64,000 bases of DNA from Candidatus Latescibacterota bacterium (GTDB lineage Bacteria > Latescibacterota > UBA2968), in contig JAYODI010000001.1 in assembly GCA_038279365.1 (NCBI GenBank), forward strand, positions 64,001 to 128,000, written 5' to 3'. The notes under the pieces were generated by a model that was not told the DNA's origin, ran no database searches, and saw nothing but the letters and a program-made list of their open reading frames with translations. The position numbers and the translations under genes are program-made. This document shows, one piece after another, positions 1 to 64,000 of this stretch (the first letter of the stretch is position 1; every line of letters begins with the position of its first letter).

Positions 1-1
1 G

Positions 2-940
2 GCGGTGGTGATTGTCAATTGGAACGGTGCTGCTTTTATTGAGCGGTGCTTAAACACCGTGTTGTCTCAATCGCATTTGCCTGCAGAAGTGGTGGTGGTA
101 GACAACGGATCGTCCGATGATTCGGTTGATTTGATCCAATCGCGTTTTCCAAGTGTACGGTTGGTCTTGCGGGCAAAGAATGAAGGTTTTGCTCACGGTT
201 ATAATTTGGCCATTGCTCAAACGCACAGTCCTTATGTCCTGATTCTTAACACAGATGTGTTTTTGGATCGGGATTTTTTGTTGCATGGGCTAAAGGCATT
301 GCAGATGAGCCCCGATATTGGGTCGGTGGCCGCAAAGATATATAAAGCCGATACAGATCTTGTTGAGAATGTGGGGCAATTTTTACAGCCGTGGCTTAAA
401 ACGGCTAACAGCCGTGTAAGAGATACAGATGAATTTGTTTTTGCGGGAAGTGGTGCAGCATTATTGTGTCGGCGACAAATGTTAGACGATATTGCCTGGC
501 AGGGAGACTATTTTGACAAATCGTTTTTTTTGTATTGGGAAGATGCTGATTTGGCTTGGCGGGCACAACTGCGTGGGTGGCGTTGTATTTTTTCTCCTCA
601 AGTGACGGTTCATCACTTGGGCTCGGGGTCTCAAGGCGGGAAGGTGAGCACATTGCAAAAGCCTGCTTTTGTGCAACGGCATATTTGGAAAAACCGATAT
701 TTAATCGTATTTCAAAATATGACATTTCGGGAGATGTTGGTTTTGTTGCCCGGTTTGGTGTTGAATGAGTTGGTACATTGGGCAATGATCTTGGTTCGTG
801 CACCACAACGATTACCCGTATTTGTGTTGGCTCATTTGGATTTTTTGCGGTTGTTGCCTTTGGCAATTCGCAAACGCCGGTTTATTCAAAAAAGAAGGCG
901 GGTGAGCGCTTGGGCGGCTTTGCGTTTTTTTCGGTTTTAA
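2..940 (+). CDS. GT2-family glycosyltransferase (5'-truncated by window edge)
   Basis: Reading frame is open from base 2 (AVVIVNWN); motifs VVVDNGSSDDS, LNTD and FFLYWEDADLAWR are typical of GT-A/GT2. Confidence 0.92.
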   Translation, partial: AVVIVNWNGAAFIERCLNTVLSQSHLPAEVVVVDNGSSDDSVDLIQSRFPSVRLVLRAKNEGFAHGYNLAIAQTHSPYVLILNTDVFLDRDFLLHGLKALQMSPDIGSVAAKIYKADTDLVENVGQFLQPWLKTANSRVRDTDEFVFAGSGAALLCRRQMLDDIAWQGDYFDKSFFLYWEDADLAWRAQLRGWRCIFSPQVTVHHLGSGSQGGKVSTLQKPAFVQRHIWKNRYLIVFQNMTFREMLVLLPGLVLNELVHWAMILVRAPQRLPVFVLAHLDFLRLLPLAIRKRRFIQKRRRVSAWAALRFFRF

Positions 941-949
941 GGTTTTAAT

Positions 950-2059
950 ATGGCCAAGATTCTTTATGTGATTACGCGCTTGGCAGTTGGTGGTGCTCCT
1001 CATGTGATGTTGACGGCTATTAAAGGCTTGAAACAAGCAGGATATGAGATTACACTGGTCAGTGGATATCCCGGTGAAGGTGAAGGCAGTTTGGTCGAAG
1101 ATGCGCAGGCATTGGGAGTGGAACTCATATTTCTACCAACGCTCCAGCGAGAATTACATCCTGTGCGCGATTTATGTGCCTTTTTTGCTTTGTTGCGCTT
1201 GATGCGTAAACGGAAGTTTGATCTGGTGCATACCCATTTGTCCAAGGCGGGCATTTTGGGTCGCTTGGCTGCCTATTGCGCAGGTATTCGCACCGTTCAC
1301 ACATTTCATGGCGATGTTTTAGACGGCTATTTTTCACCCTTAAAAAGCAAGGGTTTTTTAGCGGTGGAACGATTTGTTGGTTGTATGACAGATCGGTTTA
1401 TCTGTGTAAGCGATCGTTTGAAAACACGCTTGATGCAATATCAATTGGGGGCGGCAGATCGATTTTGTACGGTTGCCAATGGCATTGATTTAGAACGTTT
1501 TCAAGTTAAAGCAGTCCAAGAGCGTTCTGGTAAATGCGTGGGCACTTTGGCGATGTTTTATCCGATTAAACGTTTGGATTTGTTTGTTGAGATGGCCTAT
1601 CAACTCAAGCAACGTGATGCTGAGATTTGCTGTGAGATTGCGGGAGATGGGGCAACCGCTTCGACACTTAAACAACAAGCGAAAGATTTAGGTGATCCCG
1701 TGCACTTTGCTGGTGTGTGCACAAACCCTTCTGATTTTTTGTCTCGGTTAGATGTTTTTGTGCTGTGTTCCGATTATGAAAGTTCGGGTATGGGTGTGAT
1801 GGAGGCGATGGCGATGGGGGTACCTGTGGTGGCAACTGCCGTTGGTGGTGTTCCGGAAAATGTTCAAGATGGTCAAACCGGTTTTTTGGTTGAGGCGGGT
1901 GATGTGACTGGTTTGGCAGAGGTTGTTTGGACCTTGTTGCAAGATGATGAAAAACGCCTCCGTATGGGTGCTTTGGCAAAAAAATATGCACAAGCACATT
2001 TTTCGTCTTCTCGAATGATTGTCGACTTGGATGTGATTTATCGTGAGTTGTTGTCATGA
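950..2059 (+). CDS. GT4-family (GT-B) glycosyltransferase
   Basis: DLVHTHLSKAG, NGID, and ESSGMGVMEAMAMGVPVVAT (E-X7-E motif). Confidence 0.92.
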   Translation: MAKILYVITRLAVGGAPHVMLTAIKGLKQAGYEITLVSGYPGEGEGSLVEDAQALGVELIFLPTLQRELHPVRDLCAFFALLRLMRKRKFDLVHTHLSKAGILGRLAAYCAGIRTVHTFHGDVLDGYFSPLKSKGFLAVERFVGCMTDRFICVSDRLKTRLMQYQLGAADRFCTVANGIDLERFQVKAVQERSGKCVGTLAMFYPIKRLDLFVEMAYQLKQRDAEICCEIAGDGATASTLKQQAKDLGDPVHFAGVCTNPSDFLSRLDVFVLCSDYESSGMGVMEAMAMGVPVVATAVGGVPENVQDGQTGFLVEAGDVTGLAEVVWTLLQDDEKRLRMGALAKKYAQAHFSSSRMIVDLDVIYRELLS

Positions 2060-2922
2060 TTTTTGTAACAGGAGCTACAGGATACACGGGGCGATGGGTG
2101 CTTGCGCAATTGTTAAAACGCACACAATCGGTCAGGTGTTTGGTGCGTGAAACATCACTTGTGGACGATTTGGAACACCCTAATGTGTCTTTGGTAAAGG
2201 GGAATTTGGAAGATGTAAATGCTTGGGCAGATGCTTTGACGGGTGTTGATGTTTTGCTGAGTGTGGCGCATATCCAATATGCGCCATTTGTTATTGAGGC
2301 GTGTCAGCGCAATGGCATATCTCGTGTTGTCTTTTTGAGCTCAACGTGGCGTTTTTCAAAAGTTATGACCCCTGTTGTTGAGGCAGTGATTCGTGGTGAG
2401 GCGGCTGTTGAAGCCTCGGGGTTGGATTATACCATTTTGCGCCCAACAATGATTTATGGCCCAGGAGATGATCGCAATCTTGCACGATTGCGGGCTTTTA
2501 TGAAACGATCCCCCATCATGCCGATCTTTGGATCGGGGGCACAATATGTACAGCCTGTTTTTGTTGGCGATGTTGCAAAGGTTGCTGTGGATGCCTTGTT
2601 TTGTGATGGTGCGATAGGCAAAGGGTTTGAATTGGGAGGTGGGAGTGTGCTCACGTATAATGAGATGATTGATATCTTATCTCAAAGCTTAACACGTTTG
2701 TTGGTAAAAGTACACATTCCCATTTCAGTGGGTTTGATGTTGGCATTTATCGGCAATCGATTGTTGGCTCGGTTTCCCATTCAAGAAGATCAAGTGCGGC
2801 GTATGAAAGAAAGTCGTGCATTTGACATATCGGAAGCCAAAGCTGTATTGGGATTTGATCCGTTGACGTTTGAAGAAGGGATACAAAAGACGATGCAATT
2901 AACAGGAGTTGTTGCTCTGTGA
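2056..2922 (+). CDS. NAD(P)-dependent epimerase/dehydratase / atypical SDR
   Basis: VTGATGYTG Rossmann motif, ILRPTMIYGPGD, QPVFVGDVA; ATGA overlap with upstream gene. Confidence 0.85.
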   Translation: MIFVTGATGYTGRWVLAQLLKRTQSVRCLVRETSLVDDLEHPNVSLVKGNLEDVNAWADALTGVDVLLSVAHIQYAPFVIEACQRNGISRVVFLSSTWRFSKVMTPVVEAVIRGEAAVEASGLDYTILRPTMIYGPGDDRNLARLRAFMKRSPIMPIFGSGAQYVQPVFVGDVAKVAVDALFCDGAIGKGFELGGGSVLTYNEMIDILSQSLTRLLVKVHIPISVGLMLAFIGNRLLARFPIQEDQVRRMKESRAFDISEAKAVLGFDPLTFEEGIQKTMQLTGVVAL

Positions 2923-3932
2923 CTTTGTTTTTTTTATCGGTTTTGGTAGGCTGGGTTTTAACTGCAATTGTGCGTTTGTCCTGTTTAAAATGGCAAGTGT
3001 TTGATGTGCCGAATTTGCGCAGTGCGCATCGGGTGCCCATGCCTACATTGGGTGGTGTGGGTTTGATTGTTGGTTTTTGGGTGGTGTTGGGTATTCACCG
3101 CATTTTGAATATGCCCTTGCCTGAATCGGTGTGGGGTTTGTTGGGCGCTTCGGTTGTGCTTTGTTTATTAATTCGCGATGAAGTGCGGTCTATGGGCCGT
3201 TTGGAAAAGCTGTGTGTTCAAGTTGTTGCAGCACTTGTGTTGGTTCAAGGTGGTGTGGTGTTAGAATCTGTGACTTTGGGAGATTTCGTTTTTGAATTTG
3301 GATCGTGGGATTTTTTTGTTACTGTATTTTTGATGTTGGTGCTCCAAAACGTGTATAACTTTATGGATGGTTTGGATGGTTTTGCGGCACAACAGGGTGT
3401 GCTCGTTTCGGGTATATTGGCCATTTTGTTATGGGGTGATGCGCCGTTTATGGCGGGTTTGCTTGTTGGGGTATGTGGTGTGACTTTGGGGTTTTGGTTT
3501 TGGAACAAACCACCGGCGCGCATTTTTATGGGGGATGTGGGCGCACATTTTTTGCCATTGTGTTTTATGATGGGTGCCGTTGTGGGGGAATCGACAGGTG
3601 CGATATCTTTTGGCCTCGCCATTTTACCATTGGGGGCGTTTGTATTTGATGCTGTTTATACGTTGATACGGCGGTTGTTGCGCAAGGAGAACATTACGCT
3701 GGCACATCGGTTTCATGTGTATCAACGGTTACAGGTTTTGGGGTGGACCCCGTGGTATATAAATGGTATTTATGCTTTGTTGACTGTGATATTGGGCGGT
3801 GGAGCATGGTTGTTGCAGTTTGGGTTTGTTTCTGTAGGATATGTTTTGCTTGGCCTGTCAGGGTTGATGGTTATTGGTGGAACGGTTTATGTGGAAAGGC
3901 AATATGTCGTGGTAGAACGGGGAGATGGATAA
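2919..3932 (+). CDS. MraY/WecA-family undecaprenyl-phosphate sugar-1-phosphate transferase
   Basis: Multi-TM; PNLRSAHRVPMPTLGG, NVYNFMDGLDG, PPARIFMGDVG, AHRFHVYQRL. Confidence 0.9.
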   Translation: MTLFFLSVLVGWVLTAIVRLSCLKWQVFDVPNLRSAHRVPMPTLGGVGLIVGFWVVLGIHRILNMPLPESVWGLLGASVVLCLLIRDEVRSMGRLEKLCVQVVAALVLVQGGVVLESVTLGDFVFEFGSWDFFVTVFLMLVLQNVYNFMDGLDGFAAQQGVLVSGILAILLWGDAPFMAGLLVGVCGVTLGFWFWNKPPARIFMGDVGAHFLPLCFMMGAVVGESTGAISFGLAILPLGAFVFDAVYTLIRRLLRKENITLAHRFHVYQRLQVLGWTPWYINGIYALLTVILGGGAWLLQFGFVSVGYVLLGLSGLMVIGGTVYVERQYVVVERGDG

Positions 3933-3937
3933 ATCAT

Positions 3938-5197
3938 ATGGGTTTTGAATCATTTGTTGCACTGCGCCATCTTAAGTCGATTCGTTCTCGCCGTCGTGTT
4001 GTTATCACAACGCTTATAGGCATTGTTGGGGTGGGTTTGGGTGTGGCTGCATTGGTGATTACCTTGTCTGTGATGAATGGGTATGCCGGTATGATTTGGG
4101 ATCGACAAGTGAGCATGAATCCACACATTACGGTACGAAAGCCATATAGTGAGCGAATTTCTGATTATGATGAGGTGGTAACTTTGTTGGCGGCACAGCC
4201 TCAAGTGGTGGGGGTTGCTCCGTTTATTGAATCTCAAGGCTATGTTTTGGGGCGAACAGCATCGGCCATTACTGTAACATCGGGTGTGGTGGTGCGTGGC
4301 GTTGACGCGGCATATGTTTCTGCTATGGGGGGGATTGCGGATTATGTCACCATGGGGCATGTAGATTTATCCGCACAAGATTCGTTATCCAGCCGTGTGG
4401 CATATGGCATGATGATCGGACGTAATTTGGCGGAAAAATTAGGTGCAAAAATAGGATCAGATATTCGTTTAATGGTGGCTCCCAAAGATGCCCCTATGGA
4501 ACAGTTGCCTCCTTTGCGCCGATATGTTGTAACCGGTATTTTTGATACGGGGTTTTATGAGTTTGATGCCGGATTGGTTTTTGTTTCTTTGGCCGCGGCA
4601 CAACGCGATTTGAAGTGGGAAAACTGGATTACGGGTATGCATTTGCGCTTGGCCGATCCGTTTTTGGCCAATGAAGTAAGTGTGGATCTTCGTTCGCATT
4701 TGGCGATGCGCTATCCCAGTCTTTTTCCAACGTCGTGGATGTATGCGCAAGGTAATTTGTATGCATGGATTTTATTACAAAAGTGGGCAAGTTTTATTGT
4801 GTTGAGTTTGATAGTGGTGGTGGCAGGGTTTAATATTGTGAGTATTTTGACAATGATTGTGACAGAGCGTCGCCGAGAGATTGGCGTTTTGAAAACATTG
4901 GGTGCAACACCCAAACGCATTGGGCGTATTTTTTTGCGCGAAGGGGTTATGATTGGTGGCTGTGGGGTTTTGTTGGGGAATGTGTTGGGTTTGGGTGTTT
5001 GTTGGATTCAAAAAGTATATGCACCTATTACTTTGTCGGGAGATGTGTATTTCATCAATGCATTGCCTGTGGAAATATCCCCTTTTGACTTTTTGATGAC
5101 ATCCACTTTGGCTTTGTTGTTGTGTGCATTGTTTGCTTATTTTCCTTCTCGTCGTGCAGCAAAGTTGGAGCCTGTTGATGCCATTCGGTATGAGTGA
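3938..5197 (+). CDS. LolC/LolE-family (FtsX-like) lipoprotein-releasing ABC permease
   Basis: Start moved to ATG 3938 (MGFESFVALRHL); GVAALVITLSVMNG, VAGFNIVSILTMIVTERRREIGVLKTLGA, PVDAIRYE. Confidence 0.9.
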   Translation: MGFESFVALRHLKSIRSRRRVVITTLIGIVGVGLGVAALVITLSVMNGYAGMIWDRQVSMNPHITVRKPYSERISDYDEVVTLLAAQPQVVGVAPFIESQGYVLGRTASAITVTSGVVVRGVDAAYVSAMGGIADYVTMGHVDLSAQDSLSSRVAYGMMIGRNLAEKLGAKIGSDIRLMVAPKDAPMEQLPPLRRYVVTGIFDTGFYEFDAGLVFVSLAAAQRDLKWENWITGMHLRLADPFLANEVSVDLRSHLAMRYPSLFPTSWMYAQGNLYAWILLQKWASFIVLSLIVVVAGFNIVSILTMIVTERRREIGVLKTLGATPKRIGRIFLREGVMIGGCGVLLGNVLGLGVCWIQKVYAPITLSGDVYFINALPVEISPFDFLMTSTLALLLCALFAYFPSRRAAKLEPVDAIRYE

Positions 5198-5255
5198 TAA
5201 ATAAACGATCTTATTGTGGATGTTGGCGTATTTTTTTAAAAAAGGTTTTGGTGTT

Positions 5256-6491
5256 ATGGGTTTTGTTACATTTATTTCCCGTCGTTACCTAAAGACTTTG
5301 CGGGGGCAAACATCTTTTACCACGCTGATTGCTATTGCGGGTGTGATGTTGGGGGTGGCTGCGTTGGTTATTGTGTTGTCTGTGTTTAATGGTTTTTCGG
5401 ATTTGTTGTGGAAGGGCCTTTTGTCGGTCAATCCACACGTTGTTGTACAAAGGCCTTATGGTCAACCTATGGCATTTGAACAAGAGATGGTGGCAAAGCT
5501 GAAACAACAGCCTCATGTTGTTTCAGTTGCACCATTTGTGGCATCAGAAGGTTTTATGTTGCGCAAACCATTAGATGGTGAGTTGGTTCAAGCTGCGGTG
5601 GTGATTCGAGGTGTTGATGCCGATGATTTGATACAGGTGACAGATGTTGTGGATCGATTGTGGGCAGGCGATATGTTGGATTTGGGCGTACAGCCTACCA
5701 ATGGGTTTGGCAAAGTGTATGGTATTGTGATTGGGCGCGGGTTGGCAGATCGGTTGGGGGTGTTGTTGGGGGCCGAGGTCACATTGGGTCTGTTGCCCAA
5801 AGAAATATTGGTGGGGCAACAACCCCAATGGCGCCGATATGTGGTGACGGGTATTTATCACACGGGTGTGGATGATATAGACTCGGCATTGGCGTTTGTT
5901 TCTCGTGAAGCCGCCCAACGAGATTTGGGGTGGGAAAACAAAATTTCGGGCATTCAATTGCGCTTAGACGATCCTTTTGTGGCGAGTGAGGTTCAGGCGC
6001 AGGTGATGTGGGCTGATTTGGACGTGATTACTTGGATGGATGAACATCGCAATTTGTATGCTTCTATCCGTATGGAGAAGTGGTTTGGGTTTTTGGTTTT
6101 GAGTTTGATTGTTGCTGTTGCGGGTTTTAATGTCATTAGTATTTTGATGATGACTGTATCTGAAAAGAAAAAAGAAATTGGGGTGCTCAAAGCTTTGGGA
6201 ACACCCCCCAAAACCATTGGCCGCATTTTTACTTATGTGGGTTTGGGCATTGGATTTTTGGGTGTTTTTTTAGGTAATACCATCGGGTTTATGTTGTGTT
6301 GGCTTCAACAGACATTTGAATTGATTCGTTTGCCTGGGCAGTTGTATATTATTCAGGCTTTGCCTGTGAAAATGTATGCAACTGATTTTGCTTTGATTTC
6401 TGCTGTGACTGTGGCACTGTGTTTGGCATTTACGCTTTTTCCATCACGAGATGCTGCCTCGGTTGATCCCATAGAAGCGTTACGCGATTAG
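5256..6491 (+). CDS. Second LolC/LolE-family permease
   Basis: Start moved to ATG 5256; same motifs (GVAALVIVLSVFNGF, EKKKEIGVLKALG, DPIEALRD). Confidence 0.9.
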   Translation: MGFVTFISRRYLKTLRGQTSFTTLIAIAGVMLGVAALVIVLSVFNGFSDLLWKGLLSVNPHVVVQRPYGQPMAFEQEMVAKLKQQPHVVSVAPFVASEGFMLRKPLDGELVQAAVVIRGVDADDLIQVTDVVDRLWAGDMLDLGVQPTNGFGKVYGIVIGRGLADRLGVLLGAEVTLGLLPKEILVGQQPQWRRYVVTGIYHTGVDDIDSALAFVSREAAQRDLGWENKISGIQLRLDDPFVASEVQAQVMWADLDVITWMDEHRNLYASIRMEKWFGFLVLSLIVAVAGFNVISILMMTVSEKKKEIGVLKALGTPPKTIGRIFTYVGLGIGFLGVFLGNTIGFMLCWLQQTFELIRLPGQLYIIQALPVKMYATDFALISAVTVALCLAFTLFPSRDAASVDPIEALRD

Positions 6492-6545
6492 ATATGATGA
6501 TTAAAAGGCTTTGGAATATTTAAAAATTAAAAAAAGGAGTGGGTC

Positions 6546-7649
6546 ATGGCATCACCCGTAAAAGTAGGTATTATTGGTTGTGGCACGATTAGTGGCGCAT
6601 ATTTTAAAGGCTGTGCGCCTTATGATATTATTGAGATTAAATCGTGTGCCGATTTGGATATGAACCGGGCCAAAGAAAAAGCTGAAGAGTATGGCGTAGA
6701 AGCGTGTTCAATAGATGATCTATTGGCTGATCCAGAAATTCAAATTGTTGTGAATTTGACTGTTCCCAAAGCCCACGCAGAAGTCAATTTGGCGGGCATT
6801 GCCGCTGGTAAGAGTGTGCATTGTGAAAAACCTTTGGCGGTTAATCGCGCCGATGGCAAAAAGACGCTTGAGGCGGCTTCTGCAAAAGGTGTTTTGGTAG
6901 GGTGTGCCCCAGATACATTTTTGGGTGGTGGGATTCAAACCTGTCGTAAGTTAATAGATGATGGGTGGATTGGCGAACCCGTGGCCGCAACGGCTTTTAT
7001 GGCTGGGCACGGGCATGAATCTTGGCACCCTGCACCCGATTTTTATTATGAAATTGGTGGGGGCCCTATGTTTGATATGGGACCGTATTATCTGACTGCC
7101 TTGGTTAACTTGATGGGCCCCGTAAAACGTGTGACAGGGTCTACGCGCATTACATTTCCGGAGCGCACGATCACGAATAAGACACCACGCTACGGTGAAA
7201 AAATACCTGTTGAAACCCCAACGCATTTGACGGGTGTGATGGATTTTGCCAATGGTGCTGTGGCCACTTTGATTATGAGTTTTGATATGTGGGCGCATCA
7301 TTTGCCACGCATCGAAATTTATGGTTCAGAAGGGTCGTTGAGTGTGCCCGATCCCAATACGTTTCGTGGGCCGGTGCTGGTGCGACGTGCTGGCGCTGAT
7401 GAATGGCGTGAAATCCCTTTGACACACAGCGATACCGTAAGCCGAGGCATTGGTGTGGCCGATATGGCATATGCGCTTGTGCACGGCCGCAAACATCGCG
7501 TCAACGGTGATTTGGCTTATCATGTTTTGGATTTGATGGCTGCATTTGAAGATGCTTCCAATAACAATGCCCATGTTCAAATTGAAAGTACGTGTGAGCG
7601 CCCTGCGATGTTGCCTGTGGGGCTGTTGCCTGGAAAATTGGATGAATGA
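6546..7649 (+). CDS. Gfo/Idh/MocA-family oxidoreductase
   Basis: [31 protein letters not shown] Shine-Dalgarno upstream. Confidence 0.92.
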
Positions 7650-10068
7650 AAAATTGCAAATGAGAAATGCAAAGATGAATGGGTGTGTATTTTCTAAGTT
7701 TGCATTTCTCATTTTATATTTGTTATTGGGTGTGGCCAATGGAGCAGATCGACCAAATGTGTTGTTGCTTACAGTAGACACTTTTCGACCTGATCGATTA
7801 AGTGGGCAAGGTAATGCACGCAAAACAAGCCCTTATTTGGATCAGTTGGGGCAAGATGGCGTGGTGTTTGAACAAGCGATGTCCTCTACATCATGGACAA
7901 CACCTGGTTTGTTGTCGGTACTCACGGGTTTGTATGCGCCGACACATGCTGTTGATGTACGAGGCAAGAGTTTGCGTTCTGGCACAGAAACGATGGCAAC
8001 ACTGCTGGCCAAAGTGGGCTATGCGGTGCCCGATATTTTGTATTTGTCATCCATTCCCAATTTTCAAAACTTAGGGTTAACAAATTCATTTGTTGAGCGA
8101 GATCAGTATTTGCCCAATGGTGATGAGGTGCTGTTTCGTGCGTTAGAGACGTATCGAGACAGCACATTTTTTTTGTACTACCATTATCGCAACTTGCATT
8201 TGCCTTATAAACCTTCGGAAGCGTATGAAAGGTTGTATACACCCGAAGGTTTCGATCGTTCGGCCTTTGTGCGTGACAAGGTAGAAACGGTTCAAAGCAA
8301 TGTGACTATTCCGCAAGGGAGCGTGCGGTTTGATGAAAAGGATCGCGAATGGATTTTGGGTTTGTATGATGGCCAAATTCGCGAGATGGATGAAACCTTG
8401 TTTAAACCTTTGGTTGCAAAGCTAAAAGAATTGGGCTTATACGAAAATACGTTGGTGATAGTGACGGCAGATCATGGGGAAGAGTTGTTAGAGCATGGGT
8501 TTATTGGACATCCATCCACGTCGTTTAAAGGATCGGCGTATGATGAGTTGTTGCATATTCCATTAATGATGAGTTATCCCAATGGGTTGCCACAAAATAT
8601 GCGTATTGGGCAACAGGTTCAAAATGTGGATATTTTGCCCACCGTATTGGATCTGCTCAAATTACCGATACCGCCCACGCTTCAAGGGCGGTCGCTGATG
8701 CCATTGATATTGGGAACATCGGATGTAGAATTGCCGGCATTTACAGAAACCACACCTGGTGGGTACCAAGCAACGCCTGAAATGATGAAGACCCGTATTC
8801 GGGCCATGCGTACATCTTTGTGGAAATTGATTCACACCCATGGGCCGGGTATCGACACGTATGAATTGTATGATTTAAAAAACGATCCTAAAGAATATGA
8901 CAATGTGATTGATCAACATCCTGAAGTCGCCGAGAAGATGCGTGTGGCATTGCATCAATGGGTGTTGGCAACGCAGCCCACCATTTTGACAGCACCTGCT
9001 TCAGGGGGTGTTGTGCCAACTGAGCCCATCTCTGTTTTGTTCCCTGCACAAGGAGACACATTTCGATATGAAGATGTGGGCAAGACGGTATCGGTGCGTT
9101 GGACGGGGCCGCAAGATGGTTTGTATTCGTTAGAATATCGAGTTGGCGAAGGCAGTTATTATTTGGAAGGGGCTATGCAGATTGTGGGGAATGCACCTCA
9201 ATATGGCCCTTTTACAGATGAAATGTGGAATATGTTGGCATTGTATAATCCGTGGTCATTTCGCATTACGGTTGATGGAAAACCTGAGTTGAGTAGCTCT
9301 TGGGTGCAATTTACAATTGTGCCCACTCAAGATGCTGCCCCACCCAGTGTGTGGACGATGGCCTTGGTGTCGTTGCTTTTTTGGTGGGGTGAGTTGGGTT
9401 TGCTTTTCAAAGGGCTTGGGCTTGGTGTTTTGGATTTTGTGCGTTTGGCTGGCGGTATTCCGTTGGTAGACATCGTATCTGGGGCCTTGTTTTTAGCGCT
9501 TATTTGTGGGATTTGTCAACCCTTGTATGTGCGAATGGGAGAGGCTCGCGCCAAGGCGTGGGTGTTGGTGATTGTATATACTTTGTTTATTTATTCAACA
9601 TTGTCTGTGATGCCAAGTATTTGGCGCACCCTTTGGGGGCATACACAGGGCCGTATTGATTTGGTGGGTGGTTTGGTCACTGTTTTGGCCTTGGTGTTTT
9701 TTCTGGGACTCATTTTTATTAAAAAATTGCGGTGGCCAGCCCTGGTTGGGTTGTTTGTGTTGGGGGCCGTTTACGGTTGGCTGTTGTTGCTGTTGGGGAC
9801 ATCACCTGCCGAGCGATTGCATTTGGCCGAATATGGCTTGTTGGGCTATTTTGCTTATCGGGCTTTGGTTTTGGATTTTTCACCGTCCAAAGCACTGCTT
9901 TTGGCTTGGGGGGTGGCCATTGTTTTGGGGACGGGGGATGAGAGTTTGCAATGGATTTTGCCAATGCGTGTTTTTGAATGGAAAGATATCGGTCTTAATG
10001 CGTTATCGAGCGGTTTGGGGTTGTTGATCGTTGCGCTCTTTCAATTTGGCTCGTCTAAACAAGACTAA
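7642..10068 (+). CDS. Sulfatase-like (alkaline-phosphatase superfamily) domain fused to a TM region and C-terminal VanZ-like domain
   Basis: Signal-like N-terminus, [34 protein letters not shown]-terminal [12 protein letters not shown]...[18 protein letters not shown] is VanZ-like; exact start uncertain. Confidence 0.8.
7658..7714. repeat. 16-bp perfect inverted repeat built from heptamer-like units
   Basis: AAATGAGAAATGCAAA (7658-7673) / TTTGCATTTCTCATTT (7699-7714). Confidence 0.8.
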
Positions 10069-10112
10069 ATCGTTTGGCATTTTATGTCGTTGTGTCATTT
10101 TGAGGTACGATC

Positions 10113-11855
10113 ATGTTTGCGAGCTTTTATCGGGTGCTGATGGTTTTTGTATTGGCAATGGTTGTTGGGGGACTCCCTGCCTTGGTTGTTGCACAGGTTC
10201 CCCAAGAAAGTGTGCCAGATTCTGTTTTAGATACGGCATTGTGGTCTATTGGGCTGACGCAGGCAGATTTGTCGATTCGGGGGGATACATTAGGAGACCC
10301 AGATCGGTTTGGCGTGACGAAAAATATTCTCGAAACACCCGCAATGGCAACAGATCTGTTGCCAAAATTTGGTATTGTTACTGGCAAACATGTGTTGCAA
10401 GATGCATTGCAATTGTATGGGGAGACTTCATCTGCGTGGCCTGTTCTTTCAGATCATAAAAACGCCAATGGTTTAGATACATTGATTCAGGCACTCATTG
10501 TTTGTCAAAAAAGGTTGGATGAGGTCTATGAACATTTTTCAAAAACAGAGTTAGATGCGTTTTTATCTTTAATTTTGTTGGCAGACCCGAAGGTGTCGGT
10601 TTCTGAAATGCAGGCAGATACTTTGATGGCCTTGGGGCGTCGTGTCAATTGCAAAGCCTTGTTGGTTTCTGTGATTGCTTTAATGGATGTTATTGACGCA
10701 TTTGTCGCGTTGCCACCCAAATTGGAATCGGGCGTTTTTGATACGCCTGTTGGACGGGTGATTGTTGGCACGGATTCTTCAGATGTATATACCGAATCGG
10801 CTGTTTTAATTGTCGATTTGGGTGGTAATGATCGGTATACACATTTATCAAAACCTGGATGTTTGTCTGTTGTGATTGATTTGGGTGGTGATGATTTGCA
10901 TGAGGGGATGTCGGGCAGTGGTATTGCGGGTGTTCAGGTGGTGGTAGATGTTTGGGGGCAAGATCGTTACCAAAGTGATGGGGTTGGGCAAGGGGTGGGC
11001 ATTGGTGGGGTGGGCGTTTTGGTTGATTTGGCAGGTGATGATGTGTATCAGGCCGATGTGGGAGGGCAAGGTTTTGGTTTTTATGGTGTCGGTGTCTTGT
11101 GTGATCGGGCTGGGGCAGACCAATATGAGGGGGCGTTGTTGGTGCAAGGTGTTGGTGCACCTGGTGGGATAGGCATCTTGGCAGATCAATCTGGAGATGA
11201 TATTTATCAGGCTGGCGGAAAATATAGAGATTTTCGAGAAGATGGTCAGTTTTATCAAAGTATGGCACAAGGTTTTGGATATGGTATTCGGCCATTGGCA
11301 TCGGGTGGGGTAGGTGTTTTGATAGATCAGATGGGTGATGATCGTTATGAGGTCGGGTATTTTGGACAAGGTTGTGGGTTTTGGGGCAGTGTGGGCATCG
11401 TCTTAGATGGCAATGGCAATGATCAATATGTCGCACGACGTTATGCCCAAGGGTGTGGTGTGCATTTGGCTGTGGGGTTGTTGGTCGATGAAATGGGTAA
11501 TGATGTGTATGCGTTGTGGGGTGTCGGGCAAGGGTGTGGACACGATTTGGCATTGGGGCGCTTGGTGGATGCTGCTGGGGCGGATCACTATCGTGCAACT
11601 TGGTTGGCGCAAGGGGTGGGCAGTGCAAATGGGGTGGGGTGGTTAGATGATGGTGCAGGAGATGATGTTTATTGGACCGAGCGTGATGACACACAAGGAT
11701 TTGGTATGCAGGCGCGTGATTATGGCAGCATTGGTATATTGATTGATCGGGCAGGTCTGGATCAATATCGTGAAAGCCGTGAGGATGGTTTTGTGCGTTC
11801 TGTGGGTGATTATGGGGTGCGTGTCGATTGGCCTTTGTTTTGGCGGTATAAATGA
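10113..11855 (+). CDS. Exported Gly/Asp-rich repeat protein, function unknown
   Basis: Hydrophobic signal-like N-terminus; 12 copies of D-x-x-G-x-D-x-[YH], mostly in ~26-aa GQGxG...GxGxLxD repeats. Confidence 0.75.
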   Translation: MFASFYRVLMVFVLAMVVGGLPALVVAQVPQESVPDSVLDTALWSIGLTQADLSIRGDTLGDPDRFGVTKNILETPAMATDLLPKFGIVTGKHVLQDALQLYGETSSAWPVLSDHKNANGLDTLIQALIVCQKRLDEVYEHFSKTELDAFLSLILLADPKVSVSEMQADTLMALGRRVNCKALLVSVIALMDVIDAFVALPPKLESGVFDTPVGRVIVGTDSSDVYTESAVLIVDLGGNDRYTHLSKPGCLSVVIDLGGDDLHEGMSGSGIAGVQVVVDVWGQDRYQSDGVGQGVGIGGVGVLVDLAGDDVYQADVGGQGFGFYGVGVLCDRAGADQYEGALLVQGVGAPGGIGILADQSGDDIYQAGGKYRDFREDGQFYQSMAQGFGYGIRPLASGGVGVLIDQMGDDRYEVGYFGQGCGFWGSVGIVLDGNGNDQYVARRYAQGCGVHLAVGLLVDEMGNDVYALWGVGQGCGHDLALGRLVDAAGADHYRATWLAQGVGSANGVGWLDDGAGDDVYWTERDDTQGFGMQARDYGSIGILIDRAGLDQYRESREDGFVRSVGDYGVRVDWPLFWRYK

Positions 11856-12682
11856 TGGGGCTGTGGATGGCTACAATGGGTGTGTGGTTGGGGATGCTGG
11901 GTGGCCCAGATTCACCAGTCCGAGAATCTGCTATAGATTCGTTGGTGATTTCGGGGCAAGTGGACGCTGTAACTCAGGCATTGTATGAACAAAATTGGCG
12001 TACACGAGAAGGACTCATTGCTGTTTTGGAACGATTGGGTGCGGTAGATGCGCTTGCAAGAATTGCCACACAACATTCCAAAACAGATGCGCAGCGTTTG
12101 GCGATTCGCAGTATGGGAAAAATTGGTCAGGCTGATGCGCAGATGCCACTTCGCAATTTATTGACTTCGGAACATCGCGATTTGGCCGTTGAGGCTTTGG
12201 GGAGGGTGGGCGATCAGACAGACATTGTGCGGGTGCGCTATCTTTTGCAGGACGCACGCGCAGATGTGCGTCGGCGGGCAGCATTGGCGTTGGTGCAATT
12301 GGCTGGCAACCAAGCCATAGATGATTTGGTTTTTTTGTTGGGAGATCCTCATCACAGTGTGCGTTTTGCTGTGTTTACTTCCTTGCTGGGATTTGGTCTT
12401 CCATCGGCCGATGCGATTTTGCCCGTGTATGATGGCTTGCCTGTGGTGGGCAAACAGCTTGCTTTGCGTTTGTTTGGGCAGTTGCGTTATTCATTGGCAC
12501 AAGCCATATTTGAAGATGTATTGGGCAAAGAGACATTTTGGCCCTTACAAGTGGCGGGTATTCGCGCATTGGCAGAGGGGAAAGATGCAAAATGGATACC
12601 TATTTTGAAAAAGGCGCAAAAAGAAGTATCTTCTTCAATTGCGAAAATGGCGATACAAGACGCAATTGAACAATTACAATAA
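11852..12682 (+). CDS. HEAT/PBS-lyase repeat protein
   Basis: DSPVRESAIDSL, DARADVRRRAALALVQL, DPHHSVRFA helical repeats. Confidence 0.8.
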   Translation: MMGLWMATMGVWLGMLGGPDSPVRESAIDSLVISGQVDAVTQALYEQNWRTREGLIAVLERLGAVDALARIATQHSKTDAQRLAIRSMGKIGQADAQMPLRNLLTSEHRDLAVEALGRVGDQTDIVRVRYLLQDARADVRRRAALALVQLAGNQAIDDLVFLLGDPHHSVRFAVFTSLLGFGLPSADAILPVYDGLPVVGKQLALRLFGQLRYSLAQAIFEDVLGKETFWPLQVAGIRALAEGKDAKWIPILKKAQKEVSSSIAKMAIQDAIEQLQ

Positions 12683-12704
12683 TTTAAGAGGGTTTTGGGC
12701 TGTG

Positions 12705-15029
12705 ATGGTGCTGCAATATATAACAGGAGAAAAATTAAGGCGGGTGATATTTTGGGGGCTCCAAGCGCTCATTGTGTTGGTACCGCTTGTTTTTTCTTCT
12801 GTATTTAATGAATATGGCACGCCCAAGATGGTGTTGGTACAGGTGGTGGCTATTTCGTTGGGGATGTGTTGGTTGGCCAGCATGGTGCTCGATGGTGAAG
12901 TGGCTTTGATTGATACGCCACTGAATTATACCTTTATGGCCTTTTTAGCAGTGCAATTTGTGTCGTTGTTTTTGGCTTATAATATGTACGAAGGTATGAG
13001 TACGTTGTTTGGGTATATCAGTTTTTTTCTAATAGCGAGCCTTATTTTTTATGTGATTAAAGCAATGGAAGAGATGCATCGCTTGTGTCTTTTGATGGTG
13101 GCAACGGGATGTGTTGTGGCTGTGATTGGTTTGTTACAGCACAATGGCATTTATCATTTTGGAGCCCCTTGGAATTTACCTATTTCAACGATTGGTAATG
13201 TGAACTTTACTGCGCAGTATTATAATGTCATTTTTCCCATTGCATTGGTACTGCTTTTTATGACACACCAATTTTGGATTCAAGTGGGTATCGGCACGGC
13301 AGTTTTTTTAATGGCGTGTCATTTGGTGGTGTTGGGGAGTCGTGGGGGGTGGTTAGGCGCAATGGTTGCTCTGATGACATTGGGCGTGGCAACCCTTATG
13401 AGGCATTATAAGATTGGTCGGCGTTTGCTCGATGCCCTGGTGGTGGGGGGGGTGATTGTTGGTTTGGGGTGGCCTGTTTTGATGGGGATGCTGTCGGGCA
13501 TTCAGGTGGGTGAAGGGCGAAATTTGGGTCAATTGCTTGACGCTTATCAAACACGTGTTGTGAATCGGGTAGAGAATGCGATCTTGTTGAAAGATGATTC
13601 AACTTTACAACGGGTAAGGCTTTGGGAAGATACGGCACGTTTGATTTGGGACAAACCCCTTTTGGGGGTGGGATTGGGAAACTTTGCATTTAATGTTCCT
13701 AAGTATATGAGCAAAGAGAGTTTGCTGGTCAAACAGCGCCGGGAGCAGCAAACAGGGCAAGATCTTATGGCGTTTAGTGCCCACAATGAATATTTAGAGA
13801 TTTGGGCAGAGACTGGTATTTTAGGCATGGCTGTATTTGGCGTACTTTTATATCAGCTTTTGATGGCTGTTTATCAGTTGGTGAAGCAATATATACGAGG
13901 GGAAGCACCTTTGTTGGTGGTTGGGCTTGTGGCTGCTGTATTGGCCACGCTGACCCACTCTTTTTTTAGTACCAATCTTCAACAGCCTGTGTCGGCCACT
14001 CATTTTTGGATGGTGGTGGGGATGGTTTGGTCTTTAAAACTCAATGCAGAGGGGCGTTATTCGGTTGCTTTGTTAGAAACGCATGCCCGTAAGTTTGCAC
14101 AAGTTTTATTGGTGTTGAGCGGTGTGATACTCGTGGTGGTAATTGTGATGGGGGCACGCAATTTGATGGGTGAGTATTACTATCAGCGCGGAAATTTGTT
14201 TTTCAAAAAAAAGGATTATGTTGAAGCGGAAAAAAGGTGGTATCGTGCAACACAGTTTGAGCCAACCAAATATTTTCAAACGCTCCAAGCATTGGGTACT
14301 GCGCGCTATAATTTAGAGCATTGGTCTGAGGCGATTCCTGTGTTTCAAGCCAGTTTGCGTTATTTTCCAAATAATGCACAGGTGCTCTATTTGTTGGGGC
14401 GATCTTTGGTCAAAACGAATCACGTTAAGGAAGCTTTGCCGCATTTGCAATCTGCTATAAAATTAAATCCTTTTGTTGCTTCTTATCATATTGGATTGGG
14501 TGAAGTTTTGTACAAAACAGGTGCAACTGATATGGCTATTGCAACACTGGAAGAAGCTTTGCGTTTGGACAATCGTAAATTTGAGGCGCATCAATTGTTG
14601 GGAGCCTGTTTCAAACAACAGGGCGATTTAATTGCTTCTGTGGCATCTTATAAACAGGCATTGGCTTTGGCACCTACAAATACAGAAATTTTGAATAGTT
14701 TGGCTGTTGTTTATTCAACACAAGGCAATTTTGAAGCTGCGCAGGAAGTTTTGTTACGATTGGTGAATGAGGTTCCTACAAACTTAGATTATCGATTGAA
14801 TTTGGGTGTGGTGCAAACACAATTGGAAGATTACTTTGCCGCCATGCATACATTGCAGGCAATTTTGGAGGCGGAACCCAATTATATTCGTGCCTATGTG
14901 GTTTTGGGACAGGTGTATGAAGTGCAAGATCGTTTGGAAGATGCAAAGCGCATTTATGAAGTTGCTTTGAAGCGGTGGCCCAATGAAGTTGTTTTTCAAA
15001 ATGCTTTGAATGAGCTGGTATCAAAGTGA
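12705..15029 (+). CDS. O-antigen ligase (Wzy_C)-family protein with C-terminal TPR repeats
   Basis: Multi-TM; STIGNVN, SRGGWLG, RVRLWED...PLLGVGLGNF, AHNEYLEIWAETGILG; multiple TPRs; start uncertain. Confidence 0.88.
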   Translation: MVLQYITGEKLRRVIFWGLQALIVLVPLVFSSVFNEYGTPKMVLVQVVAISLGMCWLASMVLDGEVALIDTPLNYTFMAFLAVQFVSLFLAYNMYEGMSTLFGYISFFLIASLIFYVIKAMEEMHRLCLLMVATGCVVAVIGLLQHNGIYHFGAPWNLPISTIGNVNFTAQYYNVIFPIALVLLFMTHQFWIQVGIGTAVFLMACHLVVLGSRGGWLGAMVALMTLGVATLMRHYKIGRRLLDALVVGGVIVGLGWPVLMGMLSGIQVGEGRNLGQLLDAYQTRVVNRVENAILLKDDSTLQRVRLWEDTARLIWDKPLLGVGLGNFAFNVPKYMSKESLLVKQRREQQTGQDLMAFSAHNEYLEIWAETGILGMAVFGVLLYQLLMAVYQLVKQYIRGEAPLLVVGLVAAVLATLTHSFFSTNLQQPVSATHFWMVVGMVWSLKLNAEGRYSVALLETHARKFAQVLLVLSGVILVVVIVMGARNLMGEYYYQRGNLFFKKKDYVEAEKRWYRATQFEPTKYFQTLQALGTARYNLEHWSEAIPVFQASLRYFPNNAQVLYLLGRSLVKTNHVKEALPHLQSAIKLNPFVASYHIGLGEVLYKTGATDMAIATLEEALRLDNRKFEAHQLLGACFKQQGDLIASVASYKQALALAPTNTEILNSLAVVYSTQGNFEAAQEVLLRLVNEVPTNLDYRLNLGVVQTQLEDYFAAMHTLQAILEAEPNYIRAYVVLGQVYEVQDRLEDAKRIYEVALKRWPNEVVFQNALNELVSK

Positions 15030-15276
15030 TTGCGTGATGCTGTGGTAGATATACTCTTTCAGATAGGTTTGCGTTTGAGGCTGAAGCGATGGATCATCAA
15101 CAACAACGATTGGCACAAACCATTCAAACGTTTGGCAAAGTCCAATACCCAAAATGAACAGCATTTGAAAACCATCATGCACATGCATGATTTGATGGAG
15201 CAAAGAGGAACCACAGAAGAGGAAGAAGAAAATAAGTAGATCAGAGGTGCGTAAATAGTGGGGGGTGTGGGCAATA

Positions 15277-15318
15277 AAAAGCCGTTCTCAAGTGAAAGAG
15301 AACGGCTTTTGTTTTTTT
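15277..15318. terminator. Bidirectional intrinsic terminator
   Basis: AAAAGCCGTTCTC-loop-GAGAACGGCTTTT with A/T tracts, between convergent transcripts. Confidence 0.8.
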
Positions 15319-15321
15319 AAG

Positions 15322-15405
15322 TGCCGAAGGCGGGAGTCGAACCCGCACGGGCTTGCGCCCACACGGCCCTGAACCGTGCGCGTCTACCAGTTTCACCACT
15401 TCGGC
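15322..15405 (-). tRNA. tRNA-Leu (CAG), CCA not encoded
   Basis: Reverse complement GCCGAAGTGGTGAAACTGGTAGACGCGCACGG-TTCAGGG-CCGTG...GGTTCGACTCCCGCCTTCGGCA; long variable arm. Confidence 0.96.
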
Positions 15406-15421
15406 AATCCCAAGTGGGCAG

Positions 15422-15450
15422 AATATATCATATGCGTTTTTTCTTGTCAA
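15422..15450 (-). promoter_or_regulatory. Sigma-70 promoter of tRNA-Leu
   Basis: Minus strand TTGACA-17 nt-TATATT, 16 nt upstream of the tRNA. Confidence 0.75.
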
Positions 15451-15476
15451 GCATCGCGTCTTTGTGGCTGAATGGG

Positions 15477-15719
15477 TTAAACAGCACCCGTGCCCTGACA
15501 GTGTGAACAGGTGATCTGGCCTGATCCACTGCATGTGGGGCAGGGCACTTGGCATTCACCGTGACAGATATCACAGGGTTCTTGATCGGCATCATCGTCA
15601 TCTTCTTCAATGAGGCTAAAGCCCGTGCCACCACATTGTTCACAAGCTACGTGAGCTGTGTTCAAGCAGGTTTGGCAGGGTTGGGTGCCGTTTCCTTGAC
15701 AAATGGGACAAGCGGACAC
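15477..15719 (-). CDS. Stand-alone DnaJ-type CxxCxGxG zinc-finger protein (80 aa)
   Basis: Six CxxC motifs, most followed by xGxG; acidic central loop. Confidence 0.8.
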   Translation of the reverse strand: MSACPICQGNGTQPCQTCLNTAHVACEQCGGTGFSLIEEDDDDADQEPCDICHGECQVPCPTCSGSGQITCSHCQGTGAV

Positions 15720-15755
15720 AAGAATGACCCTTATTTTATTTTGATATGTGTGGGG

Positions 15756-16109
15756 TTATGACAATGCTTTTGCGACCGCGTTTATAAGGTCTTGGTATTT
15801 GAATGGTTTCGAAATAACGGAACTTGCACCAAACTCATGGGCCAAGTCTAAGTGTTCTGCGGCATTACCCGAAATGACAATCACTGGAATATCGGGGTGA
15901 TCGGCATGGAGTTGTAGAAGTGTTTCAATGCCATCTTGGTTGGGCATAAGAATATCTGTAATGATGATGTCTGTTGGATTTTCAAGAAAACGCTGAATGC
16001 CTTCTACGCCATCTAATGCTTCTACCACATCGTGTCCTTCTCGTTCGAGCATAAAACGCATTGTTGAGCGCACTTCAAATTCGTCGTCAATGATTAAAAT
16101 TCGTGCCAT
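15756..16109 (-). CDS. Single-domain response regulator (receiver)
   Basis: ILIIDD, ITDILMP (phospho-Asp), ISG, SKPF. Confidence 0.92.
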   Translation of the reverse strand: MARILIIDDEFEVRSTMRFMLEREGHDVVEALDGVEGIQRFLENPTDIIITDILMPNQDGIETLLQLHADHPDIPVIVISGNAAEHLDLAHEFGASSVISKPFKYQDLINAVAKALS

Positions 16110-16112
16110 TTT

Positions 16113-16520
16113 TTATTCCTCGGTTGATCGATTTTCTAAGGCACGGATGTTATGATTGGCAATGTGTATCTGCTTCACATTATTTAACAATGTGCACAAT
16201 GTTTTCACTGAAACAGGTTTTTCGAGCATGACGTCTGCGCATTCCGCTGTTGAGGGTTCTATGTCACCTGGCAGATGACCGGAAATGATTGCAATGATTG
16301 CAGATGGGCACATGGCGCGTAGGGCACTTAAAATTTCTAAACCACTGGCACCGGGCAAGTGCACGTCTAAGGTAATGAGGTCATAGGAGGTGTTCAAGAT
16401 TTGTTCAAGTGCTTCTTCGGCTGAGGGAACAATATCCACATCTTCAAGGCCTTGACTGTGAGCCGCTTCAAAAAAAAACTGTGCGGTATTGTGATCATCT
16501 TCTATAATCAAGGTTTTCAT
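16113..16520 (-). CDS. Single-domain response regulator (receiver)
   Basis: Start moved to MKTLIIEDD (GGAG upstream); ITLDVHLP, ISG, EKPV. Confidence 0.88.
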   Translation of the reverse strand: MKTLIIEDDHNTAQFFFEAAHSQGLEDVDIVPSAEEALEQILNTSYDLITLDVHLPGASGLEILSALRAMCPSAIIAIISGHLPGDIEPSTAECADVMLEKPVSVKTLCTLLNNVKQIHIANHNIRALENRSTEE

Positions 16521-16642
16521 AAGAACTCCAAAGTTGTGACATAGGTTTGTTCTTGTATGAAATACGGTAATAGCGAACGCAGTGGATGTCAATTAAAAAA
16601 CTTGGTTGCCAAAGTTTATGGATAATCGTCTATTGGTTGTTG

Positions 16643-17575
16643 TCAGGTATATTGTCGAGACAAAAGCAACAATGCAAATGTGCTGCTGATGAGCAAGGCT
16701 GCGGTAAATAAGTGTAACACTTGGAAGATATGCGGTAAACCACCATAGGCCAGTAAAATGCCAAAAACTGTTTGGGCAATGATGAGCACAATGTTGATGT
16801 GGGTGAGGGAGCGAAAAAAACCGAGGATATTGTATTTGTGGATGGTGTAAACAAAAAAAGCGGATGCGGCAATGACCAGCCATGTAAAGGAGCGGTGGAT
16901 ATGATCCATCCAACCAATGGTGGTCATCCAGTCACTGCGATCGATACCTGCATTGTTTTTGATGTAGGGGTCAATGGCTTCGCGAACTTGTGTGCCCAAA
17001 AGCATTTGTAAAACAATGACAACAAATAAGAGTGTTGCAAGACGGGCCAAGCGCAGGTGAATATCTGTGGGCAATGATGTTGTGGATGTGTTGTTTACTG
17101 CTAAAAAAGTAATATAAATAAGTACGCACAAGAGCATCATTGCACTGACCATGTGCAAAGTGATCATGCCTGGTTTTAAGCCCGACTTGACGACTTGCCC
17201 GCCCAACCAGCCAGAAAACCCGACCAGAAAGACGGCAAAAAGTGCACCCCAAAAGATGCGTGGGTGGGCTTGGCGATAAGGAAGGGAACGAAAAAATGTG
17301 GTGAGAACCAATAAGCCAATGGTGACACCTACAAGTCTGTTGATGTACTCGATCCACATTTTGGTGGGGTTAAAATCTTCAATAGAGATGCCACGTTCTG
17401 CTAAGTATGTCGGGTCAATTTGATCTACGCTCGATGGTGGAAACCAACAGCCCCAGCACCGGGGCCAATCGGGGCATCCCAATCCGGCACCCGAGACACG
17501 AACAAGACTGCCAACAATAATGAGCAAAAGTGTCGCAATCAGTGTGGTAATGGCTGTTTTTTGAAAAGTGTTCAT
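16643..17575 (-). CDS. ctaA: Heme A synthase (COX15/CtaA family)
   Basis: GAGLGCPDWPRC, WIEYINR, conserved His-bearing TM helices; start moved to MNTFQK. Confidence 0.9.
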   Translation of the reverse strand: MNTFQKTAITTLIATLLLIIVGSLVRVSGAGLGCPDWPRCWGCWFPPSSVDQIDPTYLAERGISIEDFNPTKMWIEYINRLVGVTIGLLVLTTFFRSLPYRQAHPRIFWGALFAVFLVGFSGWLGGQVVKSGLKPGMITLHMVSAMMLLCVLIYITFLAVNNTSTTSLPTDIHLRLARLATLLFVVIVLQMLLGTQVREAIDPYIKNNAGIDRSDWMTTIGWMDHIHRSFTWLVIAASAFFVYTIHKYNILGFFRSLTHINIVLIIAQTVFGILLAYGGLPHIFQVLHLFTAALLISSTFALLLLSRQYT

Positions 17576-17761
17576 TGTTTCTGGTCTCAAAAAGGCTGTC
17601 AGGCAAACTTTTACAAGCATGCACAATGGATGATATGATTTGTGGATTAAGAGGATTATTTATGTTTTATAAACATACCATTTCTTGTATTTGAAGCAAT
17701 ATGAAATACACAAAAAGGTCATGCGGTGTGTTGTTAAATGGTTCCTGAAAATATATAACAA

Positions 17762-17796
17762 CAAAGGGGTCGCGAATGTCTTTCGCAACCCCTTTG
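17762..17796 (-). terminator. Intrinsic terminator downstream of the RraA-family gene
   Basis: CAAAGGGGTCGCGAA / TTCGCAACCCCTTTG stem; T-rich tail on minus strand. Confidence 0.65.
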
Positions 17797-17850
17797 AATG
17801 AATGGTTTTTACGTAAAAGTGAAGAGCTCAGACGGTTGCCTCAGCGGGTA

Positions 17851-18570
17851 TTATGCGTTGCGCTTCTTTTTCCAGGCTTCAAACTCCGCCAGTGTTTTTT
17901 CATCGGGTGGATAGGTTCCCACGATACTGGCACCCATTTGAATTTTTTCTAAGATAAAGTTTTCACGCTGTTCGGCTTCGGCGGCTTCTTCGGCCACTTC
18001 TTTGGCGAGGTGACGTGGAATAACAACGACGCCTTCGCCATCGCCAACAATGATGTCGCCGGGATATACGGCAACACCACCACAGGCTATGGGCAGTTGT
18101 AAATCGACAGGACTGTGGATGGTTTTGTTTGTGTGTGCATTCATGGCACTGGCATAAGCGGGGATACCAATTTCGGCAATGGCAGGACTGTCGCGATAAG
18201 AACCGTCGCAGACAATACCAGCAGCACCGCGTACATGGAGGCGCGTGGCCAAAATAGAGCCCATCGTACCGGCTCTGTCATCACCTCGTGCGTCAATAAC
18301 AAATACCTCTCCGGGGCCTACGCGCTCAATGCCCACACGTTGGATGTCTGTTAGATTGTCTACAGGGATGCGATCTACATCTTCTCGAGATGGGATATAA
18401 CGCATGGTAAAAGCAGGCCCAGCCATTTTCATGCCGGGTTTGAGGGGCGAGACATTGTGCATAAATATGTTCCATAGCCCGCGTTTATTCAATGCGGACG
18501 TGAGTGTGGCGGTGCTGGGAATCATGAGCTTGTTGAGGGTTTCTTGTGTGACTTCAATTTCTTCTGCCAT
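17851..18570 (-). CDS. RraA / HMG-aldolase family protein
   Basis: GPAFTMRYIP, VIDARG, GIVCDGSYRD, CGGVAVYPGDIIVGDGEGVVVIP. Confidence 0.88.
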   Translation of the reverse strand: MAEEIEVTQETLNKLMIPSTATLTSALNKRGLWNIFMHNVSPLKPGMKMAGPAFTMRYIPSREDVDRIPVDNLTDIQRVGIERVGPGEVFVIDARGDDRAGTMGSILATRLHVRGAAGIVCDGSYRDSPAIAEIGIPAYASAMNAHTNKTIHSPVDLQLPIACGGVAVYPGDIIVGDGEGVVVIPRHLAKEVAEEAAEAEQRENFILEKIQMGASIVGTYPPDEKTLAEFEAWKKKRNA

Positions 18571-18709
18571 CTGACTAAGGCCTCATTTCTGGATAGATGG
18601 GTCTATTTGAATGCTGTAGATTAAAAATAATATAGTACGCTTTGACAAGGACGCAATACATTTTCTGCGGCGTTCTGTTTGGGCTGGTTTACTTCTTTGT
18701 TTTAGCCAA

Positions 18710-20812
18710 TTATTTGACTGTCAACTTCACTTTGCGAATGGTAAACTGATCATCGCTTGAACACACCAAGTGCATTGTTTTGCCGTCTTTGCTCATCCAC
18801 TTGGTGGGAAAACAACCCAGTTCACCAGGTCCCATGTCCCATTTGTTGGTGAAAAAGATTGTTTTCCAGGGTCCCCAAGGTTCGGGGGCCTCAAAGACAC
18901 CAAATCCACCTGCAAAGCGTGTGTCTTCACCGCCTGCTTGACGTAAATTTTGCCAAAGAATATATCGTTTGATGCCTGCGTTATAGCTGATGCTTGAGCG
19001 AATACAGGTTTCTGGGAATTTGAAAACAGGACCTCGTTTTTTGATGTCCTGTGACCAAACAGGTTTGTTATTTTTTAGGCGAACGAAAAATTCATACGCA
19101 TCGCGTTCTCTTATTTTGTCTTTGGGCACGCGGGCAAGCACAAAATGATCAGAGGCTTGGTAAGCCGATGGATTGTCATTGCTCCAAATGTAAACGAAGC
19201 CATCGCGTGCACCTTCGTAATTTTTGCCAAAGTTGATAAAGGTGGGATGCCCCAATTCTTTAAATTTCCATTTGCACCATTCAAAGGTGCGCATGTAATC
19301 TGTAGACCAGCCGATGCGCGCATGTTGGCCTTTTTGATTGTCGTTTCGCGCAAACAAATATAAGGTGTCGTCAATGGCGAGCAGGCCACTGGCTTTTTTG
19401 TCATTTTGGCCATAAGCGGTGTTTTCGGCACTGGAACGAATGTTGGTGGCGGTGAAGCTATCAACATTGCCTTCCACTTTGGCAAAACCCATGCCCAATT
19501 TGTTGGGGGTATTGGGTGCAAATCCATAACCATCACCATATGCGGTATATTGATGGTTGTCTTGGGCCCAGGTCATGGGCCAGTTGTCACTGCCATCGCG
19601 AATGATGCCACCAGTGGCAAAACGACGCACAGTGCTTAACTTAGCCCATGTAACGGCTGTGACTTTTTCACTTTGAGGATAGGGTGCTTTTTTTAGGGCG
19701 ATGCAGTTGATGAGTGGGGCAAATAGAATGGTGTTTTTGATGCGGTCACGCAAGGCATCGGTAACACGTTTTTTATTTTGGGTTGCCTGTTTAATCTCGA
19801 GTGGGTCTTGACCATTGCGTACCATAATCAGATCTAAGCTGGGTATGCCTAAGCCCACTTGAAAACCGGCTCCAGCGCCCCAAAAAGCGTCTTCCGGCAA
19901 ACTTTTTTGGTGTTTGTTGCCTTTGCCATCTGAATTAATCCACCACGCGTGGCCATGCACATTGGGGCGTATGCCCGCGTTAACAAATGCATCTTCTACG
20001 ATATTGGCTTTGATCAAAAGATCTTTTCCCCAGGCACCTTTTCGCATGAGCAAACGAATAATGGCGGCTGTGGCACGCACGCTAAAGCCCCCTCCTCCCC
20101 AAGTGCCCACCAAGGGCAAACCGTCTACCTCAAATGTTTGCCCATATCCACACGACCATTCATTTGAAGGAATGGCCATTGGTTCCATGAGGCGTTTTTG
20201 CAAGAGCGTTCGAATGTCTTTGTATGGCCCTTTTTGTAAGGCTTTGGTGACACAGTAGGCGAGCATAGCAATGCCGGGGTTGCTGTATTGATATTTGGTG
20301 CCGGGTTCAAAAATAACGGGCGCAGCATCACGCGATAGGGTAAAGGGGTCGTTGGGAACGGGGTTGCGTTTCCAAAATTCCCCTTTCCAGCCTGGTTCTT
20401 CTGTGTGGCTAAACCCCGATACGGAAGAGTCTGATAAACCCGAGGTGTGTGTGGCCAAATGCGCAATGGTGATTTTGGATTTGCGTGGGTCTTTTTTCCA
20501 TTGGGGCACATATTGGTGTGCAAAGTCGTCAAATTTGATGTGGCCATCTTGAATGGCAAATAGAAGGGACATGCCCCCAGTAAGTGCTTTGGCCATAGAT
20601 GCTGTATAGTGGGGCTTATGGCGGTCAAACCCGTTGGCATAACGTTCAAAAACAATTTTGTCTTTGTGCATGACAAAGATGCTTTTGGTGTTGTTTTTTT
20701 TCAGCAATGTCCACCATTGCTCTAATTTTTGGGGGTCTAAACCTGATTTGTCGATGGGTACTTCGGGCCAGGCATAAGCGGGAGGCGGGACGTTGATATT
20801 TCGTTTGGCCAT
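18710..20812 (-). CDS. Serine hydrolase (class C beta-lactamase-like) fused to a DUF4185-like C-terminal domain
   Basis: SMAK (SxxK), HLATHTSGL, PGTKYQYSN; C-terminal half has GSDNWPMTW, YTAYGDG, EAPEPWGPW. Confidence 0.78.
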   Translation of the reverse strand: MAKRNINVPPPAYAWPEVPIDKSGLDPQKLEQWWTLLKKNNTKSIFVMHKDKIVFERYANGFDRHKPHYTASMAKALTGGMSLLFAIQDGHIKFDDFAHQYVPQWKKDPRKSKITIAHLATHTSGLSDSSVSGFSHTEEPGWKGEFWKRNPVPNDPFTLSRDAAPVIFEPGTKYQYSNPGIAMLAYCVTKALQKGPYKDIRTLLQKRLMEPMAIPSNEWSCGYGQTFEVDGLPLVGTWGGGGFSVRATAAIIRLLMRKGAWGKDLLIKANIVEDAFVNAGIRPNVHGHAWWINSDGKGNKHQKSLPEDAFWGAGAGFQVGLGIPSLDLIMVRNGQDPLEIKQATQNKKRVTDALRDRIKNTILFAPLINCIALKKAPYPQSEKVTAVTWAKLSTVRRFATGGIIRDGSDNWPMTWAQDNHQYTAYGDGYGFAPNTPNKLGMGFAKVEGNVDSFTATNIRSSAENTAYGQNDKKASGLLAIDDTLYLFARNDNQKGQHARIGWSTDYMRTFEWCKWKFKELGHPTFINFGKNYEGARDGFVYIWSNDNPSAYQASDHFVLARVPKDKIRERDAYEFFVRLKNNKPVWSQDIKKRGPVFKFPETCIRSSISYNAGIKRYILWQNLRQAGGEDTRFAGGFGVFEAPEPWGPWKTIFFTNKWDMGPGELGCFPTKWMSKDGKTMHLVCSSDDQFTIRKVKLTVK

Positions 20813-21010
20813 TTTTTCTCCTTAAAAGATAATGGGTATTGATGTGCCAAGATAAAGCCATCAGTGTCGGAAGTCAACGAGGCTAAAATGGGCCTTTGGA
20901 GTTTTGATTGATATATTTTGAAGAACAGTTATTTTGATAAATCTTCATTTGGAAGAAATATACGTATTGCGAATTGCAAGGGATATTTTAACACGATTTA
21001 GGAGGATGGT

Positions 21011-21982
21011 ATGGAATTTCAATATTTAAGAGGTACAGGTATCAAGGTGTCACGTATTTGTTTGGGCACCATGACATTTGGCGATCAGGCTGATGAGGCT
21101 ACGTCGATAAAAATGGTGGATATGGCCATTGATGCAGGGGTTAACTTTATTGATACGGCGGATGCCTACGTGGGGGGGAAATCGGAAAGAATTGTTGGTA
21201 AAGCCCTCAAAGGCAAACGCGATAAAGTGATATTGGCCAGCAAGGTAGCCAATACGGTAGGGCCTGATAAAATGAAAGATGGTGGGCTTCACAGATGGCA
21301 TGTGATTAAGGGCGTGGAGGAAAGTTTAAAACGATTGCAGACGGATTGTTTGGATATTTTTTATCTACACAAACCCGATTGGAACACACCTATAGAAGAA
21401 ACAATGGCGGCATTTGATACATTGGTTCAACAGGGCAAAGTGATGTATGTGGGGATGTCAAATTTTGCATCGTGGCAAGTGATGAAAGCGCTGTGGAAAT
21501 GTGATGCCCATCATTGGGCGCCCCCTGTGGTTTTGCAATTGCCTTACAATTTGATCACCCGAAGTATTGATGAAGAATGTGTGGCCTTTAGCAAAGAAAT
21601 GAACATTGGAATGACGGTTTATAACCCATTGGCAGCTGGGATGTTAACGGGCAAACATTCTCGAGATGTGGCACCAGATAGAAGTACGCGTTTGGGGCGC
21701 AATAAAGATTATTACGGTCGGTTCTGGCAAGATCGCAATTTTGATGCTTTGGATATGCTCAAAAAAATTGCCGATGATGCAAACAAGACGATGATTGAGT
21801 TGTCTTTGCAATGGTTGATGTCACAGCCTGTTGTTGATTCGATGATTTTGGGCGCCAGCAAGTTGGAGCATTTGGAGCACAATATCAAAGCTGCAGAAGG
21901 GCGATTAGAAAAAGATACCCTTAAAGCCTGTGATGAGGTTTGGCAACATATACGTGGTGGGCATTTTGCTTATAACCGTTGA
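21011..21982 (+). CDS. Aldo/keto reductase
   Basis: ICLGTMTFG, FIDTADAY, SLKRLQTDCLD, YNPLAAGMLTGK; AGGAGG SD. Confidence 0.93.
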   Translation: MEFQYLRGTGIKVSRICLGTMTFGDQADEATSIKMVDMAIDAGVNFIDTADAYVGGKSERIVGKALKGKRDKVILASKVANTVGPDKMKDGGLHRWHVIKGVEESLKRLQTDCLDIFYLHKPDWNTPIEETMAAFDTLVQQGKVMYVGMSNFASWQVMKALWKCDAHHWAPPVVLQLPYNLITRSIDEECVAFSKEMNIGMTVYNPLAAGMLTGKHSRDVAPDRSTRLGRNKDYYGRFWQDRNFDALDMLKKIADDANKTMIELSLQWLMSQPVVDSMILGASKLEHLEHNIKAAEGRLEKDTLKACDEVWQHIRGGHFAYNR

Positions 21983-21993
21983 TATGTGCAAAA

Positions 21994-22024
21994 TGAGGAG
22001 AGGTGTGGTACACATCTCTCCTCA
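21994..22024. terminator. Stem-loop after the AKR gene
   Basis: TGAGGAGAGGTGTG-GTA-CACATCTCTCCTCA; no U-tract on + strand. Confidence 0.5.
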
Positions 22025-22044
22025 ATAAAAATTAGAGATCGGGT

Positions 22045-22167
22045 ATGAAGGTAGAACGTGGGGATACATGTGAATTTGCGTTTACGTCTGATACTGAATA
22101 TGGCAATTCATATTTGTTGGTTGCACGTCTGTCCTGCCATTTGACAGGTCCTGATGTATGGATGTGA
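22045..22167 (+). pseudogene. Possible frameshifted remnant of a DUF5060-like N-terminal domain
   Basis: With one added base reads MKVERWDTCEFAFTSDTEYGNSYLLVARLSCHLTGPD then stops. Confidence 0.35.
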
Positions 22168-22319
22168 ACCATCACCCGTGGAATTCTCAATCGGATCACA
22201 CATTGGACTCGCGTAAGGGAAACGAGGTTGACTTGGGTATTTTAAGTGGTGGAAAAATAACAGTCCATTTGGTGGGGGTGGAACAGATGTTGGTCATTCA
22301 GAAATAGGGGTGTGTTTTT

Positions 22320-23981
22320 GTGGCAGACCGTTTGACTTTGGGTATTGCACAAATGGCTATAGAGCCCACCTTGCGACAAAATTTGGCAAAGATGGGGATG
22401 ATGATTCGGCAAGCCAAGTTGAAGCAGTGTCGGGTGGTGTTTTTTCCCGAGGCGGCTTTGACATGTTCACCAGAAACCCCCAAGATTGAAATTGTGTTGG
22501 GGCTTCAGGCCATAGCAGATCATGCGCGTAAAAATGGTGTGTATGTGGCATTTGGTTATTTGGATCGTCTGTCTGATGATGATCGGCTATTTAATGCCGT
22601 GAAAGTATTTGACCCACAAGGCAAAGAGATTTTACACTATGAAAAAATGTGGGATGTAAAAAAAGGTGCTTCACCGATTTTGTTTGAGATGGATGACGTG
22701 TTGTTTGGAGCCATTATCTGTGCGGATCGCTGGTTGCGAGGAGTAGAGGATGGCCCCGCTTTTGAGGGGGCCAAAGTATTGGTTGAATTTTCAAATAACT
22801 TTGCCGATGAGTGGTTGCCCGACCAAGAATGGTTTTGGTATCGGCCTCGTGCTGTGCGCAACGGTGTGTTTTCGGTGTTTGTTAACACCGCCCAATTTGA
22901 AGACTATTGCAACCATGCGCACTTGGTAGATGGCCATGGGCACAGTGCTGTGTTTGCGCCCGATGGGCAATGTGTGTCGGCTTTGGCAAGTGAAGTTGAT
23001 CACTTGTTGGTATGTGATATTGACCCAACTTGTGTAATGGGAGAGGGGGTTCGGCAAAGGAAGGCGCATCCGTTGATTGGACGGTTCTGGGCAGATGATT
23101 TTGAATATCAAAAGAATGATGGCAAATGGCAAGGTTTGCTGTCTCAGGAAAAAACACTCACCTTTGCAGCGGTCCAAATGCAGTGTTATGAAGATGTGGA
23201 TGGCAACATGGCCTTAATGCGCGCGCAAATGGGAACAGCCGTTAAGCAAGGTGCCGATGTGATCGTTTTTCCCGAGTTGGCGGTTACGGGGGCTTTGGAT
23301 AAAGATGTGGAAACCGCCGATGAAATCTCTTTAGAAATGGCATTGGATATGTTGTGTGCAAGTGCCAAATCGTTGGGCATTTGCGTGGTTTTTGGCATGC
23401 CCTTTTTTGAGGCGGGTAAACGCTACAATGGTGTTTTTGTTGTTGGAGCAGATGGCAGGGTATTAACCCGCCATGCCCAAGTGGTTGTGGATCGCCCACA
23501 TTTATTTGCTCAGGGTGAGGTGTTGAAAACCATGTGGTTTGATCTGTATGGCGTGCCTGTAGCAATTTTGTTGGGCATGAAAGAGGTTTTGTGGAGCGAA
23601 ATGGCAGAGATGGCTGCATTACGAGGCGCGCAGGTGATTATGCATTTGTGCCATGATGGTGGCGATCCACTGTTTCGGCGTCAACTTTGGGCCAATATTG
23701 CATCATTTGGAACTTTGACGGTGACCGTGAATGCAGCCAGCACCCCTGCAAATGGGGGCAGTGCCATTTGGGAAGATTATCGCAGACATAAAAAGAAAGC
23801 ACCTTATTCACGGGCACCTTATTCGGCGGTGCGGGTGGCAGAAGCTTATGCTGGTGAAGAACTTTTGTATACGACTCAGACGATGCGAGCAAAAAACCCA
23901 CATATGCAACGCGTGGTTGAACGTGACCCCGATCGGCAAGGGTGGTATGAGGGGGGAGGAATGTTGATTGGTGGAGGCTAA
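22320..23981 (+). CDS. Carbon-nitrogen hydrolase (nitrilase superfamily) with two tandem domains
   Basis: Domain 1 FFPE/YEK/IICAD; domain 2 VIVFPE...RYNG. Confidence 0.85.
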   Translation: MADRLTLGIAQMAIEPTLRQNLAKMGMMIRQAKLKQCRVVFFPEAALTCSPETPKIEIVLGLQAIADHARKNGVYVAFGYLDRLSDDDRLFNAVKVFDPQGKEILHYEKMWDVKKGASPILFEMDDVLFGAIICADRWLRGVEDGPAFEGAKVLVEFSNNFADEWLPDQEWFWYRPRAVRNGVFSVFVNTAQFEDYCNHAHLVDGHGHSAVFAPDGQCVSALASEVDHLLVCDIDPTCVMGEGVRQRKAHPLIGRFWADDFEYQKNDGKWQGLLSQEKTLTFAAVQMQCYEDVDGNMALMRAQMGTAVKQGADVIVFPELAVTGALDKDVETADEISLEMALDMLCASAKSLGICVVFGMPFFEAGKRYNGVFVVGADGRVLTRHAQVVVDRPHLFAQGEVLKTMWFDLYGVPVAILLGMKEVLWSEMAEMAALRGAQVIMHLCHDGGDPLFRRQLWANIASFGTLTVTVNAASTPANGGSAIWEDYRRHKKKAPYSRAPYSAVRVAEAYAGEELLYTTQTMRAKNPHMQRVVERDPDRQGWYEGGGMLIGGG

Positions 23982-24002
23982 CTGTGATTGGGGATCTCAT
24001 AA

Positions 24003-24041
24003 AAAAGGCTTATGCATTTTTGCATAAGCCTTTTATTTTTT
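24003..24041 (+). terminator. Intrinsic terminator
   Basis: AAAAGGCTTATGCA-TTTT-TGCATAAGCCTTTT plus T tail. Confidence 0.8.
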
Positions 24042-24127
24042 GGTAGATGGCCATATGGATATTGAGTATTGGCCATAATTGTGTATGTTTACCAAACATG
24101 AATTTTGGGAACAATGCATAGGGATTA

Positions 24128-26578
24128 ATGGTCGAAAGACAGATGAAACTCATTCTGATGCTGATCTTGCTTCTGGCCCCAGCCATTGAGGCACAAACAA
24201 CCGATTATCGCGACTTGTGGCAGCGGGGGGATTATGCCGAGGCCATTGTGGCTTTGGAGACACGTTTTGAACGGTTGTCTTATCTGCCCCGGTCTTTGCG
24301 GCGGGAATATGCAGCGTTGTTGTTTACGGTTGGTCGTATTGATGAGGCCATTGATGTGCTCGAAGCTTTGGCTATGAGTGCAATAGACCCAATGACCATG
24401 GTGCGATTGGCACAGTTGTATCATTATCGTGGGCGATTGGAAGATTTTCAGGGTATTTTGACACTGACCGAACAGCAACTCCAAAGCTTATCAAATTATC
24501 GCCGCGGGCGTGATGATCTTTTGGCTCAGGGGTATTTGATGGTGCTCAACGGCGAAGACCCGCGTGCCGTTTTGCGCCATTTTTCAAATTTGACAAATAC
24601 CTACCCCTCCTATGAAGAAGCCTTTGTGGCCGCTGGTGATTTGGCTTTGTCTAAGCGAGCCTACGATGTGGCCGAACAACAATACACACAGGTTTTGCGG
24701 GTAAATTCTGAAAATCAAGACGCCCTTTCGGGGCTTGCACAATGTTATTATTATGCATCCGATTCACGATTGGATGCGGTGATGGCGTCTTTAAATACGA
24801 TGAATCCCAATCATCCACAATTGCGCTTGTTGCGGGCAGAACGATTTTTAGATTTGGGAAAGTTTGACAAAGGTCTTGCGGTTTTAGATTCTGTGCTTGC
24901 CATCAATCCCAATCATTTGGATGCTTTGGGACTTAAGGCGGCGGCGTTTTTTTTAAAAGATGATTCGGCAAGAGTTGAGCAATTAAAGGATGAAATGTTT
25001 GCCATCAATCCATTGTTTTCGGGTGCGTACCGAATTTCGGGGCGTTTGGCTTCTCGGCACTATCGCTTTGAGGAAGGGCGGGCATTTCAAGAGCAGGCTT
25101 TAAAAGTAAATGCACAAGATCATGAAGCGCGGTTGTTGTTGGCTTTTGATTTGTTGCGATTGGGCAAAGATGCTCTGGCCCGTAAAGAATTGGAACGCGT
25201 TTTTGCCGCCGATCCGTATAGTGTGCGTGCCTATAATTTGTTGGAAGCGGCAGATGCAATAGATGCGTTTCAGACCATTGATCGGGGTATTTTTCGTTTG
25301 CAATTGCCAGCCCATGAAGCCCTGCTTATGGGCGATGAATTGTTGGCACTTTTAGATGAAGCTTCTGCACTTTATCAAAAGAAGTACCAAATAGAATTAA
25401 AGACACCCGTGGTGGTGCAAGTGTTTGATGATCACGATGTGTTTATGGTGCGGTCTGTGGGGTTGCCAGGCAGTGCGGGACACTTGGGCATTTGTTTTGG
25501 ACAATTGGTTACAATGGATTCCCCGCGTGCCAGACCATTGGGTACGATGAATTGGCGGCAGGTTTTGTGGCATGAATTTGTACATGTGATTACGTTGCAA
25601 AAAACAAAGAATCGGATGCCTCGTTGGTTGTCTGAAGGGATTTCGGTGTATGAAGAATATGCGGGTGATGTGGCTTGGGGACAGCGTTTAGACGTCCATT
25701 TTAAAACCATTGTTGACGAAACAGGATATCCAACACTGGAAGATCTCAATCGCTTTTTTACAACACCGAGCTCGGCCAATCATTTGATGTTTGGTTATTT
25801 CTCGGCTGGTGAGTTTGTAAAGTTTTATGTAGATGCATACGGTCACAATGCGTTGGTGCGTGTGTTGGATCGCATTAGACAGGGTGAAGATGCAGCAGGT
25901 GCCTTGGTCGCCGAGTCTCAGGAATCATTGACAGAACTCAATTTGCGTTTTGATGCCCATATGCGGGTGCGATGTGCCGCTTTTGATTATTTGGCTGAGC
26001 ACTCTGTTTTTAAGATGGTCTTGGCCGATGGTGATGATGCCGCTAAGCGAGGTGATTTGGAAGCCGCAGAAAAGGCCTATTTGTCTGCATTTGAGTTGTA
26101 TCCTGACTATATGGCCGAAGATGCCCCCTTGCACCGATTGGTGCATCTTTATGCAGAGTCGGATCATCGAGACAAATATATCGCTGCACTTAAGCGATTG
26201 GTCAGGTGGGATGCTACGGCGCATGATGCGTGTGTCAAATTGGCGACCATGTTATTAGATGAGGGTGATGCAACAGGGGCCAAAGATGTGCTTAATCGCG
26301 CATTTGCGGTACACCCTTTTCAGGTTGCGATGCTTAAAAAACGCGTGTTGGTTGCACAGCAATTAAATGATTTAGAACAAGCCCATTCCGATTTAAAAAA
26401 ATTGGTGTATTTGGATCAACCTGGGCGAGCAGAGCATCAGTTGCATTTGGCACAGGTGTTGATCAAACAAGGTGATCGTGATGCCGCAAAAGCTGAAATA
26501 ATAGCGCTTCTTGAAACGGTACCGCATTTTTGGGATGCGCAAAAGCTGTTGTTGGAGTTGGTGGAAGGGGCGTATTAA
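24128..26578 (+). CDS. Exported TPR protein with a peptidase MA-clan (gluzincin) domain
   Basis: Signal peptide ending AIEA; TPRs; HEFVH followed by PRWLSEGISVY. Confidence 0.82.
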   Translation: MVERQMKLILMLILLLAPAIEAQTTDYRDLWQRGDYAEAIVALETRFERLSYLPRSLRREYAALLFTVGRIDEAIDVLEALAMSAIDPMTMVRLAQLYHYRGRLEDFQGILTLTEQQLQSLSNYRRGRDDLLAQGYLMVLNGEDPRAVLRHFSNLTNTYPSYEEAFVAAGDLALSKRAYDVAEQQYTQVLRVNSENQDALSGLAQCYYYASDSRLDAVMASLNTMNPNHPQLRLLRAERFLDLGKFDKGLAVLDSVLAINPNHLDALGLKAAAFFLKDDSARVEQLKDEMFAINPLFSGAYRISGRLASRHYRFEEGRAFQEQALKVNAQDHEARLLLAFDLLRLGKDALARKELERVFAADPYSVRAYNLLEAADAIDAFQTIDRGIFRLQLPAHEALLMGDELLALLDEASALYQKKYQIELKTPVVVQVFDDHDVFMVRSVGLPGSAGHLGICFGQLVTMDSPRARPLGTMNWRQVLWHEFVHVITLQKTKNRMPRWLSEGISVYEEYAGDVAWGQRLDVHFKTIVDETGYPTLEDLNRFFTTPSSANHLMFGYFSAGEFVKFYVDAYGHNALVRVLDRIRQGEDAAGALVAESQESLTELNLRFDAHMRVRCAAFDYLAEHSVFKMVLADGDDAAKRGDLEAAEKAYLSAFELYPDYMAEDAPLHRLVHLYAESDHRDKYIAALKRLVRWDATAHDACVKLATMLLDEGDATGAKDVLNRAFAVHPFQVAMLKKRVLVAQQLNDLEQAHSDLKKLVYLDQPGRAEHQLHLAQVLIKQGDRDAAKAEIIALLETVPHFWDAQKLLLELVEGAY

Positions 26579-26597
26579 GGTGTTTGGGATTTTAAAT

Positions 26598-27470
26598 ATG
26601 AGCAGAAGCACTGGATACAACGGCAAATGGTTTATTGCTCTATTTTTTATGTTATTTTTTGCCCTCTTATTTTGGGGAAACTCTGCCGAAGCACAACGAC
26701 GGTGGAGACGGTCATTTGATCGGATGGAACGCGATATTTTTCCGAGCAATGCGTTTACATTTTGTCGTGTGGAATATACCAGTGGCAGCAGAGGATGGGG
26801 GCGACGAGGTGGGAGCTGGTCGGTAGATTATCCTGAAGCCGATGAAAATTTTTCACTTCGGTTGTCACAAATAACAACGCTTAATGTCAATCGGACAGAA
26901 GATGGTCGGTTTCAGCATGTGGTGGTGCGTTTGGACGAGCCCGAGTTATTTAAGTATCCGTTTGTTTATATGCTTGAAGTGGGGCGCATGGCATTGAGTG
27001 AACCCGAACGTGAGGGATTGCGCTCCTATTTGCTTCGGGGTGGGTTTTTGTTGGTAGATGATTTTTGGGGAGATGAAGCTTGGGAAAATTTACAATATGA
27101 AATGGCTCAGGTTTTGCCTGCCGATGAATATCCCTTGGTTGATATTCCCCTGGATCATGAGATTTTTCATATTGTATTTGATATTGATGAGGTCCCACAG
27201 GTGCCTGGTGTTGGGAGCTTTTATGACTGGCAGATTACAGGTTTGACGTATGAAGGGCATGAAGGTCGTTATATGACCTATGGGTCAGAAGCACATTGTA
27301 AGGGCATATTTGATAAAAATGGTCGATTGATGGTGGTGGTGATGCACAATACCGACTTGGGTGATGGCTGGGAGCGCGAAGGTGAAAATTACGAATATTT
27401 TCGCACGTTCTCAGCGCCAAAAGCTTACCCGATGGGCATTAACATTGTGGTTTATGCGATGACACATTGA
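26598..27470 (+). CDS. DUF4159-family exported protein
   Basis: FTFCRVEY, WSVDYPEAD, LRSYLLRGGFLLVDDFWG, HNTDLGDGWE, GINIVVYAMTH; start uncertain. Confidence 0.82.
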   Translation: MSRSTGYNGKWFIALFFMLFFALLFWGNSAEAQRRWRRSFDRMERDIFPSNAFTFCRVEYTSGSRGWGRRGGSWSVDYPEADENFSLRLSQITTLNVNRTEDGRFQHVVVRLDEPELFKYPFVYMLEVGRMALSEPEREGLRSYLLRGGFLLVDDFWGDEAWENLQYEMAQVLPADEYPLVDIPLDHEIFHIVFDIDEVPQVPGVGSFYDWQITGLTYEGHEGRYMTYGSEAHCKGIFDKNGRLMVVVMHNTDLGDGWEREGENYEYFRTFSAPKAYPMGINIVVYAMTH

Positions 27471-27565
27471 GGTTGCAAGTCTACAGGTTACAAGTCGCAA
27501 GTCAACTTCAGAAGTGTTATGGATGGTTTTGATCTGCAACTTGAAGACCTGCGACATGAGACATG
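27471..27565. repeat. Imperfect inverted repeat of degenerate 7-8-mer units
   Basis: GGTTGCA-AGTCTACA-GGTTACA-AGTCGCA versus reverse complement of the right arm TGTCGCA-GGTCTTCA-AGTTGCA. Confidence 0.5.
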
Positions 27566-27583
27566 TTTTTTAAGGAGATTCAT

Positions 27584-28615
27584 TTGGACGAGATCCATTC
27601 AGACAATAATGCGCCCTTTGAAGAAGAAACCCTTCATAAACTGCGTGAAGGGCGCGAGAAAATGTTGGCGCAAATTCGCAAGGTTATTGTGGGGCAAGAT
27701 GCCGTGGTCGAGTCGTTGATGATTGTGTTGTTTACGGGGGGGCATTGTTTGCTTACGGGTGCACCCGGTTTGGCCAAAACATTGTTGGTGCGCACCATTG
27801 CAAAGATTTTGGATTTGGATTTTAAGCGCATCCAATTTACGCCAGACTTGATGCCTTCTGATATTACTGGTACAGAAATCATTGATGAAGCACGTGTGGG
27901 GGGGCACCGTGAATTGCGATTTATTCCGGGACCCATTTTTACAAATATATTGCTGGCAGATGAGATCAATCGCACTCCTCCAAAAACTCAGGCGGCACTG
28001 TTGGAGGCGATGGAAGAAAAACAGGTGACCGTGGGGGGCACATTGCGGCCTTTAAAACCGCCTTTTTTTGTTTTGGCCACACAGAATCCGATTGAGTTAG
28101 AAGGAACATATCCGTTGCCTGAAGCGCAGTTGGATCGATTTATGATGAATGTGCGTATTGATTATTTGAGTGAGGATGATGAGCTTAAAGTGGCCACGCG
28201 TACAACGAGAGTTACTGATACGGACGTTCAGGCTGTTTTTTCAGGTGCAGATATGGTTGACTTTGCCCGATTGGTGCGATTGGTGCCCGTGGCAGACCCA
28301 GTGGCCCGTTATGCCGTACAATTGGTTCAGGCAAGTCGCCCAGATTTGGATGCTGCGCCAGATTTTGTTAAAAATTGGGTGAATTGGGGCGCAGGTACCC
28401 GTGGGTCTCAAGGGTTGTTGTTGGGGGCCAAAGCCCGTGCCCTGTTACAGGGCCGCCATCATGTCTCTTTTGGTGATGTGCGTGCGGTTGCACCTGCGGT
28501 GTTGCGTCATAGGGTGTTAACCAATTTTAGAGCAGAGGCAGATCATGTGGGTGTGGATGATGTGATTGAACAGTTGTTGGAAGTCATGCCCCCTCCTCAG
28601 GCAGATTTAAGATAA
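27584..28615 (+). CDS. moxR: MoxR-family AAA+ ATPase
   Basis: GAPGLAKT Walker A, RIQFTPDLMPSD, LADEINR, ATQNPIE, YPLPEAQLDRF; TTG start behind AAGGAG (alternative ATG 27563). Confidence 0.95.
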   Translation: MDEIHSDNNAPFEEETLHKLREGREKMLAQIRKVIVGQDAVVESLMIVLFTGGHCLLTGAPGLAKTLLVRTIAKILDLDFKRIQFTPDLMPSDITGTEIIDEARVGGHRELRFIPGPIFTNILLADEINRTPPKTQAALLEAMEEKQVTVGGTLRPLKPPFFVLATQNPIELEGTYPLPEAQLDRFMMNVRIDYLSEDDELKVATRTTRVTDTDVQAVFSGADMVDFARLVRLVPVADPVARYAVQLVQASRPDLDAAPDFVKNWVNWGAGTRGSQGLLLGAKARALLQGRHHVSFGDVRAVAPAVLRHRVLTNFRAEADHVGVDDVIEQLLEVMPPPQADLR

Positions 28616-28646
28616 GTGTCTGTTCGGCCATTTTAGCAGGTATCTA

Positions 28647-29588
28647 TTGATGCGTGAAACCGTTTCCAAATTTATCAACCCATCGGAGTTGGCGCAAATT
28701 GGCGATTTGCAGTTGCTTGCGCGTACGGTGGTGTCGGGATTGGGGGCAGGCATTCACCGCAGTTTGCACACGGGTTCATCTGCTGAATTTGCCCAATATC
28801 GACCCTATACGCAGGGTGATGATTTGCGCTTTGTCGATTGGCGACTTTATGGGCGCACAGATCGGTTGCACGTCAAGCAGTTTCAAGATGAAAGCAATGT
28901 GCATGCAACTGTATTGCTCGATTGCAGTGCGTCTATGGATTATGGCTCGGGGGCGGTGAGTAAGTTTCGTTATGCCCAAATGTTGGCGGCGTGTTTGGTG
29001 ATGATGATGAGTGATCAACATGATGTGGTTGGGTTTGCGGCGTATCACCACGATTTGGAAACGCATATTCCGGCTCGTCGGCAAGCGGGGCAAATGCACC
29101 GTTTGTTGTTGGCGATTGATGCCTGTGTGCCCGTAGGTGAAAAAACCGATACGGCAAGTATGTTGCAGTTTATGGGGGATGTTTTGCCTCCGCGTGGTGT
29201 GGTGGTGTTGATTGCTGATTTGTTGCATCCCATTGATGAGATGTTGAAGCATTTGCGGTCATTGCGAGCCCAACGCCACGATGTGTTGGTGTTGCAGATC
29301 AGTGATCCTGCCGAGCAAACATTTCCTTTTGATCGGTCTGTTACATTGGTTGATGCCGAAGGTGGGCGCGAGCAATTTGCAGTACCCGATGATGTGCGTG
29401 AAGGGTATTTGGAAAATCGGTCACGACATTTTGATGCCATTCGCGAAGCGTGTTTGGCTTCTGAAATTGATGTTGAAGAGTTTGTGTGTTCTGAACCATT
29501 GGATCGGGCATTGCATCATTTTATGCACCGACGGAATCATGGGTTGTTGACAAGTAGCCGTCGCCAGGGCCGTGGAGGACGGCGATGA
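28647..29588 (+). CDS. DUF58 (vWA-like) MoxR partner
   Basis: GSSAEFAQYRPYTQGDDLRFVDWRLYGR; DCSAS MIDAS-type motif. Confidence 0.92.
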   Translation: MMRETVSKFINPSELAQIGDLQLLARTVVSGLGAGIHRSLHTGSSAEFAQYRPYTQGDDLRFVDWRLYGRTDRLHVKQFQDESNVHATVLLDCSASMDYGSGAVSKFRYAQMLAACLVMMMSDQHDVVGFAAYHHDLETHIPARRQAGQMHRLLLAIDACVPVGEKTDTASMLQFMGDVLPPRGVVVLIADLLHPIDEMLKHLRSLRAQRHDVLVLQISDPAEQTFPFDRSVTLVDAEGGREQFAVPDDVREGYLENRSRHFDAIREACLASEIDVEEFVCSEPLDRALHHFMHRRNHGLLTSSRRQGRGGRR

Positions 29589-31483
29589 GCTTCTTGGTGC
29601 CGTTATTTTTTGCGGGATTGGCCTTGTTGGTTGTGCCGTGGTTTGTTCACCGCATACGCAAGCCAGAACGTGAAACGGTTCGGTTTAGCAGTTTGATGTT
29701 TGTGCCCAATGTTGAGCGCGAAGTGATTGAACGCAGGCGCTTACAACATATTTTATTGATGCTTTTGCGAATGGCACTGTTGGCACTGTTGGCATTGGCA
29801 TTTGCGCGTCCATTTCAAGAGATTGTTTTGGATACCCAGGGGGCAGATGGCGAAACGACACATCATGTTATTTTGTTGGATGCTTCTTTGAGCATGGGGG
29901 CAGATGGGGTCTGGGAAGAGGCCCAACACCAAGCCGTGGCCATTTTGGATGATGTGAAAGCGGGCGATTGGGTGGGCCTGATTCGGTTTGCACAACAAGC
30001 GCGAGTGGATGTGCCGTTAACGGAAGATATAACTTGGATTCGCCAGGCGATAGATGGGGCAACTTGGACTTGGGAAAAAGGCGATGATTTGGTGGGCCTT
30101 CAAGCTTCGGCAGATATGTTGGCAGGTGAACAAAACGTACAGCGCGTGGTGCATTTGATAAGTGATTTTCAGGCAACCGGTTTACCAGAGGTCGAAACCG
30201 GATGGGCTTTGCCTGGGCATATTAAATTGCATCCTGTGGTGATTGGTCAAGGGGATTGGGCCAATGCTTCGGTAGATGCATTGGCATTGCATCCTGTGGG
30301 GCAAAAAACAGTACAGGTGCGCGCTCGGATAAAAAATTGGCAGGGTTTAGAAGCTTTGAAGGTGAATTTGTGGTTGGATGATAAGGTGGTGGATAGCAAA
30401 ACGTTTTCTGTTTCCCCAGGGCATGCTTCGCAGGTGCGCTTTGATGTGCCTGAGGGTGTGTTACAAGGTTTTGTGGAAGTAGGTAACCCGGATGGTCTGC
30501 AGAGTGATAACAGACACTATTTTGTTCATCAGTTGGCACCCAAACATAGGGTGTTGGTTTTACAATCGGGGGCATTGTATCCCTTGATGCAGGCTGTGGT
30601 GCCCGATGATGCTGATTTGCCTTGGCAAATCATAAAAGCTGGGAACTTGGTTTCTGATTTGCGTGATAACCCTGCAGTTGTTGTTGCAGGTGGTGTGGGC
30701 GCCGATGCGTGGCGTGAGCTTAAACGATATGTGGAATCTGGCGGGCGTTTGTTTTTGCCTTTGGCAAAAGAAGCAGATGCGGGTTTGATCAACCAACTTT
30801 TGCAAGGAAGTGGGGTGCACGTTCAAGCATTGGATTTGGAAAAAGAATGGGTGCCACTTGCTTGGGTCGATTTAAAACATCGCATTTTTTATCCGTTTAG
30901 AGGAGCACAATTTAATGACTTTTCTTCGATTCGGTATACGGGGTATCATCGGGTGCTTGTGGAAAAAGGAACGGTCTTGGCTCGATTTGAAGGAGATGAT
31001 GTGATGATGGTTGAGGCACAAATGGGGCAAGGACGGGTGTTGATTTGGTCGGGGGGGGTGGCGTTGAACCGTTCTAATGTGGCACGCTCTGCTCGGTTTG
31101 TGCCTTTGATTCATGAATCGTTGCGTTATCTGTCTGGTGAACAAGTAGATTCGGCATCTTGGATTGTTGGTAATACGTTGATGGGGAAACAGATGGATAA
31201 GCCCGGTGTGCGTCAAGCTGAAGATGGACAATTGGTGGCAGTGAATGTGGCGGTTGAAGAGAGTGACCCACGGCAGGTCACTCCGTCGGAGTTTGAGATT
31301 CGTATGTGTGAAGCACCTGTTTTATATCGTAAGGGTGATGCCGAAGCGACATCGGTTGTGGGAGGCGAGTTGAGTTTGGAAGAATATGGATATTGGTTTT
31401 TATGTATGATGTTTGGTGCGCTCCTTTTGGAGCACGGTTATGCCGCTTGGCTTGAGTTGTATTCCAAACAGGAGCGCATATGA
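29585..31483 (+). CDS. BatA-like double-TM N-terminus + vWA domain protein
   Basis: MSFLVPLFF...FSSLMF...LLMLLRMALLALLALAFARP; DASLS; LISDFQ; C-terminal TM. Confidence 0.85.
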   Translation: MSFLVPLFFAGLALLVVPWFVHRIRKPERETVRFSSLMFVPNVEREVIERRRLQHILLMLLRMALLALLALAFARPFQEIVLDTQGADGETTHHVILLDASLSMGADGVWEEAQHQAVAILDDVKAGDWVGLIRFAQQARVDVPLTEDITWIRQAIDGATWTWEKGDDLVGLQASADMLAGEQNVQRVVHLISDFQATGLPEVETGWALPGHIKLHPVVIGQGDWANASVDALALHPVGQKTVQVRARIKNWQGLEALKVNLWLDDKVVDSKTFSVSPGHASQVRFDVPEGVLQGFVEVGNPDGLQSDNRHYFVHQLAPKHRVLVLQSGALYPLMQAVVPDDADLPWQIIKAGNLVSDLRDNPAVVVAGGVGADAWRELKRYVESGGRLFLPLAKEADAGLINQLLQGSGVHVQALDLEKEWVPLAWVDLKHRIFYPFRGAQFNDFSSIRYTGYHRVLVEKGTVLARFEGDDVMMVEAQMGQGRVLIWSGGVALNRSNVARSARFVPLIHESLRYLSGEQVDSASWIVGNTLMGKQMDKPGVRQAEDGQLVAVNVAVEESDPRQVTPSEFEIRMCEAPVLYRKGDAEATSVVGGELSLEEYGYWFLCMMFGALLLEHGYAAWLELYSKQERI

Positions 31484-34400
31484 TACCTCAATTGCCTTTA
31501 AAATTGGAACACGCGATTCGTGAGGTCACCGCTCAGGTTTATCGCCAACGTTTGTTACAGGGGCGGTTTATTTTTGGGTGTGTGTTGTTGGGGCTTATTG
31601 TGTTGTTGGGGGTGGCGGTAGAGGTATTGGTAGAGTCTTCTGTGCCTTTGGTTGTGGTTTTTGTGGCATTTATATTGGCTGTGTTGGGGAGTGGTTATCA
31701 GTGGTTGTGGGTGCCTCGCCGACGCGGTGACATTCAACGGGTTGATGTGGCCCGTTTTTTAGATGCCCACCATCCAGAGTTAGAAGATTTGGTATTAAGC
31801 AGTGTGGCATTGGGTGAACAGGGTGATTCAAAAGCATCGGAATGGATGGTGTCACAAGTATTGGTCAATGCACGTGAATTGCGTGGCCCAGTTATAAATA
31901 CTTCCATTACGCTTCCCAAGTGGATGCGGGGTCTTCAACGCAAACTGATGGGGTTGTGGGTAATGGGGGGTGGCATCGTGGCCGTGTTGGTATTGCATTG
32001 GGGGGCTATGGGGATTGGTGATCGATTGTTTGTAGGGGCACCAGCATCTTTGCCTGATTTTGCTGTGGAACCAGGAGATGTGCGTGTGCGTGTGGGAGAT
32101 CATCAGTTGGTGTGGGTGACAACAGATCAAAAAAATGCGAGCAAAGCCATTCGCTGGCGTCAGGTGGGTGGACAATGGGAAACCGTGGCTTTGGAACCCG
32201 GTCAAGGCGATGGTGTGTTTGCATACCAACTGCGTCATTTGTTGGTCGATACAGACTATCAGGTTCAAATTGGATCGCTTCGCTCTGCGGTTCATCGCAT
32301 TTCCGTGTGGACACCTCCTGAGGTGGTGGCCATTGATTTGACATATCGTTACCCTGACTATTTAAAAATGCCTGATCGGGTGGTGCCTCATGGAGGCGAT
32401 ATTGTCGTACCAGAAGGCACCGAAGTGCAGATGGACGTGTTGGTCAATAAAGACATCAAAAAGAGTAGCCTGATATTGGAAAGTGGACAAACTGTTGATT
32501 TGTCTCATATAGAAGGTGGGATATGGCGTGCGGAGATGACCGTGCTTGAAGATGACCATTACAAGATTTTGTTATACGATTTGGAAGATGAAACCAATAC
32601 CAAACCTCGAGACTATAAAATAACTGCTCAAGCAGATGACCCACCCGATATTCGCATTCGGTTTCCTCGGGGAGATGACGAAGCAACACCATTGGAAGAA
32701 GTGTCATTTGGATTTGTTGTGAAAGATGATTATGGGGTGTTTGATTATGGGGTGCAATATGAGGTTGCGGGGCGTGAGCCAGTGTGGGTGTCGCTTAAAA
32801 AGAGTGATGGGCGTTTTGAAAAGATTGAAGACGAATTTTTGCTCGCTTTAGAAGATGCGAAGGTTGAACCCGGCGATTTTGTAACTTGGACCGTATGGGC
32901 AGACGATGGCAAACCGGGGCGTGATGGGGTGGAGCGATTGGGTGACCCTTATTTTTTGGAGGTGCGTCCATTTGCACGGTTTTATCGGCAGGCCATTAGC
33001 GATGCTGGGCAACAACAAGGTCAGACGGGTGGGCAACAGCCAGAGACCGATCAGAAACAAGTGATTATTGCCACTTGGAATTTGCGCAAAAGGGCGAAGT
33101 TGTTATTGGCTGAAGAGTTTGAACAAAATCGAATGGCCATTGTAGAAGCACAAAAAACCGTTCAGGCGCAACAATCTATGAACCAAGCCATTGCTGGGGC
33201 ACAAGGAGCCACATTGGTGGCAGATTTAAACCGTGAATTGACAGAGGCACTAACGGCTTTGGGTGAAGCAACATTTGCAGATCCTGATGCGGCCTTGGTG
33301 CGTGCATTGGCACATGAGCAACGGGCATATCGTTTGATGTTGCAACGCAAACCCCAAGAATCGCAAGTGACACAAAACAATCGTCAACGTGGCGGGCAAG
33401 GAGGGGGGCAACGAGATGGACAACAACGTGAGCTGGATGGGCTTGAGTTGGCACAGCGACGCGATTTTAGAGAAGAGGCCTCTACGGTAGAACAGCAATT
33501 GGCAGAGGCGACACAGGCGCGCAATCAGATTGAAGATTTGACTCGAAGACAAGCAGCTATTAATGAAGATATGGCACGTTTGATTTCTGAAATGCAATCT
33601 ATGGAAGAAGCGGAACGCGAAGAGGCCAAACGGCGTTTGGCACAGCTCCAAGAAGCACAACGACGCACGATGGAATCTTTGGATCGGGTGAATGGCGAAA
33701 TGGCAGCGGGCAATATGGATCCGCAACAAGCTCGCCAAGCCCGTGAACAGTTAGAATCAGCCCGCGAGCAAATGAATCGCAGTGCACAAAATTTGGAAAA
33801 AGATGAGTTGCAGCAAGCACGTGCTGCTGGCAACCGGGCATTGGGGGCATTGCGCGATGTGCAAGAACAATTGACGCAGTTGTCGCGACAAGCTGCCAGC
33901 GAACGCATGCAACGTTTGCAGGCCGGCATGGACAGTTTGCGTGCACAACAACAACGCTTGGTTGAGGCGACCCAAAAACAACAAACGCAACCGGATGAGA
34001 CGTTGTCTTTGGACAAGGGAGATGCGGTGGGCGATCTCTTGGCTGAAAAACGTGCGATGGAAGAGGCTTTTAAGACGATGATGGATGAAGCCAGTGATTT
34101 GGCCGAGAAGTCGGATAAAAGCCAAACACTTATGTCGCAAAATTTGGGCGATTGGTTGCGTGAGACAAGTCGTGAAGGCATTTATGAAGAGATGGTGGAA
34201 GGGGAGCGTTTTTTGCAAGAGGGGCTGTGGGCATCTGCTTCTGCACATGAAAAAGGCGTTCAGAGAAAATTAGATGAGGCTGCTGAGCGTTTAAATGCCG
34301 TTTCGGGTGATTTGGTAAGTGATGACTTGGAAGCTCTGGAACGGGCATTGACACGGGTGCGTGGATTGGCCCAAGAAGCACAAGGTACGCCACGGGATGC

Positions 34401-34782
34401 ATCGGGCATGCGAGATTTTGCTGCGGGTGGTTTTCGGGAATGGATGGATGATGTGCGTGAAGCCCAAGCACTGTTGCCCGAAGGAAATGAATCTGGGCTA
34501 CAATTGGGGCGTATTCGCGATGGGCTTGCGGGTATTGGGCGAGACTATCAGCGTGCAGCAAAGGTACCACAATATGATTTGGTTTTTGATGAAGTTATTA
34601 AACCGCTTCAATTGGTGGCTGAAGCATTGGATCGGTCTGTACGTGCCCAACGTGATGCATATGGTTTTTCTGCAGAAAATGTGGATGCAGTGCCCGAAGC
34701 ATACCGCAATCATGTGGCTGAATATTTCAAGGCATTGGCAGAGATGGACGGGACAGGTGAGGGAACGCGAAAAGATGATTGA
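31480..34782 (+). CDS. Large membrane-anchored coiled-coil protein (DUF4175-like)
   Basis: Three N-terminal TMs, beta-rich region (YRYPDY, DDPP, DDYGV), Q/E-rich coiled coil, C-terminal VPEAYRNHVAEYFKALA. Confidence 0.75.
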   Translation: MIPQLPLKLEHAIREVTAQVYRQRLLQGRFIFGCVLLGLIVLLGVAVEVLVESSVPLVVVFVAFILAVLGSGYQWLWVPRRRGDIQRVDVARFLDAHHPELEDLVLSSVALGEQGDSKASEWMVSQVLVNARELRGPVINTSITLPKWMRGLQRKLMGLWVMGGGIVAVLVLHWGAMGIGDRLFVGAPASLPDFAVEPGDVRVRVGDHQLVWVTTDQKNASKAIRWRQVGGQWETVALEPGQGDGVFAYQLRHLLVDTDYQVQIGSLRSAVHRISVWTPPEVVAIDLTYRYPDYLKMPDRVVPHGGDIVVPEGTEVQMDVLVNKDIKKSSLILESGQTVDLSHIEGGIWRAEMTVLEDDHYKILLYDLEDETNTKPRDYKITAQADDPPDIRIRFPRGDDEATPLEEVSFGFVVKDDYGVFDYGVQYEVAGREPVWVSLKKSDGRFEKIEDEFLLALEDAKVEPGDFVTWTVWADDGKPGRDGVERLGDPYFLEVRPFARFYRQAISDAGQQQGQTGGQQPETDQKQVIIATWNLRKRAKLLLAEEFEQNRMAIVEAQKTVQAQQSMNQAIAGAQGATLVADLNRELTEALTALGEATFADPDAALVRALAHEQRAYRLMLQRKPQESQVTQNNRQRGGQGGGQRDGQQRELDGLELAQRRDFREEASTVEQQLAEATQARNQIEDLTRRQAAINEDMARLISEMQSMEEAEREEAKRRLAQLQEAQRRTMESLDRVNGEMAAGNMDPQQARQAREQLESAREQMNRSAQNLEKDELQQARAAGNRALGALRDVQEQLTQLSRQAASERMQRLQAGMDSLRAQQQRLVEATQKQQTQPDETLSLDKGDAVGDLLAEKRAMEEAFKTMMDEASDLAEKSDKSQTLMSQNLGDWLRETSREGIYEEMVEGERFLQEGLWASASAHEKGVQRKLDEAAERLNAVSGDLVSDDLEALERALTRVRGLAQEAQGTPRDASGMRDFAAGGFREWMDDVREAQALLPEGNESGLQLGRIRDGLAGIGRDYQRAAKVPQYDLVFDEVIKPLQLVAEALDRSVRAQRDAYGFSAENVDAVPEAYRNHVAEYFKALAEMDGTGEGTRKDD

Positions 34783-34826
34783 GAGACGGATCGGCAACTA
34801 TGCTTGGTATTTTTTTGAGGGGATAA

Positions 34827-37154
34827 ATGCTTGATCCATTATTGACATGGCTTACGGGAAATCGCACATCTTATCAGTCGATCTGGTTTACTTTTGAGAT
34901 GATGGCCAACCCTGTTGCTGCAGTGTTGCTTTTGCTGACATTTTCTGCTGGGCTACTTTTCTGGCGCAAACGCTCGGGGTGGGGTGTGGCGACTGTGCGC
35001 ACTGGTGTGTTGGCATTGGCCTTGTTTTTAATATTGGGGCCCACATTGGTTATGCAACGGATGTCACCGGGCACACACTTTGTGCCCATTTTATTTGATA
35101 ATTCTCAAAGTATGTTGTTGGATGACGCTTCTGGATTAACGCGTGGTAAACAGTTGAAAGCAGTCTATGCGTCATCTTCTTTTGAAAGGGATTTGAAGCA
35201 AACCCATCAGGTGGTGCCTTTTCAATTTGGCGCGCGACCAGAACGCTTGCGCACATTAGAATCGATGGCGTTTGATCAGCCCGAATCGGATATTGGCGGG
35301 AGTGTGCGCGATGTTATTCGACAAATGCAGGGTGTGTCGGTCTCTGCTGTGGTGCTTTTTTCCGATGGTATACAACAGTCTGCCACCCCATTTTTGTTGG
35401 ATAACTTACCAAAGGAGATACCTGTTTTTGTGGTGGGTGTGGGGCAAGAGGGTGGGTGGAACGATTTGGCGCTAACCTCGTTGTCTGTGACACATACACA
35501 TTTTGATCGGGTGGCCGTGGTGGCTCAGGTGCGGGCAGAAAATTTGGTGGGTGAAGCCGTGGAGGTGGCCGTATTAGACGGCACTCGAAAAATTGCAACC
35601 TCTTCTTTTGATGTGGCAGAAGGTGTCATTGACCATCAGGTGCGATTGGAATTTTCACCCCAAGGAGAAGGTTGGCGGTCTTATCAAATGCGGGTAAAAT
35701 TGCGTGCACATGAAAATTTAGATCGAATTGCTGAAAACAATGTGCGTGATTTTGTGGTGGATAACCGCACGCAAAGTTTTCGGATTTTGTATTTTGCAGG
35801 ACGTCCAAATTGGGAGAATAAATTTGTGCGTCGGGCTTTGGATGACGTGCCCCAACTGGCATTGTCGAGCCTGATTCGCATTTCGGGAGCCGAGCGTAAG
35901 TTTGTGTTTCGGGGGCGTGATGCCACCATGGCCAATCCATTGTTTGAAGGTTTTGATGATCAAGCATTAAATGCGCCTCGATATGATGAGGCCGTTTATG
36001 TGCGTTTGGGTGTTGGGGAATCGGAGTTGGCCACTGGATATCCTGAAGATGCATCGGAGCTGTATCGTTATCATATGGTGATTTTGGGTGAGGTGGAGCG
36101 TAACTTTTTTTCTCAGTCCCATTTGGAATTGACGCGTGACTTTGTATCCAAACGAGGGGGCAGTTTGTTGTTGTTGGGAGGCCCACGGTCATTTGCTGAA
36201 GGCGATTGGGATCAATCGGTTTTGGAGCCAGTATTGCCTGTAGTACTGGGTGCATCGGGCAGTTATCGCAAAGAATTGGTGCAGGCCAAACCCACCATTG
36301 AGGGGTTGCTTTCGGGGGTTTGGGCTTTGGACGCTGACCCCAACGCCAATGCCATGAAGTGGTTAGATTTACCAGCCCTTTTTGGTAACAATGGATTTAC
36401 TCAAACACGTGCTGGTGCCACAGTGTTGGCTCGAACCGATGATAAAAAAGAGGCACCGTTGTTTGTGTGGCATCGTTATGGTGAAGGGGTGAGCGCAGTT
36501 TTGGCCACAGGAGAGACATGGGCGTGGCAAATGATGGCGGATCAGACCGATGTGTCTCATGAAAGATTTTGGCGACAGTTGGCGCGTTTTTTGGTGACCC
36601 GCGTTCCTCAGCCCGTTACCCTGATGGCAGGAGGGGAAGATGTGGTGGTGGGTGAAGAGCGTGTGCTCCAATTTATGGTGCGAGATTCTTTATTTAGAGC
36701 ACGAGAAGGTCTGTCGGTGGATGTTACTTTAAAAACAGACCAAAATAAACAGATTCATTTGCCTGTTATAGAATCATTGGATGAGCCTGGGGTTTATACG
36801 GCATCGTTTGTGGCGGAAGTGCCAGGTTTGCACCAATTGGTGGTGACGGGGCGCGATGCGCATGGGGTTGAGGTTGGAAAAATGGAAACTGCTATTTTGT
36901 CACACCCCGATTTGCGTGAGTATGTCTCACCGCGTTATGATCCTCAGTTTTTAAAAACAATGGCTCAAAAAACAGGTGGTGCATTTATTGCCTTGGATGA
37001 CTTAGATGATTTGGCAGCCCAAATTCCGTGGACCGATCATGAAAATGCGGTATTGGATCGGTTTGCACTGTGGCACTGGCCTCCTTTTTATATGGTGCTT
37101 GTGGTGATGATGGGCGCGGAATGGTATTTGCGTCGTAAGCAGGGGCAACCATGA
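34827..37154 (+). CDS. Membrane protein with vWA and class-I GATase-like domains
   Basis: DNSQS, LFSDG, GRPNWENKFVRRAL, GGSLLLLGG, TWAWQM, C-terminal EWYLRRKQG. Confidence 0.78.
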   Translation: MLDPLLTWLTGNRTSYQSIWFTFEMMANPVAAVLLLLTFSAGLLFWRKRSGWGVATVRTGVLALALFLILGPTLVMQRMSPGTHFVPILFDNSQSMLLDDASGLTRGKQLKAVYASSSFERDLKQTHQVVPFQFGARPERLRTLESMAFDQPESDIGGSVRDVIRQMQGVSVSAVVLFSDGIQQSATPFLLDNLPKEIPVFVVGVGQEGGWNDLALTSLSVTHTHFDRVAVVAQVRAENLVGEAVEVAVLDGTRKIATSSFDVAEGVIDHQVRLEFSPQGEGWRSYQMRVKLRAHENLDRIAENNVRDFVVDNRTQSFRILYFAGRPNWENKFVRRALDDVPQLALSSLIRISGAERKFVFRGRDATMANPLFEGFDDQALNAPRYDEAVYVRLGVGESELATGYPEDASELYRYHMVILGEVERNFFSQSHLELTRDFVSKRGGSLLLLGGPRSFAEGDWDQSVLEPVLPVVLGASGSYRKELVQAKPTIEGLLSGVWALDADPNANAMKWLDLPALFGNNGFTQTRAGATVLARTDDKKEAPLFVWHRYGEGVSAVLATGETWAWQMMADQTDVSHERFWRQLARFLVTRVPQPVTLMAGGEDVVVGEERVLQFMVRDSLFRAREGLSVDVTLKTDQNKQIHLPVIESLDEPGVYTASFVAEVPGLHQLVVTGRDAHGVEVGKMETAILSHPDLREYVSPRYDPQFLKTMAQKTGGAFIALDDLDDLAAQIPWTDHENAVLDRFALWHWPPFYMVLVVMMGAEWYLRRKQGQP

Positions 37155-38203
37155 TGATGTGGAAAATGATGTGCGGCCTTGTGCCTATATTATGCAGGTT
37201 GTCACCTTTGGTTTGGCGGCTTGTTCCAAATGGATTTGGGCTGAGGTGGTGGTGCGCAGGGATGATGATGGGATGTTTTTTGGGGGGGGAGGTTCAGGCC
37301 AAATCATTTCATTTGATTGTCTGTGGCAGTGGGGGAGAGGAAGCGTATGTTGCACAGTTTGAAGATTGGGGGCAGCAGTTACGTCGGGTTTTGGTTGAAC
37401 AATTGGGCCATTTGAATGATCGGGTCTATTTGTTGACGGAGTTGGGCACAGATGCCAATGGCGTGTCTTCTTTGGCAGAAATTAAAAGAATGTGTCAGCA
37501 AATAGGCAAGCGGGTTGATAAAGAAGACGATGTGTTTGTGTATTTAATTGGGCATGGCAGTTATCGGCAAAACATCGCAAAGTTGAATATTGTGGGTGCA
37601 GATCTCACGGCAGATCAGTTACATGAATGGATACAAAAATGGTCGGCTCGACAAGTGGTGGTGATCAATGCGGCATCAACGAGTGCCGCTTTTATGAACG
37701 TATTGAGTGGGCCGGGCCGTATTATTTGTACGAGTACACGCAATGTTGAAGAGCGCAATGCCACACAGTTTATGGCATTTTTCATTCAGGCTCTGGCGGG
37801 GGGAAGTGCCGATCAAAATCGGGATGAGCGGATTTCTGTTTTGGAAGTGTGCCAACAAGCGGGGCTTTTGACCGACGCTTGGTATGCAGAAGAAGGGTAT
37901 TTGGCGACGGAGCATGCATTGTTAGATGATAATGGCGATGGAAAAGGAACACGTTTGACAGATATTGTGCTTCGACAAGGAGATGGAAAAAAAGCAGATC
38001 AATGTTTTTTGTTGGATATTCATTTGCCATTGGGAACATCCAAAGCATTGGGTGACGCTTATTTGGCAGCGATTTCTTCTGTACAAGTGTTAATAGAGAA
38101 AAAAACGGTGTTGGATTCGGTGGCATATGGTATGCAATTGGAGCAGGCATTGCTCAAAGCTGCTCGAATTAATCGTCAAATAAGAGAGAAAAATGATCCG
38201 TAG
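37151..38203 (+). CDS. Caspase/C13-fold-like exported protein
   Basis: LIVCGSGG, YLIGHGS, IICTST; EF-hand-like DQNRDERIS; start uncertain. Confidence 0.6.
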   Translation: MMMWKMMCGLVPILCRLSPLVWRLVPNGFGLRWWCAGMMMGCFLGGEVQAKSFHLIVCGSGGEEAYVAQFEDWGQQLRRVLVEQLGHLNDRVYLLTELGTDANGVSSLAEIKRMCQQIGKRVDKEDDVFVYLIGHGSYRQNIAKLNIVGADLTADQLHEWIQKWSARQVVVINAASTSAAFMNVLSGPGRIICTSTRNVEERNATQFMAFFIQALAGGSADQNRDERISVLEVCQQAGLLTDAWYAEEGYLATEHALLDDNGDGKGTRLTDIVLRQGDGKKADQCFLLDIHLPLGTSKALGDAYLAAISSVQVLIEKKTVLDSVAYGMQLEQALLKAARINRQIREKNDP

Positions 38204-38382
38204 TTGATCACTTTTACTTTTATGCTATGGGCTAAAAATGGGCATAAATTTCCCTAATTGGTGGCATGAAAAATGTTTTTGTATTGTAAGTATTTGTAAA
38301 ATAATAATCTTATGACATTTTGTGTCTTTTGTGGCAAATTAAATGTTTTTTTATAAAACCCCTATTTTTTCTTTAAATCCTG

Positions 38383-38411
38383 TTGACATAGGGGTTTCAA
38401 TCCAGTATTTT
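38383..38411 (+). promoter_or_regulatory. Sigma-70 promoter of the csp pair
   Basis: TTGACA (38383-38388)-17 nt-TATTTT (38406-38411) with AT-rich upstream region. Confidence 0.7.
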
Positions 38412-38424
38412 ATCCTCAATATAG

Positions 38425-38521
38425 ATAGTTGAGCAGTTCTGTTTCCTATGCATGTGATTTAAAAATATGACGAGGCAAGGATCAGAAGTTCAAGTCCTTG
38501 CCGTTTTTGTATTTAAGATAC
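38425..38521 (+). ncRNA. Putative cis-regulatory csp leader RNA (terminator/antiterminator switch), copy 1
   Basis: 93/97 nt identical to copy 2; terminator hairpin 38474-38508; alternative helix 38429-38447 with 38478-38493. Confidence 0.65.
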
Positions 38522-38560
38522 ATTGCATACGTTTTTCAGTAGAAAGGTGGTGAAGTACCA

Positions 38561-38761
38561 GTGGCACAAGGAACCGTAAAGTGGTTTAATGACTCTAAAG
38601 GTTTTGGCTTTATCGAACAAGAAGATGGCGAAGATGTATTTGTACATTTTTCTGCTATCCAAGGTGATGGCTTTAAAACTTTGGCAGAAGGTGATCGTGT
38701 AGAATTTGAAGTTCAACAAGGTCCCAAAGGATTGCAATCTGCAAATGTGGTGAAAATCTAA
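38561..38761 (+). CDS. Cold-shock protein (CspA family)
   Basis: GTVKWFN, KGFGFI (RNP1), VFVHFSAI (RNP2); GTG start behind AAAGGTGGT. Confidence 0.97.
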
Positions 38762-38823
38762 GATCATCTTTATTAAAAACAGCACCGGATAATTTAATCC
38801 AGTATTTTTTAATATTCAGATCA

Positions 38824-38920
38824 ATAGTTGAGCAGTTCTGTTTCCTATGCATGTGATTCAAAAATATGACGAGGCAAGGATCAGAAGTTCAAATCCTTGC
38901 TTTTTTTGTATTTAAGATAC
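38824..38920 (+). ncRNA. Putative cis-regulatory csp leader RNA, copy 2
   Basis: Same leader; hairpin GCAAGGAT-loop-ATCCTTGC followed by T7 (38874-38907). Confidence 0.65.
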
Positions 38921-38955
38921 AATGCAATGTTCTCGTAGAAAGGTGGTGAAGTACA

Positions 38956-39156
38956 GTGGCAGAAGGAACCGTAAAGTGGTTTAATGACTCTAAGGGTTTT
39001 GGCTTTATCGAACAAGAAGACGGCGAAGACGTGTTTGTGCACTTTTCAGCTGTTCAAGGTGATGGCTTTAAGACCTTGTCCGAAGGTGATCGTGTCGAAT
39101 TTGAAATTCAACAAGGTCCCAAAGGATTGCAAGCAGCAAACGTTGTGAAGGTCTAA
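38956..39156 (+). CDS. Cold-shock protein (CspA family), tandem paralog
   Basis: 60/66 aa identical to the upstream csp. Confidence 0.97.
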
Positions 39157-39184
39157 GCGATTCTTCATTAAAATGAGCTGTGTG

Positions 39185-39217
39185 AAAGGATGCTACTTTA
39201 TGTAGCATCCTTTTTTT
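39185..39217 (+). terminator. Intrinsic terminator after csp pair
   Basis: AAAGGATGCTAC-loop-GTAGCATCC followed by T7. Confidence 0.85.
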
Positions 39218-39302
39218 ATTTGTATTTCGGCTACAACACGCGTTATCTTGGCAGACAATGGAAAGCATTGTTGTCATTGGTCAGAAGGAAAGGTATGCAG
39301 AT

Positions 39303-40193
39303 ATGATGTTAACGGATAAACAGGTGGCAGATTTTTGGGAAAATGGATTCATCATTGCGCGTGCTGCATTGACCTCGGCTGATTTACAACCGGTTATTGA
39401 TGAGTTAAGCGCATTTATTGATATGCGTGCTCAAAAGCTCAAAGCAGAAGGTAAAATTGAGCATTTGTATGAGGATGAACCTTTTGAAAAAAGGTATGGA
39501 TTGCTTTTTAAACAAAGCAAAGAAATTGGATTGGGCATTGATATTATGCAGTTGCGTGGCCGTGCCATGTTTGAATTTTTGCACAATGACAATTTGGTCG
39601 ATATTGCCGAATCTTTGGTTGGGCCTGAAGTCACGTGTAACCCAATTCAGCATGTGCGTGCCAAACCACCTGTAGCTTATGAAGCGCATGAAGGCCCGAG
39701 TTTTCACAATGTGCCTTGGCATCAAGATGCTGGGGTGATGATGCCCGAAGCCGATGGTTCGCGCGTCTTGACGTTTTGGTTGCCACTTGGAGATGCCACT
39801 GCGCAGATGGGGTGTATGCGTGTATTGCCTGGTGTGCCCCAATTACATGGTTATCTCAAACATCAAAAAGAGGGTGGCACCACCATTTGGCCCGAGTTGT
39901 TGCCCAATATAGAACCGGTGGTTGCTGCATGCCAAAAAGGTGATGTGGTAATTATGGACAAGTTTACACCGCATAGTTCAACACCCAATCGCACCGATTT
40001 ATGTCGATGGTCTTTGGATTTGCGGTATCAACCAACGGGGGAACACACGGGGCGAACAGCGCATCCTGAATTTGTGGTGCGAAGTGCGAATAACCCAAAC
40101 AGTGTGATGCGTGATTATGACGAATGGTGTCGGTTGTGGATAGATGCGTTTCAGAACCCGCGAGGTGTGTCGATGCATCGCAATGAGCGATAG
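39303..40193 (+). CDS. PhyH-family Fe(II)/2OG dioxygenase
   Basis: PWHQD (HxD), TPHSS (distal His), RWSLDLRY; start moved to MMLTDKQ. Confidence 0.9.
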   Translation: MMLTDKQVADFWENGFIIARAALTSADLQPVIDELSAFIDMRAQKLKAEGKIEHLYEDEPFEKRYGLLFKQSKEIGLGIDIMQLRGRAMFEFLHNDNLVDIAESLVGPEVTCNPIQHVRAKPPVAYEAHEGPSFHNVPWHQDAGVMMPEADGSRVLTFWLPLGDATAQMGCMRVLPGVPQLHGYLKHQKEGGTTIWPELLPNIEPVVAACQKGDVVIMDKFTPHSSTPNRTDLCRWSLDLRYQPTGEHTGRTAHPEFVVRSANNPNSVMRDYDEWCRLWIDAFQNPRGVSMHRNER

Positions 40194-40291
40194 GATGCTT
40201 TTTCATATATGGTTGGTGATGGGATGTAAGATGTTTTGGGATATATGGCTGGTGATCCGAATTGATTGATCATAAACATGGGAGGCAGGCT

Positions 40292-41308
40292 ATGGCGGGT
40301 TCTTATTTTGCGGGGTTGGATATTGGTGGTACAAGTGTAAAAGCCATTTTGGTGGATGCATCAGGAGGGCCAGTAGGCACATTGGTTGAGGTGCCCAGTC
40401 GTGTAAAGGATGGCTATTTGGCTACATTTGCACAATTGGAAGAGGCCTTGCGTTTGTTGGCCGATGGGGTAGGTATTGCGCCAAGTGAAATTGGGGGTGT
40501 GGGGTTGGATGTACCTGCTCCGAGCAGTGGTGGGGTGATTTGGGTACAGGCCAATTTGGGGAAGGATTGGGTGGGAACAAATATACGCGATGAATTTTCA
40601 CAACGCATCAAATTGCCTGTGTATATGACCAATGACGGCAATGCGGCCGCAGCGGGCGAGTATGCGGCGCGGCCCAATTATGAAGGTGGGTTGTTGCTGG
40701 TTGCTCCAGGTACGGGCTTGGGAGGAGGTTTGGTATTGCCTGGTGGAGGCATTTATGAAGGGGCAAATGGTTTGGCACTGGAAGTGGGGCATATGTCTGT
40801 GCCTTTTTATGAAGATGACGGCACCTTGCCCAATTGCTCGTGTGGTTTGGTGGGGTGTGCTGAAGCGTGGGTGTCTTTGGTTGCGTTGCGGAGGCGGTTG
40901 GGTATTGAACTGGCAAAACCACAGTGGGCAGACCACGCTTTAAATAAATCGGATGATGATATTGTTCAAAAGGCTTATCGGTTGCGTGATTTTGCAGCCC
41001 AGGGTGATCCATTTGCGGTAGGGCTTTTTAAAGATCAAGGATTTAAACTTGGATATGCCATTGCAGATATGGTGCGTTTGTTTGACCCAGGTTTGGTAAT
41101 TATTGGGGGCGGGTTGGCAGAAACGTCATTTCGAGACCAGTATATGGACTGGGTGCTAGAAGGTTTTGATGTGCGTGCATGGCCTATTTATCAGAAAAAC
41201 CCTTTGGATGAAACGGCTATTTCTACGCGCTTTGAATGGGCAAGCGGCGGAGATTCGGCGGCAGCTTTAGGCATGGCGTTTGTTGCACAGGCATTGTTTG
41301 GAAAATAG
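40292..41308 (+). CDS. ROK-family sugar kinase
   Basis: GLDIGGT, NDGNAAAAGE, GTGLGGGL, EVGHM, CSCGLVGCAE; no HTH; GGAGG SD. Confidence 0.9.
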   Translation: MAGSYFAGLDIGGTSVKAILVDASGGPVGTLVEVPSRVKDGYLATFAQLEEALRLLADGVGIAPSEIGGVGLDVPAPSSGGVIWVQANLGKDWVGTNIRDEFSQRIKLPVYMTNDGNAAAAGEYAARPNYEGGLLLVAPGTGLGGGLVLPGGGIYEGANGLALEVGHMSVPFYEDDGTLPNCSCGLVGCAEAWVSLVALRRRLGIELAKPQWADHALNKSDDDIVQKAYRLRDFAAQGDPFAVGLFKDQGFKLGYAIADMVRLFDPGLVIIGGGLAETSFRDQYMDWVLEGFDVRAWPIYQKNPLDETAISTRFEWASGGDSAAALGMAFVAQALFGK

Positions 41309-41363
41309 AATATGTAGGCAAGTAGATGGATGGGTGAATATGTTGATGACTTGAGGTGCTTTT

Positions 41364-43547
41364 ATGATTTCACGGTTTGTAATAGGTATGACGGGGTGCC
41401 TGTGTATTTTGTTTGGGATGCCTTTATTTAAGGGGGCTGTTATGGCGTATGATTTGGTGGCACACCCTCGGATATGGATAACGCAATCACATGTGGCAGA
41501 TTTGGCTAAACATGCAGATGGCGCATTGGGTGTTGAATACACATTGATTAAATCGACCGCAGATGAGGCTGTGCGTATGGGCGTGCAACCTCCTAAAAGC
41601 CGATATCATGCGCCTTTGGATCAATTGTGTTTGGGGATTGCGTATTTGGTTGAGCGCCAAAAAGGCCATCATGTAGATGCCTATGTACAAGCCATTAGAG
41701 ATTATTGGGGAGATGGTTCTGTGCTGGGGTTGGAAGGATCTGGGCATTTTGGATTTCAGGCCTTGGTTTATGACTGGATTTATGATGGGCTGAGTGACGA
41801 AGAGCGTATCCGTTTTGGTGATGCCTTGGGTGAATGGTTGCGGTGGTATACCGACACCCCCGAGATTACACTCAAGAATGGTTCTTGGTGGTATAACCAA
41901 ACATGGGCACCTGCGCATTTGAATACGCCCAATACACGAGATGGTATTACGCCGAAGCTGTTTGTGGCATTGGCCATCGCAAAATCGGGTAGCAAATACG
42001 AAGCTGATGCAAAACAGTTTTTGGATTCATGGGCTACGCGTGTGCCCAAAGAGTGTATTCCAGCTTTTGATCAGATGGGTGGGGTATGGTCAGAAAGTAT
42101 GGGACATGGAAATTATGGACCTGTTGCCGTAATTCCGTGGGCTTTTGAAGGGTGGCGCACGGCAACTGGGGAAGATTTTTTTGCATTGTGTGGTCCTACA
42201 AGCTATTTGACCGAAATGATGGAATGGGCCATCCATTTAAAAATGCCGTGGTGTGATTTGACGGCTTGGATTGATGACAACAGTGGTGTGGATTTGAGTG
42301 GGGTAGCGCGTGTATCTCCGATTTTGGCGGCCCGTTATCACGATCCTGTGGGCAACTGGGTGAGCGATGTGGCACCATCAGACCAATATCGCAGGCCCAA
42401 TTGGTATCGTTTCTTGTTTTATAACCCCACCATAAAATCACAATCTCCTGCTCAAATGAAATACACCTTGTCGCGTCATTTTAAGGGTGCTGGGCATGTG
42501 CATATGCGCAGTGATTGGGAGGACCCCAATGCAACCTGGGCGTTTTTTGGTGTGGGGCCTCGGTTTGGTGCGCATGCCAGAGATGATGAAGGTCATTTTC
42601 TCATTGCCAAAAAAGGTTTGTTGGTTGGTCGTGCCGGTGGCATGGGGCATAATGACAATGATTATTATGCGGGGGGAAGTTTGGCGTTTAATGTGGTGAC
42701 CATTTATGATCACACAGAAGAATTTAGACGTCTTTCACCTGGCCCGCGCGGTATGGCTGCTGGGGGCACAAAAAATGAGAATGATGGGGGCATGATCCGA
42801 TGGGTTTATAATGGGCACCATTATGTGGATCGCGGCAAAATTGTGACGTATCATGATGACGCACAAATTACATATACGGCCGCCGATTTGACGGAGGCAT
42901 ATCGTGCCCATAAGGTGCGTGAGGTGACTCGGCAATTTGCTTATATCAAGGGCAAGCGTGAGTTTTTTGTCATTTTTGATCGGGTGGGGGCAACAGACAA
43001 AGATTTTCCAAAGACGTGGTTTTTGCATATCCCTTCGGAGCCGATGGTTGATGGGCAGGAGACGATATTGGTGGATGGGCATGTTGCAAAATATGAGGGA
43101 CAGACGGCCACGTGGGTGAGTAGCCCTGTTGGCGTTGATCGGGTGTTGAGCAATGGGCGTTCTCGGGCATTTTTAAAAACGCTATTGCCCAAAGGGGCGA
43201 CCGTGACCAAGCGGGGTGGAGATGGGCATGATTTTTGGGGCCATCCATTGGAAAAGACCGCGCAATATAATCATAAAGGGGAGCGAGGGGATCGACCGCC
43301 TGTTGTCCCTTGGCGACTTGAGGTGGCCTCATCGGGTGAGGCTGAACGCGAATACTTTTTGCATGTACTGGAAGTTGGAGACGAATTAGACAGCAAAATG
43401 ACCCCAACCGCGTTGCAATATGAATCTGGGCGGGTTGGTGTTGTGGTGGGAGAAGGGGCTGATGCGGTGACGGTGTGGTTTGCTTTAGAGGGTAAACTTT
43501 CGGGGTGGTTGCAGGTGGGCAAGGGTGAAAAAACGATCTTGGAATAA
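41364..43547 (+). CDS. Heparinase II/III-like polysaccharide lyase-fold protein
   Basis: HPRIW, YDWIYD, MRSDW...ATWAFFG...HARDDEGHFLI, VTRQFAYI...FVIFDRV. Confidence 0.7.
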   Translation: MISRFVIGMTGCLCILFGMPLFKGAVMAYDLVAHPRIWITQSHVADLAKHADGALGVEYTLIKSTADEAVRMGVQPPKSRYHAPLDQLCLGIAYLVERQKGHHVDAYVQAIRDYWGDGSVLGLEGSGHFGFQALVYDWIYDGLSDEERIRFGDALGEWLRWYTDTPEITLKNGSWWYNQTWAPAHLNTPNTRDGITPKLFVALAIAKSGSKYEADAKQFLDSWATRVPKECIPAFDQMGGVWSESMGHGNYGPVAVIPWAFEGWRTATGEDFFALCGPTSYLTEMMEWAIHLKMPWCDLTAWIDDNSGVDLSGVARVSPILAARYHDPVGNWVSDVAPSDQYRRPNWYRFLFYNPTIKSQSPAQMKYTLSRHFKGAGHVHMRSDWEDPNATWAFFGVGPRFGAHARDDEGHFLIAKKGLLVGRAGGMGHNDNDYYAGGSLAFNVVTIYDHTEEFRRLSPGPRGMAAGGTKNENDGGMIRWVYNGHHYVDRGKIVTYHDDAQITYTAADLTEAYRAHKVREVTRQFAYIKGKREFFVIFDRVGATDKDFPKTWFLHIPSEPMVDGQETILVDGHVAKYEGQTATWVSSPVGVDRVLSNGRSRAFLKTLLPKGATVTKRGGDGHDFWGHPLEKTAQYNHKGERGDRPPVVPWRLEVASSGEAEREYFLHVLEVGDELDSKMTPTALQYESGRVGVVVGEGADAVTVWFALEGKLSGWLQVGKGEKTILE

Positions 43548-43573
43548 CCGCCAATTTGACAGGGGAGTGTGTT

Positions 43574-44305
43574 ATGAAAACGGGTGAAGTGCGTTTGTGG
43601 AAATTGACACGCCGGTATGTGCGTGAGGCGATGTTGCGAGGGGAAATTAAAGGTGCCATTTTACCAACGGGAAGCACCGAGCAACACAATGAGCATTTGG
43701 AGATGGAACACGACACGGTCAGTGCATTGCACATGTCTTATCAGGCAGCATTGGAATTGTACCCTCAGGTGGTTGTGGCGCCGCCTTTGTCTGTTGGGAT
43801 TTCTGAACATTGGATGGAGTTTCCCGGAACGTTGAGTTTGCGCCCTGAAACTTTTGTGTCTGTGGCCTATGATATTTGCGACAGTTTACGCAGGCATGGT
43901 ATTGAGCACATTTTGATCGTGAATGGTCATGCGGGTAACCGCCCTTTGGGTGAGCATATGGCAGATTTCCAAAAACGCTTGGGTATTGATGTGCAGTTTT
44001 GTTCTTATTGGGAAGCTTATTCCAAAGAATTTGTGGCAGAGACATTAGATTCGGGGGATTGCCCAGCTCATGCGGCAGAATTTGAAACGTCTATTGCAAT
44101 GGCAGCATTTCCCGAGAATATTCATTGGGAAGGGGTTGATTATGAAGGCGCAAACCTAAAGATTCAACGTGAAGGGTATGCCGAGCGTGATCCTATTTAT
44201 TTTAGAGACGGACGTGATTTAGCCACACCCAAAAAAGGACGAGTGATGGCCGATGTGGCCATTTCGTGGGTATCGGAAAAAATGCAAAAAATGATGAATG
44301 GTTAA
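43574..44305 (+). CDS. Creatininase-family amidohydrolase
   Basis: LPTGSTEQH...D, SEHWMEFPGT, NGHAGN, HAAEFETS. Confidence 0.9.
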   Translation: MKTGEVRLWKLTRRYVREAMLRGEIKGAILPTGSTEQHNEHLEMEHDTVSALHMSYQAALELYPQVVVAPPLSVGISEHWMEFPGTLSLRPETFVSVAYDICDSLRRHGIEHILIVNGHAGNRPLGEHMADFQKRLGIDVQFCSYWEAYSKEFVAETLDSGDCPAHAAEFETSIAMAAFPENIHWEGVDYEGANLKIQREGYAERDPIYFRDGRDLATPKKGRVMADVAISWVSEKMQKMMNG

Positions 44306-44325
44306 GCGTAAAAAAGGACAATAAT

Positions 44326-45906
44326 ATGCTTGTGGGTTATGTGAGTGATGAGCGCTATATCGCGTTGATTGATGTGTTGTTTGAGTTTGAAGGTGATGGT
44401 GTGGTTGTTGCTGCACGATCGAGTGCTTCGGGTGCTGTATATGCAGATATTATGCCCGGTAGATATCGTGTTACTTTGGCCAAGGACGGTTTTGGCGCTA
44501 AGATTGTGACTGTGGATGTTCGGGAAGATTCGGTTCATCAGTTCCGATTGTTATCGGATTGTTTGTTGGGATATATGTGGCCCAAGTGTGTCATGGCGGG
44601 TGAATCATCTGAGTTTCGGGTACATTCACCGGAAGCCTATAAGTTGGAACTGTGGCGTTATGGGTGGGAAAAAGAATTTATAAAGACCATTGGTTGGTAT
44701 GATGAGCATGGGCCACGGGCCACTGTGCAATTAAGCCCTGATGGCGATTATTGTCAAACGGGTGTCCAATGGAATACATTTGGATACACCAGTCCACATC
44801 ACAAACAATATGTAAAAGCACCTGAACGCTCGGGGCTTTATTATTTGCATGCCAGGGGAGAGTCTGGGGCATTTTTTTCTTTTCCGTGGGTGGTGGCTCC
44901 TGCAAAACCACAGGCCGATATTGCTGTGTTGGCATCGGATATTTCGTGGACGGCATATAACAATTTTGGTGGGCGCAGCAATTATATTCATCCCAATCAA
45001 TTGCCTCCAACACCGACGAGCAACGCGCGTTTGCAACTGCATAGATACACCAACCCAGAACATGTGAATTATGATTCAGATACGTATTTGCCCTTGTCAT
45101 TTGATCGCCCTGAGTGGGTTAATTTTGTGGACAAAGATGTACAAGTGACCGACCCAATAGAAGGGCGGGCAGGATGTCATTTGGCACCTGCCGAGTGGCG
45201 GTTGTTGGGGTGGTTGGAACGGGAAGGGTTTGCCTATGATTATTATTCGGAAACACAGTTCCATTTTGAAAAAATGGATTTGGATGCGTATCGCATTTTG
45301 ATTATTAGCACACATCCTGAATATTGGTCGCGAAGGATGTATGATCGACTTAAGGCGTGGGTGTTTGATAGGGGAGGGAAGTTGCTTTATTTGGGAGGTA
45401 ACGGTCTGAATTGCGAAGTGGAATTTTTAGATGAATCAACAATGGTGGTGCAAAATGACAATGGTTATAAGGTGCGTGAAATGGGCACAGACAGTCGTTT
45501 GGCATATCGGTATGAATCGGAAGCCAATTTGTTGGGTGTGCAATATACAACCGCAGGTATTATGACTGCTGCGCCCTATAAGGTGATAGATGCCGACCAT
45601 TGGGTTTTTGAGGGCACGGGTGTCAAGAACGGCGATTTGTTTGGTGAAAAGAGTTTACACCAGCGTATTCCAGGTGGGGCATCAGGGCATGAAACGGATA
45701 AGATCATGCCCGATTCACCGCCCAATACACACTTGCTTGCCCGAGGAGAAAACCCAGACAACGGGGGGGCTGACATGGTGGTGTTTGACACCCACAGTGG
45801 TGGGGCGGTGTTTTCTGTAGGATCGATTACTTATGTGAGTTCTATTTTGGTGGATGATGTGGTGTCACAACTTACGGCCAATGTGTTGCGCAAATTTTTG
45901 ACATAA
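44326..45906 (+). CDS. N,N-dimethylformamidase beta-subunit-like protein
   Basis: SGLYYLH, WTAYNNFGG, LSFDRP, WLEREG, HPEYWS, GASGHETD, GAVFSVGSI; AAGGA SD. Confidence 0.8.
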   Translation: MLVGYVSDERYIALIDVLFEFEGDGVVVAARSSASGAVYADIMPGRYRVTLAKDGFGAKIVTVDVREDSVHQFRLLSDCLLGYMWPKCVMAGESSEFRVHSPEAYKLELWRYGWEKEFIKTIGWYDEHGPRATVQLSPDGDYCQTGVQWNTFGYTSPHHKQYVKAPERSGLYYLHARGESGAFFSFPWVVAPAKPQADIAVLASDISWTAYNNFGGRSNYIHPNQLPPTPTSNARLQLHRYTNPEHVNYDSDTYLPLSFDRPEWVNFVDKDVQVTDPIEGRAGCHLAPAEWRLLGWLEREGFAYDYYSETQFHFEKMDLDAYRILIISTHPEYWSRRMYDRLKAWVFDRGGKLLYLGGNGLNCEVEFLDESTMVVQNDNGYKVREMGTDSRLAYRYESEANLLGVQYTTAGIMTAAPYKVIDADHWVFEGTGVKNGDLFGEKSLHQRIPGGASGHETDKIMPDSPPNTHLLARGENPDNGGADMVVFDTHSGGAVFSVGSITYVSSILVDDVVSQLTANVLRKFLT

Positions 45907-45916
45907 CGGTTCTTGA

Positions 45917-46684
45917 TTATCCTCGGCCAATGTATGGCATTTTGGTGGCCGTAATGGTGAGAAATGGCACGTTGGCATCCAGTGGAAGGCTGGCCATATA
46001 GAGAACGGCTTGGGCCACATTGTCGGCATGCATGCGGGGTTCTATAATGGTGTCGCCATTGGGTTGTAGGGCACCTTTACCAAGGCCATCAGACATTGTG
46101 GTAATGGCATTGCCGATATCAATTTGACCGCAGGCAATGTTGTATTTTCGTCCATCGAGAGAAGCCGATTTGGTTAGGCCAGTAATGGCGTGTTTCGTGG
46201 CGGTATACGGTGCAGAGTTGGGGCGTGGTACATGGGCAGAAACAGAACCATTGTTGATAATGCGCCCGCCTTGAGGGTTTTGTTTTTTCATGATTTTGAA
46301 TGCTTCTTGCGTACACAAAAAAGTGCCTGTGAGATTGGTATTTATAACGGCCTGCCATTTGTCGAGTGGCAAATCTTCGAGTAAAACACCGGGTGCGCCA
46401 AATCCTGCATTGTTAAAAAGCACATCAAGACGGCCATAGGTTTTTTCTGTTTGGGCAAATAAGTTTTGAACAGCCTTTTGGTCACTTATGTCGGTTGGGA
46501 CAATCATTGTTTTTGATTTGTCTACGCCTGCTTCTGCAACCGTTTCCCAAAGAGGTTCTTCACGACGCCCTGCCAAAACGACGCTGTAGCCCGCATTTAA
46601 AAAGGCAAGTGTTGTGTGTTTGCCTATGCCCGTTCCTGCTCCTGTGATGATGGCAATTTTGCTTGATGTGCTCATATGGGGCAT
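45917..46684 (-). CDS. Short-chain dehydrogenase/reductase
   Basis: [19 protein letters not shown] (YxxxK). Confidence 0.93.
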
Positions 46685-46689
46685 GTCCT

Positions 46690-47481
46690 TTATTGTTTTT
46701 TTGAGTCAAAAAGAGATGGGAAGTGTAAGTAGGGTTCACCGGGTGGTAAAAAGAGTGTTTTTTGACGCGGTGTAAGTTCTGTGTTTGTGGGTTCTTCAAC
46801 GCGGTCAGATTTCCAGGCCGTATGAGAAACACAATATTTATAAAGCAATGAACGTCTGTGATGTGTGCCAGTCCATGCGGCAGTGCCATGGGTGAGGGCT
46901 TCGGAGAACAAAACGACAGAGCCTGCTGGCGCGTGTGGCATGATGACCTTGGACGATTTTTCGGGTGCTTCAAAAATTTCGTTGGGTAATCTGTAATTGC
47001 TTTTGTGACTTCCAGGAATACAACAAAAACCGCCATAATCTGGGCCTGTGTCTGAAAGACACCACGTGACGACAGTAAAGCCCTGTGTGATTTCGTGCTG
47101 AGGAAAATGAAAATATTCTCCTGGTATCGAATGAGAAATGCGAGACATAGCCCCATAGTCTGCGTGTAAACGGCCTCGCCTCATGCCATTTTCCATTTGA
47201 ATGCCATAGATGCGGTCGAGACGGAAACAGTCGCCCAAACGGAATTGTAAGATGGCCATGACTGTGGGGTGATCGAGCAAATCGCAAAAGGGTTTTCCCC
47301 ATTGTAAAAAACCAGAACCATTGGGGGCACTGCCAAATCTGCTTTGTTCTTTGGGCGGTGGCAATTCTTGCTGGTCGATCAGGGTGTTGAGTGTTTTAAG
47401 CTCTTGTTGATTGAGAACATTTTCAACGACCAAATACCCTTGCAGATCAAACAGATACTTCTGCATTTCAAGATTATCCAT
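46690..47481 (-). CDS. PhyH-family Fe(II)/2OG dioxygenase
   Basis: [41 protein letters not shown]; start moved to MDNLEM. Confidence 0.87.
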
Positions 47482-47603
47482 AGCAGAATCCTTTGGGTGG
47501 TGTGTGGTTTTGTGCTGTGCAGTTGTTGCATTGTAAGGAATTTTTAGGAAAGATGCCAGTTTTGCAAATTGAGGCCTGTGTTGATTTTCGGGAAGGATGT
47601 GCA

Positions 47604-48791
47604 ATGATGTTGCGAAAGCTTTTATGGGGTTTGTGTTTGGGGTGCCTGTCTTTCTTGTCATTACAAGATGTGGGTGGAGAGGAACCCCTCTTTATATATA
47701 AGTCGGGGACGTCATACGGATTTATCAACGCGATGGGTCATGTGGTGATTGATGCTCAGTATGTGGGTGTGAAAGAATTTCAGGAAGGTTTGGCGGCGGT
47801 GAATGTGAACGATGATATGTCTTTGGGGCAATGGGGATATATTGATCCACTGGGCAATATGGTTATTGAACCTCAATATTGGTTGGCCAGTTCGTTTTCG
47901 GAAGGTTTGGCGGCCGTATTGCCCACGGGAGGCGTCAATTGGTCGTATATTGATGCGACAGGCAAGGTGTTGATCAGTCGGTTAACAGAGAAGAAGCCTT
48001 TTATTTATGGCGCACAACCGTTTAAAAATGGTGTGGCATGTGTGGAAGCAGCAAAAGACAGAACCGCGTTTAAGCGCACAGAAGGTTTTCAATCGAAAAA
48101 GCGTACGGGCCAAAAAGGTATGTGGGGGTTTGTGGATGCACTTGGGCGTGTGATTGCGCTCGATTTTGATCATGCAATGTCATTTGTGGATGGTCTTGCG
48201 GTGGTTGAAAAAGATGGCAAAATAGGGTATGTAACGCCCGATGGTGTTTTTGCTATTGTGCCCCAGTTTGAAAAGGCGAGTAGTTTTTCGGAAGGCTTGG
48301 CGTGTGTGCAGATCAAAAATAAATATGGGTATATTAACACCTCTGGCAAATTTGTTATTGAACCTATTTATGATTTGGGAGGTAGTTTTTCTGAAGGTTT
48401 TGCACGTGTGAAGACAAAGGGGAAATATGGCTTTGTTGATGCAACGGGCAACATGGTGATTGCCCCTGTTTATGATCGGGCGTTGGGGTTTTCTGAGGGT
48501 TTTGCGGTGGTGGTTCAAAATGGTAAATATGGACACTTAGATCGTAGTGGAAAAATGCTTGCTGATCAGGTGTTTGATTTTGCACAAGATTTTTCTGAAG
48601 GGTTGGCGGCTGTGAAAGTAGGGGATAAATGGGGATATGTTGATGAAATGGGAAATATGGTGATTGAACCACAGTTTGATCTGATAGCGTCTTTCCATGA
48701 AGGTTTGGCGCGTGTGGGGTGGGGGCGGTCTTGGGCCGACGCAAAGTGGGGATATGTGGATCGAATGGGAAAACTTGTTTATCGGGAATAG
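47604..48791 (+). CDS. WG-repeat (KWG Leptospira-type) exported protein
   Basis: Signal-like N-terminus; many F[SQH]EGLA.V....K[YW]GY[IV]D..G..VI repeats. Confidence 0.9.
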   Translation: MMLRKLLWGLCLGCLSFLSLQDVGGEEPLFIYKSGTSYGFINAMGHVVIDAQYVGVKEFQEGLAAVNVNDDMSLGQWGYIDPLGNMVIEPQYWLASSFSEGLAAVLPTGGVNWSYIDATGKVLISRLTEKKPFIYGAQPFKNGVACVEAAKDRTAFKRTEGFQSKKRTGQKGMWGFVDALGRVIALDFDHAMSFVDGLAVVEKDGKIGYVTPDGVFAIVPQFEKASSFSEGLACVQIKNKYGYINTSGKFVIEPIYDLGGSFSEGFARVKTKGKYGFVDATGNMVIAPVYDRALGFSEGFAVVVQNGKYGHLDRSGKMLADQVFDFAQDFSEGLAAVKVGDKWGYVDEMGNMVIEPQFDLIASFHEGLARVGWGRSWADAKWGYVDRMGKLVYRE

Positions 48792-48865
48792 ATGCTTTTT
48801 TTAAAAAAGAGACCATTGCAATTGGGCAGTGATTGTTGTGGGGCAATACAAATAAGAGGGCAGAT

Positions 48866-50572
48866 ATGGAAGATCGCAGCCGTGACTGGCTTATTGGATA
48901 CATGACTCAGAGAATACCAAACTCACCACGTCGAGAAAAATATCTTGGGTTGTTCAATGATACATTGGATGACACATATTTGGGGTTGGATTTGGCGTGG
49001 TTGCGCAATGGGCAACAGGCAGGGTATTTTGCGCGGTCTCAAACCAATATTATTGGCCGGTTGGCTTTTGCGTGGCACACTGAAGGGTTAGATTTTTATC
49101 AGGATGAAGAGGTAGGTGATATGCTCAGGCTGGCATTTCTGGCGGTGGCCGATCATATTACACCCGAAGGGCAATTTGTGTGGCCCAATGACAAAGATAT
49201 GTATTGGGCCGGTAGCCATGAACATGCTTGGCGGTTGGAACCTTTGTTGATGGGATTTATTTGGGCCGACGCGGTCTTTTCTGATGATGAACGTGATCAT
49301 GTGGCTGCTGCATTGCATCGGGCATCTGAGTGGTTGGTTGCCAACCCGTGTATTGAGCACAACAACAGGGGCATTGTTTGGTGTGCCATTGTGATGTTGT
49401 GCGGTTTGTATTATGAAGAGCCTGTTATGCAAGATGTGGCCGCATCAGAGATTGAAACCATTTTGCGTGGTGTGATTCTTGACGATGGTGAAATTGGCGA
49501 GCATACCGAACAGTATGCAGGGGGTGGGCCGTGCACAAACTATACATATACTGGCTTGGGATATGTATATCTTTATCGTCTTTTTTCAGGTGATGCTCGT
49601 TTTGATGATTTGTTGATGCAAGGTGCGCGCTGGTTGTCTATGTACAACAGTAAAAGTGGGTATCCATTGGTTGCTGGGGCTTCTGTGCGGGTTGCCAAAC
49701 CCAATCCTGCGTTGGTGGATGCATTGCCTTTTTGGGAGTGGGCTTCTCTGTCAGATCCATTTTTTGCACAGATAGCCGAATTGCATTTAAAAAAAATAAT
49801 TTCGACTCAAAGTGGTATAGGGACACACATTATTTCACCGATTATTTGGGCAATGTTGGCGCGAGGGGATAAAATTGGGCCAACGCCTGAGTGGTACACG
49901 GCTTGGACAAATGTGTATGAACGCCCCAATGTGCACTATGCATTGGTGGGGCGGCGCTATCAAACGGGTATTACGTTCCGTGCGCGTTTGGGGCCTTATC
50001 GCGATATTCCAGAAGAGGGCGTTCACTTAAGAGGGATGCAAACATTTGCTTATGAGAATGAGGTACCGATTCTTTTTCATGGGCGTAACATTGTTTCTAC
50101 AACACGTGTGGGGCATATTGATACTTGCCTGGAAAATGCTTTGGCAGTGGTTAGGCATAAGCAGGGGGAGTTGGATATCATTTGTGAGCAGCGTGAAGGC
50201 TTAAAAACGCTTTATGTGTTTACGCCTATATCTGTTGTGGTTATACACAAGAGTGATGGGGAAAACATACGTAGTTTTTGGTCGTTATTTGAAGCCCATT
50301 CTGAAAATATTGCGCAGGATCGAAATGGGCGTGTGGTTGCTTTTTCTGGGCGTGTTGGCCGGGTATATTATTTGGCCGGGCGTGCCGAACTGTATGCACA
50401 CGAGGAAGGTGAAGAAAAACGGTGGATGCTGGATGTGATTGCTGATGCATCTATGACTGCTGTTGCTTTTTCGGATGCGTCATTTACGTTTGGCGATTTT
50501 AAGTCTGATCTGTTTGCCTTTTCGGATGCTTCAGGCGTTTATGAAATACCCGTATCAGATAAGTGTTTGTGA
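48866..50572 (+). CDS. Hypothetical protein (possibly alpha/alpha-toroid lyase-like)
   Basis: Long ORF with typical codon style; helical W/H/N-rich N-terminal half (HEHAWR, HNNRG). Confidence 0.6.
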   Translation: MEDRSRDWLIGYMTQRIPNSPRREKYLGLFNDTLDDTYLGLDLAWLRNGQQAGYFARSQTNIIGRLAFAWHTEGLDFYQDEEVGDMLRLAFLAVADHITPEGQFVWPNDKDMYWAGSHEHAWRLEPLLMGFIWADAVFSDDERDHVAAALHRASEWLVANPCIEHNNRGIVWCAIVMLCGLYYEEPVMQDVAASEIETILRGVILDDGEIGEHTEQYAGGGPCTNYTYTGLGYVYLYRLFSGDARFDDLLMQGARWLSMYNSKSGYPLVAGASVRVAKPNPALVDALPFWEWASLSDPFFAQIAELHLKKIISTQSGIGTHIISPIIWAMLARGDKIGPTPEWYTAWTNVYERPNVHYALVGRRYQTGITFRARLGPYRDIPEEGVHLRGMQTFAYENEVPILFHGRNIVSTTRVGHIDTCLENALAVVRHKQGELDIICEQREGLKTLYVFTPISVVVIHKSDGENIRSFWSLFEAHSENIAQDRNGRVVAFSGRVGRVYYLAGRAELYAHEEGEEKRWMLDVIADASMTAVAFSDASFTFGDFKSDLFAFSDASGVYEIPVSDKCL

Positions 50573-50593
50573 TAATTTTTAATGCTGTTCAAC

Positions 50594-50634
50594 ATAAAAA
50601 AAGACCGACACAATGCGTGTCGGTCTTTTTTTAT
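50594..50634. terminator. Bidirectional intrinsic terminator
   Basis: A7-GACCGACAC-loop-GTGTCGGTC-T7 between convergent genes. Confidence 0.88.
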
Positions 50635-50650
50635 TGATGGATCGAGAAAC

Positions 50651-52831
50651 TTATTTGATAAACAAAATTTCTTGATAGGTTGGCAATGGCCATAAATCGT
50701 CGGCGACAATGCCTTCTAATGCATCTGCACAATTGCGCACGGCCAACATCGCGGGCAATATTTTATTGCAGGCGTGTTTGGCTTCTGCGAGCATTGATTT
50801 GTCTTCATGCACCATTACTTTTTCCAATGCCGCAATGCTGTTGTTTAAGTCTTTGATCAAACCAGAGAGTTTGGTGAGTGTTGCTGAATCATAGTCTGCA
50901 CCAATGGCTTTGAGATTTGCTGCGGCCTGTGCCAATTCGCTTTGATATCGAACAGCTGCAGGATAGATAATGGTTTGTGCCATTTCGATCGTGAGTTTGG
51001 CTTCGACACTGACGGTTTTGCAATATTGTTCAAAGTAGATTTCTGAACGGCTATGCAATTCGCGCTTTGACAGAACTTTGTATTTGCCAAAGAGGGCAAT
51101 AGATTCTTTGGACGTGATGGCTGGCAATGCGTCTACGGTGGTTTTTAAATTGGGGAGGCCACGTTTGGCGGCTTCGGCATGCCATTCTTCTGAATAACCA
51201 TCGCCATTGAAAATGATGGATCCGTGCTCGGTAATAATGCTCTTTAATACTTTTTGAATGGCCGCATTGAGCTTGCTGGGGTCACCCTTGGTTGCATTTT
51301 CGAGTTCATCGGCAATGTATTCGAGTGATTCGGTAACAATGGTGTTCATCACAACCAATGGGCCAGCTATAGATTGGTTGGATGCAACTGCGCGAAACTC
51401 GAAACGATTGCCTGTAAAAGCAAATGGGCTGGTGCGGTTGCGATCACCTGCATCTTTGGGCAGGGGGGGCAAGACATCAACGCCAACGGTGAGCACACCA
51501 CTCTTTTTGGAGGATTTGGCACCACCCGCTTTGATTTGTTCAAATACATCGGTGAGTTGATCGCCCAAGAAAATAGAGATGATGGCTGGTGGGGCTTCGT
51601 TGGCACCCAAACGATGGTCATTGCCGGCAGATGCAACAGCAGCACGCAAGAGTGGTGCGTGCGTGCTTACGGCACGGATAACAGCTGCGCAGAAAACCAA
51701 AAACTGTGCATTGGCGTGTGGTGTATCACCTGGGTCTAAGAGATTGCCTTGGGTGCTGTTGCCCAAAGAAAAGTTGACGTGTTTTCCCGAACCATTGACA
51801 CCCGCAAATGGTTTTTCATGTGTGAGGCAGGCCATCCCATATTTTTCAGCTATGCGTTTGAGCGTGTGCATAATGAGTTGCTGATGGTCTGTGGCCACGT
51901 TGCTGGTTTCAAAAACGGGTGCAATTTCATATTGACCAGGTGCCACTTCATTGTGCCGTGTTTTGATGGGGACACCGAGCTTGAAGAGTTCGTGTTCGGT
52001 TTCGAGCATAAAGGCCAACACACGTTCTGGAATGGCACCGAAATAGTGGTCGTCAAATTCTTGGCCCTTGGGTGGTGCCGCACCAAAGAGTGTGCGCCCT
52101 GCATTGAGCAAGTCTGGTCGAGCAAAGAAAAAGTTGCGATCAACGAGAAAATATTCTTGTTCGGGGCCTGCCGTTGAAGAAACCATGCCCACATTGGTGT
52201 GGCCAAAAAGTTTGAGAATGCGTTGGGCCTGTTTGTCGAGTGCTTGCATAGAGCGCAAAACAGGTGTCTTTTTGTCTAATGCTTCACCCGTCCAGGAGAC
52301 AAACGCTGTTGGGATACACAATGTTGTGCCATTGGGGTTTTCGAGGATGAAGGCTGGGCTGGTGACATCCCAAGCGGTGTAACCACGTGCTTCAAATGTT
52401 TGGCGAATACCACCTGATGGAAAGCTTGATGCATCGGGTTCGCCTTGGATGAGTTGTTTGCCTGAAAATTCATTAACGGCACCGCCAACACCGTCTGGTG
52501 CTAAAAAACTGTCGTGTTTTTCAGCTGTGGATCCCGTAAGGGGATAAAACACGTGGGTATAGTGCGTGGCCCCCTTTTCCATGGCCCAATCTTTCATGGA
52601 AGCAGCTACCACATCTGCTACAGAGCTGTCTAATTTTGCACCTTGTTCGATGGTTTTGATGAGAGACTTGTAAATTTCTTTGGGCAGTCTGCTTTTCATC
52701 ACTTTGATGCTAAATACGTTGGATCCAAAAAGTTCACCACTGTGTGTACCCGCAAAGTCTAATGGCGGGGTTTTGGTAGAATAGTTGGTGACTGCTGAAA
52801 TGGCTTGTAAACGCGATGTGCTTCCGCTCAT
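50651..52831 (-). CDS. glnN: Glutamine synthetase type III
   Basis: 726 aa; [69 protein letters not shown]. Confidence 0.95.
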
Positions 52832-53144
52832 GGTTATGCTCCTTCATTTTGTTAAAGTGGCGTCAAAAGCTTTATTTTTAGTTATGTGCTTTTGAATTGA
52901 TTGAAGAATATATCAACATTGTGTTTCAAAAATATGAACAGGAGGTAAAATTTCTGACTTTTTTTTATCTTTTTTCCCCATTTGTAATACTTAGGTCTAC
53001 TTTATTGTGCCTGAAGCACTATAAAAAAGTCTTTGCAAGGGATATTTAAAACGTTTCTTTTGAATATTGATTTATGTGACCTACCAAACTTCAAAATGGA
53101 AGCACTTTTTTTTTACAATCGGGTGCTTGAAGGGGATATGAAAG

Positions 53145-53879
53145 ATGATTAAAAATTTTAAGCAGGCGATTCGGGAAAAAGATGAATTGGTTCTTTTGAC
53201 GTGTTCTATTGATATGACACGCAGTCAGATGGAAGTGGCATTGGGCAAAGGAGATTATGACGCGTTGTATTTTGATGGCCAACATACCCCTATTTCTGAT
53301 GCCGAGATTGTTACCTTTTGTGAAAATGCCAGTGCGTTGAATATGCCTGTGCAAATGCGTTTGACGCACACGTATCATTCGTATTTGGTGGGGCGGTTTT
53401 GTGATTTTGGGCTTTCGTCGATTATGGTGCCCGAGGTGATGGAAGAGGCTACAGTGGTGGAGGCGATCGAATATTTTTATTACGGCACATTGGGGCGGCG
53501 AAGTTGGGGTGGTTCGGCGCGGGCAGGTTATGGCCAATTTGAAACGCCACCAACACGATTAGAATATGCAAAGTGGTGGAACGAACAAGCGGTGTTGGTA
53601 TTGCAATTTGAATCGGTTGAAGCAGTTGCCAATGCGCGAAAATTAGCGGATCGTCCAGGTATAGATTATGTCGCATTTGGTCCGAATGACTTGACCTTTA
53701 GTTTAGAGCGCCATTCCAATTTTCCGTTGAAGACTGCTGAAGACTGTTTTTTGAATGTGGCGGAACAATTAGACCCCGTGGGGATTAAGCGGTGTTTTGC
53801 AATTAATACCAAACCAGACGGGCGAGATAAGTTGCGCGAGTTGGGTATTTCGATTTTTTGGGAAGCGGCACAATATTAG
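53145..53879 (+). CDS. HpcH/HpaI aldolase-family protein
   Basis: FDGQH, IMVPEV, GRRSWG, QFES, FGPNDL. Confidence 0.82.
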   Translation: MIKNFKQAIREKDELVLLTCSIDMTRSQMEVALGKGDYDALYFDGQHTPISDAEIVTFCENASALNMPVQMRLTHTYHSYLVGRFCDFGLSSIMVPEVMEEATVVEAIEYFYYGTLGRRSWGGSARAGYGQFETPPTRLEYAKWWNEQAVLVLQFESVEAVANARKLADRPGIDYVAFGPNDLTFSLERHSNFPLKTAEDCFLNVAEQLDPVGIKRCFAINTKPDGRDKLRELGISIFWEAAQY

Positions 53880-53920
53880 ATCAGCGACGTTGTGTTGATG
53901 AATCAGTGCTCATTTGATGG

Positions 53921-53963
53921 CAAAACAAAAGGGTTTGCGAGAAAATTCGCAAACCCTTGTTTT
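53921..53963. terminator. Bidirectional terminator between aldolase and tRNA-Val
   Basis: AAGGGTTTGCGA-GAAAAT-TCGCAAACCCTT with flanking A/T tracts. Confidence 0.75.
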
Positions 53964-53975
53964 ATTGGCAATAAA

Positions 53976-54052
53976 TGGTGGGCGATACTGGACTTGAACC
54001 AGCGACCCCCTGCATGTCAAGCAGGTACTCTAACCAGCTGAGCTAACCGCCC
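53976..54052 (-). tRNA. tRNA-Val (GAC), CCA encoded
   Basis: Reverse complement GGGCGGTTAGCTCAGCTGGTTAGAGTACCTGC-TTGACAT-GCAGG...GGTTCAAGTCCAGTATCGCCCACCA. Confidence 0.97.
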
Positions 54053-54070
54053 ACCCTTTAAGTGGGAAAG

Positions 54071-54099
54071 AATATACCAAAACGTTTTTAGATGGTCAA
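54071..54099 (-). promoter_or_regulatory. Sigma-70 promoter of tRNA-Val
   Basis: Minus strand TTGACC-17 nt-TATATT. Confidence 0.7.
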
Positions 54100-54312
54100 G
54101 GAATAACAAACAATTGTACAAGCCCATCATTTATTATATTTTGGTTTTTGCAGAAATAATATTTTAAACTTTTGTTTTTAATTGATTTGTGTGGTTTTGG
54201 GTTTTTAAATGGTTATGTGTCTATGCTTGAATGGGATTTTTGACAAAATTTTATTTTTGTAAACCTATTTTCATAAATTATTGAAAATTTTTATTTTAAC
54301 TGTTGTTATTGA

Positions 54313-55608
54313 TTACAATAATTGCATACTTGTGTGAATGGCCTCCTGTGCGAGGGTCAATTCGGTGGATGTGTGAGTAAGCCCCACGTACCAACGCCCA
54401 TCGGGCAGCAGTTGCACGCCATTGTTTAACATATGGGCTCGGAAACGGGTGTAGGTTTCCATATCGACTTGGGCATATTCGCGATAATGTGTGGGCGGTG
54501 TTTCGGTACCAAAGTGGATGTTAAAGACGGTGCCTGCCCCTGAAGAACAAAGGGGAATGCCTTTTTGTTGGGCTTCTTCTTCAAATGTTTTGCGAATTTG
54601 CTGGCCGTACATATGCATTTGGTTGTGGTTGTCTGGGTTGTCTGCCAAAATGTCGAGTGTGGCTTTGCCGGCTGCAAGGCTCACGGTGTTGCCATTGTAG
54701 GTGCCTGCGTGAATGGTGCGTTTGTCGCGCAATACATCAAAGATTTCTTTGCGCCCAGCAACAGCAGACAGTGTGAACCCTCCCGCGAGGGCTTTGGCGT
54801 AAACGGATAAGTCGGGAATGACGCCAAAAAATTCTCGGGCACCTCCTAATGCAAGGCGAAAGCCTGTGATGACCTCGTCAAAGACCGATACAGCACCATG
54901 TTTTTTACACAAATCTACGAGCCCTTGTAAGAAGCCATCTTGAGGCTCAATGGAGCCAGAGTTGGCCAAGAGGGGTTCTGTGAAAACAGCGGCAATTTCA
55001 TGACCGTGTTTTTCAAAGGCTTGTTCGAGTAAATCGAGCCGATTCCACGGCAATACAATGGCTTCGGCGTATTCGGATGCGGGTTGGCCCCCCATGGCGG
55101 GCACCACATTGGGAGATTCGAGGTTGCCAGCGTCTTCGTCTGAGGCGTGATAGCTGAGCAAGATGTTGTTGGCCCAACCGTGATAATGGCCTTCAAATTT
55201 GACAAAGCGTGTGCGCCCAGTGTGGGCACGCGCAAGGCGAAGCGCTGTTTGAATGGCTTCGGTGCCTGTGTTGGAGAAAATGACCTGTTCCACACCCGGT
55301 ACCACTTCTGTCATTCTTTTGGCCAAGGCAATTTCGCCTGGGTGTTGTGCCCCAAGGGTGTAAGACTTTTGTAAGGCCTCGATGACGGCTTGATTGAGTT
55401 GGGGGTGGTTTGAGCCGAGAATAAGGGGGCCCCAAGCGAGTGTTTGGTCGAGGAGTTTGTTGCCATCTACATCATAATAATAGGGGCCGTCGGCGCGCTC
55501 AAAAAAAAGGGGTGGAGCAGTAACATAAGTGCGCATGCCCGAGGAGACACCCATGGCAAGATATTGTGAACTTTCGGCGTGGTGTGCGGCAGACTGGGAT
55601 GTGTTCAT
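54313..55608 (-). CDS. Class-III PLP aminotransferase (GSA aminomutase-like)
   Basis: WGPLILG, NTGTEA, KFEGHYHG, FDEVITGFR, AKALAGG (PLP Lys), HAGTYNGN. Confidence 0.88.
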   Translation of the reverse strand: MNTSQSAAHHAESSQYLAMGVSSGMRTYVTAPPLFFERADGPYYYDVDGNKLLDQTLAWGPLILGSNHPQLNQAVIEALQKSYTLGAQHPGEIALAKRMTEVVPGVEQVIFSNTGTEAIQTALRLARAHTGRTRFVKFEGHYHGWANNILLSYHASDEDAGNLESPNVVPAMGGQPASEYAEAIVLPWNRLDLLEQAFEKHGHEIAAVFTEPLLANSGSIEPQDGFLQGLVDLCKKHGAVSVFDEVITGFRLALGGAREFFGVIPDLSVYAKALAGGFTLSAVAGRKEIFDVLRDKRTIHAGTYNGNTVSLAAGKATLDILADNPDNHNQMHMYGQQIRKTFEEEAQQKGIPLCSSGAGTVFNIHFGTETPPTHYREYAQVDMETYTRFRAHMLNNGVQLLPDGRWYVGLTHTSTELTLAQEAIHTSMQLL

Positions 55609-55655
55609 GAATTCTCCAGAAATCAGGGATTAAGAAATAACGAGACAATGAAACT

Positions 55656-55705
55656 GCGAATCAACGAATAGACGAATAGACGATTCAAAACCTATTTGTC
55701 TATTC
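55656..55705. repeat. Tandem octamers (ACGAATAG) forming a 14-bp stem-loop
   Basis: GAATAGACGAATAG (55666-55679) / CTATTTGTCTATTC (55692-55705), one G-T pair. Confidence 0.7.
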
Positions 55706-55760
55706 TGCCTATCCAACATAACCATTTTCTGTGAACCATTCAACTTTTCGACGTAAATCG

Positions 55761-58364
55761 TTACGCATTTGTATACCGTGGTTTTACAGGGCAGGTGGGA
55801 CATACATTTTTTAAATGGCGTCGTCGGGCGTGCCACAAATCAATGGCTTTGACAAGGGTTGTGTCGGCATTGCCAACTTTGCCGTGTGTTTGGCGGTTTT
55901 TAAGTGCGCTGTTGAGTTTGCGTGGGGAAACAGGGCATGGGCCGCTGCGAAAAGCGAGGCCTGGCACTTCGCGCACGGTGCCGTTGATGACCACGCGGTC
56001 GGTGTGACCAAATGGGTCAATGCATCCACAAGGCACTGAGACTTCTGCGGCGTGATAGGCTGTGCTGCTGTTGTGATCAACGCCGAGTGAGAGAATGTAG
56101 CCGCCATTGTGGATGAGGCGAGAAATGGGGCTGTCGGCGGTCCACACACCCGTGGTGAGGTGATCGGCACAAATGTATTCGGCTTTGGGGCCAAAGGCCG
56201 CCACGGCATGGGTGGGGTGCAAACTGCGGATCACACCGGGGCGTTGCCAAAAGGCGTTGGGGATGGCCCCGTTTGTTGAGGGTGTGATGAGTGGGTTATA
56301 GACGTGTGCGCCTCGGTGGTTAAAGGAGGGCATAACGAGTGTGCCGTGTTTGCCAATCACACTTAAAAGGGCATCAATAACCGTGTTTGCGCCACCAATG
56401 ACCTGCCCTACTTTGGAGAGGGAGCTGTGAACCATCACGTCCATGCCTGTTTGTAGGCCGAGGTTTTTAAAGTCGCTAATGAGTTGTGTTTTGCTGATGC
56501 GTTGATCAGATTCAACGAGTTCTACATAGTCAAGTTCGGCATGGGCTTCGAAAAATTGTATCACATTTTCGAGGTCTATTTTTTTGCTGTGTTCGGCAGA
56601 GAGCAGCGCTGTGATTTCTGCGAGTGTTCGGTTGCCATCTGCCCAAAAGAGTGCCCACGCGGGCAAGCCCGATTTGCGAATGCGTTCTGCTATGGGTGTG
56701 GGGGTGTTTTCTGGGGTGGGCGATAAAAAGGCGGTGCGTTTGGGCACGCGTTTGGCATTTTGAGGGATACGTGATTGGGTTTTGGGTTTGGGGCCTGTTT
56801 TTTTGACTTGTTGTTCTAAGTGTGCAAAGTGATTGAGCATGTCCTCTTTGTCACTGTTCCAAAACCAGCGTTTGAGTTGGTTGAGGGATGTTTGGTGTTG
56901 TTCGCGCAGATAGGATGCAATTTCTATGGACTGTGTTTTGCGAAGGTGCTCGCAGGTGTGTTCGGTTTCGGTTTGGGCGATGTCGTGCACATCTTTGTCG
57001 GTGGCGTTTGCCAAATAGTAGAGGTAAGCGGCCATGCTCGCCGCACATGCTTTGAGGCCCGATGTGCTTAGAAGGGTGTGTATGTCGTTTGAGGAATGGT
57101 AGGCACTCCAGTTTTTACCTTCTTCGCGGTAGTGTGTCGTGATCCACGGACAGGGGAAGCCATATTTGGGGTCGCCTGCAAGGGTGTCGGATGTAGAGAC
57201 AAAGCCGCCTTCCGTGAGCGTGTAACCCGAATCACTTTTTTTGAGGGTGGCCTGAATGATGTGTGCGCCAACGCGGTCGACAAATGTGGCCGACATGGGG
57301 ATGGTAGATCGCCAAGAGAGTTGGCTGGCACAAATATTTGGGCGTGCGCCCACAGTGTCGATACACACACCCGCAATGGGTGTTTGTAGCCTGCGTGTGT
57401 GTTCCATGTAGTTGAAAAAGCTGTAACACTCATAACCGCTTAAGAGGCGAATAGTACGTTTGGGGCGGGGGAGTTTTCCTGAGGCGATGAGGCTTTCAAG
57501 TGTGCGGGCAATTTCAAGGCAAACGGCCACACCCGAGGCATTGTCAATGGCACCGGGTTCGGCACTGTGTGCGAGGGCCCACACTTCATCTTGTGGGTTG
57601 TCTTGGCCCATAATGAGACCGCTTACGAGGTCGTGTGAACCGACGTAGTCGTGTATGTCTACTTTAACGTGAACGGTGAGGGTGCCGTGCTTTTGGATGT
57701 GTTTGCGAAGTTTTTTGCCATCGTTTTGTGAGAGCACAAGACCCACAAGGTGAAGGTTGCCGTAAGCACTGTTGATAGACCCCCAGCCAAATTTGACCCA
57801 CGGGGTTGCGTTGGGGAGTTCGGCTTGTGGGCAATCGGTGACAACACCTACTGCGCCTTTGTCGGCTATGGTTTTGAAGATGCTGCGGGCGTTGAGGTGG
57901 GTGAGAACGAGTTTGTTGCGCAAAGCGGTTGGACGGAGGGCTTCAAGTTGTTTTTGATCGTCAATGACCACGAGTTCACAGTCTATGCCTTGAGGCGGAG
58001 TGGCTGCGCTCCATTGAATGACGTGCCACGGATTGTCTTTGTAGTTGAGCACACGTTGGGTAATGGGAGAGATGATGTCGAGTGTGGCCGAGCGAATGTC
58101 ACTGGCTTTGGGAATGATCCATCGCCCCGAACCAATTTTCCCACCTGTAGGGATTTTGTAGACTTCGGCTTTTGCGCCCGAGGCTTCGTAAGATTTGACG
58201 AGGGTTTCTGTGGTGTGGTGAAAGCGGTCAAACGAGTTCCAGCGATCCGTTTCAACAATGCGTTTGACATCGTTGAGAATGCGACGGCCTTGTGTGGCAT
58301 TGTTGATGAGAGGCAAGGTTTTGCGATTAAAAGCGGCGAGGCTACGGGGTGTGCGAGCTGGCAT
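55761..58364 (-). CDS. M28/DUF4910-like peptidase-fold protein fused to an AAC(3)-family N-acyltransferase
   Basis: N-part AH...GAIDNASG, GYECY, CIDTVG, AYHSSND, WADG..TL.EI; C-part VMVHSSLSKVG, RSLHPTHAVAAFG, LGVDHNSSTAYHAAE; start moved to MPART behind AGGAG. Confidence 0.82.
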   Translation of the reverse strand: MPARTPRSLAAFNRKTLPLINNATQGRRILNDVKRIVETDRWNSFDRFHHTTETLVKSYEASGAKAEVYKIPTGGKIGSGRWIIPKASDIRSATLDIISPITQRVLNYKDNPWHVIQWSAATPPQGIDCELVVIDDQKQLEALRPTALRNKLVLTHLNARSIFKTIADKGAVGVVTDCPQAELPNATPWVKFGWGSINSAYGNLHLVGLVLSQNDGKKLRKHIQKHGTLTVHVKVDIHDYVGSHDLVSGLIMGQDNPQDEVWALAHSAEPGAIDNASGVAVCLEIARTLESLIASGKLPRPKRTIRLLSGYECYSFFNYMEHTRRLQTPIAGVCIDTVGARPNICASQLSWRSTIPMSATFVDRVGAHIIQATLKKSDSGYTLTEGGFVSTSDTLAGDPKYGFPCPWITTHYREEGKNWSAYHSSNDIHTLLSTSGLKACAASMAAYLYYLANATDKDVHDIAQTETEHTCEHLRKTQSIEIASYLREQHQTSLNQLKRWFWNSDKEDMLNHFAHLEQQVKKTGPKPKTQSRIPQNAKRVPKRTAFLSPTPENTPTPIAERIRKSGLPAWALFWADGNRTLAEITALLSAEHSKKIDLENVIQFFEAHAELDYVELVESDQRISKTQLISDFKNLGLQTGMDVMVHSSLSKVGQVIGGANTVIDALLSVIGKHGTLVMPSFNHRGAHVYNPLITPSTNGAIPNAFWQRPGVIRSLHPTHAVAAFGPKAEYICADHLTTGVWTADSPISRLIHNGGYILSLGVDHNSSTAYHAAEVSVPCGCIDPFGHTDRVVINGTVREVPGLAFRSGPCPVSPRKLNSALKNRQTHGKVGNADTTLVKAIDLWHARRRHLKNVCPTCPVKPRYTNA

Positions 58365-58548
58365 GGGCAAACTCCTGTAGGTACAAGGCAATAAAAAGAA
58401 GTGATCGTCCATTTATTACAACGAGTTTTGCCAATTTGCAACATCAATTTATTCCGGCGCGTTTGCTCGAGCGATTACTGAAGTCATTTTTCAATCTCTT
58501 TTGGTCACTTCCTTATTGTGACGCAACATCGCTGATGAAAGTTTTGGG

Positions 58549-58575
58549 TAAAGTTTTTTTGGTATTGGTCGATAT
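58549..58575 (+). promoter_or_regulatory. Sigma-28 (FliA/SigD)-type promoter
   Basis: TAAAGTTT-11 nt-GTCGATAT versus consensus TAAAGTTT-N11-GCCGATAA. Confidence 0.6.
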
Positions 58576-58662
58576 AAGTAACAAGTGATACAAAGATGTT
58601 GCGTGAAAGGTGTTGTGAAGTAATTAAGTTTTTTATTTACAGTTTCTTAAAGGTGGCTCAAA

Positions 58663-58848
58663 ATGACATACATTTACTTACTTGTCGTTCTTCATTTGGT
58701 TTTAGGCGTAGCGTGTGCCTGTATTGCCAATGAAACCCGCCACAATGTAAAGTCTTGGTATATCGCAGGTACGTTGTTGGGCGGTTTGGCACTGATCGCA
58801 TTGGTGGGCATCAATTTTCACAAGCAGATGCCCGCTGTGAGGTCCTAA
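58663..58848 (+). CDS. Small two-TM membrane protein (61 aa)
   Basis: AAGGTGG SD; two hydrophobic helices with IA...R...W...G..LG pattern. Confidence 0.7.
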   Translation: MTYIYLLVVLHLVLGVACACIANETRHNVKSWYIAGTLLGGLALIALVGINFHKQMPAVRS

Positions 58849-59220
58849 ATGATTGCAGGTGTTGGACATACACAAGCCAATTTGCTCAATCAAGCATTGG
58901 AACGCGCAAAAAGTGCGACAGAAGATATCACCACACTGTCACAAAAAAATGATGATGCTTCTGTGATGGGATTTTTAGATGACGTGCTCGATTTAAGTGA
59001 TGGCAAGTCGTTGATGGGTGCATTGGGTGATTTGTCGCCCAATGAAGCCGATGGCGCACTCAAAGCTTTGGGGAAGTTGTTGCAGGCAGGCGTGGTTGGG
59101 TATGAATATCGCAAAGTGAATGGCGAAGTGCGCAAGGTGTTTATAGATGTGGCCATCGGCAGTGATTTGCATCGTGCCCCACTGGCGCGTGATGATGAAA
59201 AGTTTGACCGATTTGCATAG
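58849..59220 (+). CDS. Hypothetical protein (123 aa)
   Basis: Abuts upstream stop, GAGG SD, followed by terminator. Confidence 0.7.
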   Translation: MIAGVGHTQANLLNQALERAKSATEDITTLSQKNDDASVMGFLDDVLDLSDGKSLMGALGDLSPNEADGALKALGKLLQAGVVGYEYRKVNGEVRKVFIDVAIGSDLHRAPLARDDEKFDRFA

Positions 59221-59242
59221 TTCACAACACGGGGTGTGAGTG

Positions 59243-59281
59243 AAAGCCGTTGGATCTTTTGATCCAACGGCTTTTTGTTTT
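59243..59281 (+). terminator. Intrinsic terminator
   Basis: AAAGCCGTTGGATC-TTTT-GATCCAACGGCTTT plus T tail. Confidence 0.88.
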
Positions 59282-59459
59282 GATACGTGGCTCAAATATG
59301 GGCATGTTTGAGCCACGTGGGGACAGCGATATCCGTCTGTGAAATTTTTTTGTCATTTGTTTTATGATGACTTTTAGCTATTATAGGCTTCTGGATATTG
59401 CCACACGCTTATTGCAGGATTGCCTAAAATTTCACCCCAAAATGTGAGGGTAGATACCT

Positions 59460-60347
59460 ATGAAAGAAGACACTCCCAGTTCTACGGCGTTTACCGTTTT
59501 GCAGGGGCTTATGTATATTGCAGGACACCCTCGTTATTCATATCTGGTGAATGATGAAATTGCAAAAACGGGAAAACAAATTCTTTCTGCGTCTGATAAA
59601 GGGCTGAAGTTGCTCAAGCAACTTAAAAGCCCATTTTTTAAAGTACTTTTCCGTTTGGGTGAAAAGGCCTTGATGCCAGGCATTACCCTACATTATGCAT
59701 TGCGTAAAAGTTACATTGAAGACATCACACGTCAAGCAATTGCCGATGGTAAAACACAAGTGATCAGTTTGGGTGCTGGGTTTGATACCTTAGAATGGCG
59801 TTTGCACACCGAGTTTCCAGATGTAAACTTTATCGAGATTGACCACCCTGCCACCAGCGCGTTTAAAGCCAAAGCACTCTTTGGCGAAAATTCTTCGCCA
59901 TCCAATCTACATTTGTTGGCGGTTGATTTTAGCAAGCAGAGTTTGTTGGAGGCGTTGGGGCCTTTTGCTGGGTTTGATGCCACACGGCCGACCCACTTTA
60001 TTTGTGAAGGGGTGTTGCCCTATTTGTTGGAAAAAGATGTGGTCATTCTTCTGAATTCTTTAAATGAGCTTACGGGCAAAGGGACGCGTTTTGTGTTTAG
60101 CAGTGTCGCACCAATGGACAGCCCCAATAACAATACGGGACCGTTGTTAAATTTGTATCTGTTTTTTATTAAAGAATCACTCAACTGGACCATTGAAAGT
60201 GTAGATATCCCAGCCTTTTTGGAGAAAAATGGTTTTAAGTTTATAGAATCGGCGTCTGTAGAAACTTTTAGAGACCGATATTTGGCAAAAGATCACGAAG
60301 GTGAGCTCCATCGCGGGGAATATCTGATTTTGTCAGAAATTCCTTAA
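59460..60347 (+). CDS. Class I SAM methyltransferase (LCM / O-methyltransferase family)
   Basis: TPSSTA, LRKSYIE, QVISLGAGFDT, FIEIDHP, FICEGVLPYL. Confidence 0.87.
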   Translation: MKEDTPSSTAFTVLQGLMYIAGHPRYSYLVNDEIAKTGKQILSASDKGLKLLKQLKSPFFKVLFRLGEKALMPGITLHYALRKSYIEDITRQAIADGKTQVISLGAGFDTLEWRLHTEFPDVNFIEIDHPATSAFKAKALFGENSSPSNLHLLAVDFSKQSLLEALGPFAGFDATRPTHFICEGVLPYLLEKDVVILLNSLNELTGKGTRFVFSSVAPMDSPNNNTGPLLNLYLFFIKESLNWTIESVDIPAFLEKNGFKFIESASVETFRDRYLAKDHEGELHRGEYLILSEIP

Positions 60348-60361
60348 GCTTGATACAAGGT

Positions 60362-62080
60362 ATGGTGATAAAAATGGCAGATCGCAAGACGTTTAAAGTG
60401 ATTTTGATTAAACCCTCTCAGTATGATACCGATGGGTATGTCGTACAATGGTTTCGTTCAATTACGCCCTCAAATGCTTTGGCCTGTGTGTGTGGCATCG
60501 TACAAGATGCTGCACTGCGCCATGCATTGGGTGACGACATTGAGATCGTTGTGACGGCATATGATGAATACAATACCCGCATTCCTATTAAGGCGATCAA
60601 ACGCGATTTGAAGAATCCATCTGATGGGGTTGTGATGTTGGTGGGGGTTCACACACACCAATATCCACGTGCCATGGATTTGGCGCGTCCTTTACGCGAA
60701 GCGGGGGTGCAGGTGATGATGGGTGGGTTTCATGTTTCGGGGTGCCTTGCCATGGTGCCCGATTGGGAGCCTGCACTTGCATTGGCCAAAGAGTTGGGTG
60801 TGTCTCTGTTTGCGGGTGAGCTAGAAGACCATGTCGATGCGGTGTTAAAAGATGCACAAGAAGGATGCCTTAAACCCTTGTATAATGTGATGGATCAATT
60901 GCCCACATTAGATGTTGCTCCTACACCATGGTTGCCAAAAGAAGCTTTAAAAAAAGCTTGGAATTGGACGAGTATCGACTTGGGCAGAGGGTGCCCTTTT
61001 TTGTGTAGTTTTTGTACCATTATCAATGTGCAAGGGCGTTTGTCGCGTAGTCGATCTGTTGAGAGCGTGGTTGAGTATTTTCGTGTGCAGGCAAAGCGTG
61101 GTGTGACGCGTTATTTATTTACTGATGACAATTTTGCAAGAAATAAAAATTGGGAAGTGTTGTTGGATGGCATTATAAAATTGCGGGAAGAAGAAGGAAT
61201 CATCATTGATTATTTTATGCAAGTAGATACCAAAGCAACCCGCATTCCGCGTTTTGTTGAAAAGGCAAAGCTTTCGGGGTGTTCAATCGTTTTTTTGGGT
61301 ATCGAATCGGTTCGCCAAGAAAGTGTAAAGGCAGCAGGCAAAACACAAAATAAAGTGGCCGAGTTGCGGGATATGGTGATGACTTGGAAGCGGGCAGGTA
61401 TTTTGACACAGGGCGCTTTTATTATTGGGTTTCCAACAGACACGCCTGAAAGTATTGCAGAAGATTTAGAATTTATTAAAACCAATATCCCTATAGATGT
61501 CTATGAATCGACGATGCTGATGCCGTTGCCAGGATCTGCAGATCACAGGCAACTGCTTGGTGACGGTGTGGCAATGGATTTGGACTTTAATAGATATGAT
61601 GGTACGATGACGGCTATGGAACATCCCAATATGTCACGCGAGCAGTGGGCAGCACTTTATTGGAAGATGTATCATGTGTTTTATTCTTGGTCTCATATTG
61701 AGACCATTTTTAAGCGTGCTTTGGCCTGTGGTTTGTCTCCTTCAAGGGTGTTTGGGAGTGTTTTTGGTTATTATGGTCCCATAAAAATAGAAAATCTGCA
61801 TCCGTTGGTATGTGGCACGATGCGACGAAAGTTTCGTCACGCAAGGCGTTATGGTTTGCCACTTGAGTCGCCTTGGATATTTTATCCCAAGCGTTTATTG
61901 GAAGTGGTGAGAACCCAAGTGCGTAGAATGGTTTTTATTTCCAAATTAGCAGTCGTCATGGTGTGGGCTTGGCAAAAAGTGCGTAAAAATGGTTATACCG
62001 ATACTGCAATTGAGCAAAGAGAAAATGATCAAGTCACTCCAGAGATGTCAACCAAACTTAGTCAGGTGGCGTTGGGTTAA
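60362..62080 (+). CDS. Cobalamin-binding radical SAM enzyme
   Basis: N-terminal B12-binding-like domain (VMMGGFHVSG, LFAGE); GRGCPFLCSFC (CxxxCxxC); TDDNF, FLGIES, FIIGFP; start 60350-60374 uncertain. Confidence 0.87.
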   Translation: MVIKMADRKTFKVILIKPSQYDTDGYVVQWFRSITPSNALACVCGIVQDAALRHALGDDIEIVVTAYDEYNTRIPIKAIKRDLKNPSDGVVMLVGVHTHQYPRAMDLARPLREAGVQVMMGGFHVSGCLAMVPDWEPALALAKELGVSLFAGELEDHVDAVLKDAQEGCLKPLYNVMDQLPTLDVAPTPWLPKEALKKAWNWTSIDLGRGCPFLCSFCTIINVQGRLSRSRSVESVVEYFRVQAKRGVTRYLFTDDNFARNKNWEVLLDGIIKLREEEGIIIDYFMQVDTKATRIPRFVEKAKLSGCSIVFLGIESVRQESVKAAGKTQNKVAELRDMVMTWKRAGILTQGAFIIGFPTDTPESIAEDLEFIKTNIPIDVYESTMLMPLPGSADHRQLLGDGVAMDLDFNRYDGTMTAMEHPNMSREQWAALYWKMYHVFYSWSHIETIFKRALACGLSPSRVFGSVFGYYGPIKIENLHPLVCGTMRRKFRHARRYGLPLESPWIFYPKRLLEVVRTQVRRMVFISKLAVVMVWAWQKVRKNGYTDTAIEQRENDQVTPEMSTKLSQVALG

Positions 62081-62133
62081 TGTGTGGATGATTGTCATGG
62101 CTATGGTGCTGTTTTCCCTGTTGCCCCATATTA

Positions 62134-64000
62134 ATGTTTATGAAATATGATGTGAATACTGATTTGTCAAATACCTCGCCAATCTACCATCCGCTCACAT
62201 CCGGGCAAAGAGATGTGTGGTTAGATCAAATGGTGTACCCAGATGTGCCGTTTTATAACATTGGAGGGTATCTCAGAATTGATGGGCATATTGATCCCGT
62301 TGTGTTTGAACAGGCGCTGCGTCGGGTTGTGCAGAGTAATGATGCTTTAAGAATTGTATTACACAAAGGGAACCCACTGCCCGTTCAAGAATTTAGAAAT
62401 GATGGTGTTTTTGATATTCCTTTTATAGATTTTTCTGAACAAAAAGATCCCATGCAGAAGGCCGAAGCTTGGATGCAAGCGCAATTTGTACGGCCATTTG
62501 AACTGTATGGGCATTTTCTTTTTCGTTATGCTATTATCAAGGTATCAGACCAATGTTATTGTTATTTTAACAATCAACACCATTTGGTTGCCGATGGTTT
62601 GTCTATTCTTATCCTTACAGAACAACTTTCAAAAGAATATAATGCCCTGATGATGGACCAATTGAGCAACGAAGTTCCCCCATCTTATCATGCGTTTATC
62701 TTAGAAGAACAAAAGTTTTTCCAGTCTAAACGATGTGAACAATCCAAGGCATTCTGGCAAAAAATTTATCAAGACCTGCCAGAACCACTTGTTTCTTACC
62801 CTAAGCGTGATACCGAAAATGATGTGCCGTTTCGAGGTGGTTTGTCTGCGCTGAGAATCAAGCCCAGTGAATATGCCGTTTTAGAGGATTTTTGCAAGGC
62901 ACAAGGTGTTACGCCCTATCATCTTTTGCTTGCCGCGCTTTATGTGTGTTTTTTGCACAATGGCATTCAGAAGGACTTTGTATATGGGGCGCCTGTGTTG
63001 AATCGTTCTCATGCAAAGGCAAAAAAAACGATTGGGCTTTTTACCAGTGTGAGCCCTGTTCGTTTTTGTTTTGGGTTGGATATCAATACGCTTGATCTTT
63101 TGGGTTTGATCAGCGAGGAGTTAAAGCGTGTCTATCGTTATCAGCGTTTGCCATTGGGAGAAATTAATAAGCTTTGTGGGATATCTCAGGCGTTTGGTCG
63201 TTCGTTGTTTGATATTGGTGTGTCGTATGAAAAAAACGATTATGGTATGACATTTCAAGGTGCCCGTGCACAGGCTATTACCTATTCAAATGGATTTGAA
63301 AGACAGGCACTCTCTATTGCGCTTAAAGAATATCGCAAGGGCGATGATATCGAGTTGGATTTTTCCTTCAATCTGCAGGTTTTTGATGCCAAAGAGATCG
63401 ACTATTTGAAACACCGTGTTCTTTTTGTTATGGAGGAGATGGTTCGCAACTCACATACAAATTTGAACAGGTTAGATATTTTACCCGCGTCAGAGAAGAC
63501 GGATGTTTTGAGAGGTTGGAACGAGACCCAAAAAGAAATACCCAAGAAGTTGGCGCACCATTTTTTTGAAGATTGTGCAAAGACTATGCCTGAGCAATTG
63601 GCCGCTGTTTGTGGCCAACAGCAAATGACGTATCGGGTTTTGAATGAACAGGCCAATCAATTGGCGCATTATCTCACTGCTTGTGGCATTGGAAAACAAG
63701 ATTTTGTTGGCATTTGTATCGATCGTTCATTTCATATGTTGGTTGCCATTTTGGGGGTGTTAAAAGCGGGCGCGGCCTATATTCCGCTGGATCCTAATTA
63801 TCCAAATGCACGTCTTGCTTTTATGATTGGTGATGCCAAGGTCAAGTTGATTTTGACCCAAGAGGATCTGCTGTCTGTGTTGCCTCAAGATGGGGGCGAT
63901 GTTTTTTGTCTGGATCGAGATAGGGCCCATTGGCAGGTGCAAAGTGCCAAACCGGTTGTTTTACAAACTGCCGATACAGATGATTTGGCTTATGTGATTT
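62134..64000 (+). CDS. Non-ribosomal peptide synthetase, N-terminal condensation + adenylation domains (3'-truncated; absent from ORF track)
   Basis: Frame open to window end: PLTSGQRDVWLDQ, YNIGGY, HHLVADG (62578-62598); A-domain cores MTYRVLNEQANQLA, LKAGAAYIPLDP, DLAYVI. Confidence 0.95.
   Translation, partial: MFMKYDVNTDLSNTSPIYHPLTSGQRDVWLDQMVYPDVPFYNIGGYLRIDGHIDPVVFEQALRRVVQSNDALRIVLHKGNPLPVQEFRNDGVFDIPFIDFSEQKDPMQKAEAWMQAQFVRPFELYGHFLFRYAIIKVSDQCYCYFNNQHHLVADGLSILILTEQLSKEYNALMMDQLSNEVPPSYHAFILEEQKFFQSKRCEQSKAFWQKIYQDLPEPLVSYPKRDTENDVPFRGGLSALRIKPSEYAVLEDFCKAQGVTPYHLLLAALYVCFLHNGIQKDFVYGAPVLNRSHAKAKKTIGLFTSVSPVRFCFGLDINTLDLLGLISEELKRVYRYQRLPLGEINKLCGISQAFGRSLFDIGVSYEKNDYGMTFQGARAQAITYSNGFERQALSIALKEYRKGDDIELDFSFNLQVFDAKEIDYLKHRVLFVMEEMVRNSHTNLNRLDILPASEKTDVLRGWNETQKEIPKKLAHHFFEDCAKTMPEQLAAVCGQQQMTYRVLNEQANQLAHYLTACGIGKQDFVGICIDRSFHMLVAILGVLKAGAAYIPLDPNYPNARLAFMIGDAKVKLILTQEDLLSVLPQDGGDVFCLDRDRAHWQVQSAKPVVLQTADTDDLAYVI

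Follow-up and report, generated by a model that had tools for sequence, protein, structure and literature searches.

A conserved leader RNA with a candidate terminator/antiterminator pair precedes cold-shock genes in one order of Latescibacterota

Introduction

Two cold-shock protein genes, csp1 and csp2, stand in tandem in a 64,000-nt window of Candidatus Latescibacterota DNA (contig JAYODI010000001.1, positions 64,001 to 128,000), and the 97-nt leaders in front of them are more alike than the genes themselves. The locus raises the question of whether this likeness is the trace of a local duplication or the mark of a regulatory element and, in the latter case, how such an element would act. 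Few RNA chaperones of bacteria are as abundant as the cold-shock proteins. To our knowledge, the control of their genes has been worked out almost solely in E. coli, B. subtilis and S. aureus. A first-pass annotation of the window had read the leader as a transcriptional attenuator of an undescribed family; this reading is examined here by sequence comparison and RNA folding.

Results

Layout of the csp1–csp2 locus

The csp1–csp2 unit contains the only two csp genes found in the genome (Table 1). By direct comparison, leader 1 (38425–38521) and leader 2 (38824–38920) are unlike at four of 97 positions (38460 T/C, 38494 G/A, 38502 C/T and 38503 G/T). The coding sequences are unlike at 22 of 201 positions, of which 16 are third codon positions (16 of 66) and six are first positions. 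The recount returned the same figures as the first-pass annotation, and its description of the coding changes as mostly synonymous holds, with 13 of the 22 changes in codons that keep their amino acid and six amino-acid differences in total.

Table 1. Features of the csp1–csp2 unit (positions in the window)
Feature	Position	Strand	Description
Promoter, first csp unit	38383..38411	+	TTGACA, 17 nt, TATTTT; 10/12 in promoter scan
Leader 1 antiterminator 5' strand (proposed)	38429..38452	+	Mean column conservation 0.89 (78 distinct leaders)
Parts of the leader 1 5' strand	38429-34, 38437-41, 38444-47, 38449-51		UUGAGC (genus-specific extension), UUCUG, UCCU, UGC
Pyrimidine box core (leader 1 5' strand)	within 38429..38452	+	Conserved GUUUCUGUnUCCUnUGCA
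Leader 1 spacer	38453..38473	+	A-rich, variable; conservation 0.60; small local hairpin AUGU/AUAU in the window's genus
Leader 1 intrinsic terminator	38474..38509	+	5' arm 38474-38482, loop 38483-38493, 3' arm 38494-38502
Leader 1 antiterminator 3' strand	38478-38493	+	AGGA-u-CAGAA-GUUCAA
Leader 1 U-tract	38503-38509	+	GUUUUUG
csp1 ribosome-binding site	38542..38553	+	GAAAGGUGGUGA; nearly invariant across the leaders listed
csp1	38561..38761	+	66-aa cold-shock protein, GTG start; ORF list
Leader 2 antiterminator 5' strand	38828..38851	+	Identical to the leader 1 strand
Leader 2 intrinsic terminator	38873..38908	+	5' arm 38873-38881, loop 38882-38892, 3' arm 38893-38901, then seven U
csp2 ribosome-binding site	38938..38949	+	GAAAGGUGGUGA, as for csp1
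csp2	38956..39156	+	66-aa cold-shock protein, GTG start
Strong terminator closing the csp1–csp2 unit	39184..39222	+	13-bp stem, 5-nt loop, T-run; terminator scan

Transcription of the csp1 unit would start near position 38418. No consensus −35 element lies upstream of leader 2, and csp2 is probably reached mainly by readthrough from csp1. The ribosome-binding site GAAAGGUGGUGA is complementary to the 3' end of 16S (UCACCUCCUUUC, from two relatives) except for a central U-U.

The locus is represented in salt-marsh and freshwater metatranscriptomes. Contigs assembled from RNA libraries cover only 38464–39180, with either flank blank in all four runs. They bridge both leader terminators in 4/4 runs (38464–38597 and 38863–38992) and represent readthrough molecules alone, with DNA carry-over possible. 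A contig from csp1 into leader 2 (38569–38889 or 38569–38892) is present in all four libraries. In three of the four runs the contigs stop at 39173–39180, before the closing terminator; in run X13 the final piece among those listed reaches 39092, and from 39114 onwards the depth is 0. RNA ends and levels are invisible in assembled contigs, which give at most a weak hint of a csp1–csp2 transcript.

Distribution of the leader and its linkage to csp genes

A covariance model built from the leader (model R1), with which the leader 2 terminator region gives 94.3 bits, was used for genome counts. Matches were obtained in 52 of the 53 genomes of the order and in 11 of its 11 genera. Within the class, the leader is present in 29/30, 22/22 and 2/3 genomes of families f1, f2 and f3, respectively, and the relatives are labelled Candidatus Latescibacterota in public records. 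Model R1 matched none of the 76 genomes of family f4 and none of those from the other families sampled from the phylum. A blastn survey with matches in 35 of 41 genomes includes matches to the 20-nt ribosome-binding site alone; the model R1 counts were therefore relied on. None of the 10 loci returned by a metagenome scan for the ribosome-binding site plus a csp pattern matches the model, so that the covariation set was not enlarged by it. Likewise, 13 of the 80 loci listed from a genome pattern scan are labelled other than Latescibacterota/Gemmatimonadota, lack a model match and are taken as chance matches. Unrelated csp leaders that bear terminators occur in family f4 and in metagenome contigs.

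The leader is closely tied to csp. A csp start codon lies 27–78 nt downstream of 79 of the 80 distinct leader copies, and the sole copy without csp is partial and lacks the box. A sigma-70-like promoter, TTGAC(A/T)-N16-18-TAnnnT, precedes 70 of 79 leaders, with a median distance of 25 nt between the end of its −10 element and the pyrimidine box; in tandem arrays, the downstream copies have no consensus promoter. The Csp proteins encoded behind the leader are 71–97% identical to csp1. The association is not universal among paralogues, with the leader in front of 4/6, 1/3 and 2/4 csp genes in three genomes.

The first-pass annotation had named gene conversion between the two copies as an alternative cause of their likeness. 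The tandem arrangement and the mere four changes in 97 positions are what recent duplication or gene conversion within one genome would leave. Against this reading, which is thereby refuted and left with practically no credence, 52 of the 53 genomes in the order carry the leader, as does a third family, and the Csp proteins behind it are just 71–97% identical to csp1. Judged from its retention across three families, the leader is a conserved cis element of csp genes and not a local duplication artefact.

The ∼90 nt between promoter and U-tract could also constitute a small RNA, a Csp-titrating decoy or a base-pairing RNA, to which csp readthrough is secondary. A strong promoter followed by a terminator ∼90 nt downstream and high sequence conservation would suit such an RNA. 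The fixed position of 79 of 80 copies in front of a csp start, with no stand-alone copy found, the partial, boxless state of the sole csp-less copy and the downstream tandem copies without a consensus promoter make it very improbable.

Terminator hairpin

Both leaders contain the hairpin GGCAAGGAU / CAGAAGUUCAA / (G or A)UCCUUGC(C or U) and, directly behind it, a U-tract (GUUUUUG in leader 1 and UUUUUUU in leader 2), so that the intrinsic terminator claimed in the first-pass annotation was located in each copy (Table 1). The change at 38494 converts a U-G pair into U-A and thus keeps the stem paired, as had been noted. The 10 bp of the stem, compared over 78 distinct leaders, pair in 99.0% of 779 cells, and five of the 10 pairs show compensatory change (G-C to G-U to A-U); the observed value was reached by none of 500 shuffles on any of five measures. 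The U-tract columns are conserved (0.83 in the 78 distinct leaders), and the T columns are nearly invariant in sets of both 26 and 78 leaders. In 23 of 24 representatives the predicted hairpin energies lie between −7.9 and −18.4 kcal/mol; the most distant representative gives −4.2 kcal/mol.

Most members have a loop of 9 nt and the two window copies one of 11 nt, both beyond the short-loop range of 3–8 nt. Loops of intrinsic terminators are usually 3–8 nt, and 9–11 nt is large for efficient termination. Both leader hairpins are absent from the output of a simple terminator scan because its loop limit is 3–8 nt. Taken over the comparative evidence, the assignment as a terminator hairpin is well supported. 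The idea that GUUCAAGUCC in the loop resembles a tRNA T-loop was dropped on inspection, as only one closing pair fits. Inspection also spoke against a leader peptide with ribosome-mediated attenuation; some members have an AUG upstream of the hairpin, but among the leaders listed its third base is variable (GAUGC, GAUUC, GAUAC), and its frame differs between clades.

Proposed antiterminator helix

The segment UUGAGC-ag-UUCUG-uu-UCCU (38429–38447) is complementary to AGGA-u-CAGAA-GUUCAA (38478–38493). When the leader is cut before the 3' arm of the terminator, the RNAfold minimum-energy fold is exactly this helix between the box region and the arm and loop in both copies, as the first-pass annotation had proposed (−20.5 and −20.1 kcal/mol for leaders 1 and 2; z −3.2 and −2.7; equalled by 0 and 2 of 200 shuffles). 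Its further claim, that the complement of the 5' segment covers the 5' strand and whole loop of the terminator, has support in that the box can pair with the 5' arm and with that half of the loop which is conserved. The folds also contain the local spacer hairpin AUGU/AUAU, whose four pairs never vary within the genus and are therefore uninformative either way.

The complementarity extends across the family. Over 924 cells, the antiterminator is paired in 93.8%, compared with 33.5–59.5% for slid partners. With 36 nascent leaders as input, RNAalifold predicted solely box-to-arm pairs, and at least nine arm or loop bases pair with the box region in the nascent minimum-energy fold of 22 of 24 representatives. 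Against a shuffled upstream part, the nascent folds gave z-scores of −2.5 to +0.6, and in only two of 24 leaders did 10 or fewer of the 200 shuffles do as well; these scores are mostly non-significant and were therefore not used as support. In the full-length molecule, the minimum-energy fold contains the terminator for 16 of the 24 leaders and the antiterminator for seven, among them both window copies. The two states are thus close in energy in these predictions.

Covariation favours the two helices unequally. In contrast to the terminator, with compensatory change in five of 10 pairs, the antiterminator shows double changes in two of 12 pairs, which represent essentially two events. In one, C-G has become U-A in 15 sequences (UUUUG:CGAAA in genus g5, for which a shifted antiterminator register is needed). 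In the other, the box, the 5' arm and the 3' arm of the most distant member have changed jointly to UCUU, AAGA and UCUU. Pair 34/91 is broken in 16 of 77 sequences and pair 41/87 in 22 of 78. On the two more robust measures, shuffles equal the observed covariation in 63 and 500 of 500 cases, and the observed value does not surpass the shuffles in the genus of the window (359/500). The antiterminator is plausible from its complementarity, with weak covariation support.

Two further pairings were rejected. A third helix between 5' AAGGA and UCCU of the box, which would act as an anti-antiterminator, is paired in 67.0% of 306 cells, compared with 38.8–72.1% for slid partners. Pairing of the 3' part of the box, CUGUGCA, with the segment between the U-tract and the ribosome-binding site reaches 7–9 bp by eye in some clades and was rejected as a general feature: a 7-nt complement in fixed register occurs in one of 78 leaders (2.5 expected), and in any register the mean share of shuffles as good is 0.51.

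Conservation of the paired strands

In the 78 distinct leaders, the mean column conservation of the strand that holds the pyrimidine box (GUUUCUGUnUCCU) is 0.89, compared with 0.49 in the 5' flank and 0.60 in the spacer. Within the terminator, conservation is 0.97 in the 5' arm and 0.88 in the 3' arm, and 0.87 and 0.71 in the 5' and 3' halves of the loop; one-sided stem changes number 61 on the 3' arm and two on the 5' arm. In stem and loop alike the 5' side is the more conserved, which may be read as a sign of double constraint on the 5' arm.

These values bear on a simpler reading, in which the hairpin does not switch and serves as a terminator that leaks, a site of processing or a stem with a stabilising role, with the box complementarity a by-product of purine/pyrimidine composition. 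The weak antiterminator covariation and nascent folding energies not clearly beyond those of shuffled upstream parts would be expected from such a hairpin. Conservation of the box and the 5' loop half in three families far exceeds its needs, however, the 5' arm is constrained more than the 3' arm, and slid partners pair in 33.5–59.5% of cells and not in 93.8%. A non-switching hairpin consequently seems distinctly unlikely.

Temperature dependence of the predicted folds

The same anatomy would also fit a protein-free transcriptional RNA thermosensor, in which temperature alone selects the fold through kinetics, polymerase speed or helix stability. E. coli csp leaders refold with temperature according to the available text of PMC13271884 and PMC12360218, and the antiterminator, made first, could be trapped by slow elongation in the cold. 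Equilibria predicted at 4, 15, 25 and 37 °C point the other way. In none of 21 leaders does the antiterminator gain at least 0.1 in probability in the cold; the terminator does so in eight of 21, and in leader 1 its probability is 0.07 at 37 °C and 0.73 at 4 °C, values that describe equilibria and not kinetics. The members also behave very differently, which is odd for a shared thermometer. The cold-responsive folding considered in the first-pass annotation was thus not borne out as a simple cold-opened thermometer (0/21), and an equilibrium cold thermometer was rejected as unsupported by the 21 predicted equilibria. Selection of the fold by temperature alone in any form appears unlikely.

Discussion

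The leader has the anatomy of an attenuator, that is, a promoter, a pyrimidine box, an intrinsic terminator and then a ribosome-binding site. The terminator stands between the promoter and the regulated start codon, with promoters at 70 of 79 leaders and csp starts at 79 of 80. The attenuator reading of the first-pass annotation stands in this anatomy and is thin in the covariation of the alternative helix (two of 12 pairs). The leader probably tunes the amount of cold-shock protein. Chances are about even that it is a cis-acting transcription attenuator of csp with Csp occupying the box as the signal.

In the proposed mechanism, transcription would start ∼20 nt upstream of the box, with the terminator (10-bp stem and U-tract) ∼35 nt later and the ribosome-binding site ∼40 nt further. 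As the RNA emerges, the box would pair with the 5' arm of the terminator and the first half of the loop (UUCUG:CAGAA and UCCU:AGGA) before the 3' arm exists. With the antiterminator formed, the polymerase would continue into csp; with the box blocked from pairing, the perfect terminator hairpin would form and the transcript would end at the U-tract. Free Csp bound to the single-stranded G-pyrimidine5-G box would block the antiterminator and thereby switch off its own synthesis. In the cold, Csp would be drawn onto structured RNA, leaving the box free and allowing readthrough into csp. This genome would contain two such valves in series, one per csp gene. Termination itself, the competition of the two folds and the role of Csp as the signal are the steps that we infer.

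Published properties of Csp proteins bear on the proposed signal. In the available text of PMC1904285, B. subtilis CspB prefers pyrimidine-rich 5'-GTCTTTG/T-3', and the box GUUUCUG has the same G-Y5-G make-up. CspB and CspD of B. subtilis promote termination at some terminators (available text of PMC8307031), and CspA bound to csp leaders of E. coli brings back premature termination (available text of PMC12360218). The available text of PMC8307031 also calls the E. coli Csp proteins antiterminators; this activity predicts the opposite sign of feedback and therefore argues against the proposal. Csp would then melt or prevent the terminator hairpin in a feed-forward induction, and the box would be conserved for another reason. 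Positive feedback alone would be unstable, and such a mode leaves unexplained both the joint conservation of the box, the 5' arm and the 5' loop half and the joint change of box and arm in two lineages. Antitermination by Csp is accordingly considered quite improbable.

No Rfam family describes the leader, and apart from RF01766 (cspA thermoregulator) none appeared on the leaders at E ≤ 1. RF01766 reached 54.9 and 45.7 bits on the window and 28.8–61.6 bits on six relatives, compared with a gathering cut-off of 78 bits, and the alignments shown match well over the coding region and the 3' terminator but not over the leader. The earlier view of the leader as no recognised family is thus upheld as regards Rfam for the window and the six relatives at this cut-off. 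Literature on csp leaders and attenuation and on cold shock in Latescibacteria yielded no description, and two surveys of attenuators and novel RNAs mention 'csp' 0 times; supplementary tables of surveys could list a similar motif. The leader family is undescribed, whereas csp-leader transcriptional switches as a kind are already known from E. coli. The novelty proposed at first therefore holds for the family and not for the type of switch (Rho-dependent examples, PMC12360218).

The leader represents a compact candidate RNA family of ∼100 nt, present in nearly every genome of one order in a phylum without cultured members. It would reduce csp control to a single hairpin decision that is testable in vitro. 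If Csp is the signal, the leader would provide a simple natural case in which a protein that binds single strands in general becomes a specific autoregulator by way of an antiterminator strand. A tentative extension, possible at best, is an intrinsic-terminator 'Csp-stat', in which Csp gauges its own free level via a G-pyrimidine5-G box that doubles as the antiterminator 5' strand. If true, control of csp genes by premature termination within their leaders would be widespread, repeatedly invented and not confined to E. coli.

Several known systems share parts of this design. The E. coli cspA mRNA is reportedly a thermosensor (Giuliodori 2010). RF01766 is likewise a structured csp 5' leader with alternative folds (available text of PMC13271884); it acts on translation, unlike the transcription attenuator proposed here. 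Other known csp leaders also contain conserved boxes, and the available descriptions of them contain no terminator/antiterminator pair. Attenuators of Gram-positive bacteria in which a protein controls a terminator/antiterminator pair include PyrR at the pyr operon and TRAP at trp. At the pyr operon, PyrR occupies the would-be antiterminator RNA and the terminator forms, as proposed here (available text of PMC8307031). PyrR and TRAP are other proteins with other sites, whereas the regulator proposed here is the product of the regulated gene and a general single-strand binder.

The closest known system is that of the Rho-dependent csp switches, reportedly from Delaleau et al. 2024, Mol Cell 84:3482. 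The cspA, cspB and cspG leaders of E. coli and Salmonella are Rho-dependent transcriptional switches, as stated in the available text of PMC12360218. There, premature termination likewise occurs within the csp 5' leader, and alternative folds decide between termination and readthrough, as proposed for the Latescibacterota leader. Cold relieves termination and Csp binding restores it, the negative feedback also proposed here. The Latescibacterota leader is ∼145 nt long, compared with ∼160 nt for the E. coli type, and the two share no sequence likeness and belong to different phyla. The E. coli switches need Rho and a Rut site, whereas the Latescibacterota leader has an intrinsic hairpin and a U-tract, known from sequence alone. 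The hairpin with its U-tract argues for a mode of termination unlike the Rho-dependent one. If Csp is the signal, the leader would be a counterpart of the E. coli csp switches in which an intrinsic terminator takes the place of Rho.

Tandem csp genes and their leaders in the window

The two tandem csp genes of the window are the only csp genes found in the whole genome, and each follows a copy of the same leader. As the first-pass annotation had claimed, the leaders differ at 4 of 97 positions and the coding sequences at 22 of 201, mostly at synonymous-type sites (16 at third codon positions; six amino-acid changes). The terminator hairpin and U-tract described there are present in both leaders. 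The segment upstream of the hairpin at 38429–38447 is complementary to the 5' arm and loop (38478–38493), as had also been proposed, and RNAfold returns exactly this alternative helix for leaders truncated before the 3' arm, at −20.5 and −20.1 kcal/mol. For these two nascent leaders, 0 and 2 of 200 shuffles are as good. Above threshold, Rfam matches nothing in the window but two tRNA genes (15322–15405 and 53979–54052, both on the minus strand).

Features of the two csp units in the window
Feature	Position	Strand	Sequence or basis
csp1, 66-aa cold-shock protein gene	38561–38761	+	ORF
csp2, 66-aa cold-shock protein gene, tandem with csp1	38956–39156	+	ORF
Leader 1 / leader 2, compared stretches	38425–38521 / 38824–38920	+	one before each csp
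Leader terminator hairpins with U-tract	38474–38509 and 38873–38908	+	GGCAAGGAU / 11-nt loop / (G or A)UCCUUGC
csp ribosome-binding sites	38542–38553 and 38938–38949	+	GAAAGGUGGUGA

Distribution and family status of the leader

A blastn search of 41 relatives returned leader matches upstream of csp genes, including those of a second family. The covariance model R1 was built from an alignment of 26 leaders (A2) with the terminator stem as its only structure. R1 matches 52 of the 53 genomes and all 11 genera of the window's order, the single miss being a draft genome that is 91% complete. Across the class it matches 54 of 132 genomes (families f1, 29/30; f2, 22/22; f3, 2/3; f4, 0/76), and in a phylum sample of 151 genomes no match was obtained in 36 genomes of ten further families. 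The leader is a conserved family rather than a local duplication; mere recent gene conversion, the alternative raised in the first-pass annotation, is refuted, since the leader is conserved in three families.

Scanning all prokaryotes for the exact pattern, with each species represented by a single genome, yielded 84 stretches, 80 of them listed. Among the matches listed, 67 of 80 also match the full model, and these are labelled Candidatus Latescibacterota or Latescibacteria, in a few cases Gemmatimonadota (sponge-derived bins) and otherwise unnamed bacteria. The remaining 13 listed loci, from assorted phyla, fail the model, and their number is close to chance expectation. Full-scoring copies are observed in seven loci labelled Gemmatimonadota or Gemmatimonadetes (L076, L095, L128, L130, L132, L136 and L139), some with the same scores as genomes placed in the window's order, so that public labels and placement disagree.

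Rfam holds no family for the leader, and the first-pass annotation had not recognised it as a described family either. The sole match, RF01766 (cspA), falls under its cut-off; in the window, what aligns well is the coding sequence together with the 3' terminator, and six relatives score 28.8–61.6 bits against a cut-off of 78. This csp leader is real, conserved within Candidatus Latescibacterota and so far uncatalogued.

Leader anatomy and conservation

Among 80 distinct leader copies with flanks, a csp start codon lies 27–78 nt past the model end in 79. The exception (L123, 7535–7598) is a partial copy containing the spacer and terminator without the pyrimidine box; from its translated start, inspected by eye, we take the product of the gene ∼30 nt downstream to resemble GMP synthase or a glutamine amidotransferase. 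A TTGAC(A/T)-N16–18-TAnnnT promoter precedes 70 of the 79 copies; the median distance between the end of its −10 element and the conserved box is 25 nt. The promoter is followed by ∼20 nt, the pyrimidine box (GUUUCUGUnUCCUnUGCA), an A-rich, variable spacer, a hairpin of 10 bp that closes a 9-nt loop, the U-tract, ∼40 nt, the ribosome-binding site and csp. Mean per-column conservation over 78 distinct leaders is highest in the terminator 5' arm (0.97), followed by the pyrimidine box (0.89), 3' arm (0.88), first four loop bases (0.87), U-tract (0.83), loop remainder (0.71), spacer (0.60) and 5' flank (0.49).

The ribosome-binding site is near-invariant across three families, also precedes csp in unrelated metagenome contigs and matches the 16S 3' end (UCACCUCCUUUC) of two relatives at 11 of 12 bases, with a central U-U. 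In the tandem csp arrays of the window's genus (two or three genes; window 38780–38815, L005 and L006), a consensus TTGACA-17-TAT(T/U)(T/C)T promoter is found at the first leader only; downstream leaders keep the −10-like part and lack the −35.

The intrinsic terminator

In the terminator stem, 99.0% of the 779 alignment cells are paired, compared with 22–59% in slid controls. Five of its ten pairs changed on both sides, with the path G-C to G-U to A-U visible, and none of 500 shuffles reaches the observed value on any of five measures. Together with the conserved U-tract, the hairpin is a textbook intrinsic terminator apart from its rather large loop, which is why a simple terminator scan leaves the leader hairpins unlisted. 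The claimed terminator is secure.

A probable competing antiterminator helix

Three helices (UUCUG:CAGAA, UCCU:AGGA and UGC:GCA) were tested on the leader alignment. The proposed antiterminator is paired in 93.8% of 924 cells, versus 33.5–59.5% with a slid partner, and two of its pairs show double changes. Both are C-G to U-A, one in genus g5, where 15 sequences have UUUUG facing CGAAA, and one in the most distant member, where box, 5' arm and 3' arm changed together (UCUU / AAGA / UCUU). Against it, pairs 34/91 and 41/87 are broken in 16 and 22 sequences, respectively, and on the two more robust measures shuffles equal the observed value in 63 and 500 of 500. By our reading of its sequences, a 12-of-14 helix is still available to genus g5 once the register is shifted.

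For 36 nascent leaders, RNAalifold gives box-to-arm pairs only; the consensus energy, −1.35 kcal/mol, is weak. In the nascent minimum-energy folds of 22 of 24 representatives, at least nine arm or loop bases pair with the box region; the energies of the 24 do not clearly surpass those obtained after shuffling the upstream part (z from −2.5 to +0.6). The additional helix UUGAGC:GUUCAA, already named in the first-pass annotation, tolerates in the window's genus C-to-U and AA-to-GG as wobble and shows one G-C to A-U double change, and its covariation over seven sequences does not exceed the shuffle control. One-sided stem changes number 61 on the 3' arm and 2 on the 5' arm. This skew and the higher conservation of the 5' arm fit, indirectly, a strand with two partners. 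The competing helix is quite likely, and covariation does not prove it.

A third helix acting as an anti-antiterminator is unsupported. Between the U-tract and the ribosome-binding site, some clades (L075, L018, L057 and relatives) have a 7–9-nt complement to the box's 3' portion (UGUGCAG, UGUGCAAUC). This complementarity is not general (mean share of shuffles at least as good, 0.51).

State balance, temperature and candidate signal

Among 24 full-length leaders, the minimum-energy fold contains the terminator in 16 and the antiterminator in seven, both window copies being among the seven. The energies of the two states are therefore similar. In predicted equilibria from 4 to 37 °C, 8 of 21 leaders shift toward the terminator in the cold and none moves by 0.1 or more toward the antiterminator. 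The comparison of folds across temperatures called for in the first-pass annotation thus does not predict a simple cold-opened thermometer. A thermosensor acting through kinetics rather than equilibrium is possible.

No leader peptide is conserved among the leaders inspected. We infer that Csp, the gene product, is the favoured signal because the box is single-stranded and pyrimidine-rich, with the G-Y5-G pattern that CspB prefers, because B. subtilis Csps favour termination at some terminators and because E. coli CspA acting on csp leaders restores premature termination. The cited texts report a B. subtilis CspB preference for GTCTTTG/T (PMC1904285), termination favoured at some terminators by B. 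subtilis Csp proteins (PMC8307031) and, during E. coli acclimation, premature termination restored by CspA bound to csp leaders (PMC12360218). Csp would occupy the box and block the antiterminator, which would place csp under negative feedback. Of the readings considered, attenuation governed by Csp feedback is the most probable for this leader.

RNA-library contigs at the locus

In fourteen RNA-labelled public runs, half or more of the words sampled from the stretch are present. Contigs of four of these runs, which as assemblies show neither ends nor levels, were aligned to the locus and cover 38464–39180, with no coverage of the flanks. Individual contigs in each of the four runs span terminator 1 (38464–38597), the csp1–leader 2 junction (38569–38889 or 38569–38892) and terminator 2 (38863–38992). 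The bridging contigs fit, and weakly hint at, a csp1–csp2 transcript with readthrough of both putative leader valves, in agreement with the downstream copies without a consensus −35 in this genus' tandem arrays.

Comparison with other csp leaders

Many csp genes of family f4, which belongs to the same class, share another leader (csp loci L164–L178, five genomes). It is composed of a UUGGCAGUCGUUC box and one to several GUAG-n-CUAC mini-hairpins whose loops are UUCC-like, and a U-tract terminator is not obvious in it. This may be a separate csp leader family, unrelated to the one described above. Several metagenome contigs from other lineages (L187, L190–L195) share the csp ribosome-binding site and contain unrelated hairpin-plus-U-tract elements in their csp leaders. 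One example is CCACGAAAG...CUUUCGUGG with seven U behind it, immediately ahead of the ribosome-binding site. Csp leaders of this sort seem to come in separate versions in other lineages.

The Latescibacterota leader, which does not belong to RF01766, combines a secure intrinsic terminator with a probable competing antiterminator; its proposed mechanism is directly testable in vitro. Among described mechanisms, the closest is a Rho-dependent switch in the E. coli cspA, cspB and cspG leaders, where cold lifts termination and CspA restores it (PMC12360218). Termination within the leader is shared, whereas the Latescibacterota leader differs in its intrinsic terminator, its own sequence and its occurrence in another phylum.
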